Source of the DNA: Verrucomicrobiota bacterium
Lineage (GTDB): Bacteria; Verrucomicrobiota; Verrucomicrobiia; Limisphaerales; AAA164-E04
Direction of reading: 5' to 3'
Assembly (NCBI GenBank): GCA_047947115.1
Contig: CP170459.1
Span: forward strand, 736,001-800,000
DNA length: 64,000 nucleotides
Below the pieces are notes generated by a model. The model searched no databases. It was not told the DNA's origin and worked only from the letters and a program-made list of their open reading frames with translations. This document shows, piece by piece, positions 1 through 64,000 of this stretch (its first letter is position 1; each line of letters starts with the position of its first letter). Both the position numbers and the translations under genes were made by a program.

Positions 1-481
1 TCAGGGTGGGCAAATGCTCGAGAACATCACGAAGGTAGGCTGATGGTTCAACGTCGATCATCCGGCAACTTTGAACCAGGGTGTATACAACGGCTGAGCA
101 GTGTCCCGAGTCTTTGCTCCCCATGAACAACCAATTCTTTTTCCACAACTGAGGTTCCGCTTTGACCTCTTCGGGAATGAGAAGTTCTTCTTCCACAGGC
201 AAGTTATCTGGGACTTGCATCCTGGTCTTTCGTTGCCTCTTTCTGCTTGTTCTGGCAGGAGGTTCCTCCGCTTCTTCCTGTGCCTCCTCTTGAGCTTGCT
301 CAAGACCACTGAGTAAAAGTTGCAATTGATCCGGACTAAGTTTCTCAGTCTTCTTTCCGAAATAACGTTTAGCCAGAGCGTCTAGCTTTTGGCGCAGGAA
401 GGCATTTTCGACGGTCAAGGAGGCGACGGAGCGACGCAATTTTTCATTCTCAGCTTTGAGTTGATCCCGTGCATCGCTCAC
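1..481 (-). pseudogene. tnpC: IS66 TnpC transposase with in-frame internal deletion (partial at window edge)
   Basis: Manual translation from GTG 481: MSDARDQLKAENEKL...LAKRYFGKKTEKL (leucine-zipper N-terminus) ...PEEVKAEPQLW, joined directly to KKNWLFMGSKDSGHCSAVVYTLVQSCRMIDVEPSAYLRDVLEHLP (IS66 C-terminal motif). The zinc-finger and DDE core are absent. Confidence 0.8.
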
Positions 482-544
482 GAGAAAGAAGGTAAAATAA
501 ATGGTTTTTTATATCAAGTAATATACTATTAAAAGTGAGGGTTT

Positions 545-895
545 TTAACGCTCATACCAGGCACGCATGGTTGCCTGTTTCAGATCAACGCCATCCATTA
601 ACAGTTGCAACGCCTCAGGCACCAGCTGCATTTTCCTCGGATTGGCCCCCGTGCTCAATGGCCAGGAAAATTTTCCTTTCTCCAGCCGCTTGGCCATGAC
701 CCACAATCCGGTTCCATCAAAGTAAAGCAACTTGATTCGATTGCGTTTACGATTGGAGAACACAAACAGCGCCCCATCAAGAGGGTTTTCTTCCAACTGA
801 TTTTGGGCCAAAGCAAATAGACCATTGAATCCGCGACGCATATCGCAAAGTTCAATCGCCAGAAAGATCTTCAACCCAGCATGGAAACTTAACAT
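545..895 (-). CDS. tnpB: IS66 accessory protein TnpB
   Basis: DMRRGFNGL...LFVFSNRKRNRIKLLYFDGTGLWVMAKRLEKGKFSWP signature; the ATG at 895 overlaps the tnpA stop region. Confidence 0.95.
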   Translation of the reverse strand: MLSFHAGLKIFLAIELCDMRRGFNGLFALAQNQLEENPLDGALFVFSNRKRNRIKLLYFDGTGLWVMAKRLEKGKFSWPLSTGANPRKMQLVPEALQLLMDGVDLKQATMRAWYER

Positions 896-1251
896 GAGGC
901 TTGAGCATAGGCTTGAACCAGATCCAATGCCCATTGAATCTGATTGGGGTGGTAAATCTCAATCGAACAATCATACGGCAATCGAATGATCATTGGCGAC
1001 TGAGCAGAGCCATTCATCTGGATCTTGAAAAAACCATCCGTTGACCCAACGGTTTTTTGCTTCTTAGTTGGAGAAACCCCCAGCCATTTGATCAACGTAT
1101 CGCGTGTGACCGTTTTATCGAGACAATACCGATAAGGACTCAATCCGCTTTTATGAAAGTCCTTGAGGATTTCCTCCCGCTCATGTTGTGAGTAGCGCTT
1201 TGCGCATGTAGGGGATTTTTTGGCTGGGGCCTGTATTGATGCTTGATCCAT
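889..1251 (-). CDS. tnpA: IS66 accessory protein TnpA (HTH)
   Basis: RYSQHEREEILKDFHKSGLS HTH-like N-terminus; lies between the IS end and tnpB. Start moved to ATG 1251 so that it falls inside the element. Confidence 0.8.
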   Translation of the reverse strand: MDQASIQAPAKKSPTCAKRYSQHEREEILKDFHKSGLSPYRYCLDKTVTRDTLIKWLGVSPTKKQKTVGSTDGFFKIQMNGSAQSPMIIRLPYDCSIEIYHPNQIQWALDLVQAYAQASC

Positions 1252-1311
1252 GCTTGGGAGTATTACCCTGATGGAAGCCTTTGACCAGTAGGTCGCCGGT
1301 ACACCGCTTAC

Positions 1312-3010
1312 GTTTTTTTGCCTTTTTTGATCTGAAGATGTACACACCACTTGTGTGATAGGTCTGCTTGTTAGTGAAAATCTATACCGAGCTTAAGCCG
1401 CTTTGGCTTTTTGCTCCGCAGCTTGCCGTTGTTTCTCTATCAAGGCTCGCCCGATACGATGCAAATTGTAAGCCAGCACCCCAAACCCAACATATCGTTT
1501 GTACCCTGATAGCCCTTTGTCTGGGCATCGGTTCAGTCCGTGATGCTCCAGTTCATTGATGTTGCTTTCAATGGCTGCATGTCGTCGCTTGAGTCTTTTA
1601 AAGGAGCTGCTGGTTTCACGTTCCTCTTCGACTTTATTGCGTCTTCCTTTTTTGGGCATCACTACCTCCGGGATCTGCAGCTTCAAATCCTCTAGTTTAC
1701 TCATGTCACTGAACCCTTTGTCCATGCTCAGCGAATGGATGTTTCCTTCTCCAAAACGATTTACCAGTCGCAATACCAACGGTTCGAGTTCCTGATTGTC
1801 CGTGGTCTTTTCCATGACTTTGTAATCCAATATCAGTCCGTGCTGATCAGTGCTTACTAGGACTTTGTGTCCCAGTTCAACGGAGGGACGCATCTTGCCC
1901 TTGGCGATCCATTCAGTATGGGGTTCGAAGAGCGAAAACACTTTTTCCTCGTGTGGAATAGTCTCTTCTTTCACGATTCGGCGTTCAACCAAATCAATAT
2001 GCTTCTCAAGCATTAAGGCAAAATAGCGGATTTTTTCGAGGCAGAGAAAGTGCGTTGGATCCTGGCAGACTTTATCCACTCGCCCAATATCTTCAGAGAC
2101 TTTTGCTCCAAGTTCCTTTGCTTTGCGAAGGTAATTTTTCGCGGCTTTTTCCTGACGCTGATGTCGATTCTTGCCACCGCGACTAGACTGCTGAAGCTGG
2201 CGCATCAAGCCCTTGATGGTTGTTTTCCAATTTTTGGCTTTACGCCATCCCTCAAGGCCAACCTCCCGGGCAAGCCAACTCAGTAAGTCGATGCTTTTGC
2301 GTGCCGCATCCCACAACAGATTAATATCGGTTGGAAAGTGCACATTGGTCTCAAGAACGTAGCTATCGGTTTTAACGAGGATTTTTTCGGCGACGTTTTT
2401 TTTTAGTTCCTTGCGTCCGTGCAAAACCACGATTTCATTGATTTGCCCCAGAAGTTGCTCGTCCACATGACAAACATTTTCACTGAGAGTTTTGTGGTGA
2501 AAATTTTCCCCACCGGAGGCCACAACGGGCAATCCCATAATCTGTCGCACCAATGAATGGTGATTGGCCATATCCTCAAGCCGGTCATAGTCGCAATCCA
2601 AAGACATTCGACACACACCCAAAACCAGAATTTGCCACAAATCCATTCAGGGGCGACCGGTGTGCTTCTTGTTTCCGATTACCTTTTGTTCCAGCAATTC
2701 GAAAACCTGTTCGTTGATTTCAGGTGTTGAAAAGATCCACTGCAGCCCAGCCAAAGTAGGAGGGAGCTCATCGCGACTTTTTAACGGGATGGAAACGAGT
2801 TCAATAGGTGTTTGACCCAAATTAAGCTGAGCTTCAAATCGCTTGCGCATGGGGCATAACACTACCACTGCAGAGTGATTTTTACGACGAATATCAGAGA
2901 GAAAATCTCATTTTTTCAACAATTTGAATGACAACGTTCCGGGATTCGTTCTCAGAAAACTTCGGAATCCCTTTGCTGACTTGATCATTCTAGTTTTCAG
3001 TCAGGCACTA
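1312..3010 (-). mobile_element. ISNCY/IS5-like insertion sequence inserted in an attC site; its right end is displaced by IS66
   Basis: Transposase 1393-2850. An end motif TAGTGCCTGACTGAAAAC (minus strand from 3010) abuts a half attC. No matching inverted end lies between 1312 and 1392. Confidence 0.75.
1393..2850 (-). pseudogene. ISNCY-family DDE transposase with in-frame nonsense codon
   Basis: ORFs 2647-2850 and 1393-2646 are in one frame: ...HTGRP*MDLWQILVLG, where this family usually reads GRPGM (GGA>TGA at 2647-2649). Motifs DSYVLETNVHFPTD, EKVFSLFEPHTEWI, DKGF and HAAIESNINELEHHGLNRC are present. Confidence 0.85.
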
Positions 3011-3085
3011 GTTAATGGTTCAAATTTCATCATACGCTACAAATCACAGCGGCGGTGGCCAGTTGCCTACACCGTTCTGTTCGCA
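3011..3085 (-). repeat. attC site 4 (partial; interrupted by IS)
   Basis: Matches the R''/L'' half of the other three repeats; R'' TGCGAAC lies immediately after the toxin stop. Confidence 0.85.
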
Positions 3086-3377
3086 CTATATCCGTTGGTT
3101 TCCATAGCGCGGATGCCTGCCATGATGCCTTATACGACAACAATTCGAATACCTTCGCTCAACACCCGATAAAGAAAATGGTATGGAAAACGTTTTAGAT
3201 TGGCTCGGCGGCGTCCCTGATCAACTTGATGAAACCTTAGTGGCGCATTGGCAGCAGCTTCAATCACTGTTATCAATTCCTCCAAAATGCATCTCCTAAT
3301 CGAGGTGAGATGTTATCGTAATGCCGGAGAATCCGTCTGACTTCCCGCTGAACCGTGGGATGATACTCCACTCTCAT
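3086..3377 (-). pseudogene. RelE/ParE-family toxin, two frameshifts (cassette 4)
   Basis: ATGA overlap with the antitoxin. Reads MRVEYHPTVQREVRRILRHYDNISPRLGDAFW / EELITVIEAAANAPLRF...RRANLKRFPYHFLYRV...IRIVVV / RHHGRHPRYGNQRI*, with frame breaks near 3282 and 3132. Confidence 0.75.
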
Positions 3378-3592
3378 CGCCCGCGCTCTTCCTGAACACG
3401 GCGTACGAATTCTTCGTGAAGCATTGGTTCAACAGCCCCGCTTTCCATCTCTGCCTCACGCCTATCCACCTCATCATCTGTGACCATACTATCCGGCGCA
3501 CCGAGAGTTTCGATGAGAGAAACGACCAAAGTGGCACGCTCCGGAGCGTTTAATCCATGAGCTTCCCGCTCAATGTCCTGTAGGGTCATCAC
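3374..3592 (-). CDS. Addiction-module antitoxin (cassette 4)
   Basis: 72 aa, LNAPERATLVVSLIETL...EVDRREAEMESGAVE pattern; directly upstream of the ParE-like toxin. Confidence 0.8.
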   Translation of the reverse strand: MMTLQDIEREAHGLNAPERATLVVSLIETLGAPDSMVTDDEVDRREAEMESGAVEPMLHEEFVRRVQEERGR

Positions 3593-3641
3593 ACAAGAAT
3601 AACTTCATCGACCACCGCATGCAATACTTGTGTCATGTCCG

Positions 3642-3762
3642 AGCAAACGTCGAGACGCTGGCCTGTAAGCCGACCTGACGATTCTCAGTTAAAGGTTCAA
3701 ATTTCATCACACGCTCCAAATCACAGCGGCGGTGGCCAGTTGCCTGCACCGTCCTGGTAGGA
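3642..3762 (-). repeat. attC site 3 (L' box damaged)
   Basis: R'' TCCTACC, L'' GGTGCAGG and a shared central sequence. Five nt shorter than attC1/2 around L'; R' most likely GTTTGCT. Confidence 0.85.
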
Positions 3763-3765
3763 TAC

Positions 3766-4152
3766 CTAAGGATACTTCTCCAGCCAAGCGTCTGAATCAT
3801 CTCCCAAATCCTCTGGGGCAATCTTCCGCAAATGATCGATGATGTCCCGGACAACATGAGCTCGAGCTGCTTCGACCATGTCATCCAACTTGGAATCTGG
3901 GACCAGTGTGCTGCCCGATGGGTAATACCCAATAGTGCCACGCATCTGGCCAACTGCCTCACTCGGATCAGTGGTCTCAAGTGCGGACTCTCTCATCACT
4001 TCGAATATAGTAACGTAACTGTGAGCGAGTCCGAGTCGAACATGTTGAATACCGTAATCCACAAAAAACCAAGCGGACAGGATAGCGAATAATACAGCGA
4101 CAACCACTGATGGAACCAAACGTATACGTTTCACGTGTTCTGGTTCCGTCAT
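3766..4152 (-). CDS. Cassette 3: hypothetical protein with one N-terminal TM helix
   Basis: 128 aa ORF exactly filling the space between attC2 and attC3; hydrophobic LVPSVVVAVLFAILSAWFFV. Confidence 0.75.
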   Translation of the reverse strand: MTEPEHVKRIRLVPSVVVAVLFAILSAWFFVDYGIQHVRLGLAHSYVTIFEVMRESALETTDPSEAVGQMRGTIGYYPSGSTLVPDSKLDDMVEAARAHVVRDIIDHLRKIAPEDLGDDSDAWLEKYP

Positions 4153-4160
4153 GTTCTGGA

Positions 4161-4286
4161 TCCTACCGTCGAGGTCAGGCGCTGGCCTGTAAGCCGACCT
4201 GACAATACTCGGTTAAAGGATCAAATTTCATCATATGCTCCGAATCAAAGCGGCGGTGGCCAGTTGCCTGCACCGCCCTGGTAGGC
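4161..4286 (-). repeat. attC site 2 (126 bp)
   Basis: R'' GCCTACC-5nt-L'' GGTGCAGG ... L' CCTGACC-5nt-R' GGTAGGA; imperfect inverted repeat with one extra base in L''. Confidence 0.9.
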
Positions 4287-4299
4287 GATAAAGAGCAAT

Positions 4300-4632
4300 C
4301 TAACTCTCCATGGTCCGTCTTGCATTCTCTTTCAAGTGCAGTATACGTATCACAGTGCCCCGCGCAATAACTCGAACGCCCTCTCGAATCTCAAACTCTG
4401 TACCAACTTCAAGGTGGTCGACGTGTGCGTGAGGACTCAAGAATCGAAACAAAGTCCTCGCAGTATCGCCCGGTCGAACGCAATCTCTTCCAAGATACTC
4501 CTGATCTGCATCCCAATTCTCTCCCTTGTAATAAAACTGCCCCCTATATCCTGTATGCACTGGTCTGGATCTACCACCGTCCTCGGTGGATAGAAATGAT
4601 ACCTCTGCCTCAATGTCTGGTGGAAATTTCAA
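4300..4632 (-). CDS. Cassette 2: stand-alone EF-Tu C-terminal (domain III)-like protein
   Basis: EAEVSFLSTEDGGRSRPVHTGYRGQFYY...VRPGD...LEVGTEFEIREGVRVIARGTV resembles EF-Tu domain 3; no G-domain. Confidence 0.8.
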   Translation of the reverse strand: MKFPPDIEAEVSFLSTEDGGRSRPVHTGYRGQFYYKGENWDADQEYLGRDCVRPGDTARTLFRFLSPHAHVDHLEVGTEFEIREGVRVIARGTVIRILHLKENARRTMES

Positions 4633-4635
4633 GTG

Positions 4636-4761
4636 GCCTACCGTATAGGTCAGGCGCTGGCCTGTAAGCCGACCGGACGATACTCAGTTAAAGGTTCAAA
4701 TTTCATCATACGCTCCGAATCACATCGGCGGTGGCCAGTTGCCTGCACCGCCTTGTTCGAC
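4636..4761 (-). repeat. attC site 1 (126 bp)
   Basis: R'' GTCGAAC-5nt-L'' GGTGCAGG ... L' CCTGACC-5nt-R' GGTAGGC. Confidence 0.9.
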
Positions 4762-4765
4762 GATG

Positions 4766-5056
4766 TCACGCTCTCGTAATCACCCACTCCTCTGCACTCT
4801 TCCTGAAGTTGTCGGGTATGTTTTTCCACCTAGTCCCTGTAGAAAGTGTCAAATCTCCAACTGTATCGACAATGTGCTTGAACCAATCCAGATAGCTCCA
4901 CTCTCTGGGCTTGGGGGAATACAAGTATCGCCCCTTGGAGTCCCAGTGAACTTCGGTACCCTCACGATAAATCATCGGGTAAGTGTTAGATGTCGGAGTA
5001 ATGAGCAAGCGTCCCTGCTCGTCAATCGCTACCTCGGCTATGGGATCGGTATTCAC
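4766..5056 (-). CDS. Cassette 1: small protein resembling the integron cassette family Hfx_Cass5
   Basis: 96 aa between attI and attC1. The IDEQGRL...IYREGTEVHWD...LYSPKPREWSYLDWF pattern was recognised from memory; no search was run. Confidence 0.6.
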   Translation of the reverse strand: MNTDPIAEVAIDEQGRLLITPTSNTYPMIYREGTEVHWDSKGRYLYSPKPREWSYLDWFKHIVDTVGDLTLSTGTRWKNIPDNFRKSAEEWVITRA

Positions 5057-5062
5057 TTTGTC

Positions 5063-5100
5063 ATCGAACAGTTTAGATTAATGGAAAAATTTCCATGTTA
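5063..5100 (-). other. attI recombination site (putative)
   Basis: Minus strand AATCTAAACT-GTTCGAT. The core GTTCGAT (5063-5069) nearly complements R'' GTCGAAC of the first cassette and lies upstream of the divergent intI. Confidence 0.7.
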
Positions 5101-5199
5101 AATTCCCTTATAGGTGGATGATTTTCCACTTATTGTGATATCTGGGGTGGAAATATGGAAAGTTTTCCATGTGTGATATTTGGTTGACGTTATTTCCAT
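5081..5199. promoter_or_regulatory. Three 16-bp palindromes RTGGA-N6-TCCAY plus a half site between attI and intI
   Basis: ATGGAAAAATTTCCAT 5081-5096, GTGGATGATTTTCCAC 5114-5129, ATGGAAAGTTTTCCAT 5155-5170; half site TTTCCAT ending at 5199. Confidence 0.55.
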
Positions 5200-5224
5200 T
5201 AATCCAGATATTAGGTTTCGAAAA

Positions 5225-6223
5225 GTGGAAAGCAAGGCCAAATTCATTCCAAATCCGAAGAAGCGCCTGATGGATCAGGTGCGGGAGGTGTTGCGGTATC
5301 ATCATTATGCCTATCGTACGGAACAGATTTATTGCCAATGGATTGTAAGGTTCGTCAAGTTCTACGAAAGCAAGCGGCATCCCAGAGAAATGGGCGCTCC
5401 CGAGGTGCAGGCTTTCTTGTCTCATCTGGCCAGCGATCGGGATGTGGCGGCTTCGACTCAAAAACAGGCGCTGAATGCGCTGGTTTTTCTCTATCGTCAT
5501 GTGCTGGATCAACCGCTGGCCCAAGGTATGGATCCCAGGAAAGCGAGCAGAGGCATGCGTCCTCCAACGGTATTGACGGAAGAGGAAGTGTCTCGACTTC
5601 TGGACGCCATGGAAGGCGTTCATCGTTTGATGGCTCAGTTGATGTATGGTTCGGGACTGCGGTTGATGGAGTGCATTCGGCTACGCGTTAAGGATCTGGA
5701 CTTTGGGCAGGGACAGATCTTTGTGCGTGATGGCAAAGGGGGCAAGGATCGGGTCACGATTTTGCCCACGCAACTGCATCACTCGTTGAAGGCGCAACTT
5801 GAAAAAGTCAGCGCGCTGCATCGTCAGGATTTATCGGAAGGCGCGGGTGAAGTGTATCTGCCGTTGGCATTGGATCGAAAGTATCCAAATGCCGGAAAGT
5901 CTTTTGAGTGGCAGTATGCTTTTCCCGCCAGGAAACGCTCTATTGATCCAAGGTCCGGAAAGGAGCGTCGTCATCATGTCATGGAGAATGGATTGCAAAA
6001 AGCGGTCAAGCGCGCCGCGCTGGCAACAGCGATCCCCAAGCGCATCAGCACGCATACGTTGCGTCATAGTTTCGCGACCCACATGTTGGAACATGGCATC
6101 CACATTAGGGCTTTACAGGAACTGATGGGGCATGCGGATGTGAAAACGACCGAGATCTACACCCATGTCATGAAAAAGGATATCAAACAGTGGATCAGTC
6201 CGCTGGATCGTATCATGGGGTGA
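5225..6223 (+). CDS. intI: Integron integrase
   Basis: Tyrosine recombinase residues intact (GLRLME, GKGGKDR, HTLRHSFATH, MGHAD, TEIYTH), plus the IntI-specific patch VYLPLALDRKYPNAGKSFEWQYAFP. GTG 5225 is the likely start. Confidence 0.97.
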   Translation: MESKAKFIPNPKKRLMDQVREVLRYHHYAYRTEQIYCQWIVRFVKFYESKRHPREMGAPEVQAFLSHLASDRDVAASTQKQALNALVFLYRHVLDQPLAQGMDPRKASRGMRPPTVLTEEEVSRLLDAMEGVHRLMAQLMYGSGLRLMECIRLRVKDLDFGQGQIFVRDGKGGKDRVTILPTQLHHSLKAQLEKVSALHRQDLSEGAGEVYLPLALDRKYPNAGKSFEWQYAFPARKRSIDPRSGKERRHHVMENGLQKAVKRAALATAIPKRISTHTLRHSFATHMLEHGIHIRALQELMGHADVKTTEIYTHVMKKDIKQWISPLDRIMG

Positions 6224-6586
6224 TTTTTTGACAGGATGAACGGGATAAACAGGATCAGGTGTGGGTTTTTGATCGATCAGGGGTTCCCTTTGGATACGTG
6301 TTTGGATTTCGTACACCATCAGGTGCGTGACTTCGCGTCATTGCGATAAAAATTGTAACGAGATGATCTGGGGCGTGGGAGGTCGGTAGTTTTTTGGGGT
6401 TTCCTTCGTGGGTGGGCAGCCATGTTTGGATACCAAAAGGCACGGGGCAGGGACGCCCTGATCTATTTGTTCAGCATGACTAATCCAGCGGAGCGTAAGG
6501 ACATATTTAATAAGCATACCTAATTTATCTCACAAGTTACTGGAATTATTGATGGGAAATGTGTGCGGGTTTTATTGACAGCTTGA

Positions 6587-8101
<1,515 letters not shown>

Positions 8102-8152
8102 TAGGTGTTGCACCTGGGGTCCTAGTGGCCCCAAACCACTTAAGGTCCGTTT

Positions 8153-8566
8153 ATGGCTGATACATTGAGACTCGAAATCGTCACTCCCGAGGATAGGATT
8201 TACTCGGAGGAAGTGGACATGGTGACACTTCCCGGGCAGGAAGGCCAGATGGGGGTTTTCCCGAAGCACGTTCCTTTGATGACCCAGGTTTCCGCTGGTG
8301 AGATCGTGGCAAAGAAAGGTGCCGAGGAGCAATACCTGGCGGTTGGTGAAGGGTTTGTTCAGATCATGCCTGACAAGGTATCCGTATTGACGGATATGGC
8401 AATCACCGAAGAGAACATCGACGAAGCAAAGGCAGAGGAAGCTCGCAAGCGGGCGGAAGACCGGCTTCAGGAAAAGCTCTCGGACGAGGAAATGGCCACT
8501 GTCAAAGCAGCCCTTGCTCACTCCCTGGCACAGTTGCATGTCAAGCGACGCCGCCGGAACATGTAG
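8153..8566 (+). CDS. atpC: F1F0 ATP synthase epsilon subunit
   Basis: LRLEIVTPE...LPGQEGQMGVFPKHVPL; follows atpD. Confidence 0.97.
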   Translation: MADTLRLEIVTPEDRIYSEEVDMVTLPGQEGQMGVFPKHVPLMTQVSAGEIVAKKGAEEQYLAVGEGFVQIMPDKVSVLTDMAITEENIDEAKAEEARKRAEDRLQEKLSDEEMATVKAALAHSLAQLHVKRRRRNM

Positions 8567-8589
8567 GCGAATCTTGCCATCAAGTTTTT

Positions 8590-8618
8590 AAGTCCCGGTT
8601 TTCACCGGGACTTTTTTT
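8590..8618 (+). terminator. Intrinsic terminator after atpC
   Basis: AAGTCCCGGT-TTTC-ACCGGGACTT followed by a T run. Confidence 0.85.
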
Positions 8619-8622
8619 GTCC

Positions 8623-9192
8623 TCATACATTAAGTTTGAGAAAATTTCCAAGCATCTTTTTTCCATGTTCGGTCAGGATGCTTTCCGGGTGGAACTGAAC
8701 GCCCCAGACAGGCAGGGTCTTGTGTCGCATGCCCATGATCTCGCCTTCTTCGGTTTCAGCGGTTACTTCAAAACAATCGGGCAATGTTTCCCTTCTGGCT
8801 ACCAGAGAATGATAACGTGTGGCATTGAACGGACTGGGGATACCCTCAAACAGGTCTTTGCCGTTGTGATGGATAGGGGATGTTTTGCCATGCATCAGCC
8901 GGTAATTGACGATGATTTCCGCTCCAAAGCTGTAGGCTATGCATTGATGCCCCAGACAAACTCCCAGCAAGGGAACTTTACCGGCGTAAGCTTTGATGAT
9001 TTCGTTGGAAAGACCCGCCTCTTTCGGAGAACAAGGCCCGGGAGAAATCAAAATGCGATCAGGACACTTGGCAGCGATCTCATCCAATGAAATCTGATCG
9101 TTGCGGTGCACTTCCATGTCCACGTTCATCTCACCCAGGTATTGCACCAGGTTGTAGGTAAACGAATCGTAATTGTCGATAACCAGCATCAT
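8623..9192 (-). CDS. trpG: Anthranilate/aminodeoxychorismate synthase component II (TrpG/PabA)
   Basis: [41 protein letters not shown]. Confidence 0.93.
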
Positions 9193-9354
9193 AAGACCTT
9201 CCACCCCTCTCAACGAACACATCCCGTCGTAGAGGCCATGCCAGCTTAATAAGTCACGTTCATAGTTCGCAATGGTTTTTATTGGTCGGTCGGATTTTAA
9301 GAAAGGATTCCCCCTGAATTAAATTGCAGTCCAACCTCACAAATTCATAGAATC

Positions 9355-10782
9355 ATGAACGATCCACGCAACCTGAATTCTTACCAGGGAACGCCTGAGC
9401 CCGAGCGTCCATTCATCTGGATGCACATACGAATGAATATCAAAGAAACATTCACGCGCTTGCTGAATCGCTTGTTTGGTGGAAATATTTTTCCACTGGA
9501 CGACCGGGATCGGTTGGTCTTGATGAAGGAATTCAAGCGACGTCTGATCCCCGTTTCGATCTGTTTGTTGATCGTCTATTTCATCCTTTCGTTCCTTCAC
9601 CCCTTTGCGATCAAAAATAACCAGACTGCGATCTGGTTGTCATGGACCAGTTTTGTTTCCACATTGTGCTTTGGTGTTCTGACATTGACGTCCAAACGCA
9701 TTCGACCCGCCCCCGCCCCCACCTTTCTTGTCGGCTTCGGTATCGCCTTGGTACTGTGCACCAATTCCGGTCTGCATCTTTACCTGACGCGGGAAGCTAT
9801 TCAATCGACCAACTTCATGCTGGTCATACTCGGGCTTGCTTTTGCGGTCACTGTCTGGAGTCATTACCTGAGCTTCTTGGTTTTGATATGGGTGATCTGG
9901 GCGGCAGCAGGCCCCTTGGCGTTTGATGATCCAAACTGGTTTCATTTTGTCATCATGCTGAGCATGGGAACCATGGTTTCGACCCTGACTTTCCACATGA
10001 GCACCCACAAGTTGGTATCCGACGCCCGCACTGAACACACGCTGGCAGTGGCAAAGGAGCTGGCAGAATCCGCAAACAGGGCGAAGAGCCATTTTCTGTC
10101 CAGAGTCAGTCATGAGCTCAGAACCCCACTGAACAGCATCATTGGCTTCTCCTCGATTCTGGAACTTGAAGACCTCCATGCCGAACATCGTTCACATATT
10201 GGTTTGATACGTAAATCAGGCGAACATTTGCTGAAACTGATCAACGAAGTGCTGGATCTTTCGAATATAGATATTGGTGAAATGTCCATCTCAAAAGAGC
10301 AGGTTCAGATCGTTTCACTGGTGGAAGAAATCTCAGGTATGATCCAACCCATTGCTCAGAAGCACCGCGTCTCGATTCGATCCAGCTTTCGATGCAGCGA
10401 TCACCAGGAGGTCGTTGGCGATCAACGCCGCATCAGTCAAATATGCTTCAATTTGGCCACCAATGGCATCAAGCACAACAAGGAGGGAGGGACTCTGGAA
10501 ATAAGTATTTCTGACGAGGTGGAAGGCACTGTCCGAATCAACTTTACCGACACCGGCATTGGGATTCCTGCCAACAAAATGCATCGCCTCTTCATTCCGT
10601 TCGATCGATTGGACATCGAGCAATCCACTTTGAACATCGAAGGGACCGGGCTAGGACTCGCCTTATGCGAAAAGCTCGCAACGGAAATGGGAGGAACAAT
10701 CGAAGCGAAAAGTGAAGAAGGGCAAGGTTCGACCTTTACGGTGACCTTGAAGGCTTGTCCTGCCCCGGAACTGGCCACCTGA
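9355..10782 (+). CDS. Multi-TM sensor histidine kinase (no adjacent response regulator)
   Basis: Several TM segments, SHELRTPLN H-box, DTGIGI and GTGLGL boxes. Confidence 0.92.
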   Translation: MNDPRNLNSYQGTPEPERPFIWMHIRMNIKETFTRLLNRLFGGNIFPLDDRDRLVLMKEFKRRLIPVSICLLIVYFILSFLHPFAIKNNQTAIWLSWTSFVSTLCFGVLTLTSKRIRPAPAPTFLVGFGIALVLCTNSGLHLYLTREAIQSTNFMLVILGLAFAVTVWSHYLSFLVLIWVIWAAAGPLAFDDPNWFHFVIMLSMGTMVSTLTFHMSTHKLVSDARTEHTLAVAKELAESANRAKSHFLSRVSHELRTPLNSIIGFSSILELEDLHAEHRSHIGLIRKSGEHLLKLINEVLDLSNIDIGEMSISKEQVQIVSLVEEISGMIQPIAQKHRVSIRSSFRCSDHQEVVGDQRRISQICFNLATNGIKHNKEGGTLEISISDEVEGTVRINFTDTGIGIPANKMHRLFIPFDRLDIEQSTLNIEGTGLGLALCEKLATEMGGTIEAKSEEGQGSTFTVTLKACPAPELAT

Positions 10783-10784
10783 CG

Positions 10785-12206
10785 TCAACGCTCCCGGTTG
10801 CGCCACTGACGATGAAGCGCATCCAGTTCGGTTTTCTGCCCACCATCACCCTGATTCCGCATCCAATCATCCAGTGCCTTGGACAGTTGGATTTTGACGG
10901 ATTGAAATTCAGGATGGTCTGAAAGATTCTCCAGATTCCATGGATCGTTTTCAGAATCATACAACTCTTCCGCCGGTCGGTGCTGGAATCGATATACCAC
11001 TTTTTGAGCATGATTGGAACCTCCCTCGGCTTTTGTCATCCAGGACTGCCACCATCCACTGTTCATCATGGTGTTTTGAAAAGCAGACTCAGGGGTCAGA
11101 TTGCGAATATAGCGAAAACGATCGGATCTCACAGAACGTATCCCATAATAATCGGAACCTTGATTGATGCCCCGAGTGGTTTGTAATCCAAAACTGTATT
11201 GCTTGTGCTGATCTGTCCACCCCCTCAACACCGGAACAAAAGACTGGCCATCCAGCACATGTGGCAGGGGTAATCCGGCAGCCTGAAGAAAGGTCGGCAC
11301 CACGTCGACATATTCCACCATGGCATCCGTTCGAGTGCCGGGCTTGACCCTGCCCGGCCATCGAACGATCATACCGCTCTGCAACCCCTTGTCATAACAG
11401 GTCCATTTCGCAAACGGAAACGAATTACCCTGCTCGCTCACCACCATGACCAGCGTGTTGCCCTCAAGTCCGTGTTTTTTCAACAAGTCCAGACACTGCC
11501 CGACCTGCCCGTCAAAATAAGTCACCTCTGCCAAATAATTCGAAAACGCCTTCCGGACCTCGGGCGTATCGACGAAGTGAGGGGGCAATTCCAATTGATC
11601 GGGCGGATACGCTGAGGCGTCCCCCTTGTTATGAGGCGTGTGCGGTTCGTTGGAGCAGGCAAACAACGCTACAGGTTGTCCGGTATCGGCGGCATCTTTA
11701 AAAAGCGCGTCAATGGCATCCATATCAGGATTCCCCCCTCCTCCCCCTTTCGCTTTGGAGTATTCGAAGGGAAACGATTCAGGAGGATTGATGTGTGTCT
11801 TACCGCTTAGGGCCACGCGGTAGCCACCTTCCTTCAGGTAATGGGCAATGCTGCGGGTGCCGGGTTTGACGAAGGTGTGGTTGGGGTGTGCTCCGGACTT
11901 GACCGGATAGATGCCGGTATAGAGACAATGCCGGGTGGGCGAACACATGGGAGCAGCCTGAAAACAACGGGAAAACATCACCCCTTCCCTGGCGAGTTGA
12001 CTCAGATGAGGCGTGGCTGCCTGACCGCCATAAACGCCCAGATCGGTGTAAGTACAATCATCGGCGATGATGAATAGAAAATTGGGTTTGGAGGATGAAG
12101 CTTCGACTCTGAATGTAAGCGTTCCGTCCGATGCCATACCTGAAGATATCAAGCAAACCAAGACCCAATGATATCCGTTCACCCATAGTTTAAAGAAAGC
12201 ATTCAT
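10785..12206 (-). CDS. Formylglycine-dependent sulfatase (sulfamidase-like)
   Basis: PNFLFIIADD, CSPTR motif, GKTH, ELYD...DPW. Confidence 0.93.
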   Translation of the reverse strand: MNAFFKLWVNGYHWVLVCLISSGMASDGTLTFRVEASSSKPNFLFIIADDCTYTDLGVYGGQAATPHLSQLAREGVMFSRCFQAAPMCSPTRHCLYTGIYPVKSGAHPNHTFVKPGTRSIAHYLKEGGYRVALSGKTHINPPESFPFEYSKAKGGGGGNPDMDAIDALFKDAADTGQPVALFACSNEPHTPHNKGDASAYPPDQLELPPHFVDTPEVRKAFSNYLAEVTYFDGQVGQCLDLLKKHGLEGNTLVMVVSEQGNSFPFAKWTCYDKGLQSGMIVRWPGRVKPGTRTDAMVEYVDVVPTFLQAAGLPLPHVLDGQSFVPVLRGWTDQHKQYSFGLQTTRGINQGSDYYGIRSVRSDRFRYIRNLTPESAFQNTMMNSGWWQSWMTKAEGGSNHAQKVVYRFQHRPAEELYDSENDPWNLENLSDHPEFQSVKIQLSKALDDWMRNQGDGGQKTELDALHRQWRNRER

Positions 12207-12515
12207 GGAATATCTGGATATTAATATGATCCATGAATTGGGACAATCAGATTCAATTCCATTGTTCCAGCCCGTAAGAATGGCACGGAACTTGTTTATT
12301 TACATCTGAAAGAAACAGTGAGTTGTAACCAGTGATCTGGGGGGGGGGCGCTGTTCAAAGGAGTATTGTCATGAGATTTAAATATGCACAACGAAGAGTC
12401 CGCCAATTGAAGGGGAATTTGCAGCCGACACAAAGTTCGGTGGTGATCGATTGGCCGACAGCAGAACAAAAGGACAGGGCGAATGAAGCCCTTCCCTTAT
12501 CAAAAATTACTGATC

Positions 12516-13544
12516 TCAAACAGGTTCAACCTGTCGGGAACTGACGGAACGGGCTTCGGCTTCGCAAATGCGAATGGCGTTCAAACCGTCCTCGGGAGTC
12601 ACCACACTGGGGCGTTTATTCTCACGGATACAGTCGACGAGGTGTTGAATCTCACCGGCATAACCGTCCAAACCGTCCATTTTGACCACACGAGCCTCTT
12701 TGCCCTCTTCGAAAACCTTCAGAGCTTCATCGCCCCGAACAATGTCATAATCGATCGTAACGCGTTCAAACACGGCATTATATGCCATGTTGAAGCCAAA
12801 TCCGGCAGTCATTGCCCAACTGCCTTCAGCGGAGACACAGGCCCCGGATTCGGTGAGGTACTGGGTGACCACATGATCAGTCTCGCCACTTACTTTGGTA
12901 AAACCTGTCGAAAACACCGCCTTGGGAACCCCAAAACAAAACTGAACGAAATCCGTGTCATGAATGTGAAGATCCAGCAAGGCGCCACCTGATTTCTTGC
13001 CATCCAGATAATTCTGCGGGCTCCATCCCGGTGGTTCGGCGATGCGACGGAAACGAACTCCCAGGACCTTTCCGTAGGTCTGGTCTTCGATCGCTTTTTT
13101 CAAAAAGGTCCATTCCGGCCAGAATCGGAGACACATGGCGGGCATGAAATGGGTCTCAGGGGCCTTCACCGCCTCCACCAAACGAGCGGCTTCTTCCGAG
13201 GTGCGGGTGATGGGTTTCTCGCAAAGGACATGTTTGCCGGCATTGAGTGCGCGAATCGCCAGGTCAGTATGTGTATCGGTGGGGGAACAGATATCCACGA
13301 GCTGGAGTCCGGGGTGCTTCAGGAAAGCATCCACATCCTGATAACCCTTGATCTTTTCCATGTCCAGTTTGACTGGCTCCTGGTCGCCGACGTTTCCAAA
13401 CACATCGCTCAGGTCCCCGTCCAATCGCCGTCCGCTCGGGTTGCACACAGCAACGATTTCGACATCTTCCAGTTTGCGGTAGGCCTTGATATGAGCCACC
13501 GACATGAAGCCCAGTCCAATGATACCTGCCTTGACTTTTTCCAT
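12516..13544 (-). CDS. Gfo/Idh/MocA oxidoreductase
   Basis: GIIGLGFM, GKHVLCEKP, GGALLDLHIHD. Confidence 0.93.
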   Translation of the reverse strand: MEKVKAGIIGLGFMSVAHIKAYRKLEDVEIVAVCNPSGRRLDGDLSDVFGNVGDQEPVKLDMEKIKGYQDVDAFLKHPGLQLVDICSPTDTHTDLAIRALNAGKHVLCEKPITRTSEEAARLVEAVKAPETHFMPAMCLRFWPEWTFLKKAIEDQTYGKVLGVRFRRIAEPPGWSPQNYLDGKKSGGALLDLHIHDTDFVQFCFGVPKAVFSTGFTKVSGETDHVVTQYLTESGACVSAEGSWAMTAGFGFNMAYNAVFERVTIDYDIVRGDEALKVFEEGKEARVVKMDGLDGYAGEIQHLVDCIRENKRPSVVTPEDGLNAIRICEAEARSVSSRQVEPV

Positions 13545-13546
13545 GA

Positions 13547-14395
13547 TCAGAATCCTTTTGCGTTCAATCCGCAGATATATTTTTTCGCCGCCAGGATATC
13601 CTCGACACGCTGTTCCCCGGCTTCGCGTTCGATGGCAAAGACGCCCTCATATCCCAGACCGTCCAAAGTGCTCAAAAAGGCTTTCCAATCGACCTGCCCT
13701 GTTCCGGTCTGCACTTCCTCACCCCATTCTCCGGGTTGGGTCGTGCGGTTGGCATCCTTGATGTGGCATTGTTTGAGGTAAGGTGCCAGTGTTTTCAGTG
13801 CATCGATCGGATCTCCCTTGTCGTAAAGGATCATGTTGGCTGGATCAAAATTCACACCCACGTTCGGAAGTCCCAGTTGATCGAGAAAATCTTTCAGCGT
13901 ATCGGCTGTTTCCTGTCCTGTTTCAAATCCTAAATCAAGACCGCGTTCGCCGAAGAGTTCACCGATCTGGCGAATGCGGTCCATGAGTTTGGCAAAGGCC
14001 GGATCACTGGCTTCATGCGGCAGAAAACCGGCATGGAACGTGATCAATTTCAAGCCCAGCTCCTTGGCCACAGTAATATTGTCTTTGAAATTGGCCAGAT
14101 TCTCAGGCCAGGTGGCGTCGGGCACCACTCCGCCGGTCTCCTTGATGGATTCCATGGTGGTGTAATCTTCACCCACGGTGACCATCATGCCAGATGCCTG
14201 GGAAATCCCGGCGTCCCGGCACAGGTCCGCATACTTGCCCCACACATCGGGCTGTTCACGCAACGGGTCGAGAGCGATCTGCACACTGGGAATACCAATG
14301 TTTTTAAGGTGCCCGAGCAATGCTTCGGGACTCTCAGGCTGAAGGGACCAACTGCAAACGGCAAGACGGTCCTGAATGGATTCGGAAGAACTCAT
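13547..14395 (-). CDS. Sugar phosphate isomerase/epimerase (xylose-isomerase-like TIM barrel)
   Basis: FETGQE, NFDPANMILY, HIKDA, IERE. Confidence 0.88.
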   Translation of the reverse strand: MSSSESIQDRLAVCSWSLQPESPEALLGHLKNIGIPSVQIALDPLREQPDVWGKYADLCRDAGISQASGMMVTVGEDYTTMESIKETGGVVPDATWPENLANFKDNITVAKELGLKLITFHAGFLPHEASDPAFAKLMDRIRQIGELFGERGLDLGFETGQETADTLKDFLDQLGLPNVGVNFDPANMILYDKGDPIDALKTLAPYLKQCHIKDANRTTQPGEWGEEVQTGTGQVDWKAFLSTLDGLGYEGVFAIEREAGEQRVEDILAAKKYICGLNAKGF

Positions 14396-14415
14396 GTCGA
14401 CAAAAAAGGGGGGGA

Positions 14416-14988
14416 TTAGTTGCCTTGTGCAGCGTTGAGTGAACCCAATACCTGATCAGTGAGATCATTGGAATTGTCTGTATAGAGAACGATCGGGGTT
14501 TCCGTTCGAGCCTCTGCCGCAGTATCCAGAACCATGGAAATATTGTTGGACTTCGCGAGCTGGGCGATTTTCTCACGGATGTCGCGAATAATGTTTTTCT
14601 TCATCCGTTCCTGAGTTTCACGGATCTGTGTGGCAGTCGTTTTATCATAATCGTTGATGTCCGCCTCAAGTGTGCGAATCTCTATTAATTTGGCATCCGC
14701 ATCCTTGTTACGCCTCTCCTTTTCAGCGTTGGAAATACCTGGGTCGGCGGCTCCTTCACGCAAACTGCCATACGCCTTGTTCAATTCCTGATACTGTTGA
14801 ACCAGCTTATCACGTTGCGTTTTGTATTCCTTACCCTGGTTTTCCAGGTTCTGCGAAATCAGCTTGGTTTTATAATAATTGTCGAAGACTTTCTGCAGAT
14901 CAATGGTTGCGATCTTGCCCTGGGCAGATGCCAGGGGTGCCGTGAAAAGCCCGAGTAACAGGGCCAATGCTGCAATGGTGTTTTTCAT
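14416..14988 (-). CDS. skp: OmpH/Skp periplasmic chaperone
   Basis: Signal peptide, KIATIDLQKVF, coiled coil, DLTDQVL; downstream of bamA. Confidence 0.9.
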   Translation of the reverse strand: MKNTIAALALLLGLFTAPLASAQGKIATIDLQKVFDNYYKTKLISQNLENQGKEYKTQRDKLVQQYQELNKAYGSLREGAADPGISNAEKERRNKDADAKLIEIRTLEADINDYDKTTATQIRETQERMKKNIIRDIREKIAQLAKSNNISMVLDTAAEARTETPIVLYTDNSNDLTDQVLGSLNAAQGN

Positions 14989-15158
14989 CTCTATTTCTAT
15001 TTGTGTTTGTGTGAATTAAAATGAGGACAGCTGACGCTATCCTTCTTTGGACGCTTCCAACGGATCAATTACTCAAGTTTGAAGGCCAAAAATTTGCCCC
15101 AGGGAGACGAGCGAAAGAACTCAGCCCTCCCTGCGAGTATCCCGTGTGAAGTTCCGGA

Positions 15159-17624
15159 TCAGAATGGACGTTCCCAACCCACACCGAAATTGAACCGGCC
15201 GCTGCTGTCGTTGAAATCGTCTGACGTTACCGGAATACCATAGTCCAAACGCAAAGGTCCGATCGGCAGATTCAAACGAATCCCAAATCCAAAGTTGTCG
15301 TTGTAAACACCCGTATCCAGAATCGTTGCACCACCAGCAAGGGGATTGGGATCAATGACCTGGGAATCAAAGCTGTATGGGTCCTGGTAAACCATACCGA
15401 TGTCATAAAACACAGCAAAGCGCAGACGATCAATGATCGGTACACTGTATTCTGCCGAAGCAAACCAATAAGTGCTGCCGCCGAAAGGCTCCTGTTGCCC
15501 GTCCTTCGGACCTACGTCACGGAATTTGAAACCGCGCAGATTACGCAAACCACCCAACCACCAACGGTCGAACAAGGGAACATCATCGGTATTGGCATAG
15601 GTATCGGCCACGCCTATTTCACCCAACAGTTCGAGAATATGCCCGGATCCCAGACCGTTGAAATAATGTTTGGTGGTGAGCTCCAACTTGTAAATGTCCA
15701 CGTCAGCTCCAAACGGTCCACCCGCCAATTCGGAACGCAGGCGAGTCAATTGACCACTGTTCGGAAGGAACCCTCCGCCACGTGTATCGTAGGAAATCGA
15801 GGAACCCACTTTGGACACGAGGTAATCGTCTTCCTGATTGCGGAAGAAGTAGGAAGCGTTGGGATCCACATTTTCAATCCCGATGCTTTCGATCGTGTAA
15901 TCCACTCCCCCGATGATGAAGTCGCTGCCCAGCGTTTTTCGAAGCCCCATCCTGGTTCCGGTGCGACGTTCGTCAAACACGCTGCTGACATAGTCGAGTT
16001 CGCGATGATAAAGATCGTGCGTGTATTCCAACTTCTTGTCGAGCAACCATGGTTCGATGAAGGTCAGCTGGTAATCCTGCAATCGGGTACCGACCTGTGC
16101 CCGCAAGCGAAGTTTCTGACCGCCCCCCTGGAACAAGGGTGGTTTGAAAAGATCAAAATTACCCTGGGACAATTCAACAAACGCCACCAAGTTTTCGATC
16201 GAGTTGAAGCCGGCGCCGATCACAAAGTTACCCGTGGTCCTCTCATCGACCGCCACCACCAGATTCTTGCGATCCGGAATATCGGTCGGTTCGACGTTCA
16301 TTTCGACCTTTTCGAAGTAGTTCAAGCCTTCCAGTCGCTGCTGGCTGAGCTTGGCCCGTACCATGTTGAAAGGTTCGCCCGGAGCAACCGCCAGTTCGCG
16401 GCGCAAAACCTTGTCCTTGGTCTTGGTGTTGCCGCGAATCTCGATTTTCTCGATGTAAGATTTGTCGCCTTCCTCGATGAGGTAATCCACATCGATGGTT
16501 CCTTTTTCAGTGTTGGCGGATTTGATTTCGCGGATGCGGGTTTCTCCCTGATTGCGGGGTGTGAGGTAGCCCTCGCTCTCATACAGGTCTTCCAGCGCCT
16601 CACGATTGTTGTCCAAGCCCCCGGGTGTAAATATGTCCCCCTTGTTCATCGCCAGCCGTTCGACAGGCCCTTTGCGTGTTTCAACAAACAGGACATCTTC
16701 GGTCGGGAAAATGCTGTTTCCCTGAACCCTCAGATCACCCACACGGTATTGATTGCCTTCGAAGATCTCGATGTTGATGACCATCTTGTCTTCTTCAGGA
16801 TACTCGAATTGAATGTCCTTGATGGCAAAATCGACGTATCCGTTGTCCCAATAGAACTGCCGCAACGCCTCCTTGTCCTCGGCAAACTGATCTTCCTTCA
16901 AAACTCCGCTGCCGGTCAGCCAACTGAAGGCCCAGCGCCGACGCGTTTTAATCACTTTACGGAGTTTCTTCTGCTTGTAGGCGCTGGCGCCCACGAAATT
17001 GATTTCTCTGATGCGAACTCTGGGAGCTTCGTTGACCTGAAAGGTGACCGTCCCCTGCCCGCGTTCTTCGATGATGCTGGGCTGATATTCGACCGTGGTG
17101 TTTTGATAGCCTTTCTTCTGATACAAAGATTCGATTTCCCGCGCATCAGTGAAAAGCTTGCGTTCGTCAATGGGTTCACCCACCTTGGAAGTCACCTTTT
17201 TCTTCAACCGACGATCACCGAGCCGCTCGTTGCCTGAGAAAGTGATTTCAGTAAGCTTGGGTTTGCCCTGAACAGAGTAGACCAGATCAATACCACTCTC
17301 CTTGACTTCCCAGGCCACATCCACGTTGTGAAAATAACCGGTGCCCAGCAGGTTTTTGACATCCTGATTGATCCGGGCCGCAGAAAAGTCGTCCCCGGTA
17401 CGTGTCTGTATGTTGGTGAGGACCATCTGGTCACTGACCGCGGCAGGGCCCACGTGCTGGACCTTGACAGCCTCGATGGTCTTGTTGGTCAGGACAGTCT
17501 GACCGCCAACCTGAGGCAACCAACAGGCCAGAAACGCCCACACAGGCCACTTGTATTTGAGTCGACGGTACAACTTATATGTCCGCCGGGATGTCTTCTT
17601 CGCTGACTTTGGCCCTATTTTCAA
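15159..17624 (-). CDS. bamA: Outer membrane protein assembly factor BamA (start uncertain)
   Basis: POTRA repeats (GNTKTKDKVLRRE), LRGFKFRDVGP, PIGPLRLDYG, C-terminal Phe. Confidence 0.95.
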   Translation of the reverse strand: MKIGPKSAKKTSRRTYKLYRRLKYKWPVWAFLACWLPQVGGQTVLTNKTIEAVKVQHVGPAAVSDQMVLTNIQTRTGDDFSAARINQDVKNLLGTGYFHNVDVAWEVKESGIDLVYSVQGKPKLTEITFSGNERLGDRRLKKKVTSKVGEPIDERKLFTDAREIESLYQKKGYQNTTVEYQPSIIEERGQGTVTFQVNEAPRVRIREINFVGASAYKQKKLRKVIKTRRRWAFSWLTGSGVLKEDQFAEDKEALRQFYWDNGYVDFAIKDIQFEYPEEDKMVINIEIFEGNQYRVGDLRVQGNSIFPTEDVLFVETRKGPVERLAMNKGDIFTPGGLDNNREALEDLYESEGYLTPRNQGETRIREIKSANTEKGTIDVDYLIEEGDKSYIEKIEIRGNTKTKDKVLRRELAVAPGEPFNMVRAKLSQQRLEGLNYFEKVEMNVEPTDIPDRKNLVVAVDERTTGNFVIGAGFNSIENLVAFVELSQGNFDLFKPPLFQGGGQKLRLRAQVGTRLQDYQLTFIEPWLLDKKLEYTHDLYHRELDYVSSVFDERRTGTRMGLRKTLGSDFIIGGVDYTIESIGIENVDPNASYFFRNQEDDYLVSKVGSSISYDTRGGGFLPNSGQLTRLRSELAGGPFGADVDIYKLELTTKHYFNGLGSGHILELLGEIGVADTYANTDDVPLFDRWWLGGLRNLRGFKFRDVGPKDGQQEPFGGSTYWFASAEYSVPIIDRLRFAVFYDIGMVYQDPYSFDSQVIDPNPLAGGATILDTGVYNDNFGFGIRLNLPIGPLRLDYGIPVTSDDFNDSSGRFNFGVGWERPF

Positions 17625-19047
17625 ACCGGGTAAATCCTTTGAAAAATGTTAATTCCACGTCCCCTGTGGGACCGTTACGCTGTTTGGCGATCAGGAGATT
17701 CACTCCGATCGATTCCTGCTCGTCCCCCGCATAAGCAGGACCGTCATCATCGTCGCCCTGACTGGGTTTGTAAAGCAAACCTATCAGATCCGCATCCTGC
17801 TCGATGGAACCGGATTCGCGGAGGTCGGACATTCTGGGTTTACGACTCTTGTCCTTTTCCAGCTCACGATTCAACTGACTGAGCACAATGACCGGAACCG
17901 AGAGTTCCTTGGCGAGGGCTTTCACCCCGCTGGAGATGTCCGCAATCTCTTGCTGACGGTTCTCGGCACGACGCGCAGTAGAATTCAGCAACTGCAGGTA
18001 GTCAATGACAAAGAGCTTGATGTTGTGCTGCTGCGCCATGCGCCGGGCACGGGCGCGCAACTGCAAAATCGACAGTCCGGGCGTATCATCGATATGAATG
18101 GGTGCCTTGGCCAGCTCGGTCGCAGCCTGGGTGATACGGGGAAAATCACGTTCAGCGAAGAATCCGTCACGTACCGCTCTCAAATTGATACGCGCCCGAC
18201 AGCATAACATACGCAAAATCAACGATTCGGCGGTCATTTCCAGACTGAACACTCCCACAGGCTGCTTCTGTTCCAGCGCAACATGTTCGGCCACATTCAT
18301 GGCCAGAGATGTTTTCCCCATACTGGGTCGGGCCGCAATGACCACCATTTCGCCGCCATGCATGCCGTGGGTCATCTTGTCGAGATCATGAAAGCCCGTG
18401 GACAATCCGGTCAACATCCCCTGGTTCTTGTGATAGGTCTCCAACGTGGCGATGGCATCACGCACCAGTGCCTTGACGGATTTATCTTCTGTCTCAGTGC
18501 GTTCTTCGCTGATCGCCAGAACGTCCCGTTCCACCGTGTCCAGCAGCGCATCAACATTGTCCTGCTCATCATAAACCCGACTGACAATGTCCGTGCACGT
18601 GTGCAACATCTTGCGCAACACAAACTTTTCACGAACAATCTCAAGGTAATATGGTAGATTCAACCCCGAAGGAGCCTTGTCCATCAGGTCATTGAGATAG
18701 GAAATCCCCCCCACATTGGTCAGCTGATTGCGATCGCGCAAACTTTGCGACAAGGTAAAAATATCGATAGGCTGCTTTTTATCAAACAGTTCTGCGAGAA
18801 GATCGAACAATTCACGATGCCGTAAATCGTAAAACACTTCGGAACCCGATTTGAACTTCTCAATGCAGATCCCCATGTTTTCATTGGGATTCAACAACAC
18901 ACATCCCAACACCCCCTGCTCGGCTTCAAGCGAATGAGGTGGCAGGCGGTCTAATGGATTGACTTCGTTTTTCTTGCGGGTTTGACGCTTACTGCGCTTG
19001 AAGTCGGGCTTTTCGGTGTTCTGTTTGCTGGCGGCGCTTTCGGACAT
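17575..19047 (-). CDS. dnaB: Replicative DNA helicase
   Basis: PPHSLEAEQGVLG, AARPSMGKT, IDYLQL, LSQLNR, DLRESGSIEQDAD; start moved to ATG 19047. Confidence 0.98.
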   Translation of the reverse strand: MSESAASKQNTEKPDFKRSKRQTRKKNEVNPLDRLPPHSLEAEQGVLGCVLLNPNENMGICIEKFKSGSEVFYDLRHRELFDLLAELFDKKQPIDIFTLSQSLRDRNQLTNVGGISYLNDLMDKAPSGLNLPYYLEIVREKFVLRKMLHTCTDIVSRVYDEQDNVDALLDTVERDVLAISEERTETEDKSVKALVRDAIATLETYHKNQGMLTGLSTGFHDLDKMTHGMHGGEMVVIAARPSMGKTSLAMNVAEHVALEQKQPVGVFSLEMTAESLILRMLCCRARINLRAVRDGFFAERDFPRITQAATELAKAPIHIDDTPGLSILQLRARARRMAQQHNIKLFVIDYLQLLNSTARRAENRQQEIADISSGVKALAKELSVPVIVLSQLNRELEKDKSRKPRMSDLRESGSIEQDADLIGLLYKPSQGDDDDGPAYAGDEQESIGVNLLIAKQRNGPTGDVELTFFKGFTRFENRAKVSEEDIPADI

Positions 19048-19114
19048 TTCGTTACAAGGAAAGGGCAATCTCGGGCTCTTGGCAATGCGGAGTTGTGGTC
19101 TCCTTGTTGGAAGC

Positions 19115-19146
19115 TTATCCACCGGCTTACTCACAAGTTATTCACA
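19115..19146 (+). promoter_or_regulatory. Three tandem DnaA-box-like sites upstream of dnaB
   Basis: TTATCCACC 19115, TTACTCACA 19127, TTATTCACA 19138, compared with consensus TTWTNCACA. Confidence 0.7.
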
Positions 19147-19200
19147 GGTAGATTTGCGACTTGTATGAGCGCCCATATGCAGATAGTAAACTCCATATCC

Positions 19201-20511
19201 ATGAAAATACCGATCCATTTCTTCAAGCCCGCCATGCTGTGCGTAACAGTAGCCGTCAGTCTCTCAGCCCTGAACGCAGACGAGTGGCCTGAGTGGCGTG
19301 GCCCTAACTCCAACCAGACCACCAGTGAAACAGAGTTTCCATTGCAATGGTCGGAAGAAAAGAATGTCCGCTGGAAAGTGGCCCTCCCGGATCGGGGAAA
19401 CAGCTCCCCCATCGTGGTGAATGGCAAAGTCATCATCACCCAGGCAGTGGAAAAGGAAAACCGACGCACCACTATGGCCTTCGATCGCCAAAGCGGCAAA
19501 TTGCTCTGGCAACAAGGAGTCGTTTACGATAAAGAGGAAACCACCCACGGGCAGAACCCCTACTGCGCTGCATCCCCCGCCACCGACGGAGAACGCATCA
19601 TTGTGACCTATGGTTCCGCCGGAGTTTACGCTTATGACTTAAGCGGCAACACATTATGGAACAGGGATTTGGGACCTCAAGTGCATGTTTGGGGGAACGC
19701 TTCGTCTCCGGTTATTGTGGACGACATCTGTTTTCTCTACCACGGTCCCGGCCCCAACGCGACCTTGTATGCCTTGAACAAGGAGACAGGGAAAAGCATC
19801 TGGACCTATGAAGAACCAGAAGCCAATCAGGCAGGCCGCACCGATGGTTTCCAGGGAAGAGAAAACGGCATCGTAGGATCCTTCAGCACCCCCCTCCCCA
19901 TCACTCATAATGGCCGCAAGGAATTGATCATGAGTTTTCCCAACGACCTGATCTCATTTGATCCCCAAACCGGCAAGAAGCTCTGGTGGTCCGGAGGCAT
20001 GAACCCGTTGGTTTACACATCCGCCATCTCAGGTGAAGGAGTTGCATTTGGTTCGGGAGGCTATTCCGGGTCATCCGTCGCGGTTCGTCTCGGCAGTAAC
20101 GGTAACGTCAGTGACAGCCACCGCATCTGGCAAAATGTTCGCAGCGGAAACAGCATTGGTTCCGGAGTTATTCACAATGGTCATATTTACCAAATTCAGA
20201 ACAGTGGAACTGCCAAATGCGTGGAACTGGCCACTGGAAAAACGGTCTGGGAAGAGAAGATTCAGGGTAAAGGACGACGCCCGGCCTCCTGGTCGAGCAT
20301 GATTCGTGTCGGCGACCACCTTTACTACCTCAATCAATCATCCGAAATGGTGGTGCTGGCAGCAAGCCCTCAATTCAACCTGATCACCACCAACCCTCTG
20401 GACAACGCCATGTGCAACTCCACCCAGGCCATGTCCAACGGCGACATCTTCATTCGAACCTGGGAACACCTCTGGTGCATCGGCAAGCAAAAGGAAGTGG
20501 CGCTGAAATAG
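19201..20511 (+). CDS. PQQ-like beta-propeller repeat protein, secreted
   Basis: Signal peptide then DEWPEWRGP, SSPIV repeats, W-docking motifs; start moved to ATG 19201. Confidence 0.88.
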   Translation: MKIPIHFFKPAMLCVTVAVSLSALNADEWPEWRGPNSNQTTSETEFPLQWSEEKNVRWKVALPDRGNSSPIVVNGKVIITQAVEKENRRTTMAFDRQSGKLLWQQGVVYDKEETTHGQNPYCAASPATDGERIIVTYGSAGVYAYDLSGNTLWNRDLGPQVHVWGNASSPVIVDDICFLYHGPGPNATLYALNKETGKSIWTYEEPEANQAGRTDGFQGRENGIVGSFSTPLPITHNGRKELIMSFPNDLISFDPQTGKKLWWSGGMNPLVYTSAISGEGVAFGSGGYSGSSVAVRLGSNGNVSDSHRIWQNVRSGNSIGSGVIHNGHIYQIQNSGTAKCVELATGKTVWEEKIQGKGRRPASWSSMIRVGDHLYYLNQSSEMVVLAASPQFNLITTNPLDNAMCNSTQAMSNGDIFIRTWEHLWCIGKQKEVALK

Positions 20512-20702
20512 AAAGGTAGAGAGTGTGGTCTCGACGCACAATCCTCAGGGTTTCCAATGACCGGCAGTTTCCGTTTGGGAAGCCTTTTGGTCTTCAATAG
20601 CTAATAACGTTTCCCGCTGCCATAACGGGGCGGATCGGGACGATCCGGTCTACCTTTGAACAGCATACAAATAAATTTGAGCTATTGAGTAAGCCCATGC
20701 CA

Positions 20703-20740
20703 CAAACCACAAATGTGCTTATTGTATAATTGTGGGTTTG
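20703..20740 (+). promoter_or_regulatory. Putative TA promoter/operator
   Basis: Imperfect inverted repeat CAAACCACAA...TTGTGGGTTTG flanking TATAAT (20725-20730), just upstream of the antitoxin. Confidence 0.5.
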
Positions 20741-20756
20741 CTGCTAAAAATTCATT

Positions 20757-21026
20757 ATGAGCCGAATCTCAATCGATGTGTCCCTAGAAGATCACCAGAA
20801 GCTCAAAGCTCTGGCGGCACTTCAAGGAAAGTCCATCAAGAACTACGTCTTGGAACGAGCCCTCGGTTCCCCCGCGCATGGCGAGATCCAGGCATTGGCC
20901 GAACTCGAATCCTTTCTGGATGATCGTATCCAACTAGCGGAGCAAAAGGGCCACAACAACCAATCGGTCGAAGATGTCTTTCAATCCGCCTGTGCTGAGA
21001 AAGGCATCAACCCTTCTAATGCCTGA
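20757..21026 (+). CDS. Ribbon-helix-helix antitoxin
   Basis: MSRISIDVSLEDHQKLKALAALQGKSIKNYVLER; overlaps the ParE remnant. Confidence 0.8.
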   Translation: MSRISIDVSLEDHQKLKALAALQGKSIKNYVLERALGSPAHGEIQALAELESFLDDRIQLAEQKGHNNQSVEDVFQSACAEKGINPSNA

Positions 21027-21252
21027 TCTTTACCAACTCGCTCCGGATGTCACACAGGATCTGGAATCCATCGCCCAAGGTAAAGCACGTCTGAAAACTT
21101 TTCTCGAGACCAGGCCTGAACTCCAGGTGTCCAGATGCGAACACCACTAAATCTTCCACCTCATGCGTGAGAACCAATCGCCTCTCATCATCGCTATACT
21201 ACATGAACGAATGAACATGATAGATAGAATCAGAAAAAGACTTGAGCCCTGA
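21019..21252 (+). pseudogene. ParE-family toxin remnant (internal deletion plus nonsense codon)
   Basis: MPDLYQLAPDVTQDLESIA-QGKARLK...SRCEHH*IFHL...IIAILHERMNM; TAA at 21148; the helix normally following DLxxIA is missing. Confidence 0.75.
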
Positions 21253-21261
21253 AAATTCATT

Positions 21262-22725
21262 ATGAATACAAACATAACAAAGTGGCTTTGCCTGCTAGCT
21301 CTCATTGGGGGTAATCTTTCCGCAACTGCCGCTCCCCGCAACATCGTGCTCATCCTCAGCGATGATCACCGCTATGACTTCATGAGCTTCATGGACGAAG
21401 CGCCTGGATTTCTGGAAACGCCCCACCTGGACCGCATGGCCGCACGCGGAGCACATTTTCGAAATGCATTCGTCACCACATCCCTGTGCAGCCCAAGCCG
21501 GGCGACCATTCTGACAGGGCAATACATGCACCACCACCGGGTTGTGGACAATCAACGTCCAGTGGCAGAGGGCACCCGATTCTTTCCCGAGTACCTTCAG
21601 GAAGCAGGCTATCAAACCGGGTTCGTCGGCAAATGGCACATGGGCCATGAGAACGATGAACCCCGCAAAGGTTTTCACCACTGGGTGAGTTTCAAAGGTC
21701 AAGGCACTTACTTCGACCCTGAGCTGAACATCAACGGTCAACACAAACAGTTCACCGGATACACCACCGATATCCTGGCGGATCGAGCTCTGGACTGGTT
21801 GAAGGAGCAATCAGGTGAAAAGCCCTTCATGCTCTATCTATCTTTCAAAGCGGTGCATTATCCTTTCCAACCGGCTCCTCGTCACGATGAGCGTTATGAA
21901 GACAAAGACATCGATTATCCAATGACCATGGCCAACACCGAAAGCAACTACCGGACCCAGTCCAACTGGATCAAGGAACGTCGCTACGGCATCCACGGCA
22001 TTGACCATATGGAAACCGGTCCTCTCGACAAGGATCCGGTGCCATCATTCGACGACCTGTACCACAACTACTGCGAGACGGTTCACGGTCTGGATGAAAA
22101 CATTGGACGCGTGCTGGATTATCTCGACGAAAGCAAGCTCATGGAAAACACCATGGTGGTCTATCTGGGAGACAATGGTTTTGCGTTGGGCGAGCACGGA
22201 TTTTACGACAAACGGGATGCTTTTGAAGAATCCATTCGCATCCCCATGCTGGCCATGGCCCCCGGATGGATCGAACCGGGAACAGTGATTGATAACATGG
22301 CCTTGAACATGGATCTGGCCCCGACATTGCTGGAAGTGGCCGGTGTGAGCGTAAAACCTTCCATGCGATTCGACGGAAAAAGCATGCTTCCCCTTATCCT
22401 GGGCAGAAACGTTCCCTGGCGGGACCATATCCTTTACGAATACCACTGGGAATGGAACTTCCCGGCCACTCCCACCACGCTGGCCATCCGTGGTGATCGA
22501 TACAAATACATTTACTACCACGGCCTGTGGGATCGCAACGGATTCTACGACCTGGAAACTGATCCACACGAAAAGACGAACCTGATCGACATCCCGGCCT
22601 TTGCCGGCCAGATCGAATCAATGCGGACCCAGCTGTTCGAAGAATTGGATGCATCTGGCGGCCTGGTGTTGCCGATCCGCCCTCCCAAAGGGGTCCAGTT
22701 CTACGATCGCAAGCTGCAGCGATAA
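21262..22725 (+). CDS. Sulfatase (N-acetylglucosamine-6-sulfatase-like), secreted
   Basis: Signal peptide, NIVLILSDDHRYD, CSPSRATILTG, GKWHMG. Confidence 0.93.
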   Translation: MNTNITKWLCLLALIGGNLSATAAPRNIVLILSDDHRYDFMSFMDEAPGFLETPHLDRMAARGAHFRNAFVTTSLCSPSRATILTGQYMHHHRVVDNQRPVAEGTRFFPEYLQEAGYQTGFVGKWHMGHENDEPRKGFHHWVSFKGQGTYFDPELNINGQHKQFTGYTTDILADRALDWLKEQSGEKPFMLYLSFKAVHYPFQPAPRHDERYEDKDIDYPMTMANTESNYRTQSNWIKERRYGIHGIDHMETGPLDKDPVPSFDDLYHNYCETVHGLDENIGRVLDYLDESKLMENTMVVYLGDNGFALGEHGFYDKRDAFEESIRIPMLAMAPGWIEPGTVIDNMALNMDLAPTLLEVAGVSVKPSMRFDGKSMLPLILGRNVPWRDHILYEYHWEWNFPATPTTLAIRGDRYKYIYYHGLWDRNGFYDLETDPHEKTNLIDIPAFAGQIESMRTQLFEELDASGGLVLPIRPPKGVQFYDRKLQR

Positions 22726-22727
22726 AA

Positions 22728-22755
22728 AAAAGTCCCGATGAAAATCGGGACTTTT
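22728..22755. terminator. Bidirectional intrinsic terminator
   Basis: AAAAGTCCCGAT-GAAA-ATCGGGACTTTT between convergent genes. Confidence 0.85.
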
Positions 22756-22784
22756 GAATAGGTGCAGATATGTAAAAACCGAAC

Positions 22785-23417
22785 TTACTTCTTCTGGGTC
22801 TGCCAGACGAAGGTCAAGTCCACTTCATCACCGGTCTTGATCAAGCCAAGAGCGATTTTGGGTGCAGGAGCATCGATACCGAAATCGCTCATCTTCACCT
22901 TCACCTTACCCTCGATCTGAAGGCCTTTTTCAGTCGGAGAAATGGTGACTGGCATTTTGATTTCCTTCTTCACACCGGAAACGGTGAGATCGCCTGTGGC
23001 ATCGTATCCCAGGGGATCACCGCTCTTGCGTTCGGCTTTGGAAGGCGTCAGTGATTTGAGGGAGTAGTTGATCCATGGATGATCATCCGCTTTCATGGCG
23101 GTCAACATGACCTGATCCATGACAGATTTGCCACTTTTAAGGGAGCGGCACGAGATTTTGACATCCACTTTTGGTTTGCCAGTGATGTCTGGAACCGAGT
23201 CAACATTCAGGTCGGAAGGAAAATCTCCTTCCAGTTCCATTTCACCGGAGATCAATTTGCTTTCCACGGTCCAATCGTGAACGGTCGAGGTGCCGTCGAT
23301 CTTCATCGAGCTACCCCGGAACATTCCCTTGTAAGCCACCGTTTCTGCGGACACACCAACGGTCAACAGCAAGGCCGCCAAACCGCACTTCCAGATCATT
23401 CCATTCAATTTATTCAT
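22785..23417 (-). CDS. YceI-family protein
   Basis: Signal peptide, GTSTVHDW, GDLTVSGVKK, MSDFGIDAP. Confidence 0.88.
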   Translation of the reverse strand: MNKLNGMIWKCGLAALLLTVGVSAETVAYKGMFRGSSMKIDGTSTVHDWTVESKLISGEMELEGDFPSDLNVDSVPDITGKPKVDVKISCRSLKSGKSVMDQVMLTAMKADDHPWINYSLKSLTPSKAERKSGDPLGYDATGDLTVSGVKKEIKMPVTISPTEKGLQIEGKVKVKMSDFGIDAPAPKIALGLIKTGDEVDLTFVWQTQKK

Positions 23418-23447
23418 GATTTCAACTTATTTAATTTGAATTAAAAC

Positions 23448-24830
23448 TTAGCCGAGATCGAAAAGGTTGTCTTCGATTTCGATTCGTTTGTTGCCGAGGG
23501 CGGCTTCGTGAGCTTTGATGGCAATCACGTTTGCTTCAAAACCTTCCTGATAACCGGCGGCTGGTTTCTTGGACTCCTTCAACTCGGCCAGATATTCAGT
23601 CAAAACCTCGTCGTCCGCTTCTCCGAAGCTTTCAATGAAGTCTTCGACACCGGATTGATGCACGTAGGTGTTGTGAATGAACGCTTCCAAAGCGTAGTAC
23701 AGCGGAGTATCGTTGAACTCATTGTCCTTGGCGGCGTCATCGCCGGAACCCGTCACGGTGGTCAATTTGGTAGCGTTGGCGACCAGATAGATGCCAACTT
23801 CCTTAAAGAAGGTATCCTTCTTGGCATACACTTCCCAACCCAGCATCGGCGCATCGGCTTCTTTGAACATCCAGGCTTGCGAACCACGCACCATCAGGGC
23901 GGCGTCCGAACCATAGTACATTTCGTAGTCGCTGTCGAAAGAGTTGCAAAGTGTGATGTCCATCGCAGAATTCACGCCGCCCTCAAACTCCATGTTGATC
24001 TGAACCGTGTCCGGCACATCGCGGCCGTCATCCCACAACACGGTGGAGCTAAATCCGGTGATGGCCTTCGGACGACTTCCGAGGAACCAAGTGTTGGCAT
24101 CCAGCTGATGGATACCGATTTCACCGATCACACCGGATGAGCTTTCCCCCCGCAGGCGCCAGTTGATTTCGCGTTCGCGCTCATTGGTGGGAGCGGCGCG
24201 TTTCCAGTTGGTTTTTTTGTGCCACTGGGAACGTGAAAAGATGGTTCGTCCCCAGGAACCCGTACGGACAAAGTCCACCAGAAAATCACGTTGGGGATCG
24301 CTGCGGAATTGAAGTCCTGCCTGGAAGTTCAATCGCGGATATTTCCTCGCTACCAGGGCAATTTCGCGGGCTTCCTCAATAGAACTGGCCAGGGGCGCTT
24401 CGCAATAGACGTGCTTGCCGGCCTTGAGTGCATCAATGACGATATCCTTGTGCTGGTGACTGGGCGTCGCAATGATAACGGCTTCCACGTTTTCATCCGC
24501 CAGCAATTCCTTGTAGTTTTCGTATCGTTTGGCCTCGGTCGCAGTGCGGCCGGCACGTCTTAAAAAGGCTCCGTAATGATCGCATATGGCGACAACCGGA
24601 GCATTCGGCAGCACAGCCAAGGTGCTCAGGATGTCTCGACCATGGTAACCGCAGCCGATCACGCCGAACTTCACTGGCGGTCCGATCGGAGGTTTCGTCT
24701 CCTGCGCGTTGGCTTCAGAGGGTTTGAATGCGGTGGCGCCGCCCGCCATCATGGCCATCATACCGGCCAGAGATCCTCCTTTGAGGAAGTCGCGGCGTTT
24801 CAAATCAATTTTTTCAGTCTGATCCGTCAT
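23448..24830 (-). CDS. Tat-exported Gfo/Idh/MocA oxidoreductase
   Basis: KRRDFLKG Tat motif, GVIGCG, GKHVYCEAP. Confidence 0.88.
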   Translation of the reverse strand: MTDQTEKIDLKRRDFLKGGSLAGMMAMMAGGATAFKPSEANAQETKPPIGPPVKFGVIGCGYHGRDILSTLAVLPNAPVVAICDHYGAFLRRAGRTATEAKRYENYKELLADENVEAVIIATPSHQHKDIVIDALKAGKHVYCEAPLASSIEEAREIALVARKYPRLNFQAGLQFRSDPQRDFLVDFVRTGSWGRTIFSRSQWHKKTNWKRAAPTNEREREINWRLRGESSSGVIGEIGIHQLDANTWFLGSRPKAITGFSSTVLWDDGRDVPDTVQINMEFEGGVNSAMDITLCNSFDSDYEMYYGSDAALMVRGSQAWMFKEADAPMLGWEVYAKKDTFFKEVGIYLVANATKLTTVTGSGDDAAKDNEFNDTPLYYALEAFIHNTYVHQSGVEDFIESFGEADDEVLTEYLAELKESKKPAAGYQEGFEANVIAIKAHEAALGNKRIEIEDNLFDLG

Positions 24831-24942
24831 AAAAACTTTTCTAAGGCTTGGAGGCTGAGATTAAAAACCCCGGAAGAACCTGTTCTCAGTTCCGTCCGGG
24901 GCGAAATCAGTTCCACGCTCCATAATGGAGCAAGAAAAACGA

Positions 24943-26283
24943 TTAATCCAGCACTTTGATGCGAATGTTGCGCAATGCGATGGCTCCGTGATCCCCCTGA
25001 ATGAACAGGGAACCCGGCTGATCCACATTGGCATCCAATTCACTGCCGGTCGCTTTGTTCACCTCGACGTTGTCGTGCACTTTGACTCCGTTCAAGGTGA
25101 CGGTTATTCGATTTCCTTTGATCGTGGCTTCCACTTCCTGCCATTCACCGGCACGACGTGAGGCCATCAGGGAAACTGGTTTGACACTGTAAATAGCGCC
25201 ATTGCCACCCATTTCAGGCTTTTTGCCGTAATCGTCAAAGATCTGGATCTCGTGACGTCCGCGCAGGTAAAAACCACTGTTGCTCCCCGGAGGAATCAGG
25301 TATTCGTAGCGCACGGTAAAGTTCCAGTATTTGTCGTTGGTCACGATGTCGGTGCCGTGCTCACCTTCAGCTACATTATTGACCATCATACCGTTCTGAA
25401 CACTCCAGCTTTTGGTTCCATTGGCGTGACGAAGCTTCCAACCATCCAGATTGACCCCGTTGAAAAGTGGTTTGAATCCTTCAGCTCGTTCTTCAGGACT
25501 GACTTCATAACGGTTGTTGATGGGGCTGCCATCACCTTCTGCCAAGCCGAGGGCCCAGCGAATACCGCCCAGAATGTGTTTCTGATAATGATCACTGGTC
25601 CAGATATCTTCGCGATGTCCCAAAGAAGTGTAAAACACTTTTCCTTTGCCATATTCACTGCACCAGGCAATCGGATAGTCACCGGGTTCCCAGGTATTGG
25701 GGCGTTGATCCTGGCTCAAGAGTCCGTGTACACGATCACGATGGAAGTTTTTGAGGATGTAGATTTCATCAAAGACTGTGAACTGCTCACCATAATGCTG
25801 GCAGGAAGGATGATGGCGATCTTCCACACGGGCATTCACTTCCACCTGCCGGCCATGGGTCAGGAACTCGCCGCCGATCATGCCCACAAATTTGGGAAAT
25901 CCGTGAAAGGTATCTGATGCCGAGTGCATTCCCAGAAACGCCTTGCCGCTTTGAATCCATTCCATGAAGTATTCCCGGTTGGGAATGGGCAGATCACCGG
26001 TGGTGTTGGCAAAAATCACGCCATCCCACTGCTTCAATGCTTCGGGATTCATCTTTTCGGCGATCTCTTCATCCGTCCGGGCATAGGCTACGTCAAATTC
26101 GTCGGAGCTCTCAGCCAGGGAGCCAAGAACGGCTTCAGCGGTCGGGATGGACGAGTGGCGAAATCCCTTGGTCACGGTGACGACCAACAGATTCTTGGAT
26201 GCTGCCTGCAGAGAGGCGCCGGTCAAACAAACCGCAGCCAAAAGCAAAGTCACTGCGGATCGGGTCATTGATGATTTCTTCAT
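24943..26283 (-). CDS. ThuA-like plus DUF1080 (3-keto-disaccharide hydrolase-like) protein
   Basis: TKGFRHSSI, GKGKVFYTSLGH; then LFNGVNLDGW, NSGFYLRG, QGDHG. Confidence 0.88.
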   Translation of the reverse strand: MKKSSMTRSAVTLLLAAVCLTGASLQAASKNLLVVTVTKGFRHSSIPTAEAVLGSLAESSDEFDVAYARTDEEIAEKMNPEALKQWDGVIFANTTGDLPIPNREYFMEWIQSGKAFLGMHSASDTFHGFPKFVGMIGGEFLTHGRQVEVNARVEDRHHPSCQHYGEQFTVFDEIYILKNFHRDRVHGLLSQDQRPNTWEPGDYPIAWCSEYGKGKVFYTSLGHREDIWTSDHYQKHILGGIRWALGLAEGDGSPINNRYEVSPEERAEGFKPLFNGVNLDGWKLRHANGTKSWSVQNGMMVNNVAEGEHGTDIVTNDKYWNFTVRYEYLIPPGSNSGFYLRGRHEIQIFDDYGKKPEMGGNGAIYSVKPVSLMASRRAGEWQEVEATIKGNRITVTLNGVKVHDNVEVNKATGSELDANVDQPGSLFIQGDHGAIALRNIRIKVLD

Positions 26284-26403
26284 ACGTTTTATTTAGTCTG
26301 TTTGCCTCGGATCGGTCTCGAACATGAACGACACGACCGAAGCCGCGTGTGATACGTCGAATGATTTAAGGATAAATCTGGTTTAATCGCTCCACCGACA
26401 GGG

Positions 26404-29400
26404 TCAAGGAATCTTTCCATCAGGTGGGGTGATTTCTTCATTTTGAGCAGATTCTTCCTGCTTTTTAGGATCATCTGCCTCGGATCCCTCCTTGTTCTGC
26501 CAAAGTCGCTGCACCGGGATCAACCCGTTTTCGGAAAGCAACCAGTCATTCATGTTGTTCAGGGACTGAAAAGGGACCAAAAGGTATTTGGGCACAAAAT
26601 AAAGCGGCTTGATCTCCGGCTCCCCGATGGTCCCCGTCACCCGATACTCAAACAGTTTCGAAACAGGCCAGAGCGCCAGACTGAACACCTTGCCCAACAT
26701 GGACGCATCCCGCAGCAGTTCTGCCTCCACTCGCGAGTCCAGCACTCCGTCAAAATCCACCGAACCACGATACTGCAGCCGGGCCGTACGTTCTCGGATT
26801 TCCATGTTGTCCGTTTCGATCAAACTGTTGGTGATTGTAAAATTGGCATCCCCGCGTGTCGCGCGACTGTTCCCCAATCCCGGGGAAACGGCATTCATCA
26901 GTTTCGAAAAGACCCCGAATAAAGGTGTATCCCACAAGCGGCCATTCCGCAGATGAACATTTCCATATCCATTCCAACTCTCCCAATCACCGGTCTCCGC
27001 CGACGTGATGCGAAGTTTTCCAGATAGATTTCCTTCCGAATCTTTTGTTTCAGCCACCATGTCCTTCATGAACGGCCCCAGCTGAACATCCTCCAGGTCA
27101 ACATCCATTTCGAATCCGGCACCGTCTCCGTCATGAAGGTTCAAGCGCATTTCTCCATCCAATGTTCCTTGATAAAAGGGAGCGTGCACGTCTTGAAGCG
27201 TCAGTTTGTCGTGATCCCACACAATGCGGCTTCGGATGGTCGGCACATTGAATCGCCAGAAAGAAAACGGTCCGCCATCCACGTCAAACTGAGCGGTCAC
27301 GGAATCAATATCATCAAAAGGAATTTTTCCATTCATGGTCACCTTCGGTGCTCCCGAAAACCGGTAAGGTTCCAAAGTGCGAGCCGTGGCGGGGCCAATG
27401 GCATGAGCAATAGCCATGGGATGCACATGGCTGACTGCATTGGTGATCTCAATAAACCCCTGCCCAGCATGGATGCCCAGCGCGTCCGCGGTCACTTTTC
27501 CTTCCTCCCGTTGGACAATTGGATTGAAAATCTTGAAAAACTGATTGGTTAAACTCCCCTGCGCTTCCACGGAAAGACAGGCCTGGTCGCGATAACTCAT
27601 GCGCCCGGTCTTCAAGATGGCTTCTCCGCCTGTCAGTTCCAAATGGTGCCAACGTCCCCAAATCTTGCCTTTTACCTCGATGGGATCCGGAAATTCCATT
27701 TGCGAAAGCACCTTCTGCCCGGCAGCATTGAGCATGGGGTTCAATGCCTTGGGCTGAGCAACACTATCCACATCCCACACGTAATCCTGTGTGCGTGCAT
27801 CACACTCATATCCCAATCGGGTCACACCCTCTGGGCGATGAATGGTCAGGTTGGGCAGCCGCCAGATCATGTCCGAGAAAAAGATGTCCGAAGAAGCTCC
27901 ATCCACCGGAACACCTCGGAACGCCCCGGCGTCCACGTCAAAATGTCCGTCGATGTTGAGTGTGGGTTTGACTTCACCGCGCCAATCGGGTTTGGGATCC
28001 GTCCATGCGGGTAGTTGCGCACTGCCTTTGGCGGTCAAGCTGGGTGGATCCACCCAGTTGTATTGATCGATCCATTTCTTGCCGTTCTCGGACAGCATGT
28101 GACGTATCTCACGAGCGTCGAAATCGGAAACAACTTCCAGGTCCACCAGCCGAGACGGCACATCCAACGAACCCTTTGCATCCACATGCCCGCGATAGAG
28201 TTCACCTTCGATCCGCCGAATATTCAGAACGGGAGCATCCCACTGCACCTGGGTTTCGAATCGTGATGCCTCCAACAAGGGACCTTCGATGCCTTCCACT
28301 TTCGCCTCCAATCCGATGACAAAGGGTTTCAATGCAGCCCACCAGGCCCAATCATCCACATTGTCTGCTTCTCCTGTGTCAGGATTGGGCGAGATCCGGG
28401 ATTGAACGGTCAATCGCGCCACTGAAGCCCAAGGGCTTTCCACACCCTGCAAATCAACAAACACATCTCCGGACCACTGCCGCGAGTCACCTGGTCGCCA
28501 GTCCAGTTGAATTCGCCATTCAGAACGGTTCAAAGTGATGGCGGGTGCTTGCTGCCACGCTACTTCATCGGAAATCAAAGAAGCCTGCGCATTCCAAAGC
28601 GTTTGGTCGGATTCGGGAGCGGAGATCCTGCCGGTGACCAGAAGAGGATCCATTATCAACTTACCGGCTTGACCGAACTCGATGTTGCCCGCGAAGCGGG
28701 CATTTTTGAGTTTCCCGCTTCGGGTCACCAATTGGGCAGTTCCTGCCAGATCACCATTGATCTCCCAGTCACTCGGGGTGATGGCACGCTCCCAACTGAG
28801 TTTCCATTCAAGATCCCAGAAATCACCAGCCGCGTCCCGGGGTGGAATCTCGGCATCCAGCAAAGCGCCCTGTAACTTCGCCCATTTCGTCTCGATCAGA
28901 TCCGAATGAACGCTAACATGCGCGGCGGATTTTTCAGGGTTTTTGGCGTCGAGATCGACATGCACTTTGATTTCCGGAGGTTCATTGAACTGAATACGCT
29001 GTTTCGTTTCGACGATCTGCTTAAGCAATTGCCCGAATTTTTGAGGGGTATCAGCCGACCGTTTTCCGGTGCTCCATTCAGAAAAAGCAAAGGCATTGGT
29101 GACGCTGCCCGAGAATGTCACTTCCAATCCCAACATCTCTGCCCGGAGATAATCCAGTTCCCACCATTGTCGGGAATGCAACTTCAACCGGGTGGCAATA
29201 CCCACCGCTTCGAAGGATTCCACATCATCCATCTCTGACTCTATCGGTAAACGCAGACGTCCCCCGCGCAGAATGGCCTCTTCTATATTGATATCCTTAA
29301 ACAACCACTGCAATGGCTGTATGCTCACCTGGATGGTATCGGCTGAAAAGGAGGGTTCGTTGGGATCATTGGGTGCCACCAGCGTGGCGTTTTCCACCAG

Positions 29401-29658
29401 CACACCCTTACTCGGAATCCAGCGCATGCTGTCAAAATCAATCTCCAGGCCTTTTTCCCGCAAGTTGTCCAGGATACGCGCTTTGACAAAGTCGGGAAGC
29501 CCTCGGTTCTCGAAATACCAGACAAAGCTTATCAGAACGATGGCAACAAGCATGCAAAACCAAAGTCCCCACCTCAAACCGGAGCGAACCCACCGCCTGC
29601 GTCGCCTCTTCTCAGGGCTCCGTGGCGGCTCTATTTTGCTTCGCTGCTTGTTTTCCAT
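26404..29658 (-). CDS. AsmA-like (YhdP/TamB-type) large membrane-anchored protein
   Basis: N-terminal TM anchor, beta-rich body, C-terminal YRVTGTIGEPEI. Confidence 0.75.
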   Translation of the reverse strand: MENKQRSKIEPPRSPEKRRRRRWVRSGLRWGLWFCMLVAIVLISFVWYFENRGLPDFVKARILDNLREKGLEIDFDSMRWIPSKGVLVENATLVAPNDPNEPSFSADTIQVSIQPLQWLFKDINIEEAILRGGRLRLPIESEMDDVESFEAVGIATRLKLHSRQWWELDYLRAEMLGLEVTFSGSVTNAFAFSEWSTGKRSADTPQKFGQLLKQIVETKQRIQFNEPPEIKVHVDLDAKNPEKSAAHVSVHSDLIETKWAKLQGALLDAEIPPRDAAGDFWDLEWKLSWERAITPSDWEINGDLAGTAQLVTRSGKLKNARFAGNIEFGQAGKLIMDPLLVTGRISAPESDQTLWNAQASLISDEVAWQQAPAITLNRSEWRIQLDWRPGDSRQWSGDVFVDLQGVESPWASVARLTVQSRISPNPDTGEADNVDDWAWWAALKPFVIGLEAKVEGIEGPLLEASRFETQVQWDAPVLNIRRIEGELYRGHVDAKGSLDVPSRLVDLEVVSDFDAREIRHMLSENGKKWIDQYNWVDPPSLTAKGSAQLPAWTDPKPDWRGEVKPTLNIDGHFDVDAGAFRGVPVDGASSDIFFSDMIWRLPNLTIHRPEGVTRLGYECDARTQDYVWDVDSVAQPKALNPMLNAAGQKVLSQMEFPDPIEVKGKIWGRWHHLELTGGEAILKTGRMSYRDQACLSVEAQGSLTNQFFKIFNPIVQREEGKVTADALGIHAGQGFIEITNAVSHVHPMAIAHAIGPATARTLEPYRFSGAPKVTMNGKIPFDDIDSVTAQFDVDGGPFSFWRFNVPTIRSRIVWDHDKLTLQDVHAPFYQGTLDGEMRLNLHDGDGAGFEMDVDLEDVQLGPFMKDMVAETKDSEGNLSGKLRITSAETGDWESWNGYGNVHLRNGRLWDTPLFGVFSKLMNAVSPGLGNSRATRGDANFTITNSLIETDNMEIRERTARLQYRGSVDFDGVLDSRVEAELLRDASMLGKVFSLALWPVSKLFEYRVTGTIGEPEIKPLYFVPKYLLVPFQSLNNMNDWLLSENGLIPVQRLWQNKEGSEADDPKKQEESAQNEEITPPDGKIP

Positions 29659-31454
29659 GATTGGATTTGACGGATATCATGTGTCAACGCATTCGAAACC
29701 TCGCAGATGACGGGTCCGGTTTCAAGATCCACCCCCACATAAACATCTGAATCAGGCGTCGATCTCCCGGTCAAAATACGTTTACTCGCCGACACCTCAC
29801 CTCGCCTGAAATGTACCGTGATCTGCAATCGATCACCCTCAGGATCAAGACCGAACTGTTCATAACGAACATCCCCTGCCTCCACCCAATCTTCGGCGTG
29901 TGGTTGGGACAACTTCTCGAGCACCTGGGGCATGTAACGCTTTTCCAAATCATCCAACGGGTCGCCATCCAGCATCCATACACCGTTCAAGGCCTGCTTG
30001 AACTCTGCTTTGACACCCTTTTCCAAGATATCGATGCCGACAATTTCCTCAACCGGGACAGACCATAGTTTGCGTTCTCTCAGCTCAATGGCGTGCTCCG
30101 GAATTTCGATCAACAAACTGGCTGGCAATTCATACAACGTGGATTCATCCGTCCGCTGGGCATACATCGCACCACCAAAAGCACGACTGAACTTGATCCC
30201 AAGTGTGTTGGTTTTCTCGGATCCGTGCATGGTGGCCAATTCAATGTCGAACGACCCGACAGCAAAAATGTTCTCCAGTTGTTCTTTGCTGACGTCATCA
30301 TGAAAAACCTTGGCAGTGATATTGACAAGGTTCTGGTGCAATCGCCCCACCAACTCGGCATCGGTCGGAATGGAAACCGGTTCGATAATATGCCAGGCAG
30401 CATCCTCAGGATCCCAGGACAAGGTGAAAGGTTCATCTCGTTTCAGTAAAATACGATTGCTCGTAAAACCCGGATCGATCAGGAACGCATCCCGAAAAGC
30501 GGCGATGGGTTGGTTCAATTGATCACTGAATACTCGCTCCGGAGCCAACAACACCGAATCACGACCTTGAGACATGGTATAACGTAACCCAGGCTTGTCG
30601 GGCACATTGAAACCAAAGGATACACGGAAAACTTCCTGCTGTTCCGACTTCAGCACCAGTTCCAGCACCGGATCTTCCAGCCCCATCCATTGCAAATCCT
30701 CGTCAGATTCAAGCGCGACAAACCCCTGCGTTTCCCAGGTGGGCAGACTTTGCTTCAACAAGGTTTCAATCCGCACAAGATTGGCCCGGGTTCCCTTAAG
30801 ATTCTCCGGAGCTTCCAACAACCAACGACCACCCTCAACGGGACGACTCATGATGACGGGACCTTCGGATTGAAGGATCTCGATTCGATCCACCTTGTCC
30901 AATTGAGCCCCCACAATGCGCGTGTCACGCCAGGCGTCCGCAGCGTCCGGAAGGGCATCCATCCACCCGGCATCCACCACCCATGCCTCGGCTTGATCAT
31001 CAACCCTCATGTAAATCTGATCTCCGACCGACTCGCGTTCCCCAAAACGAACGGTAACTTCCCGATCCCCCGCCCCAACGATCACGCTCATCTGAGCCGG
31101 TTCCAGCCCAAAGGCCGACCATCCCCCTTCTCGCGAAATGATCTCGGGTTCAAGAATGGCTTTGGGCTTGAGACGGGTAATGGACTCGATCAATCCGGCC
31201 ACCAAGGTCGGATGCGCCACATCAGAAAGAGGCTCAATCATGCGCCATCTTGTACCTTCTTTTTGAAATTCCAATTGAGCTTCCTTGCCCTGAACGCGAA
31301 CGAATTCCCAAGTACCCAACTGGGAAACCGGTAAAAGGGTTCGATCCGCTCTGATCTCACCGGAGGATCTTTGCCATGGCGCATCGAACAATACCACGAT
31401 CCCGGTCAGTACCAGGGAAGTGATCCATAATAACATGGTTTGCTTGCGAATCAT
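29631..31454 (-). CDS. DUF4340-like protein of the Gld-type ABC operon
   Basis: N-terminal TM, repeated WxxxxP and FGLxP motifs; downstream of the GldG-like gene. Confidence 0.7.
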   Translation of the reverse strand: MIRKQTMLLWITSLVLTGIVVLFDAPWQRSSGEIRADRTLLPVSQLGTWEFVRVQGKEAQLEFQKEGTRWRMIEPLSDVAHPTLVAGLIESITRLKPKAILEPEIISREGGWSAFGLEPAQMSVIVGAGDREVTVRFGERESVGDQIYMRVDDQAEAWVVDAGWMDALPDAADAWRDTRIVGAQLDKVDRIEILQSEGPVIMSRPVEGGRWLLEAPENLKGTRANLVRIETLLKQSLPTWETQGFVALESDEDLQWMGLEDPVLELVLKSEQQEVFRVSFGFNVPDKPGLRYTMSQGRDSVLLAPERVFSDQLNQPIAAFRDAFLIDPGFTSNRILLKRDEPFTLSWDPEDAAWHIIEPVSIPTDAELVGRLHQNLVNITAKVFHDDVSKEQLENIFAVGSFDIELATMHGSEKTNTLGIKFSRAFGGAMYAQRTDESTLYELPASLLIEIPEHAIELRERKLWSVPVEEIVGIDILEKGVKAEFKQALNGVWMLDGDPLDDLEKRYMPQVLEKLSQPHAEDWVEAGDVRYEQFGLDPEGDRLQITVHFRRGEVSASKRILTGRSTPDSDVYVGVDLETGPVICEVSNALTHDIRQIQSWKTSSEAK

Positions 31455-31505
31455 GATTGCCTGCGTCTCATCAATCTCACTTTCTCATCCATTCATCCCT
31501 CGTCG

Positions 31506-33014
31506 TCAATACCGACGTTTCAACCAAACCAAAAATCCAATCCCAAATACTCCCAACGGCAATATCGCCAACATAAACCACTGTAACTGCCGAAGCTCTT
31601 TCGCAGGAATATCCATACGAAACTCCGTCAAGGCACGCGGACCAATCCCACCCAACAGGGTATCACGTTCCAACAGCCAACTCATCGCCAACCCGGCTAA
31701 ATCCCGGTTTCCCACTTTCTGCAGATGCACATTGCTGAAACACTGCGAATCCCCCAGCACAATCATGCGCGAAGGAACCTGATTCAACCCGCTCTCCTCC
31801 GATGGCCTGGCTTCCAAACTCGCCATAAGGGGAATTTCCTGGTGAAAAGCGTCCGACCGGGCATCGAATAAAAACTCTCCATTTGAAAAGATGGATTTGC
31901 TCACACCATTGGTGGTCGTCACTGCGAGAAGATCAATATCCACATCGAACGTTTCCATGCGCTTGTTCATCGGCTGTAACGACCGTGGAAGGGACATGAC
32001 CAGTGGAGTCCCGGTTCCCAACAAGGGATTCGTCACAGGATGCGGCGCCAGATTACCCACAAGCAACTCGCTGCCGGAAAAAGTCCTCTCATCTTCAACC
32101 ACATTTTGCCCCACAGAAATCCGCCAGGATCTCAACCAGTTCTCCAGCCCGGTCACCCTGCCAACGGCCTTGAAATTGAAACCAATCAAAACACGACCGC
32201 CCCCTCGCACATATTGATCCAGATGATGCAACTCTTCCGGTGCCCATTGCTGGACCGACCCGGCAATGATCAAGGCCGCAACATCGTCCGGAATCGCTCC
32301 CTGTTCCCTTATGTTCCAGCTCTTGACCGCAAGGTTCTTTTCTTCCAGTGCATACTTCAAGGAAGCATACCCATCCAGGTCCTGGCTCTCCAGATCATGC
32401 TCGTCGTGACCTTGCACGCAATAAACCACCGGAGTGTTACCCTCGACCAGATTCATCATCGCAGACGTAAACAACATCTCCCCCTTGAACCCCACCGCCT
32501 TCATCATGAGCTGTCCCCCCTCATCCACATGCGTGGTGGTGTAATCGATCAACTCCTTAACAGACACCACCCGGTGACGCCCCTCCATTGCGAACAAAAC
32601 ACTCTCGTGCTCCTGATCGTTCAGGAGTTCGAATTGTTTGCGGATCGTACGCGCTTTGTCGACTTGACGCAGGTAATCCACCACCTCCACCTGAATGTTC
32701 GAATTGGCATGACGATATTCGTTGAGCAACCCCATGATGCTCGCATGGGGCGTGTCGCGTTCGTCCGGATCATGAAACACCACCACCCGCACCTCATTGG
32801 TCAGTGACCGCACCCAGGATTCGGTCAAAGGTGACAGCATGACCGCCGGATCCTTATGCCAAAGAAATCGCCAGGGATGCTGGATCACCAGATAATTCAC
32901 ACAAACAGCCATCCAGACAATGGCGACACCCGCCAACACAAAATCCAACCAGAAAGCGCTCCCCGTGAGAAGGCCTCGGCGTGACAGATTGGATGGTTTG
33001 TCGGAAGGTTGCAT
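31506..33014 (-). CDS. GldG-like ABC auxiliary component
   Basis: N- and C-terminal TM, QGHDEH, YVRGGGRVLI, LGDSQCFSN, WLKRRY. Confidence 0.82.
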   Translation of the reverse strand: MQPSDKPSNLSRRGLLTGSAFWLDFVLAGVAIVWMAVCVNYLVIQHPWRFLWHKDPAVMLSPLTESWVRSLTNEVRVVVFHDPDERDTPHASIMGLLNEYRHANSNIQVEVVDYLRQVDKARTIRKQFELLNDQEHESVLFAMEGRHRVVSVKELIDYTTTHVDEGGQLMMKAVGFKGEMLFTSAMMNLVEGNTPVVYCVQGHDEHDLESQDLDGYASLKYALEEKNLAVKSWNIREQGAIPDDVAALIIAGSVQQWAPEELHHLDQYVRGGGRVLIGFNFKAVGRVTGLENWLRSWRISVGQNVVEDERTFSGSELLVGNLAPHPVTNPLLGTGTPLVMSLPRSLQPMNKRMETFDVDIDLLAVTTTNGVSKSIFSNGEFLFDARSDAFHQEIPLMASLEARPSEESGLNQVPSRMIVLGDSQCFSNVHLQKVGNRDLAGLAMSWLLERDTLLGGIGPRALTEFRMDIPAKELRQLQWFMLAILPLGVFGIGFLVWLKRRY

Positions 33015-33023
33015 TGAACAAAT

Positions 33024-33782
33024 CTATTTTCGGCTTTCCACCATTCTCCAGGTCAGGAACAGGAACAACCCGGTCAGGGACATATAAAACGTCAAATGCC
33101 TGGCATCAATCACACCTCGAACAAAGTCGGTCATATGATCGAACAGACTGATGTGACCAAAAAAAGCCGCCTGCCAACCGGATTGATCAGGGATGATCTC
33201 AATCACGAAACTCAACATGAACAAAACCATCTCCAAAGTCAGACCGATCATGGCCGCGATAAGCTGACTCTTGGTACAAACCGAAGCCAGAGATCCCATT
33301 GACAAAAACAAGCCCCCAACCAGCAATACCCCAAGCATTGTTCCCCCGATGATCCCTGCATCCAGATATCCTGGATCATTAAAAAACTGTCCCAGCCAAA
33401 CCATCAACCCCCACAAGGGAATCCACATCAACCCATAAAAAGTCCAACTCGCGAAAAACTTTGAAAAAACCACCTGCACATTGCTGACGGGAGTCGTCAT
33501 CAATGCCTCGTAGGTGCCCGTCGATTTTTCAAAAGCAAAACTGCGCATGGTAATCGCAGGGCAGGCCAGCAAGACAATGAACCAAAAGAAAGGTGTACTG
33601 TAGAAGGCCTCGGTCAAAGGAGCATCCATGGCCCGACCATTGTAGGCCAGGATGACCGTGAGGAGACTCAGGCCAATGAGGAACATCACCATGCTCAGGA
33701 TAACGTATCCCGTCAGAGTGGTTAGATAAAACCCAAGCTCGCGCTTGAGCAATGTTGCAAAAATCCTCATGTTATCAATCAC
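33024..33782 (-). CDS. GldF-like ABC permease
   Basis: PAITMRSFAFEKSTGTYEALMTTPV, DFVRGVID. Confidence 0.88.
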   Translation of the reverse strand: MIDNMRIFATLLKRELGFYLTTLTGYVILSMVMFLIGLSLLTVILAYNGRAMDAPLTEAFYSTPFFWFIVLLACPAITMRSFAFEKSTGTYEALMTTPVSNVQVVFSKFFASWTFYGLMWIPLWGLMVWLGQFFNDPGYLDAGIIGGTMLGVLLVGGLFLSMGSLASVCTKSQLIAAMIGLTLEMVLFMLSFVIEIIPDQSGWQAAFFGHISLFDHMTDFVRGVIDARHLTFYMSLTGLFLFLTWRMVESRK

Positions 33783-34725
33783 CTAAAGGTCCATGACCCG
33801 ATCGGGTCAACTGCACAAACAAATCCTCCAGAGTCGGCTGCCGATGTGTGAGCTCACGAAGCGTCCAACCGCGTCGTTTGACTTCCTCAAACAACAAAGG
33901 CCGCAAATCCACACCATCACTCGAAGTCAGCGTACACTCCAAAAACCCGCGCCCAAGATCCTTGATCTTATGATCTGCCACTGACGGCATGGCCTGTAAC
34001 GCATGCGCCAAAGCTTCCCACGGAGCGGCCACCTCCGCCACCACATGAGTCAGACTCCCCATACGCTGATGAATCTTCTCCTTGGAATCATCCGCCAGCA
34101 GCTTCCCGGTGTGTAAAATCAGGATTCGATCACAAAGAATCTCAACTTCGGAAAGGATATGAGTCGAAAGCAACACCGTATGATTCTCCGCCAACGATGC
34201 AATCAACTTCCGAAACAAGCGAACCTGATGCGGATCCAAGCCAATCGTCGGTTCGTCCAGTATAATCACCTCCGGCTGATGCAGAATGGCGTCGGCCACC
34301 CCCACACGTTGACGATACCCCTTGGACATCTGACCAATAATTTTGCGCCGCACCTTGGACAAATCGCATAACTCCAGCACCTCGCCCAGACGTTTTCGCA
34401 GACGATCCCCATGCACTCCCTTCAACCCGGCCCGAAAACGAAGGTATTCCTCCACCCGCATGTCCAAGTGCAAGGGATTGTTCTCGGGCATGTAACCAAT
34501 CCGTTTACGCACCTCCATCGGTTTGCGATCAATATCATAACCCGCAATCCGCACCTTCCCCGAAGTAGGCGGCATGAAAGTGGACATGATGCGCATGGTC
34601 GTGCTCTTACCAGCGCCATTAGGCCCCAGAAACCCGACAACCTGCCCTCGCTTCACCGAAAACGAAAGCTCGCGCAGGGCCGTATGCCCCGCATAGCGCT
34701 TGGTCAAATGTTCCACCTGTATCAT
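33775..34725 (-). CDS. GldA-like ABC ATP-binding protein
   Basis: GPNGAGKS, SKGYRQRVG, LDEPTIGLDP; start moved to ATG 34725. Confidence 0.92.
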   Translation of the reverse strand: MIQVEHLTKRYAGHTALRELSFSVKRGQVVGFLGPNGAGKSTTMRIMSTFMPPTSGKVRIAGYDIDRKPMEVRKRIGYMPENNPLHLDMRVEEYLRFRAGLKGVHGDRLRKRLGEVLELCDLSKVRRKIIGQMSKGYRQRVGVADAILHQPEVIILDEPTIGLDPHQVRLFRKLIASLAENHTVLLSTHILSEVEILCDRILILHTGKLLADDSKEKIHQRMGSLTHVVAEVAAPWEALAHALQAMPSVADHKIKDLGRGFLECTLTSSDGVDLRPLLFEEVKRRGWTLRELTHRQPTLEDLFVQLTRSGHGPLGD

Positions 34726-34881
34726 GTCAAATCCGATGCATTCCCAGACCTTTGAACCCAAAGGTGGGATGAACGTTCATTCTGCTGCCAGAACAAACCC
34801 CAGGCCAAGGAAAAATGTAAGGCAGGAGGTTCACTCCAACCTGGAAACACATCTACATTCTAGACTGCGAAACAAATTTAA

Positions 34882-37800
34882 TTAAGGAACACTGAGTTCT
34901 GAAAGATCGGTTTGCAGGGCCCCATTTGGCATCAGGGGTGAACAATCGGATGTGGCGTTCAATTCGGCGGCGCGAACACGGGCACGGTGTACCACGTGCG
35001 TGACACCCCGCACGCTGAGCAAACTGGGTTTCACGATATTTTCCATGGAAAGAAGCGAGTAAGGACAATTGGCACAACTCCCGACGAAACGGATGACAAC
35101 CTCACCCTTCTCCTCATTGATGTCCAACACTTCCAACTTGCCGCCATCATTGTTCAGAATGGGTTCAATCATGGTCTCAACCACTTGCTGCACCCTCCCC
35201 TGCAAGGTGGGCGCTTCCTCGATCTCGGATACGGCAATTTCGGGCTGCTGTTGGGCTAGTGAAAGGGCGGCAATCAATTGGGGGTCCTCGCTGACAGCAT
35301 GCACTCCGAGTTTGCCAAGGGACTCGGCCAACTCCGGTTTGACGCGCTTTTCCACCAGGTATTCACGAAATTTCTTGGGAGCGGCAGGGGCGATGTGAAT
35401 TTTTCCTACATATTCTTTCCAGTCCAGAGGTTCCGGACCAAAGAAATCAAAGTTTTCATCCCCCGACCTGATATATTGAACGATCAATTCACCCAGACGA
35501 TCAAAGAACCGATTATGTTGCTGGGTGGTTGCCCCTCTTTTACGGTTGATCACAAAATTGCGCAGGAGTGTCAACTCACGATCACGCGGCAGGATGCCTG
35601 TTTTGACGTCCACTCGCACGGCACGATTTTTCCAGCGATCCACCACCATGATCGAGCTGGATCCGATGGCACGGGAATGGATCAAACGGTCCGAATCAAG
35701 ATCAGCCGGAGATATATCAACAAAGTGGGCAGGCACATCGCCGGCGCAGGGTATCGCAATCCCCGACACAAAGGCCAACCGTTCACGCTCCACCTTGGCA
35801 CCAGTGCCAAACAGCATTTCAATACCGCGCTTGATGGCGACAAACAACTGAATGGCCACAATCTCTTCCTTGAATTCCAATATGGAGCTTTTGTGGGCGG
35901 ACAGGAGACTGGCCACCACTTCCTTTCCGTCTTCATCAACCAACACGATGCCCCCCGTAAGATCCGACAGAAGCGTATGCAATGCGGACTGGAAATCCAA
36001 CCGTCTCAGCAAAGGCAACAAGAAGCTTAATAACCGCCACCTGTCATTTGAATCCAACTCCCCAAGAACCTGACACCCCTGCTTGCGGTAATCCTTTGAG
36101 GTAACATATCGCTGAATAAAAGCCATAAATGCCCCGATAGCCGCGGCAAGTCCGGGATCGGATCCGGCATTTGAAAGCCGAATGACATCTTCCGCCGGCC
36201 AGGGATGTCTGGGGGGATACACCTGCTGGGTTTCCGCCCACTTTTCGTCCAATGGAAAATGTTTACGGTAATCCTGATAGATGGTGTCGATCAGACTCTT
36301 TAAAATGGCAGTATCCGGTGAGTTCCAAAGCGCTTGCTCAATCGAAGTGAGGGCATGCAGATTGACAGAGGTGCGCTTGATCAGACTTTGATTTGTAAAT
36401 GCATCGGATTCGACGTAGTCGGTCAAACGATTGATCTCACCCGGAACAAAATCCATGAACACGGCATCCAATGGCGTCCGATCGTTCAATGAAACAATTG
36501 CCACGGCGCTTCCCTGTCCCGAGGACAAGCGCACTGGTTGCCCCTGGCCCACACCTCGGGCGTTGGCAAGATCCGGATGTATTTCCACAAAGTATTCCTC
36601 GGCATCCACCCCATAAATGGGCAGTGTCTTGATCCCTGAATTGTACCTCCCCCGATAAGCCATGCCGTTCATACCGGGACGTCCACGTCCGCTGATCAAC
36701 CGGATGGGGCCGGAAGAAGAGGCTGTCCGTCTGGATGATCCCTCTTTCGGCAGAGGCGCAACCGAAACCAGGTAATCATCCGGAGGTCTAACCAAGCGCG
36801 CAGGTCCCCGGTCAGGATGCTGAAGCCTCGGGAACACATGCCCATCTGTGGAAGATTTCTGATAACGACCATTTCCCTGCCATTGCACGCCGATACCAGC
36901 CATGTCCCGAAGCATCAAGTGACTGATCGGAAGACCGTTCTGGTCCACCAGCTTGGAATAGAGGTTCAACTTGCCGGATACTTCCACAATATGATCAAAC
37001 ACCTTGGAGGAATCCACATCACCCTGATCATCCACATACTTCGCAAAGGTGCGCTCAACGACATCGGGGGAAAGATCATTCAGCTGAGCCGTGTCCGGAT
37101 CCTGCAGGCGCTTGGCAATGGCCAGAGCCAGTCGGGCGAGAATCTGTTCGTCGGACCAGGCGTTTTCCGGGGGCTCGGTAAGGCGTTGCTGCAATTGTAA
37201 GGTCCGATCACCGCGCTGAATCACACCCGTACGTTCGGTATAAGTCATGGACGGCAACAGCACATCCGCCCACTCCAGCACTCCATCCGCGAGAAAGGGA
37301 TCAATGACCACATTGAAAGCGCGTCCCATGCGCCGCATCCAGTGCCCCAGTCTCGGCATGTTTTTGGTCATCTGCGTTCCGACAAAAAGGAACCAGTACA
37401 ATCGGTCATCTTCACACATGTGCGAAACCGGGGTTCCCTTTCCGGAAGGGATATTACTGATGGGAAGATCCAGAGCGTCAGCCAAAGCCTCACGATGTTC
37501 TTCACAATGGGGGTCCATGTTAAACAGAAGCCTTCTGGAATTGAAGCCCATCATGAGTTCACTTGTCGCATTGGACTGTCCGGCAATACGCAGCGATCCG
37601 GCCCCCTTTCGTCCGACATTGCCGGTGAGCAACAGCAGATTCAAATTCGTCGAAAAACCATAAGATCCCGTACTCTGATTAATCCCCATGCTGGAAACAA
37701 AGGCAACTTTGGGACGTTGACCGGAGGAATGATCTGATGGCCGTGATATTAAGGCCGCATAATCGCGGATCACTTTCTCGAGATGCGCAGGATCGTCACC

Positions 37801-38805
37801 TGTCGCCACAATACTGTGTGCCACGCTTGAAGGTTCACAACGATCTTCCATGACCAATTCACGAAAGGCCTGCAAACTTTCAATGTCCACCACACGTTGC
37901 AAATATTCCCTGTCTTCCCACCCCTCCTCAAGAATCACGCGACTGACTGCCAGATTGAACAAGACATCACAACCTTGCTGAAAACGAATGTGAAGCGTTC
38001 GTTCGTCACAGGCCTTCAAATCAGAAACCGTGTCGGTTGCAACCGGATCAATCACCACCTTGATGGGATGCGGATTACGTTTCAACTTTTCGTAAGCTTG
38101 GGGAAATGTGATGTAAGGATTCGTTCCATGAAGTACCGCAATGTCACAAAAGTCCAATTCTTCAAATTCCTGCCAGGTGAATGAAGCTTCATTCCCAAAA
38201 TTCAATTCATGGGCAGCTCCTGCACTGGCAAGGCAATGCTCGGAATTGGCCCCAATCGTGGGCATTTTAAATACAAGTTTGTAAAGGGAAGCCATCCAGA
38301 TGGCCTCAAGAGTTTTCTGGCCATTTCCATACAATCCCACCGCGTCCGGGCCCACCCATTCTCGCGCATGTAAAAACAACCATGCCGCCCGATCCAAGGC
38401 TTTTTCCCAGGAAACCGGGTGCATCTTTCCGTCATGCCCCCGAATCATGGGTGAGGTGATCCGGTCGTCGGGCAGTTTCCTTTTCTCGAGACGCTGCCGA
38501 CGCTCGGTCAATCCTCCAGTCATAAGGGAAGTTTTCCCTTTGATACAAAGTCCAAGAGCACTCATGGGCACCACAACAGGACGCCCCTTCTTATCAGCTT
38601 CTACCGCATAAGGACAACCCACGCCGCAATAACTGCAAACACTTGATTGTGAGGTAAGGCGATCAAATCTCTCCCTGGCGGCCGGTAATGCACGCAATTG
38701 GGCATCCTGCCTGAAATGACGCACGAACTTCCAGGCTTCCATATTAATTGGTTCGGGAGTTTTCGCTTTTTGAGCAGTGCGCATGGCTTGATTTTTTGAA
38801 TTCAT
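34882..38805 (-). CDS. Molybdopterin oxidoreductase (NasA/NarB/NapA-like) fused to an unknown domain and a C-terminal NifU-C/Nfu domain
   Basis: CSYCGVGC...LCIKG 4Fe-4S motif, YGNGQ, ANSEHCLASA, MGINQS, GQSNA, EIHPDLA cofactor-binding domain; C-terminal DGGKLEV...VGSCANC. ATG 38805 is preceded by AAGGAG. Confidence 0.85.
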   Translation of the reverse strand: MNSKNQAMRTAQKAKTPEPINMEAWKFVRHFRQDAQLRALPAARERFDRLTSQSSVCSYCGVGCPYAVEADKKGRPVVVPMSALGLCIKGKTSLMTGGLTERRQRLEKRKLPDDRITSPMIRGHDGKMHPVSWEKALDRAAWLFLHAREWVGPDAVGLYGNGQKTLEAIWMASLYKLVFKMPTIGANSEHCLASAGAAHELNFGNEASFTWQEFEELDFCDIAVLHGTNPYITFPQAYEKLKRNPHPIKVVIDPVATDTVSDLKACDERTLHIRFQQGCDVLFNLAVSRVILEEGWEDREYLQRVVDIESLQAFRELVMEDRCEPSSVAHSIVATGDDPAHLEKVIRDYAALISRPSDHSSGQRPKVAFVSSMGINQSTGSYGFSTNLNLLLLTGNVGRKGAGSLRIAGQSNATSELMMGFNSRRLLFNMDPHCEEHREALADALDLPISNIPSGKGTPVSHMCEDDRLYWFLFVGTQMTKNMPRLGHWMRRMGRAFNVVIDPFLADGVLEWADVLLPSMTYTERTGVIQRGDRTLQLQQRLTEPPENAWSDEQILARLALAIAKRLQDPDTAQLNDLSPDVVERTFAKYVDDQGDVDSSKVFDHIVEVSGKLNLYSKLVDQNGLPISHLMLRDMAGIGVQWQGNGRYQKSSTDGHVFPRLQHPDRGPARLVRPPDDYLVSVAPLPKEGSSRRTASSSGPIRLISGRGRPGMNGMAYRGRYNSGIKTLPIYGVDAEEYFVEIHPDLANARGVGQGQPVRLSSGQGSAVAIVSLNDRTPLDAVFMDFVPGEINRLTDYVESDAFTNQSLIKRTSVNLHALTSIEQALWNSPDTAILKSLIDTIYQDYRKHFPLDEKWAETQQVYPPRHPWPAEDVIRLSNAGSDPGLAAAIGAFMAFIQRYVTSKDYRKQGCQVLGELDSNDRWRLLSFLLPLLRRLDFQSALHTLLSDLTGGIVLVDEDGKEVVASLLSAHKSSILEFKEEIVAIQLFVAIKRGIEMLFGTGAKVERERLAFVSGIAIPCAGDVPAHFVDISPADLDSDRLIHSRAIGSSSIMVVDRWKNRAVRVDVKTGILPRDRELTLLRNFVINRKRGATTQQHNRFFDRLGELIVQYIRSGDENFDFFGPEPLDWKEYVGKIHIAPAAPKKFREYLVEKRVKPELAESLGKLGVHAVSEDPQLIAALSLAQQQPEIAVSEIEEAPTLQGRVQQVVETMIEPILNNDGGKLEVLDINEEKGEVVIRFVGSCANCPYSLLSMENIVKPSLLSVRGVTHVVHRARVRAAELNATSDCSPLMPNGALQTDLSELSVP

Positions 38806-38892
38806 TGTGCTGGTCTCCTTGGCTTGATTGATCCTGGCAGAGTAGGAAATCATCACTTCCAGATACAAGATATAAAGTTCGAAAATCCGACA

Positions 38893-39882
38893 AGTCGCCT
38901 TTGAAGTCGCCTTTGGGGTCACGTCTCGACATTCAACATTTGGCAAATCGTATCCATTTGCTTTTTCAACCGTCTTTCAGTTTGGATCTTTTTGTTAAAA
39001 CGCCGTATCCCAGCACTGACACTTGAATAGTCCATGTCCCCCACCTTTTCCCCTAACTCAGCCTGGGTTAATCCACAATATCGATGCGCAAGCCATAGCA
39101 ACATCCACTTACCCAAATCACCATGCCTCCCTACCCAATCACGCATCGGTTCAGTTTTGTGTTCTTCCAATACTTCAATGACTTTTTCTAATGGAACAGT
39201 TCTTTTGAAACGAAACCGCCCCTCGTATTCACGCGCATTATTCGGATCTACATAGGATTTGATCTTTTCCAGGAATTCCGCTGAACCGACTGCTATCTGT
39301 TCCTTGAATTGTTCAAACGTAGTTTCCTGGATTCCCCGACGCACCTGATCCTTGGTCATCTCACGATAACGTAGATGCCTATCTCTGAGTCGCCTTTGAA
39401 GTCGCCTTTGGGGTCACGTCTCGACATTCAACATTTGGCAAATCGTATCCATTTGCTTTTTCAACCGTCTTTCAGTTTGGATCTTTTTGTTAAAACGCCG
39501 TATCCCAGCACTGACACTTGAATAGTCCATGTCCCCCACCTTTTCCCCTAACTCAGCCTGGGTTAATCCACAATATCGATGCGCAAGCCATAGCAACATC
39601 CACTTACCCAAATCACCATGCCTCCCTACCCAATCACGCATCGGTTCAGTTTTGTGTTCTTCCAATACTTCAATGACTTTTTCTAATGGAACAGTTCTTT
39701 TGAAACGAAACCGCCCCTCGTATTCACGCGCATTATTCGGATCTACATAGGATTTGATCTTTTCCAGGAATTCCGCTGAACCGACTGCTATCTGTTCCTT
39801 GAATTGTTCAAACGTAGTTTCCTGGATTCCCCGACGCACCTGATCCTTGGTCATCTCACGATAACGTAGATGCCTATCTCTG
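38893..39882. repeat. 495-bp tandem direct duplication (38893-39387 / 39388-39882)
   Basis: The two copies look identical by eye; the ORF track gives the same peptides offset by 495 nt. Confidence 0.92.
38919..39387 (-). pseudogene. Duplicated 3' part of the Y1 transposase (HTH only)
   Basis: Identical to the C-terminal 146 aa of 39414-40463; lacks the HUH motif and catalytic Tyr. Confidence 0.85.
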
Positions 39883-40463
39883 TGACTTTTTCCTGCAGCA
39901 TCCAATACTTTTGACGTCTGCAACCAATCCGGAGCACTGCCATAGCCTGCATAGCATCTAAAGGAACTCCACCGGTAGGTCCTTAGAGCCTTTAGCCTGA
40001 CGCTGACTTCTTCTGGCGTGGGTGGAGCAACGAGTCCCATCCCCTCGTCTTTATTTCTTCGTTTACCCAACCCAAAAGTCTCAGTCCGCACCGGATTGAG
40101 ATGGATGTAAAACGTCAACTGCCACAACCAGTCCTCCGCATCTACTGGCAAACTTTTAAAACGTCCTTGGAACAGTGGTCCAACACGTTGGTGCTTTCGA
40201 TTGAACCAGGTGCTGTAAGATTGCCCAAGCCACTTCATCCCTTCACTCAAATTCCCAAGTGGCGTACACACTGCCAGATGATAGTGGTTATCCATCAAAC
40301 AATATGCGTGAACTTCTATTCCGTATCGCTCCAGCAACAACCCCATCAACTCAACAAAATGAGACCGATCACGATCACCTAGAAAGATCTCCCTGCGCTC
40401 AATACCACGGTTCATCACATGATACCAACCACCAGCTTGATTCACTCTTAACGGTCTGGCCAT
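39414..40463 (-). CDS. HUH Y1 transposase (RAYT/IS200-like) with C-terminal DnaA-C-like HTH
   Basis: MARPLR, YHVMNRG, YCLMDNHYHL (HUH), GPLFQGRFKS, YIHLNPVR, YRWSS; the stop codon lies inside the inverted repeat. Confidence 0.92.
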   Translation of the reverse strand: MARPLRVNQAGGWYHVMNRGIERREIFLGDRDRSHFVELMGLLLERYGIEVHAYCLMDNHYHLAVCTPLGNLSEGMKWLGQSYSTWFNRKHQRVGPLFQGRFKSLPVDAEDWLWQLTFYIHLNPVRTETFGLGKRRNKDEGMGLVAPPTPEEVSVRLKALRTYRWSSFRCYAGYGSAPDWLQTSKVLDAAGKSHRDRHLRYREMTKDQVRRGIQETTFEQFKEQIAVGSAEFLEKIKSYVDPNNAREYEGRFRFKRTVPLEKVIEVLEEHKTEPMRDWVGRHGDLGKWMLLWLAHRYCGLTQAELGEKVGDMDYSSVSAGIRRFNKKIQTERRLKKQMDTICQMLNVET

Positions 40464-40531
40464 GCACACATACTACCCAACATGTCTTAAAAATCCAACT
40501 CAAATGTCGAATGTCGAGACGTGACCCCAAA

Positions 40532-40800
40532 ACACATATGATGCCATTTGTGCTTTTCTTCAATTTCAGGATTAATTGTAGTAAGCCAAGTGGGTATTTT
40601 GGGATTCAGTGGTGGCAGGGTAGCTCCAGCGAGACCAGTTCTATCTATTCTACTGATGCTATTGTTATTTACGAATCCGTAAACATTTAATCCCCCCTTC
40701 TCAGCAATCGGATCCCGATTCAACCACCGCCCGGTCCCGGGGTTGTAATACCTGAAGCCATAAACTCACACACCCGACGACACCGTAACCGTAATTGCGG
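40532..40800 (-). pseudogene. Rhs repeat-associated core remnant with truncated toxin tip
   Basis: [48 protein letters not shown], then ~35 aa cut off at the inverted repeat. Confidence 0.85.
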
Positions 40801-40894
40801 TTTGTTTTCAAAGAACTTTCTTACAACAAATGATTCGTAGTTGTAATTGTGAGGTTAACGTTTGATGTCTGTCGTGCAAAGGATGGAGTTCAAG

Positions 40895-40925
40895 AAAAAC
40901 GGCCGGCACCGTTGGGTGCCGGCCG
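40895..40925 (-). terminator. Intrinsic terminator after the repeat-protein gene
   Basis: CGGCCGGCACC-4nt-GGTGCCGGCCG with a T run on the minus strand. Confidence 0.8.
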
Positions 40926-40952
40926 GGTTGTGTTTGTTTTGTTGTTCGAATT

Positions 40953-43900
40953 TTATTCGGCCACCGCTCTGGCGAATCCTTGCGGGGCTTCAGTTGTGGA
41001 CCAGACGCGCGGGCTTTGGCTGTCGTCGGCAACGTCTGTCCAGGGGCCGGTGACTTCGTCCGCCATCTGGAGCATTCCGATCCATTCGATGGTGACGTTT
41101 GCGCCGTCGCTGCTGATCTGGATTTCCGGCGTCACGTTCTGGACTTCGCCGGCTGATTGGTATGCCTTGATGGAGTCCGGATTGGACGTGTCGTTAACCA
41201 GATGAATCTTACGGTCCTTGACCGAGTAGAATTCCAGCATCAATCCGTCTTCCTGATTGGTTTCGGACTGGAACCAGAGGATACGAACGGGATACAGACC
41301 GTCTCTAGGTGCTACGATATCGAAGATCTGGCTGCGACCGTAATAGGTCGGAACGCGCTCGGCATTTTCAGAGTTGTCGTAGAGGCTCAAGACCGGTCCA
41401 CTTGGATCATGTGTCGCAGTGACCTTGTGGCCGCCTTCGGAGAACAATCCCAACTGATGGTAACCCGCAGACAGTTCGAGGTAGGTTTTGAGTTCAAGCA
41501 CGACACCTTCCAAGGCAGGAGCACCAATGTCCGACAGCACTGGAAAGAGCTGATCATTCGGGAAATTCAACACGGCGTCCTTTTCGTCCGCCAGAGCATA
41601 CCAGTTGACCACTCCATCCACTGAGACAGCTTCGCTTTCCCATTCACTGAAGTTGGTTGTTACTTCGTTGTAATAGCCCAATCCAGTTTCATCCTCCAGC
41701 TCACCCGCCAATTGCAGTTCGGCTGTTTCAGCAATGTTGTTGTGCACATTGGTTACTTCCAACGGCTGCCAGGAACTGATCATGGTGAAGGTGGCCAGGA
41801 ATCCCGGCTTACTGTCGTTGGTTACCGAGCCGCGACTACTCTGCGGCAACGCGGTATATTCCATGACGTTCACCACGAATGACTGAGTCTGAGTGCTGCC
41901 ACCCACGGATGCGCTGACGGAAACTTCATGCACACTGCCGGGAGCCAGCAACTGCGGGAAGCGACCGTTGACCGTAGTGATTCCATTGGCCTTGGAAGCG
42001 CTCACGATGGCGTTTGCTCCACCGACGGATGCAGAGATGGAGTTGGGATCCACTGTATTGTCGCCTTCGTCTGTCAACTGTAAGGTGAACCCATATCCAT
42101 TGGCATTGAAGCTGTTTTCCACTCCGAATCCAGAGCCAACACCCTGACTCAGGGTCATTGAATCCGATTCCACCCAATCCACTTGCCAACCATTGGAAGC
42201 CCCTTCCTGGAAGGCGGACAGCGCAATGGTCTGACCCGTAGCAATACCCAGATCGGACAGGTTGAGCGTGGCACTGATGGTGTTGCCGGATGCCACGTAG
42301 GAGTAATCCTGAACGATCGCAGTTTCGTCGTCCGCAGGATCGTAGACATACACTCCGTCCGGAGCGCCATCGCGCCAACCGAATTGCACCACCAAATCGG
42401 CTCCGATGGGACTTTGCAAGTTGGTGGCGTTGCCTTCGTATTCGCTGTTGGTGCGGCCTGTGGCAGGGTTGTTGTCTGTGTCGATCAACCAGTGATAGTA
42501 ATAACGGTTGTTCATACCTTCCGCAGTTTGATCCACGGTTGGAGCAGCCCAACTGGTGGTGCTCATGAGAAGTCGCAGTTGATCGCCTGCCACCCAACCA
42601 TTGACCTGTGTCAAGTCGCCGCTTGGATCCGCCATATCGCCGGAAGCATCGGATACCGAAGCCGAAGCCATGCCACCGCCGTTGATGGCGAGGGTTGCGG
42701 ATTCGACCCAGTCGACTTGCCAGCCGTTGGATGCGCCTTCCTGGAATGCCGACACGGCTATGGTTTGGCCTTGAGCCAATCCAAGTGCGGCGAGCGGAAA
42801 GACGGCTGCAACCGTGTTACCACCGATTTGATAAGAGTAATTCTGCACAATGGCGGTTTCGTCATCGGCCGGATCGTAAACATAGACTCCGTCCGGCGCG
42901 CCGTTGCGCCAACCGAATTGAACCACCAGATCGGCCCCGATAGGGTTTTGCAAATTGGTAGCATTGCCTTCGTATTCACTGTTCGTTCGACCGGTGGCCG
43001 GATTGTTGTCGGTATCCAGCAACCAGTGGTAGTAGTGGCGATTGGTCATGCCTTCGGCGGTTTGTTCAATAGTAGGACCAGCAAAATTTTGTGTAGTCAG
43101 GTAGAGATAAAGCAGATCTCCCACCACGGCAACTTGAACGGAGGAGATGTCTCCGTTGGCGTCCGCCATGTCAGCGGGATCGGTCACGGTAGCTGTCGAA
43201 GCGGAACCGCCGTTCAGCGTCAGCGTATCGGATTCGATCCAGTCAACCTGCCACCCATTTGAAGCACCTTCCTGGAAAGCGGACACGCCGATGGTCTGTC
43301 CGTGAGCCAAACCGAGAGCATCCAATGAAAGAATGGCTTCAATGGTGTTGCCACGCGTCAAAAATGCATAATTCGATACGATGGCTGTTTCGTCATCAGC
43401 CGGGTCATAGACATAGACACCGTCAGGCGCCCCGTTGCGCCAGCCGAATTGCACCACCAGGTCGGCTCCGATCGGATTTTCGAGGTTGGTGGCATTCCCT
43501 TCGTATTCGCTGTTGGTGCGACCGGTGGCGGGATTGTTGTCGGTATCCAACAACCAGTGATAATAATAGCGATTGGTCATCCCTTCAGGGGTTTGGTCCA
43601 CGGTTGGCGCTGCCACCCCGTGAACAGACAAGGACAAGTGCAGGAAGTCTCCGACCACAGTGGCGTGCAGACCGGCGATATCGCCACTGCTGTCAGCCAT
43701 GTCGGCAACATCCTGAACGCGGGCGCTGTCCAGACCGGCACCCCCTCCCGGAACGGAAAGCGTGATTTGTGCGGATTCCGCCCAATCGACCTGCCAGCCA
43801 TTCGACGCGCCTTCCTCGAAAGCGGAAACTGCCAGTGTTTGTCCGGTGGCAATGCCCAGGTCATCCAGATTCAGGATGGCGGTAATGGTATTTCCGGAAG

Positions 43901-45482
43901 CCAAATGGGCGTAGTTTTGAACAATGGCTGTTTCGTCATCAGCGGGATCATAGACATAAACACCATCAGGGGCACCATCGCGCCAACCGAACTGCACAAC
44001 AAGATCGGCACCGATCGGGTTTTCAAGATTGGTGGCATTGCCTTCGTATTCGCTGTTGGTGCGACCGGTTGCCGGGTTGTTGTCGGTGTCGATCAACCAG
44101 TGGTAATAATAACGGTTGGTCATGCCTTCGGCGGTTTGATCTGCTGTGGGAGCCGCCCAGCTGGTGGCGGTCATGGAGAGATGCAATTGGTTGCCGACCA
44201 CGTAGGCGCCAACCTGGGTCAGGTCACCGCTTGGATCCGCCATGTCACCGCTTGCATCGGCCACCGCCGTGCTGGCAATGCCCCCGCCATTCACAGTCAA
44301 GGTATCGGATTCCACCCAGTCGACCTGCCAGCCATTGGAAGCGCCTTCTTGGAAACCGGATACAGCAATGGTTTGTCCTTCGGCTAAACCAAGAGCAGAC
44401 AAAGGAATCACGGCTCCTATCGTGTTTCCACCGATTTGATAGGCAAAATTGCTGACAATGGCGGTTTCATCATCCGCCGGGTCGTAAGCATATACACCGT
44501 CGGGAGCTCCATTGCGCCAACCGAACTGGATGACCAGGTCGGCTCCGATCGGGTTTTCGAGATTGGTGGCGTTGCCTTCGTATTCGCTGTTGGTGCGGCC
44601 GGTCGCAGGATTGTTGTCGGTGTCGATCAACCAGTGGTAGTAGTAGCGGTTGGTCATGCCTTCAGCTGTCTGGTCCACTGTTGGGGCAGCGATGTTCTGC
44701 GTGGTCATATACAGATGCAATTGGTCACCTACGACTGCAGCCATAATGGAGGAGATATCCCCGTTCACATCTGCCATATCAGCCGCATCGGACACCGAAG
44801 CCGTTGCGGAGGAGCCTCCATTCAACGTGAGAGTGGCGGATTCGATCCAATCCACCTGCCAGCCATTGGAAGCCCCTTCCTGAAAGGCCGACAAAGCAAC
44901 CGTTTGGCCTTTGGCCAATCCTAGGGATGCCAGGGGAATCACGGCATTAATAGTATTTCCTCGCGCGAAGAAAGCGTAGTTCTGAACGATCGGGGTTTCA
45001 TCGTCTGCCGGATCGTAAGCGTACACGCCATCCGGAGCACCGTTTCGCCATCCGAACTGAATAATCAGATCGGCACCAATCGGGTTCTCCAGATTGGTGG
45101 CGTTTCCTTCATATTCGCTGTTGGTCCGACCGGTGGCCGGATTATTGTCGGCATCAATCAACCAATGATAGTAGTAGCGGTTGGTCATGCCTTCGGGAGT
45201 CTGGTCGACGGTGGGAGCTGCCGTGCCGTGAACAGTCATGGTGAGGTGCAGGAAATCGCCAACAACGGCTGCCTGTACACCTGCAATATCACCACTGGAA
45301 TCCACCATATCGGCGGGATCCTGGATGGAGGCGCTTTGTTGCCCCATCATCTGGACTTGCGTGGTCAGTAAAACGGCGCTCAGGATTGCCCATGCAACGC
45401 GTGCATGCCCCACGAGGCGGCCAGCCCTTGCGCGTGAGGTTTTAATTCGATTAATCATACGGTTCAAGGTTTGGGTCCTCAA
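40953..45482 (-). CDS. Large secreted protein with six ~175-aa repeats and a C-terminal PA14-like region
   Basis: 1509 aa; signal-like hydrophobic segment; six copies of the NRYYYHWLIDTDNNPATGRTNSEYEG...GWQVDW motif; low-charge beta-rich composition. Confidence 0.88.
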   Translation of the reverse strand: MRTQTLNRMINRIKTSRARAGRLVGHARVAWAILSAVLLTTQVQMMGQQSASIQDPADMVDSSGDIAGVQAAVVGDFLHLTMTVHGTAAPTVDQTPEGMTNRYYYHWLIDADNNPATGRTNSEYEGNATNLENPIGADLIIQFGWRNGAPDGVYAYDPADDETPIVQNYAFFARGNTINAVIPLASLGLAKGQTVALSAFQEGASNGWQVDWIESATLTLNGGSSATASVSDAADMADVNGDISSIMAAVVGDQLHLYMTTQNIAAPTVDQTAEGMTNRYYYHWLIDTDNNPATGRTNSEYEGNATNLENPIGADLVIQFGWRNGAPDGVYAYDPADDETAIVSNFAYQIGGNTIGAVIPLSALGLAEGQTIAVSGFQEGASNGWQVDWVESDTLTVNGGGIASTAVADASGDMADPSGDLTQVGAYVVGNQLHLSMTATSWAAPTADQTAEGMTNRYYYHWLIDTDNNPATGRTNSEYEGNATNLENPIGADLVVQFGWRDGAPDGVYVYDPADDETAIVQNYAHLASGNTITAILNLDDLGIATGQTLAVSAFEEGASNGWQVDWAESAQITLSVPGGGAGLDSARVQDVADMADSSGDIAGLHATVVGDFLHLSLSVHGVAAPTVDQTPEGMTNRYYYHWLLDTDNNPATGRTNSEYEGNATNLENPIGADLVVQFGWRNGAPDGVYVYDPADDETAIVSNYAFLTRGNTIEAILSLDALGLAHGQTIGVSAFQEGASNGWQVDWIESDTLTLNGGSASTATVTDPADMADANGDISSVQVAVVGDLLYLYLTTQNFAGPTIEQTAEGMTNRHYYHWLLDTDNNPATGRTNSEYEGNATNLQNPIGADLVVQFGWRNGAPDGVYVYDPADDETAIVQNYSYQIGGNTVAAVFPLAALGLAQGQTIAVSAFQEGASNGWQVDWVESATLAINGGGMASASVSDASGDMADPSGDLTQVNGWVAGDQLRLLMSTTSWAAPTVDQTAEGMNNRYYYHWLIDTDNNPATGRTNSEYEGNATNLQSPIGADLVVQFGWRDGAPDGVYVYDPADDETAIVQDYSYVASGNTISATLNLSDLGIATGQTIALSAFQEGASNGWQVDWVESDSMTLSQGVGSGFGVENSFNANGYGFTLQLTDEGDNTVDPNSISASVGGANAIVSASKANGITTVNGRFPQLLAPGSVHEVSVSASVGGSTQTQSFVVNVMEYTALPQSSRGSVTNDSKPGFLATFTMISSWQPLEVTNVHNNIAETAELQLAGELEDETGLGYYNEVTTNFSEWESEAVSVDGVVNWYALADEKDAVLNFPNDQLFPVLSDIGAPALEGVVLELKTYLELSAGYHQLGLFSEGGHKVTATHDPSGPVLSLYDNSENAERVPTYYGRSQIFDIVAPRDGLYPVRILWFQSETNQEDGLMLEFYSVKDRKIHLVNDTSNPDSIKAYQSAGEVQNVTPEIQISSDGANVTIEWIGMLQMADEVTGPWTDVADDSQSPRVWSTTEAPQGFARAVAE

Positions 45483-45619
45483 TGTGTCATTTTGGAGACA
45501 TAAGCGTTATATATAAAAGACTGAAAGTGAGCAAACTCAAATTAAAGTAAGTGACAGCAAGATTTCCCAATGCCGTATTACATCGAAGGGAATCTCAAGT
45601 GGGGATTACCCAGGCAGGA

Positions 45620-46519
45620 TCAGACCCTCGTTCTCCACCACGGGAAGATGATTTCCACAGCGGTGACGACCAGAAACACAAGGCTAATCAGGGCATTCAG
45701 CCTGAAGAATGAATAATTGATCCACTTGAGGCTGCGTTTTCGGGCCAACCAATGCTCAAGGATCAACGCTACAAATATCAAGCACATGCCAACCAGATAA
45801 ACCAGTTTGAATCGCTCAATGAATCCAAAAATTGCCAGTAATCCCCACATGATCATATGACTTAAGAAGGCTGCTTGCAGGGCATTTTTAACGCCCCATG
45901 CCACCACGACAGAATGGAGTCCGTGTTGGCGGTCAAATTCATGATCTTGCATGGCATAGATGATATCGAATCCAATCAACCAAAAGACCACAGAGATACT
46001 GAGGAGGACAGGCGAAAGGCCCAGGCTTTCACGAACGGCCAACCAAGCTCCGATCGGAGCCAGCCCCAAGGCAACCCCCAGATAGACGTGCGTATAATCT
46101 GTGAAACGTTTGGTCAGTGAATAGAAACACACCACGAACAAAGCCACCGGAGAAAGCACAAAGCAAACAGTGTTGATGAAATAAGCGGCCAGCAAAAATC
46201 CCCCTCCGCTCAACAAAAGCAGCGCTTGCGCACTCCAGAGAGAAATCGCGCCGGTTGCCAAGTGGCGACTGGCGGTTCGGGGGTTGAGTTTATCGAATTT
46301 TCTATCAACAATGCGATTGAAAGTCATGGCACAGGTTCGCGCGCAGACCATTGCTGCCAGGATGAGCAGGAACGTGCGCCACCCCGGCCATCCACGATTG
46401 TCTTTGGCCGCCACCAGCATGGAGGCGAGGGCAAAAGGCAAAGCAAAGACAGTGTGGGAGAATTTGACAAACTCCCCCCACTTGATGATTTCCCGGATGA
46501 TCCTCGACACCGGATTCAT
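45620..46519 (-). CDS. ubiA: UbiA-family polyprenyltransferase (MqnP-like)
   Basis: VKFSHTVFALPFA, NRIVDRKFDKLNPRT, FDIIYAMQDHEFD; ATGA overlap with the rhodanese gene. Confidence 0.88.
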   Translation of the reverse strand: MNPVSRIIREIIKWGEFVKFSHTVFALPFALASMLVAAKDNRGWPGWRTFLLILAAMVCARTCAMTFNRIVDRKFDKLNPRTASRHLATGAISLWSAQALLLLSGGGFLLAAYFINTVCFVLSPVALFVVCFYSLTKRFTDYTHVYLGVALGLAPIGAWLAVRESLGLSPVLLSISVVFWLIGFDIIYAMQDHEFDRQHGLHSVVVAWGVKNALQAAFLSHMIMWGLLAIFGFIERFKLVYLVGMCLIFVALILEHWLARKRSLKWINYSFFRLNALISLVFLVVTAVEIIFPWWRTRV

Positions 46520-46899
46520 GCAGCACCGTCGGATGTGTCCATGGGCCAACCTGATTCAACCATTGCCTTGTATCCGCCCACCAACGAGTGCACATTCGCA
46601 TAACCCATTCGACGGGCCACATCGGCGGTCAAAGCCGAACGGAATCCCCCACCACAATACATGATGAGTTCGGTGGATTTATCAGGGAATTTGGCTTCGA
46701 TGTCGCGTTCAAGAATCCCCTTACCCAGGTGGACGGCATCAGCGGCGTGTTGTTTGTCCCATTCACGATCTTCACGCACATCGACCAGGATGACGTTCTC
46801 ACCGGAAGCGAGGAGTACACGGGCTTGTTCCACCGACAACTCACTCACGTGTTCACGGGCTTCGTTCACCAACTCCAAAAATCCGGGCGAATGTTCCAT
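46516..46899 (-). CDS. Rhodanese-like protein
   Basis: LVDVREDREW, YCGGGFRSAL, SLVGGY. Confidence 0.92.
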   Translation of the reverse strand: MEHSPGFLELVNEAREHVSELSVEQARVLLASGENVILVDVREDREWDKQHAADAVHLGKGILERDIEAKFPDKSTELIMYCGGGFRSALTADVARRMGYANVHSLVGGYKAMVESGWPMDTSDGAA

Positions 46900-46982
46900 A
46901 TCGGTGAGGAGTTAACCCGAAAAACTGAAAATGGCAAAGCGTTTTCAAAGTCTTCCGAGAAGGCTGACTTGACCGGACAACG

Positions 46983-48875
46983 CTAGTTCTCGACAAGAAA
47001 CCGATCCCAGGTGGTTTCGAACCACTCACGGTCCGCCGGAAGGAGCTGATCCCTCTGAACCAGCAAGCCATGGCTTCTCGCCAAATCGTAGTCCTGCTTC
47101 CGCATAGCCACTTCGAACCACGCCAGGTGGTAACCTGAAACAAAATCGGGATCAAGTGACTCCGCCGGCACCTGCTTCAAGTGCTCCACAGCTTCATCAA
47201 AACGATGATTGAGCGCCAGAGCCAATGCGTGATTGATCAACGCTGCCTGATACTTCGAAGGCGTTATCAGGCGACTGATCGAACTTACATTCAATTGTTC
47301 CCAAGTCAAACGAACCGCCGTATCGGATTCCTGCCGGTGGCTCAGCAGCAAAGCCGCATAATTGTTTCGATAGATGTCATTGTCGGGTTCCAGACGATAG
47401 AGCTGCCTGGCTGCTTCCAGGAACAACTCCGAATCCCCCTGATTGGAAGCCAGCGGGAACACTCTTTCCCAATAGGCTTTTTGCTCCTTCATCTCATCTG
47501 AGCAACCGCGCAAAATGCTCAGAGCCTCCGATTCAAATCCAAGGGTTCCCAGTTCTTGAGCGATATAAAAACCCACCGATACAATCTCATATTCCACCCG
47601 GGCAACTTTTTTCATCATCCGGGCCGCCAGCTCGACTTTTTGTTCCCCCAAAGCGGCACGGCCTTCCATGTAGTAGGTGTAGCCTTCCAGGGTGCCGGAC
47701 GCGAGGGGATGCCGACGTGCCTGCACCGCCAGATTGTTCAAACTTTGCCAATCTCGCTGGTCAATCAGAATGTTCGCATAAGCAATCCAGATCGGCTCAT
47801 AATAACCAAAATCGGTGGCATACGTTTTCAAATACTGGATGGCCAGGTCCTTTTCACCGATCATCACCGCAAAATCGGCAAAACGAACCACATCCAGGGC
47901 CTGTTCGGGAGGCAAATTATAGCGTCTGAACTGTTCGATTGCCTGATCCTTTGCTCCCTGCTCAACCAACATGGTCCAATATTGAAGATGATGCACCAAA
48001 CGGTCCACACCCCGGGCGATCATAAAATCCATGGATTGCTTGAACGAATCAGTTTCCCCTCGAGCGACGCTGATCTCACAGTTGAGTGTGTGCGCCAAAG
48101 ACCCAAGAGTGGGATGTTTAAAATGGGAGCGAAGGAGTTCGACGAATGACATCGCTGATTCGGGAGAGCCCCAGATCGACATATAAGCCGCATGATACAG
48201 CTTTAATTCGGGTTCAGCTTCCATGCGCACAGGACCCAAACGCTCAATCCCCCTGCGGAATCCGGAAATGTTCCCCATGTGAAAGGCGCTCTTCAGATAC
48301 TTGACCTCCATCTCAGGAGTCAGTTTTTCCTCCCGCTGACTCAGAAACCACTGGTTGATTTCATGAAGCTGGTAGAAATCAAAGACGTCCGTAACCATTT
48401 CCAGGGAGAATTCATTGGTTTGATTCAATTTCAGATACCACCATCCATTTTGAACAGCCTGACGTGATTTGGATTTCTGCAAATCCTCATTCATCAGAAA
48501 CTGAAAATACTCGCGCTGGTAAATCTGATTTCCCGGATCGTTGGCGATGGAAGAATGCCAGGCATGCACCGCATCATCAAACCGACCGGCATCCATGGCT
48601 TTGTATGCGGCTCGGCGCAGGGACCACGATTGCAGTTTGTCCAGGAGGCTGATTTTGACTGCCGGATTGAAGTCAACAGGAGTCACAGTCCACACTTTGA
48701 CAAGCGCCAAAGGCAACGTAACGAGGATCAAGACCATGCAAAGCAAGCCCCAACGCAACCATGGGGTGTAGTAAAGGAGCCTCAACAAAGGCACGTCATA
48801 ATCAGTAACAAACTTTTCTATCTTTCGACTGATCGTCTTCTTTTTTTCTCTCATTTTTTTCGTAATTGAATGCAA
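46983..48875 (-). CDS. Membrane-anchored TPR-like hypothetical protein
   Basis: One TM helix followed by alpha-helical repeats (LEPDNDIYRNNYAALLL). Confidence 0.7.
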   Translation of the reverse strand: MHSITKKMREKKKTISRKIEKFVTDYDVPLLRLLYYTPWLRWGLLCMVLILVTLPLALVKVWTVTPVDFNPAVKISLLDKLQSWSLRRAAYKAMDAGRFDDAVHAWHSSIANDPGNQIYQREYFQFLMNEDLQKSKSRQAVQNGWWYLKLNQTNEFSLEMVTDVFDFYQLHEINQWFLSQREEKLTPEMEVKYLKSAFHMGNISGFRRGIERLGPVRMEAEPELKLYHAAYMSIWGSPESAMSFVELLRSHFKHPTLGSLAHTLNCEISVARGETDSFKQSMDFMIARGVDRLVHHLQYWTMLVEQGAKDQAIEQFRRYNLPPEQALDVVRFADFAVMIGEKDLAIQYLKTYATDFGYYEPIWIAYANILIDQRDWQSLNNLAVQARRHPLASGTLEGYTYYMEGRAALGEQKVELAARMMKKVARVEYEIVSVGFYIAQELGTLGFESEALSILRGCSDEMKEQKAYWERVFPLASNQGDSELFLEAARQLYRLEPDNDIYRNNYAALLLSHRQESDTAVRLTWEQLNVSSISRLITPSKYQAALINHALALALNHRFDEAVEHLKQVPAESLDPDFVSGYHLAWFEVAMRKQDYDLARSHGLLVQRDQLLPADREWFETTWDRFLVEN

Positions 48876-48918
48876 AATTTGCGTTCATATTACTTCAAAG
48901 TAGAGTGCAGATCAGAAA

Positions 48919-50337
48919 CTAAGAGAAACGATGCCTGAGTTCAAGCAAGATTTTTTCATGAACACCACCGAAGCCGCCATTGCTCAAAATAGCAACAACA
49001 TCTCCCGGTTGCACACCTCGAGCGACTTCATTTGCCATTTCATCCGAACCCGCGAGAACCTTGGCAACCTTTCCCTTTTGTTCGATGGATTCAATCAAGG
49101 ATTCCAGATCCAGTCGCTCTTCCTTCTTCAACAGATGCTCGCGAGCCACCCCACCCAGTAGCGTCACATCCGCTTCCGAGAAGGCCTCGATCAATTCCTT
49201 CTGGAAGATATTGCGCCGGGTTGTATTGCTGCGCGGTTCAAACAAGGTCCAGATACGGCCATCCGAATAGACTTTTCGCAGGGTCTGAATGATTTTTCGA
49301 ATGGCGGTGGGATGGTGGGCAAAATCATCGATCACCGTCACGCCTCCCGGGGTTCCAATAATCTCCAATCGACGTTTGACTCCCTTGAAAGTGCGCATGG
49401 CGGTCTCGACCACCGAACTGGGCACGCCGCAATGCTGCGCACAGGCAATGGCAACCAGTGCATTTTCCATATTGTGCTCCCCGATCATCGGTAAATGGTA
49501 TTCATTTTCGTTAACCCGAAAGTGAAGCACACCCTTTTTAGTATCAATGGCTTCCGCCTTAAAATCCTGGTCACCTTGCAATCCGAATCGCTTCACCGGA
49601 CAATAGTCCACATTCAACAACGGTGCGACATTCGGGTCGGCCCCATTGGCCAGCAGGAGCCCGTTCGGGGGAACCAGACGAATCAGGTGCGAAAATGTCT
49701 TCTGCACAGCATGCAGGTTTTCAAAAATATCGGCGTGATCAAACTCGATGTTGTTGATGATGGCGACTTCTGGCAGATAATGCACAAACTTGCTGCGCTT
49801 ATCGAAAAAGGCGGTGTCGTATTCATCCCCCTCCAAAACGATCCAATCACTCGATGTTAACCGCGCGCCCCGCTGGAAATTACCCGGCAGTCCACCGATG
49901 AGAAAGGATGGATGATACCCGGCACACTCCAGAATCCAGGCGATCATGGATGTGGTGGTCGTCTTTCCATGGGTGCCGCTCACCACAATGGACCGCTTTC
50001 CGCGAATGAAAAACTCCTTCAACAACTCGGGAAGGGAACAATAACGCCACTTCTGTTCCAGCACATATTCCACCTCCGGATTGCCCCGCGACATGGCGTT
50101 GCCAATCACGATCCAGTCCGGTTGCTCGCCAAAATGATTCGGATCGTAGCCCTCATGGACCTTGATTCCCGCCTGGGACAGGAAAGTCGACATCGGAGGA
50201 TAAACATTGGCATCGGACCCAGAGACTCTAAAACCTCTTGATTTCAAAGCCCCTGCACACGAAGCCATCGCCGTCCCGCAAATTCCGATAAAATAAATAT
50301 GATCGCCTTCCTGAATCACCCAGCAAGCATGTAGCAA
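48919..50337 (-). CDS. mpl: Murein peptide ligase (start uncertain)
   Basis: IGICGTAM, VYPPMST, GTHGKTTT, EGDEYDTAFFDKRSKF, DDFAHHPTA, EPRSNT, SNGGFGG. Confidence 0.93.
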   Translation of the reverse strand: MLHACWVIQEGDHIYFIGICGTAMASCAGALKSRGFRVSGSDANVYPPMSTFLSQAGIKVHEGYDPNHFGEQPDWIVIGNAMSRGNPEVEYVLEQKWRYCSLPELLKEFFIRGKRSIVVSGTHGKTTTTSMIAWILECAGYHPSFLIGGLPGNFQRGARLTSSDWIVLEGDEYDTAFFDKRSKFVHYLPEVAIINNIEFDHADIFENLHAVQKTFSHLIRLVPPNGLLLANGADPNVAPLLNVDYCPVKRFGLQGDQDFKAEAIDTKKGVLHFRVNENEYHLPMIGEHNMENALVAIACAQHCGVPSSVVETAMRTFKGVKRRLEIIGTPGGVTVIDDFAHHPTAIRKIIQTLRKVYSDGRIWTLFEPRSNTTRRNIFQKELIEAFSEADVTLLGGVAREHLLKKEERLDLESLIESIEQKGKVAKVLAGSDEMANEVARGVQPGDVVAILSNGGFGGVHEKILLELRHRFS

Positions 50338-50444
50338 TCAGCATCATGATTCCAAGAAGGATTTCATAAGAATCAGACTACAGGGCTGAAAAGCATTTGA
50401 TGTGAGAATGAGTATTGGATTTTTTCTCATTCATCAATTGACAC

Positions 50445-50699
50445 ATGATTTCGGTAAGGATTGATCCCACACTTGAAAATGAACTTAGCTTGGTAGCTAA
50501 GGAGAAAGGAATGTCCAAATCGAAATATCTGCGGGGATTAATCATTGAAAAATTGGAGACTGAACGTGTTCATAAAAAGACGCCATGGGAACTGGGTTAG
50601 CATGTGTTTGGCAAATTTGACAGTGGCCGATCCGACCTTTCAAAAAATCGCAAAGCCATTTTGAAGGAAAATTTACGTGAAAAGGCGTGCCGTCATTGA
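50445..50699 (+). pseudogene. RHH antitoxin (VapB-like) with premature TAG
   Basis: MISVRIDPTLENEL...GMSKSKYLRGLI...TPWELG*HVFGKFDSGRSDLSKNRKAILKE; TAG at 50598-50600. Confidence 0.75.
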
Positions 50700-51096
50700 C
50701 TCCGGACCTTTGGTTGCTGTTTTTACCGCAAAGGATGCATTCCATCCTTCTGCGCTGGCGTTTTTCAAGTCATTTCAAGGAAACCTTTACTCAACAATCG
50801 CAGTATTAACCGAGGTTAACTATCTACTTGATTTTGATATCCAGGCACAACTGGCAATGCTGGACTGGGTCTTGTCCGGAGGGTTGGAAGTCATTGAATT
50901 GGATCATTCGGACCTGAAAGCCATTCGGCATTTGACTCAAAAACACGCGGATTTGCCGGCTGATTTTGCGGACACGTCTCTTATTGCTGTCGCCGAAAGA
51001 ATGAACATTGAATATGTGGTAAGCATTGATAGCGACTTCTACGCCTACAGAACTTTATCCAGCCGATACCTTACGAACCTCATGGAGACCGGATAA
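50677..51096 (+). CDS. vapC: PIN-domain toxin
   Basis: VIDSGPLVA, VLTEV, ADFADTSL, SIDSDF acidic tetrad. Confidence 0.9.
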   Translation: MKRRAVIDSGPLVAVFTAKDAFHPSALAFFKSFQGNLYSTIAVLTEVNYLLDFDIQAQLAMLDWVLSGGLEVIELDHSDLKAIRHLTQKHADLPADFADTSLIAVAERMNIEYVVSIDSDFYAYRTLSSRYLTNLMETG

Positions 51097-51352
51097 CAAT
51101 GCGCCATATAACCAACTGATATCCTGTGCCCATCCCAGAGTTCAAGGTCTTTTGTTGATGCAAGTTTCCCAAAAAGTAGTCTGGAAAACCGGGAGTAATC
51201 AGTCCATTCACTCCTCTAAAAGCAAACCACACTCAAACGACTCGCCCCGACCGCCGACTTGACTTTCCAAGTGCGGATTCGCATGGTGATCCTGTTTAGA
51301 TTCTGAAATGAACATGAATCGTTCCGATTGGGAACGAACCGAAACATTGAAT

Positions 51353-54061
51353 ATGAGCAGCAACAATACAATGAACACACTGAGGGAATTCACACTAGGC
51401 GGTGGAGGCCAGGGTCAATTACACAGCTTACCGGCGTTGGAAGAGGCCGGGATAGGCAGCATTTCACGCCTGCCAGTCTCCATCCGGATCGTGCTGGAGT
51501 CCGTACTCCGCAACTGTGACGGAATCAAAGTCACCGAAGAAAGCGTCCGCCAACTGGCCAACTGGCAGCCCAAAGCCGAACGGACCTCTGAAATCCCCTT
51601 CGTGGTCGCCCGCATCGTGCTTCAAGATTTCACCGGAGTACCGCTGCTTGTAGACCTGGCCGCCATGCGTTCCGCCGTCAACCGATTGGGCAAGAACTCA
51701 AAGATCATAGAACCCCTCGTTCCCGTTGATCTTGTGGTGGATCATTCAGTGCAAGTGGATTTCGCCGGCACCGCCGACGCCATGGACCGAAATCTGGACA
51801 AAGAATTCACCCGCAACCGCGAACGCTACCAGTTCCTCAAATGGGGCATGCAGGCCTTCGATACCTTCAAAGTCGTCCCTCCCGGTATCGGCATCGTGCA
51901 TCAGGTCAATCTCGAATACCTTGCGAAAGGGGTTCTCAGCGCAGACAATATCTATTATCCGGACACCCTGGTCGGCACCGATTCACACACCACCATGATC
52001 AACGGCCTCGGGGTTGTTGGCTGGGGCGTGGGTGGCATCGAAGCCGAAGCAGGCATGCTCGGCCAGCCTGTGTATTTCCTCACACCTGACGTCGTGGGCG
52101 TCAACCTGACCGGAAGCCTACGCGAAGGGGTTACCGCGACCGACTTGGCGTTGACCGTTACCGAAATGCTGCGAAAAGCGAAAGTGGTCGGTAAATTCGT
52201 CGAATTCTACGGCCCGGGCGCCCAGGCACTGCCATTGGTGGACCGTGCTACCATCGCCAACATGGCCCCCGAATACGGCGCAACCATGGGATTCTTCCCC
52301 ATCGACGGGGAAACCGTGAACTACATGCGAGCGACCGGACGTTCGGAGGAACTCTGCGCCACCTATGAAAATTACTACAAGGCGCAGGGCCTGTTCGGCA
52401 TCCCCAACAAGGGCGACATCGACTACTCGGTCGATCTGGAACTCGATCTGGGAACCGTCGAACCCAGCGTGGCGGGCCCCAAACGCCCGCAGGACCGCAT
52501 CGTATTGCCCGACCTGAAAAACAGTTTTCAATCCATGTTCTCCAGACCGGTTGCCGAAGGCGGATTCGGCAAGGACGCTGCTGCCTTGGAATCCACTCAG
52601 GTGAGCGTTGACAACAACGGCTCCGGTTCTGTGGAGCTCAAACATGGCAGCGTGCTGATCGCAGCCATCACCAGCTGCACCAACACCTCCAACCCGGGTG
52701 TCATGCTCGGTGCCGGATTGCTCGCCAAGAAAGCGGTCGAAAAAGGGCTTAAAGTCAACCCTGCTGTCAAGGCTTCCCTGGCTCCAGGTTCCCGCGTCGT
52801 GAGCGATTATCTCGAGCAAGCCGGACTCCAAACTTACCTGGATCAACTTGGGTTCAATTTGGTTGGTTACGGCTGCACCACCTGTATCGGAAACAGCGGT
52901 CCATTGGCCAAACCGATCGAAGAAGCCGTCGTCAACAACGATCTGGTCGCCGCTTCCGTCCTTTCCGGAAACCGAAACTTCGAAGCCCGAGTTCACCAAA
53001 ACATCAAAGCCAACTTCCTCATGTCGCCGCCTCTGGTCGTGGCGTTTGCCCTAGCAGGTCGTGTGGATATCAATCTGGAAGAAGAAGCCCTCGGCAGCGA
53101 TTCCGAAGGCAACCCGGTCTTTTTGAAAGATCTCTGGCCGAGCCTGGAGGATATCAAAGCCCTGTTTGCCAAGGCCATGGATCCTGCAGTTTTCCGAAAA
53201 CTATATACCGATTTTGCCGACCAGAATCCGAAATGGAACGAAATCCCATCTTCAGTGGGCGACGTATATGAGTGGGATTTGAAGAGCACATACATTCAAG
53301 AGCCGCCTTTCTTCACCGACTTCGATCTCGAACCCGGCACCATCACCCCGATCGAAGGTGCACGCGCCTTGGGCATTTTCGGGGACAGCGTGACCACCGA
53401 CCATATCAGTCCCGCCGGAGCGATCAAAAAAGATTCACCCGCCGGACGATTCCTGGGCGAAAACGACGTGGCAGTAGCCGACTTCAACAGCTACGGTTCA
53501 CGACGCGGCAATGACCGAATCATGACCCGTGGAACCTTTGCCAATGTGCGCATCAAGAACCTGATGGTTCCCGGCGTGGAAGGCGGTGTCACCAAGCACC
53601 AGCCATCCGGCGACCAAACCAGCATCTACGATGCCGCTCAACGTTACGCCGAGGAAAAGACTCCATTGGTCGTATTGGCCGGTCAGGAGTATGGAACAGG
53701 AAGTTCGCGCGACTGGGCCGCCAAGGGCACCCGCTTGCTGGGAGTGCGCGCGGTGGTGGCCGCCAGTTTCGAACGCATCCATCGCTCCAATCTGGTGGGC
53801 ATGGGTGTGCTGCCTCTGCAATTCGAAGATGGTCAAAATGTCCAATCACTTAACCTCGACGGCAGTGAAACCTTTGACATTGTCGGACTCAACAACGATC
53901 TGAAACCCCGTCAGGAACTGCAACTGCGCATCACCCGCGCCAACGGCCAACAGGTCGACGTGGCGTTGCGCTGCCGCATCGACACCGATATCGAAATCGA
54001 ATACTACCGCCACGGTGGCATCCTGCCATATGTCCTCCGCCAATTGGTGGCCAAGGCATGA
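51353..54061 (+). CDS. acnA: Aconitate hydratase A
   Basis: [44 protein letters not shown]. Confidence 0.98.
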
Positions 54062-54086
54062 TGTATCCGTCCAGTTAAAGGCATTC

Positions 54087-54121
54087 AAGGGCGTCTCCCA
54101 TGACAAGGAGACGCCCTTTTT
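54087..54121 (+). terminator. Intrinsic terminator after acnA
   Basis: AAGGGCGTCTCC-8nt-GGAGACGCCCTT followed by a T run. Confidence 0.85.
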
Positions 54122-54162
54122 GTTGGTTTCTTCGATCAATACCATCCAGAATACCCCAGAGA

Positions 54163-55296
54163 ATGACGACATCGTTCGATGATATGGACCTGAAGTTCAT
54201 GCGACGCGCACTTCAATTGGCAAAGCGCGGTTATGGCCGCGTATCGCCCAACCCAATGGTCGGGGCCGTGCTGACACGCCGGGACTCCATCATCGGTGAA
54301 GGTTGGCATAAAAAGGCAGGTGAAGCACATGCCGAAGTCGCGGCGTTGAACGACGCTAAACAACGCAAAAACAGAGTCAATGATGCCACTCTTTACGTCA
54401 CCCTTGAACCCTGCTCCACCACAGGAAGAACCCCCCCCTGCACCCGGGCCATTCTGGATGCAGGTATCAAAAGGGTGGTCGTGGCATGCCTGGATCCCAA
54501 TCCGAAACATGCAGGGCGAGGCATTGCACTTTTGGAATCAGCAGGCCTGAAGGTGACGAGCGGAGTGCTTGAAGACAAAGCCATGGCATTGAACCACTCC
54601 TTCTTTCACTGGATCCAGCACCATCGCCCCTGGGTAACCATCAAGGCCGCCATGACCCTGGATGGAAAGATTGCAACCGCATCCGGAGAATCCAAATGGA
54701 TCACCGGCACCGAAGCGCGCAGGCACGCCATGAAGCTGAGGTTTGGCATGGATGCCATGTTGGTGGGCATCGAAACCGTCCTAATGGATGATCCATCTCT
54801 CACAGTGCGTCTGGGGACTTCGACTCAACCATCCAAACCGCTCCTGCGCCTGGTGCTCGATTCCAAAGCACGCATTCCACTCGATTCCAAACTGGTCACG
54901 GATCCGTGGAACCAGTGGACGCGGGTTGTCATATCCCAGTCAGCACCCCGAAAACGAGTGAAACTTCTGCAAGAGAAGGTCAAAGTGTGGGAGTCTCCCA
55001 ATAGTGGTCACATCGATTTGAACTGGCTATTGCTTCAATTGGGAGCAGAAAATGTCACATCACTGCTGGTGGAAGGTGGTGGAAAGGTCAATGCAGGATT
55101 CTTCGAGCAACAGCTAGTTCACGCAGTGGCATTTTATTATGCCCCCAAAGTGCTGGGCGGCGAACATTCGCGACGTGCCGTCAGCGGAAAGGGCGCGAAA
55201 ACTCTTCAGGAAGCGATTCGATTGAAAAACGCAAGCTGGAAAAAAGTAGGACAGGATCTGGTAATGCAGGCTTTGGTGAACAAATCAAAGGAGTGA
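54163..55296 (+). CDS. ribD: Bifunctional riboflavin deaminase/reductase
   Basis: PNPMVGAV, HAE, TLEPC...TPPC, MTLDGKIA, SKWITG, VEGGG. Confidence 0.97.
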   Translation: MTTSFDDMDLKFMRRALQLAKRGYGRVSPNPMVGAVLTRRDSIIGEGWHKKAGEAHAEVAALNDAKQRKNRVNDATLYVTLEPCSTTGRTPPCTRAILDAGIKRVVVACLDPNPKHAGRGIALLESAGLKVTSGVLEDKAMALNHSFFHWIQHHRPWVTIKAAMTLDGKIATASGESKWITGTEARRHAMKLRFGMDAMLVGIETVLMDDPSLTVRLGTSTQPSKPLLRLVLDSKARIPLDSKLVTDPWNQWTRVVISQSAPRKRVKLLQEKVKVWESPNSGHIDLNWLLLQLGAENVTSLLVEGGGKVNAGFFEQQLVHAVAFYYAPKVLGGEHSRRAVSGKGAKTLQEAIRLKNASWKKVGQDLVMQALVNKSKE

Positions 55297-55313
55297 AAAT
55301 TCAAATCAACTGC

Positions 55314-55937
55314 TCAAGCATCTCGTTCATCGGGCGTTTTTGCAACCATCCCGCCCGTCCTGGCGAACCAGAAGGCAGGTCCGATCCCTCCTCCAAAAAA
55401 GAATCCATACGCCACACCCCAGGCCACCGCACCCCACGGCATCCCCATTGAGGCATGCAGCCATGATCCGATGAAGTAGCCACTGGCATTGGAAATCGTC
55501 AGCACCATCCATACCCGGTGCCATTCCTTCATGTTGCCAAGAAACGCACAAATGCAAAGCCCCATGGCCAGCGATCCAAATATCGCCGCCAAAGCCTCAC
55601 CTGTCCGATTGCGCGTCAACATCCAGACAACAATCCATATGACGGCATATGCGGCAAATGAAGTTGAGAAAATCTTAAAAAACTTCAATCGCGCACCCGG
55701 TCCGGGTGTCAGCCCCTTCATGACCTCGCAGCCAATCCCGAGATAAAGAACCAACCAGGCAATGTAAGCGCCCGCTTCTCCCAGAGCACGATAGAACCAC
55801 CCTCCAAGAAACGCCCACGAGCCAAAAACAGCCAGGCTGGCCAAGCCAAATCCCAGCACACCAATGCGCCAGGCATCCCAAATATGTTGCGTGAACGATG
55901 TCGTCCGATCGTTGACGGGTTCAGTCTGATCGATCAT
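55314..55937 (-). CDS. Hypothetical integral membrane protein
   Basis: About six Gly/aromatic-rich TM segments; ATGA overlap with ogt. Confidence 0.75.
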   Translation of the reverse strand: MIDQTEPVNDRTTSFTQHIWDAWRIGVLGFGLASLAVFGSWAFLGGWFYRALGEAGAYIAWLVLYLGIGCEVMKGLTPGPGARLKFFKIFSTSFAAYAVIWIVVWMLTRNRTGEALAAIFGSLAMGLCICAFLGNMKEWHRVWMVLTISNASGYFIGSWLHASMGMPWGAVAWGVAYGFFFGGGIGPAFWFARTGGMVAKTPDERDA

Positions 55938-56440
55938 ATTTCAACACCTTCCAAATCCAATAAGTGTTGTTTCCACTCAATCCCTCCTGAAAAACCACCC
56001 AACTTCCGGTTGGTTGCCAGCACTCGATGGCAAGGAATGATCAGGGGTATTGGGTTGGCACCACAGGCTCCGCCGACAGCCCGGACGGCTTTTGGTTTGC
56101 GGATCTTTTTGGCTATTTCACCGTAAGACCTGGTCTTGCCGTAAGGGATGCTCTGCAAGGCAAGCCAGACGCTTTGTTGAAACGGGGTGCCAAGCTGGAG
56201 ATCAAGTGGTGGAACAGTCCGGGCTCCAGGCTGCTTTCCCTGCAGATAGTCTTTAACCCACTGCCGGGTAGCCTTTTGCCATTCCTGAACCTGTCTGGAG
56301 GGACGATGCCCGGTATCGGCATTTATCTCGACAGGAAACCTGCCGGGGAACCACAGTCCTGTGAGTCCCGCCCCGGAAAAAGCGGAAACCCAGGTATCGG
56401 AACCAATCCGAAAGGCGTCGATGTGAATCGGTTCTTCCAT
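55934..56440 (-). CDS. ogt: Methylated-DNA-protein-cysteine methyltransferase
   Basis: GTPFQQSVW, IPYGKTRSYGEIA, RAVGGAC, IPCHRV. Confidence 0.95.
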   Translation of the reverse strand: MEEPIHIDAFRIGSDTWVSAFSGAGLTGLWFPGRFPVEINADTGHRPSRQVQEWQKATRQWVKDYLQGKQPGARTVPPLDLQLGTPFQQSVWLALQSIPYGKTRSYGEIAKKIRKPKAVRAVGGACGANPIPLIIPCHRVLATNRKLGGFSGGIEWKQHLLDLEGVEI

Positions 56441-56443
56441 GAG

Positions 56444-56992
56444 TCAGGGACGCATCACGGCAAACACACCGCAAAGGATGAGCAGAAACAGGACAAACAT
56501 CATCAGAAACCGGTTGCGCGCAATGCGTTTTTCCCGCCGCAACGGCTCAATCCCCTGCACTCCTCCAACGGCCATGTATTGCGCCAATTTCTGAGGCTTC
56601 GGTTTTTCAGTTACGGACTTTCGTTGAAATTCCGGCTTGCCGCCAACCCGCCCGCGTACCCAAGCCATGGGATCGAGTTTCCGAACACCCAATGCGTTAT
56701 AATGGGCTTCGGGATCCCGGATTTCTTCGACGACTCGCAAATCGTCGTGCTCAACCGTTTCAAATAGAGCCCCCATTGATGAACGGTCTGACCGGTCATC
56801 AGACTTTCGTGAGAGCAGCGAAGTTGTTCGTTGAAATTTCGGTTCCTGGCTGGATTGCTTTTTCAAACGCCGGATTTCGGCTTTGAGTTCACGGGCGCGA
56901 GTGTTCAGGTTGCGTGCCCTGGCTGAAATGGGATCTTTCCCAGCCCGCAGCAATTTGTTCAAAAGGGAACCTTTACCGGTGATGCGCATCAT
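56444..56992 (-). CDS. Hypothetical protein with C-terminal TM anchor
   Basis: Basic coiled-coil N-terminus; PLRREKRIARNRFL followed by a hydrophobic tail. Confidence 0.7.
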   Translation of the reverse strand: MMRITGKGSLLNKLLRAGKDPISARARNLNTRARELKAEIRRLKKQSSQEPKFQRTTSLLSRKSDDRSDRSSMGALFETVEHDDLRVVEEIRDPEAHYNALGVRKLDPMAWVRGRVGGKPEFQRKSVTEKPKPQKLAQYMAVGGVQGIEPLRREKRIARNRFLMMFVLFLLILCGVFAVMRP

Positions 56993-57024
56993 GTCTTGTC
57001 ATTTTCTGACTGCCTTACGAGGCA

Positions 57025-57771
57025 TCAGGATCCACCCTGAAGCCATACAGCTACCAGCATGAACACGCCAACCAGTAAGACCAAAGCCACAGGCCAAGTC
57101 AATGCCAACCCGATTTGAGCCCATTGTTTCCAGGAAAACTGGTCGAAATCCAGCGATGCCAACAGGGATTGAAGGGTCGATGGAGATTTTGGCTTGGGCG
57201 TGGTTTTGATTTTAGGCTCCGGAATGGAATGCGGCACAGGGGCCGATGTTGGTGCGGTTTTTGGATTGAGAACCGGAAATTTTGGAACGGCGCTGATCCA
57301 TTCCTTACGTGCGTTCTCGATGGTGATGAGCGCACGGGTAAGTTCGCGGTTGAGATTGTCCTCTTCCCAGGCATCCTCTGACAATTCCTCCACCTTTTCC
57401 AAGTGCTCCCGAAATTCCACCAGGGATTTGCCCATGTCCTCAATTTGACGGCGGGCTTTTTCCTCTTCCTCTTCAAGCGTGGCGATGCCTTTGCTCAGGT
57501 TGTTCAACATTTCCTCGCGCCCTTGGGTGAATTCGGCACGACGTCTCCTTAAATCCTCGAGAGCGACTCTTTCCTTTTCGAGCCTCTCCTGCTCCTGCTT
57601 GAGCGCAATGAGTCGCTGTTGTGTGGTACCAACCTTGGCCTCAAGTTGTTCGCGTGCAGGAATGCGTTTAATCGGACCATCCTGAGGCGCTTCGGCCATG
57701 TCGGTGAGGGACATTTGCTGGGATTGCTGGTATTCCCTGTCGATAAAATCGTTGTCGTCGTGCGGAGCCAT
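57025..57771 (-). CDS. Coiled-coil protein with C-terminal TM anchor
   Basis: Long E/K/R/Q heptad region, Pro-rich linker, GLALTWPVALVLL; start moved to ATG 57771. Confidence 0.75.
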   Translation of the reverse strand: MAPHDDNDFIDREYQQSQQMSLTDMAEAPQDGPIKRIPAREQLEAKVGTTQQRLIALKQEQERLEKERVALEDLRRRRAEFTQGREEMLNNLSKGIATLEEEEEKARRQIEDMGKSLVEFREHLEKVEELSEDAWEEDNLNRELTRALITIENARKEWISAVPKFPVLNPKTAPTSAPVPHSIPEPKIKTTPKPKSPSTLQSLLASLDFDQFSWKQWAQIGLALTWPVALVLLVGVFMLVAVWLQGGS

Positions 57772-57857
57772 CCTATTAAAATAATGACAACATGCGGATC
57801 TGTAAAGCGACCGGGGACATTTTAACGTCCATTCGACCTCTTTTTTCGCAAAAACCT

Positions 57858-59609
57858 TCAAATTTCCATGTGCCGAAGCCGATTGATCCCGATGCGATAA
57901 GGAATCAGACCCAATCCCAATGACAACACCGTAAAGCTCCCCCAGCCCAACGCCACCACCCAAGGAACAGTTTGCTCCCGCCAGGGAGATCCAACAGCCA
58001 AAATGGCGATGCTTCCAACAATATACAAGAAACTCAGCACCAAACAGAATGTCCCACCGAAACCACTGACAATTTTACTGGGATTATCTTCCTTGAAATT
58101 GGGATAGATCACACCTAACCCCATGGCAAGACCGTTAAGCGTCAAAGCCATCACCGCAATCACAAAAGTAAAATAACCGATCTGCATCCAAGGCATGTTC
58201 AACATGTGGCAAGACATGAAAATCAAGATACCGGTGAGACTCATGGAAATCAGACAGGCCAGTGTGTATTTGATGCCGATGACCTTTTTCAAACCAATCG
58301 GGGCCATGCCAACGATCCAAAGCCGCTTGCCCTCAAGAGAGAATTGGGGAAACACAAAGCGAGTGGTCAGGGTCGCCAGATTGAGCGAGCAAGCCCCCAG
58401 GTTCATGTAGGAAATAAGGTGAATCCAGAAGGGATTGTTGAGTTTCGATGAAAAATTCTTGAGGTTCACAATGTAGGCCGCAAGCAATCCAAAGAGCAGA
58501 AGGCTTTGCCCCCATTGACTCGTATCCCGCCAGAACACCCGAACATCCTTCACCAAAACAGCACGAAAATCCGGAGGCATCCAGAAAAGCAAACCAAAAA
58601 AACGCTCCAAAAACCCGGGACTCCAAGCCTTGGAACGATTCCTTTTGCCACGATCCAACCACTGAACCCATTTCCAGCGACTCGCCACCGGTCCGCGACT
58701 TTGAACTGCGGAAGCGGCTTCATAAAGAGGTGAACCGGCCATCACCATCGTAAACCGCCCCCAGAACAATCCATAACTCAGCATGACCAACATAAAAAAG
58801 CCCGTGGCACTGATTGCCCCCTCACTCCATGAAATCACACCGGATGCCAGCCAATAACTGGGCAGAAAGGCAAACTGACTGAACTGGGTGTTTTTCAACA
58901 AACGATCCAATACCAGCATGACACGGGTCTCCAACATGTCGTCTGTCACCACATCAGGTTTCAACCAGAACGCCAACGCCACCAACACCAAGACCCCCAA
59001 ACCAAGAGTCGTGTACTGAAAAAACCGCCGATCCATGTAACGGGCCAATCCGATCGCCGACCAGGCCCCGGCAATGGCTGGCAGAATCACAAACATCAAA
59101 ACCATGAACACTGTCACGGGATAAAAGGTCCAGTCCACATCCTCCACCAAACCATAAGCAACCAGCAGTGGAGCAATCAAAAACAGAAACGCCCAGGAAG
59201 CCACTACGGTCGATTCGAGAAACTTCCATTGGAAGATGGCATTGGGAGAAATGGGCAGACAATGGAGGAAATTTGTTTCGCGATTACGAAACAAGTTTGA
59301 ATAGCTGATGACCAGATTACTGATCAGCAACAACGCAAACAGGAACGCGAACAAGATAAAAATCATACGTTCCACGAGCAAATCCCCCAAACCCGGAAAC
59401 GCCCCGACAAAGCGCATCGCACGATAAAAAAGGGCAAAAGACAACCAACAGTATCCCACAATGAACAACAGAACTGTAACGGATAACAGTTTGGACTGTA
59501 AGAGGACGGCTTCCAATCGCCGCCAGTTCTGTTTGAGATGAACACCCGCCAACAGTGCAAAACCGCTGCGCTCACGATAAGGCTCCGAGTTGGTATCGCC
59601 TGGATCCAT
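57858..59609 (-). CDS. ABC-2-type permease
   Basis: Many TM segments, KDVRVFWRD, RFVFPQFSLEG; follows the ATPase. Confidence 0.85.
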   Translation of the reverse strand: MDPGDTNSEPYRERSGFALLAGVHLKQNWRRLEAVLLQSKLLSVTVLLFIVGYCWLSFALFYRAMRFVGAFPGLGDLLVERMIFILFAFLFALLLISNLVISYSNLFRNRETNFLHCLPISPNAIFQWKFLESTVVASWAFLFLIAPLLVAYGLVEDVDWTFYPVTVFMVLMFVILPAIAGAWSAIGLARYMDRRFFQYTTLGLGVLVLVALAFWLKPDVVTDDMLETRVMLVLDRLLKNTQFSQFAFLPSYWLASGVISWSEGAISATGFFMLVMLSYGLFWGRFTMVMAGSPLYEAASAVQSRGPVASRWKWVQWLDRGKRNRSKAWSPGFLERFFGLLFWMPPDFRAVLVKDVRVFWRDTSQWGQSLLLFGLLAAYIVNLKNFSSKLNNPFWIHLISYMNLGACSLNLATLTTRFVFPQFSLEGKRLWIVGMAPIGLKKVIGIKYTLACLISMSLTGILIFMSCHMLNMPWMQIGYFTFVIAVMALTLNGLAMGLGVIYPNFKEDNPSKIVSGFGGTFCLVLSFLYIVGSIAILAVGSPWREQTVPWVVALGWGSFTVLSLGLGLIPYRIGINRLRHMEI

Positions 59610-59612
59610 GAT

Positions 59613-60356
59613 TCAAGGATGCGTCACCGCAGACTCGGTTTGAGTTGTCAATCTCAGAAAACTCTTCTCAAGAGCGCCATCCTGTCCGCTCTGATGCCTT
59701 AACTCCTCGCTCGTGCCCATAGCGATCAATTTCCCCTGGTGAATGATGCCGATACGATCAGCCATTTCTTCTGCCACCGACAATTGGTGTGTGGACAGGA
59801 ACACGGTCATTCCTGCCCGAGAACGTTCTTTTAAAATGTCTTTAACGATCCGTGCATGCTGAGGATCCAGGCCGACCATGGGCTCATCGATCACAAATAC
59901 CTCCGGATCATGCAGCAAAGCCGATGCAATGGCGACACGCTGTCGAGTGCCATGTGAAAGGCCTTCGATGGGCTTGTGCAAAAAGGCATCCAGATGAAAA
60001 CGTCTGGCCAATTGCTCCCCTTCCTTGCGAACCCGGTCGTGATCAATTTTAAATAATTGACCGGTAAACCGCATAAACTCCAGAGGTGTCAGTTTCTCGT
60101 ACAGAAAAGGAAAATCGGGGACATAGGCCAGCCGTTCGCGGGCTTTTAATGGGTTCTGCTGGATATCATATCCGGCCACCACGACCGAACCGCGTGTAGG
60201 TTTGACCAACCCGACCATCATTTTGATAGTGGTGGTCTTTCCAGCCGCATTAGGGCCGAGCACGGCAAAGAACTCGCCCCTGGGAACCACCAGGTCGATG
60301 CCGTCCACAGCGATCAAATCGCCAAATTGCTTCACTAGCCCCTTGAGCTCAATCAT
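59613..60356 (-). CDS. ABC transporter ATP-binding protein
   Basis: GPNAAGKT, LSHGTRQR, IDEPMVGLDP. Confidence 0.93.
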   Translation of the reverse strand: MIELKGLVKQFGDLIAVDGIDLVVPRGEFFAVLGPNAAGKTTTIKMMVGLVKPTRGSVVVAGYDIQQNPLKARERLAYVPDFPFLYEKLTPLEFMRFTGQLFKIDHDRVRKEGEQLARRFHLDAFLHKPIEGLSHGTRQRVAIASALLHDPEVFVIDEPMVGLDPQHARIVKDILKERSRAGMTVFLSTHQLSVAEEMADRIGIIHQGKLIAMGTSEELRHQSGQDGALEKSFLRLTTQTESAVTHP

Positions 60357-60491
60357 GACGCCTAACGTTTAAGCATACAGCCGAATGGTTTTCAAGATAC
60401 GATGACAGGTAATGATTTCTCCGTTTTACAACCGTGACAAATGCATGCATGTTATGTATTTTGACAGGGTAAGGATTCGGGCCTGACTCGT

Positions 60492-62579
60492 ATGAAGGAA
60501 TTTTTCGCGAAAAAACCGCTGAGCGGCAAAGTCAATACTTTGAACATCATCACCAATTCGTTGGCGATGGTGTTGGTGCTCGGTGCCATTTTTGGTCTGA
60601 GCCTTCTGCACTACAAAAACAAAGGCCTGAGCGAAAGTTCCCTCCTGGCTAAAATAGCCACCAACAGTCTGAGCAGATCACTCCCCCCCGCGGACAGGGA
60701 GGAAGGGGACAAGGCTCTCTCGGAGATATTTGCTTATCTGGATCCCGACATGGGGGTTCAACTTTTTGTGGATAATGAATTACGGGGGCAATTCCTGAAC
60801 CACGAAAATACCAATGACATCAATCTCCCAATGACCAGCGACGCTCCTCCCGAAACGGAAGAGCTGAATGGATGGACAGCGCACGTTGCCGTGCCTTTTG
60901 TTTTCACATCCGACCGTAAGACTGAAGCGATCATTTCCATCTTCGCAAGCGTGAAAAACGCTCAAATCAAAGCCGTCACCACAACGGCTGTCTTCGCCCT
61001 GATCGCCATCACATCGGTGATCCTGGCTCTCCTGGCAGGCCGAAAGCTGCAGCGATTCATCTCCGATCCCCTATTACTGTTGGCTGAAGCAACTGAAAAA
61101 ATCGCCAACGAAAAGAATTTCTCCATGCGTGTCTACAGCCCGTCAAAAGATGAAATCGGATTGCTTTACGAAGGATTCAACCGAATGCTTGAAGAGGTGG
61201 AACACAGGGATGAAATGATCCGCAAGACAAACGAACAATTGGAAGATCGAGTCAAAGCACGCACTTCCGAACTGGTACAGGCACACGCGGAAACCGAATC
61301 CATCAACAACCAACTGTTGGAGACCAACGAAAAGCTGAAAGCATCCATCGAGGAAGCCAAACAACTCGCCGTTGAAGCCCAGGCAGCCAGCAAGGCAAAA
61401 AGTGAATTCCTGGCCGCTATGAGCCATGAAATCCGTACCCCGATGAACGGGGTCATCGGTTTCACAAACCTTCTGCTCGATTCCAGCCTGGACGAAACAC
61501 AACGGGACTACGCCAACACCATCAAAAGTTCCGGTGAATCCCTGTTGGTGATCATCAATGACATTCTGGACTTCTCCAAAATCGAGGCCGGTAAATTCTT
61601 CCTGGATTCCACACCGTTCGACATGGCAGCCACATGCAATGAAGTGGTCGAACTCCTCTCCGAACAAGCCAACGCCAAGAATCTGGAACTGAAACTATTT
61701 TACGAACCGGACGCCCGCAAACATCTGGTGGGTGATCCGGGAAGAACCAAACAAGTGTTGATCAACCTGCTTTCCAATGCGATCAAATTCACTGAATCAG
61801 GCTTCATTCATGTTCGTGTGGAAAAAACAGCGGTCGACAAACATCCGGACGGACTCAAAATCAGTGTCACCGACACGGGCATCGGCATTCCTACCAACAA
61901 ACAAAATCTACTCTTTGAAAAGTTCTCACAAACCGACGCCTCCACCACACGCAAATATGGTGGCACCGGACTCGGTCTTGCCATTTGCAAAGAATTGGTG
62001 ACCCTGATGAACGGACAGATCGGATTCAAGAGCCAGGAAGGAAACGGATCCGTGTTCTGGTTCACCCTGCCAGCCTGGGAATTCGCATCGGACCTGTCTA
62101 AATCCGCCACCGAACCGAATCGACTCGCTCAGGAGGGCTCGGTGAAATTCGATCCAAACCAGATGAAGCCCCTCCCGGAAGGATTCACCGTACTGCTGGT
62201 CGAAGACAACACGGTCAACCAAAAGCTGGCGGCCAAAATCTTGTCCCAAATGGGTTGCCATGTGGATCTGGCAATCAACGGCAAAGAAGCTGTCGCCATG
62301 GCTCGCAAGCAATCCTATGACATCATCTTCATGGACTGCCAAATGCCGGAAATGGACGGTTACGAAGCAACCAGACGCATCCGTGACATCGAATTCGACA
62401 ACAAAGTCCCGGAAACCGAGCGCGTCCCCATCATCGCGATCACTGCCAATGCCATGCGCGGTGATAGGGAAAAATGCTTGGAAGAGGGCATGAACGACTA
62501 TATTGCGAAACCCATCGATGCAGGACAAATCGGGCAATTGATCGAAAAGTGGCGACACAAATCCAATCCCTCAAATTGA
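60492..62579 (+). CDS. Hybrid sensor histidine kinase/response regulator (2 TM, HAMP, HisKA, HATPase, REC)
   Basis: DEIGLL HAMP, MSHEIRTPMNG, NAIKFT, GGTGLGL, LVEDN, MDCQMP. Confidence 0.95.
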   Translation: MKEFFAKKPLSGKVNTLNIITNSLAMVLVLGAIFGLSLLHYKNKGLSESSLLAKIATNSLSRSLPPADREEGDKALSEIFAYLDPDMGVQLFVDNELRGQFLNHENTNDINLPMTSDAPPETEELNGWTAHVAVPFVFTSDRKTEAIISIFASVKNAQIKAVTTTAVFALIAITSVILALLAGRKLQRFISDPLLLLAEATEKIANEKNFSMRVYSPSKDEIGLLYEGFNRMLEEVEHRDEMIRKTNEQLEDRVKARTSELVQAHAETESINNQLLETNEKLKASIEEAKQLAVEAQAASKAKSEFLAAMSHEIRTPMNGVIGFTNLLLDSSLDETQRDYANTIKSSGESLLVIINDILDFSKIEAGKFFLDSTPFDMAATCNEVVELLSEQANAKNLELKLFYEPDARKHLVGDPGRTKQVLINLLSNAIKFTESGFIHVRVEKTAVDKHPDGLKISVTDTGIGIPTNKQNLLFEKFSQTDASTTRKYGGTGLGLAICKELVTLMNGQIGFKSQEGNGSVFWFTLPAWEFASDLSKSATEPNRLAQEGSVKFDPNQMKPLPEGFTVLLVEDNTVNQKLAAKILSQMGCHVDLAINGKEAVAMARKQSYDIIFMDCQMPEMDGYEATRRIRDIEFDNKVPETERVPIIAITANAMRGDREKCLEEGMNDYIAKPIDAGQIGQLIEKWRHKSNPSN

Positions 62580-62682
62580 CCGACACTGCACTCCAATTGC
62601 CCTCCAGACGGTAACAAACAGTGTATTTCTCTTTCCCCGACGACTTGTCAGTCCTCCTTCTGTTGCTTATGGTGTAGGGACG

Positions 62683-64000
62683 ATGAAAGTCCCAAATACG
62701 ATTGGTTTGAATTTTACGACCAATAACTTCATAACCTGCCTTGCCGTCGGGTTGCTGACAGGGATGCAGTTCCCAAACCTGAATGCTCAAGCCGAGGTTG
62801 ATTTCTCTTCAGACATACAACCCGTGTTGAACGAACATTGCACCTCATGCCACGGTGGGGTGAAGCAGGCTGGCAAGGTCTGCTGATACACAGGGATATG
62901 AAAAAGACCTGGGACGAAATGTCTGGCCCTGGAGAGATTGGGTCATCCGGTCCTTCAATGAGGACATGCCCTACGATCAATTCCTGATCAAGCAATTGGC
63001 TGGAGACCTGTTGCCGGACAGGACACTTGAAGATCTGCTGGCAACAACCTACCACCGAAACACTCAAACCAATACCGAAGGTGGAACCGACGACGAAGAG
63101 TTCCGCATGGCCGCAGTGATCGACCGCCTCAGCACCACCTGGGAAGCGTTCCAGGGAACATCCTTCCGCTGCATACAATGCCACAGCCATCCATATGATC
63201 CCTTTTCGCACGATGAATTTTACAAATTCCTCGCCTTCTTCAATACATCCGAAGATGCAGATGTCACCGAAGATTTCCCTCTCGTCAAAATCCCCAGCGA
63301 GTTGGATCAATTGGCCAAGGTAAACTCACTTTACGATACATCAAAATCCATTCGACAAACTTTGTTCAAAGAAGGCATGAAACGATTGGGTGAGGGATCA
63401 CAGTGGAAGCCCATTTCCGCCATAAAAGCGAGCAGCAGCGGAGAAACACAATTGGTGGTGACTCAAGAAGACGGCCACCCGGAAGTGCGCGCTCAAGGCA
63501 ACCTTTCCACAGGTTCGAAATACGAAATCGTCTTTGAAATCCCCGATGGAATGACTCGGTTGGAAGCGCTCAAAATCGAGGTCCTGCCCAACAACCCGAC
63601 CGCCGCATTGTCCATTCCTGAGATGGGATTTGTCCTAAGTCGTTTCAAATTGTGGGTGAATGCCCCGGGAACCGAACCCGATCCGGAAGATCAATCCGGC
63701 ATCCCCTTCAAATGGGTAGTCGATGATGATCCCGCGGCTTTTTATAATGCCACCGATAGTCTCAAGGATGGAGGCAACGGATGGGGTGCCTACACTCGTT
63801 TGAACGCTCCCCGCACAGCAGCCTTGATTCCTGAGCAACCGATAGATCTCCCCGCAAGCGGCAGCATTCGCATCAGCATGCTCTTTCAACAATCAGCAAC
63901 AGGAGCCATCCCCCTGCTGATTCGTCGCGCTCGATTTGCCGTGTCGGAATCAGACATGTGGTCAGCCTGGGCTGGATCCGACGGATTCCAATCCCTGGTT
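62683..64000 (+). pseudogene. Planctomycete-type cytochrome c / DUF1549 (PSD1) protein with out-of-frame internal deletion; runs off the right edge
   Basis: Signal peptide plus VDFSSDIQPVLNEHCTSCHGG stops at 62886. Another frame from 62882 reads ADTQGYEKD...WRDWVIRSFNEDMPYDQF...QLAGDLL...CIQCHSHPYD. Confidence 0.8.

Follow-up and report, generated by a model that had tools for sequence, protein, structure and literature searches.

The triplets AAC/GTT are described as the conserved part of attC sites in the accessible text of PMC2727003, PMC4889954, and PMC7439510. According to the accessible text of PMC2811028, GTT is the conserved triplet of integrons, its position 2 is catalytically dispensable, and the proposed reason for its conservation is compatibility in cassette exchange. 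The same source reports that IntI1 recombined an attC-GGT site with attI1 at 1.0, attC with attI1-GGT at 0.96, and two GGT partners at 0.71 of the wild-type level, and that only the first triplet base must match between partners. Here, we analyzed a window of 64,000 nucleotides from a Verrucomicrobiota bacterium (GCA_047947115.1, contig CP170459.1, positions 736,001 to 800,000), that is, the whole stretch of DNA to which the coordinates below refer. The window holds an ordinary chromosomal integron, standard apart from its core triplets. The nearest Atlas cluster of the ATP synthase epsilon subunit, though weak as evidence, places the host probably in Verrucomicrobiota.

A chromosomal integron with two core classes

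The intI gene (5225 to 6223, plus strand; GTG start inferred from homologues) encodes an IntI-family tyrosine recombinase with a TIGR02249 score of 435.6 bits (cut-off, 265), and its product aligns with VchIntIA (2A3V) over nearly the full length (E = 1e-87). The array lies on the minus strand and runs away from intI, beginning at an attI site (5063 to 5100, minus strand) with crossover after the G at 5069 and an inverted repeat just upstream. Inverted motifs are repeated upstream of attI at 5081 to 5170, in a layout similar to that of a related IntI clade of another phylum, and are possibly accessory integrase sites. Two LexA motifs, sought as signs of SOS control of intI, gave no match, and the cassette promoter search returned one promoter-like site, at chance level. 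The array is ended by an ISNCY-family transposase gene (1393 to 2868, minus strand; NF033593, 400.6 bits against a cut-off of 325 for 1396 to 2646, with an upstream open reading frame at 2647 to 2868). IS66-family genes (2 to 1350; TnpB, E = 5e-31) adjoin this element.

Four cassettes, all on the minus strand, make up the array. Cassette 1 (4643 to 5069), which carries a gene of the Hfx_Cass5 family (4766 to 5056; PF18287, E = 9e-19), starts with GTTCGAT, its G at 5069, and ends with GTCGAAC (4761 to 4755). Cassette 4 (3010 to 3648) is also of the GTT class and has degenerate ends, GTTTGCT at 3648 and TGCGAAC at 3085 to 3079. The original prediction had assigned GTT...AAC to both, and the assignment holds, though the ends are complementary at only 6 of 7 and 5 of 7 positions, respectively. 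Cassettes 2 and 3 lack the canonical AAC at R'' and GTT at R'. Their predicted GGT...ACC pairs were confirmed: cassette 2 (4168 to 4642) starts with GGTAGGC at 4642 and ends with GCCTACC (4286 to 4280), complementary at 7/7 positions, and cassette 3 (3649 to 4167) starts with GGTAGGA at 4167 and ends with TCCTACC (3762 to 3756), complementary at 8/8. The gene of cassette 2 (4300 to 4632; PF03143, E = 4e-10) resembles EF-Tu domain 3, a stand-alone protein of this kind being carried here as cassette cargo, while that of cassette 3 (3766 to 4152, 128 amino acids) had no Pfam or NCBIfam match and falls into unnamed Atlas clusters. Cassette 4 contains an antitoxin-like gene (3374 to 3592; PF09720, E = 7.5e-5, just under the cut-off) and a frameshifted ParE-like gene with a weak PF05016 match (E = 0.07); the pieces of the latter lie in three frames at 3086 to 3377, and three of four public runs are two letters shorter than the window at 3131.

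The first two attC sites, both of 126 bp on the minus strand, are a hybrid AAC/GGT site (attC1, 4636 to 4761) and a matched ACC/GGT site (attC2, 4161 to 4286). Each has complementary L boxes (GGTGCAGG and CCTGACC), an extrahelical base, an unpaired spacer, and 5-nt spacers on both arms, which set the register as predicted. The third site (attC3, 3642 to 3762, minus strand) does have the ACC/GTT triplets for which it had been called a hybrid, but its damage had been overlooked, as 5 nt including most of L' are gone. Only the AAC arm remains of attC4 (3010 to 3085, minus strand), which is cut at about 3010 by the ISNCY insertion sequence; three runs have loose ends at 3010. An Rfam search gave no match. 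It had also been suggested that standard attC models could miss such arrays. We trained a covariance model on 39 canonical sites from other families; as these are close relatives, it serves as a proxy and is not the IntegronFinder model. It scored attC1 at 39.5 bits and attC2 at 39.8 bits, and GGT sites of genome G018 were among its 104 matches in 16 loci. The suggestion thus fails for this proxy, with which no loss of detection was seen. We infer that fixed-consensus pattern searches would undercount GGT cassettes.

We compared the region with metagenome contigs from four public runs, each from a different study; one of the runs may be the source sample. In X1, X2, and X4, the contigs span the GGT and ACC boxes without any deviating letter; a GTT/AAC reading, which would have undone the prediction, did not appear. 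One attI sequence is joined to three different first cassettes: G-TTCGAT in the window and L038, G-GTAGAC in L039 (IntI 99.4% identical to that of the window) and run X3, and G-GTAGGC in run X2 (hyphens mark the crossover). The variants part at the base following position 5069, as expected if crossover occurs after the first core G and if the attI beside intI takes up different first cassettes. Because the switch lies right after the G, the register is GGT and a GTA reading is excluded, independently of the spacers; the shifted register GTA/TAC with 6-nt spacers is ruled out by these variants and by the spacer lengths common to attC sites. The attI junction is also G-GTAGGC in G018, which belongs to another genus and whose IntI is 54% identical to that of G000, and it is GTT in G021 and G002. 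Furthermore, four GGT cassettes of G018 each occupy two array positions, with 95 to 99% identity and different neighbors. Since GTT or GGT first cassettes stand at the same attI and four GGT cassettes stand at two positions, the GGT class is live. Judged from these sequence comparisons, GGT cassettes are inserted at attI and are mobile, and the same integron combines them with GTT cassettes.

The original prediction had allowed that GGT sites might be dead mutants, and assembly errors could be imagined as well. The degeneracy of attC3 and of several family sites and the broken integrases of some family members would fit such a view. It is nevertheless refuted, with next to no probability left to it, by the agreement of independent contigs, the covariation of both cassette ends, and the presence of GGT cassettes in first position in several strains.

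Distribution of the two codes

Of 401 genomes of the order, 146 contained IntI in an integrase family search, and our survey covered 99 of these IntI regions with room for an array, one extension, and further family loci. The attC scan was blind to triplet position 2 and gave 2 matches at threshold in 4.0 Mb of shuffled DNA. In the host family (86 attC sites from six genomes, 47 of them from G018; none found in G002 and G003), R'' was ACC in 43, AAC in 33, and other in 10, and R' was GGT in 37, GTT in 34, and other in 15. The other families of the order (201 sites, 56 loci) yielded one ACC and one GGT, both doubtful calls. As attC sites are non-independent, p values here describe the sample only. 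Nearly every GGT in the family was GGTAG (36/37), and nearly every ACC was CTACC (41/43). Among GTT starts, GTTAG fell from 110/192 outside the family to 5/34 within it, which indicates that the GGT class takes the place of the most frequent canonical core. The attC bodies bearing ACC include those of 126 bp and 105 bp and several of 56 to 60 bp, and the cassette ends covary: among 67 nonredundant cassettes, 28 were GGT-ACC, 16 GTT-AAC, 6 discordant, and 17 had a degenerate or other end. Hence the stipulation that the prediction would fall if other copies never paired GGT with ACC does not apply. These counts indicate that GGT/ACC is a family-wide second core code, spanning two genera and borne by gene-carrying cassettes with several attC types, so that the observation is wider than first stated for cassettes 2 and 3 of the window. 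A 126-bp attC family of G103, in the same order (L290), has the same length and L boxes and a similar stem, but all 14 of 14 such sites shown are AAC/GTT, including CTAAC/GTTAG.

The loss of GTTAG could also be read as a host-wide mutation or restriction bias against GTTAG/CTAAC that converted the cores, and G000 is indeed depleted in TTAG (0.67) with GTAG as its most enriched form (1.39). Yet GTAG is in excess throughout the order (1.35 in DNA pooled from families with GTT only), TTAG stands at 0.93 in G018, the genome richest in GGT, and G000 shows no depletion of the 5-mer GTTAG (ratio, 1.05). A genome-wide TTAG-to-GTAG bias, strong-looking in G000, therefore failed its controls, and we regard this largely refuted explanation as very improbable.

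Close IntI relatives occur in 19 of 351 genomes of Desulfobacterota. In 20 such regions, the 15 attI junctions readable by eye were 14 GTT, 1 GAT, and 0 GGT, and 12 attC sites were AAC/GTT in 11 cases and ATC/GTT in 1. None of these junctions or sites of the wider IntI clade had GGT, so the distribution of GGT goes with the host family or with the IntI subgroups of that family and not with the clade. At one locus of this other phylum (L427, G487:C43), a short first cassette starts with GAT at attI and ends with ATC, a second compensated position-2 variant. When 351 genomes of the class were searched for matched GGT sites of the short kind, 8 single matches were obtained against 6 for a control pattern, which we read as chance; this pattern is blind to long attC sites, and the GGT-rich genomes lie outside that sample. 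Viral contigs gave 104 matches to a 15-mer, none of them a family attC by BLAST, and 0 for the full-site pattern; plasmids gave no match to the short attC. Full-text literature searches, covering abstracts for most papers, returned no natural GGT/ACC class, and supplements such as the attC lists of PMC4889954 could hold rare examples.

Several related loci showed features of their own. At G000:C1:5847680-5848230 (L033), what remains of a second intI, its 3' part (85% identity over 40 amino acids), is fused directly to a cassette with a GGT-class-like start and the end TCCTACC, the next start being GGTATGC; the joint is present in 4/4 runs. A cluster without integrase at G000:C1:4321100-4324100 (L030, L031, L035) contains three toxin-antitoxin-like cassettes (judged by eye) together with degenerate attC sites that belong to the same family; one of these sites has an ACC arm. 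The closed genome G018 carries at least four arrays (L182, L384 to L388); stops and a frameshift interrupt the best of its IntI copies, and behind an intI relic there is a second attI followed by the same first cassette. In other families, attC sites at L248, L271, L286, and L303 end in the same unrelated sequence instead of R', which suggests one insertion element targeting attC, and the attC families at L055, L224, and L291 have right-arm spacers of 7 to 8 nt versus the usual 5 to 6.

Pairing in the folded site and the role of the integrase

It seems that triplet position 2 must pair inside the folded attC and need not match between partners. An excised GGT circle, having a paired core, would then be a good substrate and insert normally, while in an array, where the attC arms come from two neighboring cassettes, unlike neighbors would give a mismatch. 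Such a junction is predicted to recombine poorly and thus to be hard to cut out again. Folding with DNA parameters gave predicted probabilities of the recombinogenic fold of 6e-6 for hybrid attC1 and 0.31 for matched attC2, and for short sites the medians were 10^-0.38 (31 matched) versus 10^-2.48 (20 hybrid), a gap partly due to mismatches at positions 4 to 7. For IntI1, the accessible text of PMC2811028 gives a decrease from 2.2e-3 to 6e-6, about 370-fold, for a noncomplementary triplet (GTT against ATC), a T.T mismatch in an integration assay, where our case concerns C.T and A.G mismatches and excision. On these models, attC1 and other mixed junctions should be poor sites for recombination. 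The original prediction had taken the hybrids attC1 and attC3 as signs of tolerance, which is not borne out: hybrids form whenever the classes adjoin and are predicted to be impaired, and attC3 is broken anyway.

Hybrid junctions were neither depleted nor enriched (27/62 pooled, p = 0.45; 15/38 in G018 with about 15 expected, p = 1.0). There is no excess of them; junction types mix at random, so the array statistics show no cost and no lock. Arrays growing mainly at attI would show random mixing whatever the excision rate. This bears on the idea that the second code was selected as a lock or barrier, with GGT entering easily and leaving mismatched neighbors that stabilize arrays or shield the cassette pool from foreign integrons. 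The large predicted folding penalty of hybrids, the restriction to one family, and the IntI1 mismatch penalty just cited would suit it, but the lack of excess, the movement of GGT cassettes, and the continued presence in these arrays of GTT cassettes whose attC bodies are typical of other families make it improbable.

In a FastTree tree of 143 rows, 7 of 8 family IntIs fell in one clade (support, 100) with Desulfobacterota-type IntIs, as two subgroups at an open fork, and the eighth stood on a long branch elsewhere. The residues matching VchIntIA Y18, T22, Y26, K160, and G161, named as cleavage-site neighbors in the accessible text of PMC2811028, are conserved in the window IntI; the residue comparison revealed no changed cleavage-site contacts of the kind expected for altered specificity. 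No family-specific contact residue was found, since the five columns common to both family subgroups each occur in 10 to 24% of 135 sister sequences, and none is convincing as a mark of the family. The prediction that this IntI joins GGT and GTT cassettes through relaxed specificity therefore stands in part: both classes are mixed by the same integron, but because IntI1 already recombines GGT according to PMC2811028 and the contact residues are standard, this mixing does not call for relaxed specificity. The GGT class can likely do without a special integrase.

An alternative is that the family integrases have adapted, preferring GGT or tolerating a mismatched R box, and so drove the second code. 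GGT was found only with IntIs of the host family, the related IntIs of another phylum, which share the attI layout, gave the GTT and GAT junctions described above, and hybrids are not depleted. Set against this, IntI1 requires no change for GGT, the contact positions are conserved, the shared columns recur among sister sequences, and the G000 and G018 IntIs differ as much as noted. We consider adaptation unlikely, although the existence of two IntI subgroups may leave a subtle enzyme preference conceivable. The explanation that we favor, and hold to be probable, is an ordinary chromosomal integron in a host family that employs both GTT/AAC and GGT/ACC, both inserted at attI after the G, GGT likely without a special integrase, with junction mismatch predicted to limit excision; more than half of the underlying family sites (47/86) come from the single genome G018.

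Origin of the second code and comparison with known systems

The cassette end GCCTAAC with a C-led 6-nt spacer is common in the order, and loss of one A gives the ACC form. ACC ends may have arisen in this way, the cassette start requiring a separate T-to-G change. Junction-templated conversion as a route of spread was statistically unsupported: 13/30 mismatched start bases matched the upstream arm in the family and 5/27 outside it. Cassettes discordant by G/T at position 2 matched the hairpin neighbor in 3/3 cases. A bolder reading, which appears doubtful to us, is that the whole family is midway in replacing the universal core by GGT/ACC, spread over unrelated attC bodies by conversion at folded junctions, with mismatches acting as one-way locks and a partial exchange barrier. 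On the favored reading of an ordinary integron, GTT would normally stay universal because mixed junctions are costly, and this cost would likely shrink once GGT became common in the family's own cassette pool, so that the second code could persist as a local dialect. A family with two codes at about equal frequency is a natural exception that allows a direct test of the exchange-compatibility idea. What mixed junctions cost, how far the pool is isolated, and by which route a new core comes to many attC types all bear on how cassettes form.

The closest engineered counterparts are the attCaadA7-GGT and attI1-GGT sites used with IntI1 by Frumerie et al. (PMC2811028), which, in the accessible text, show the same compensated T-to-G change at position 2 and near wild-type recombination. 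Unlike those mutants, the class described here is natural, family-wide, and carried by gene-bearing mobile cassettes, and it is mixed with GTT, which creates mismatched junctions, a GGT case outside that study as far as its accessible text goes. Sedentary chromosomal integrons of the VchIntIA/VCR type share with this locus an IntI divergent from attI and the array, attC sites with R and L boxes, an unpaired spacer and extrahelical bases, crossover after the first G, a toxin-antitoxin-like cassette, and related attC copies. The locus differs from them in having two core classes side by side in one array, and about half of the family's cassettes are without the triplet that the accessible text of PMC2811028, PMC2727003, and PMC4889954 describes as conserved.
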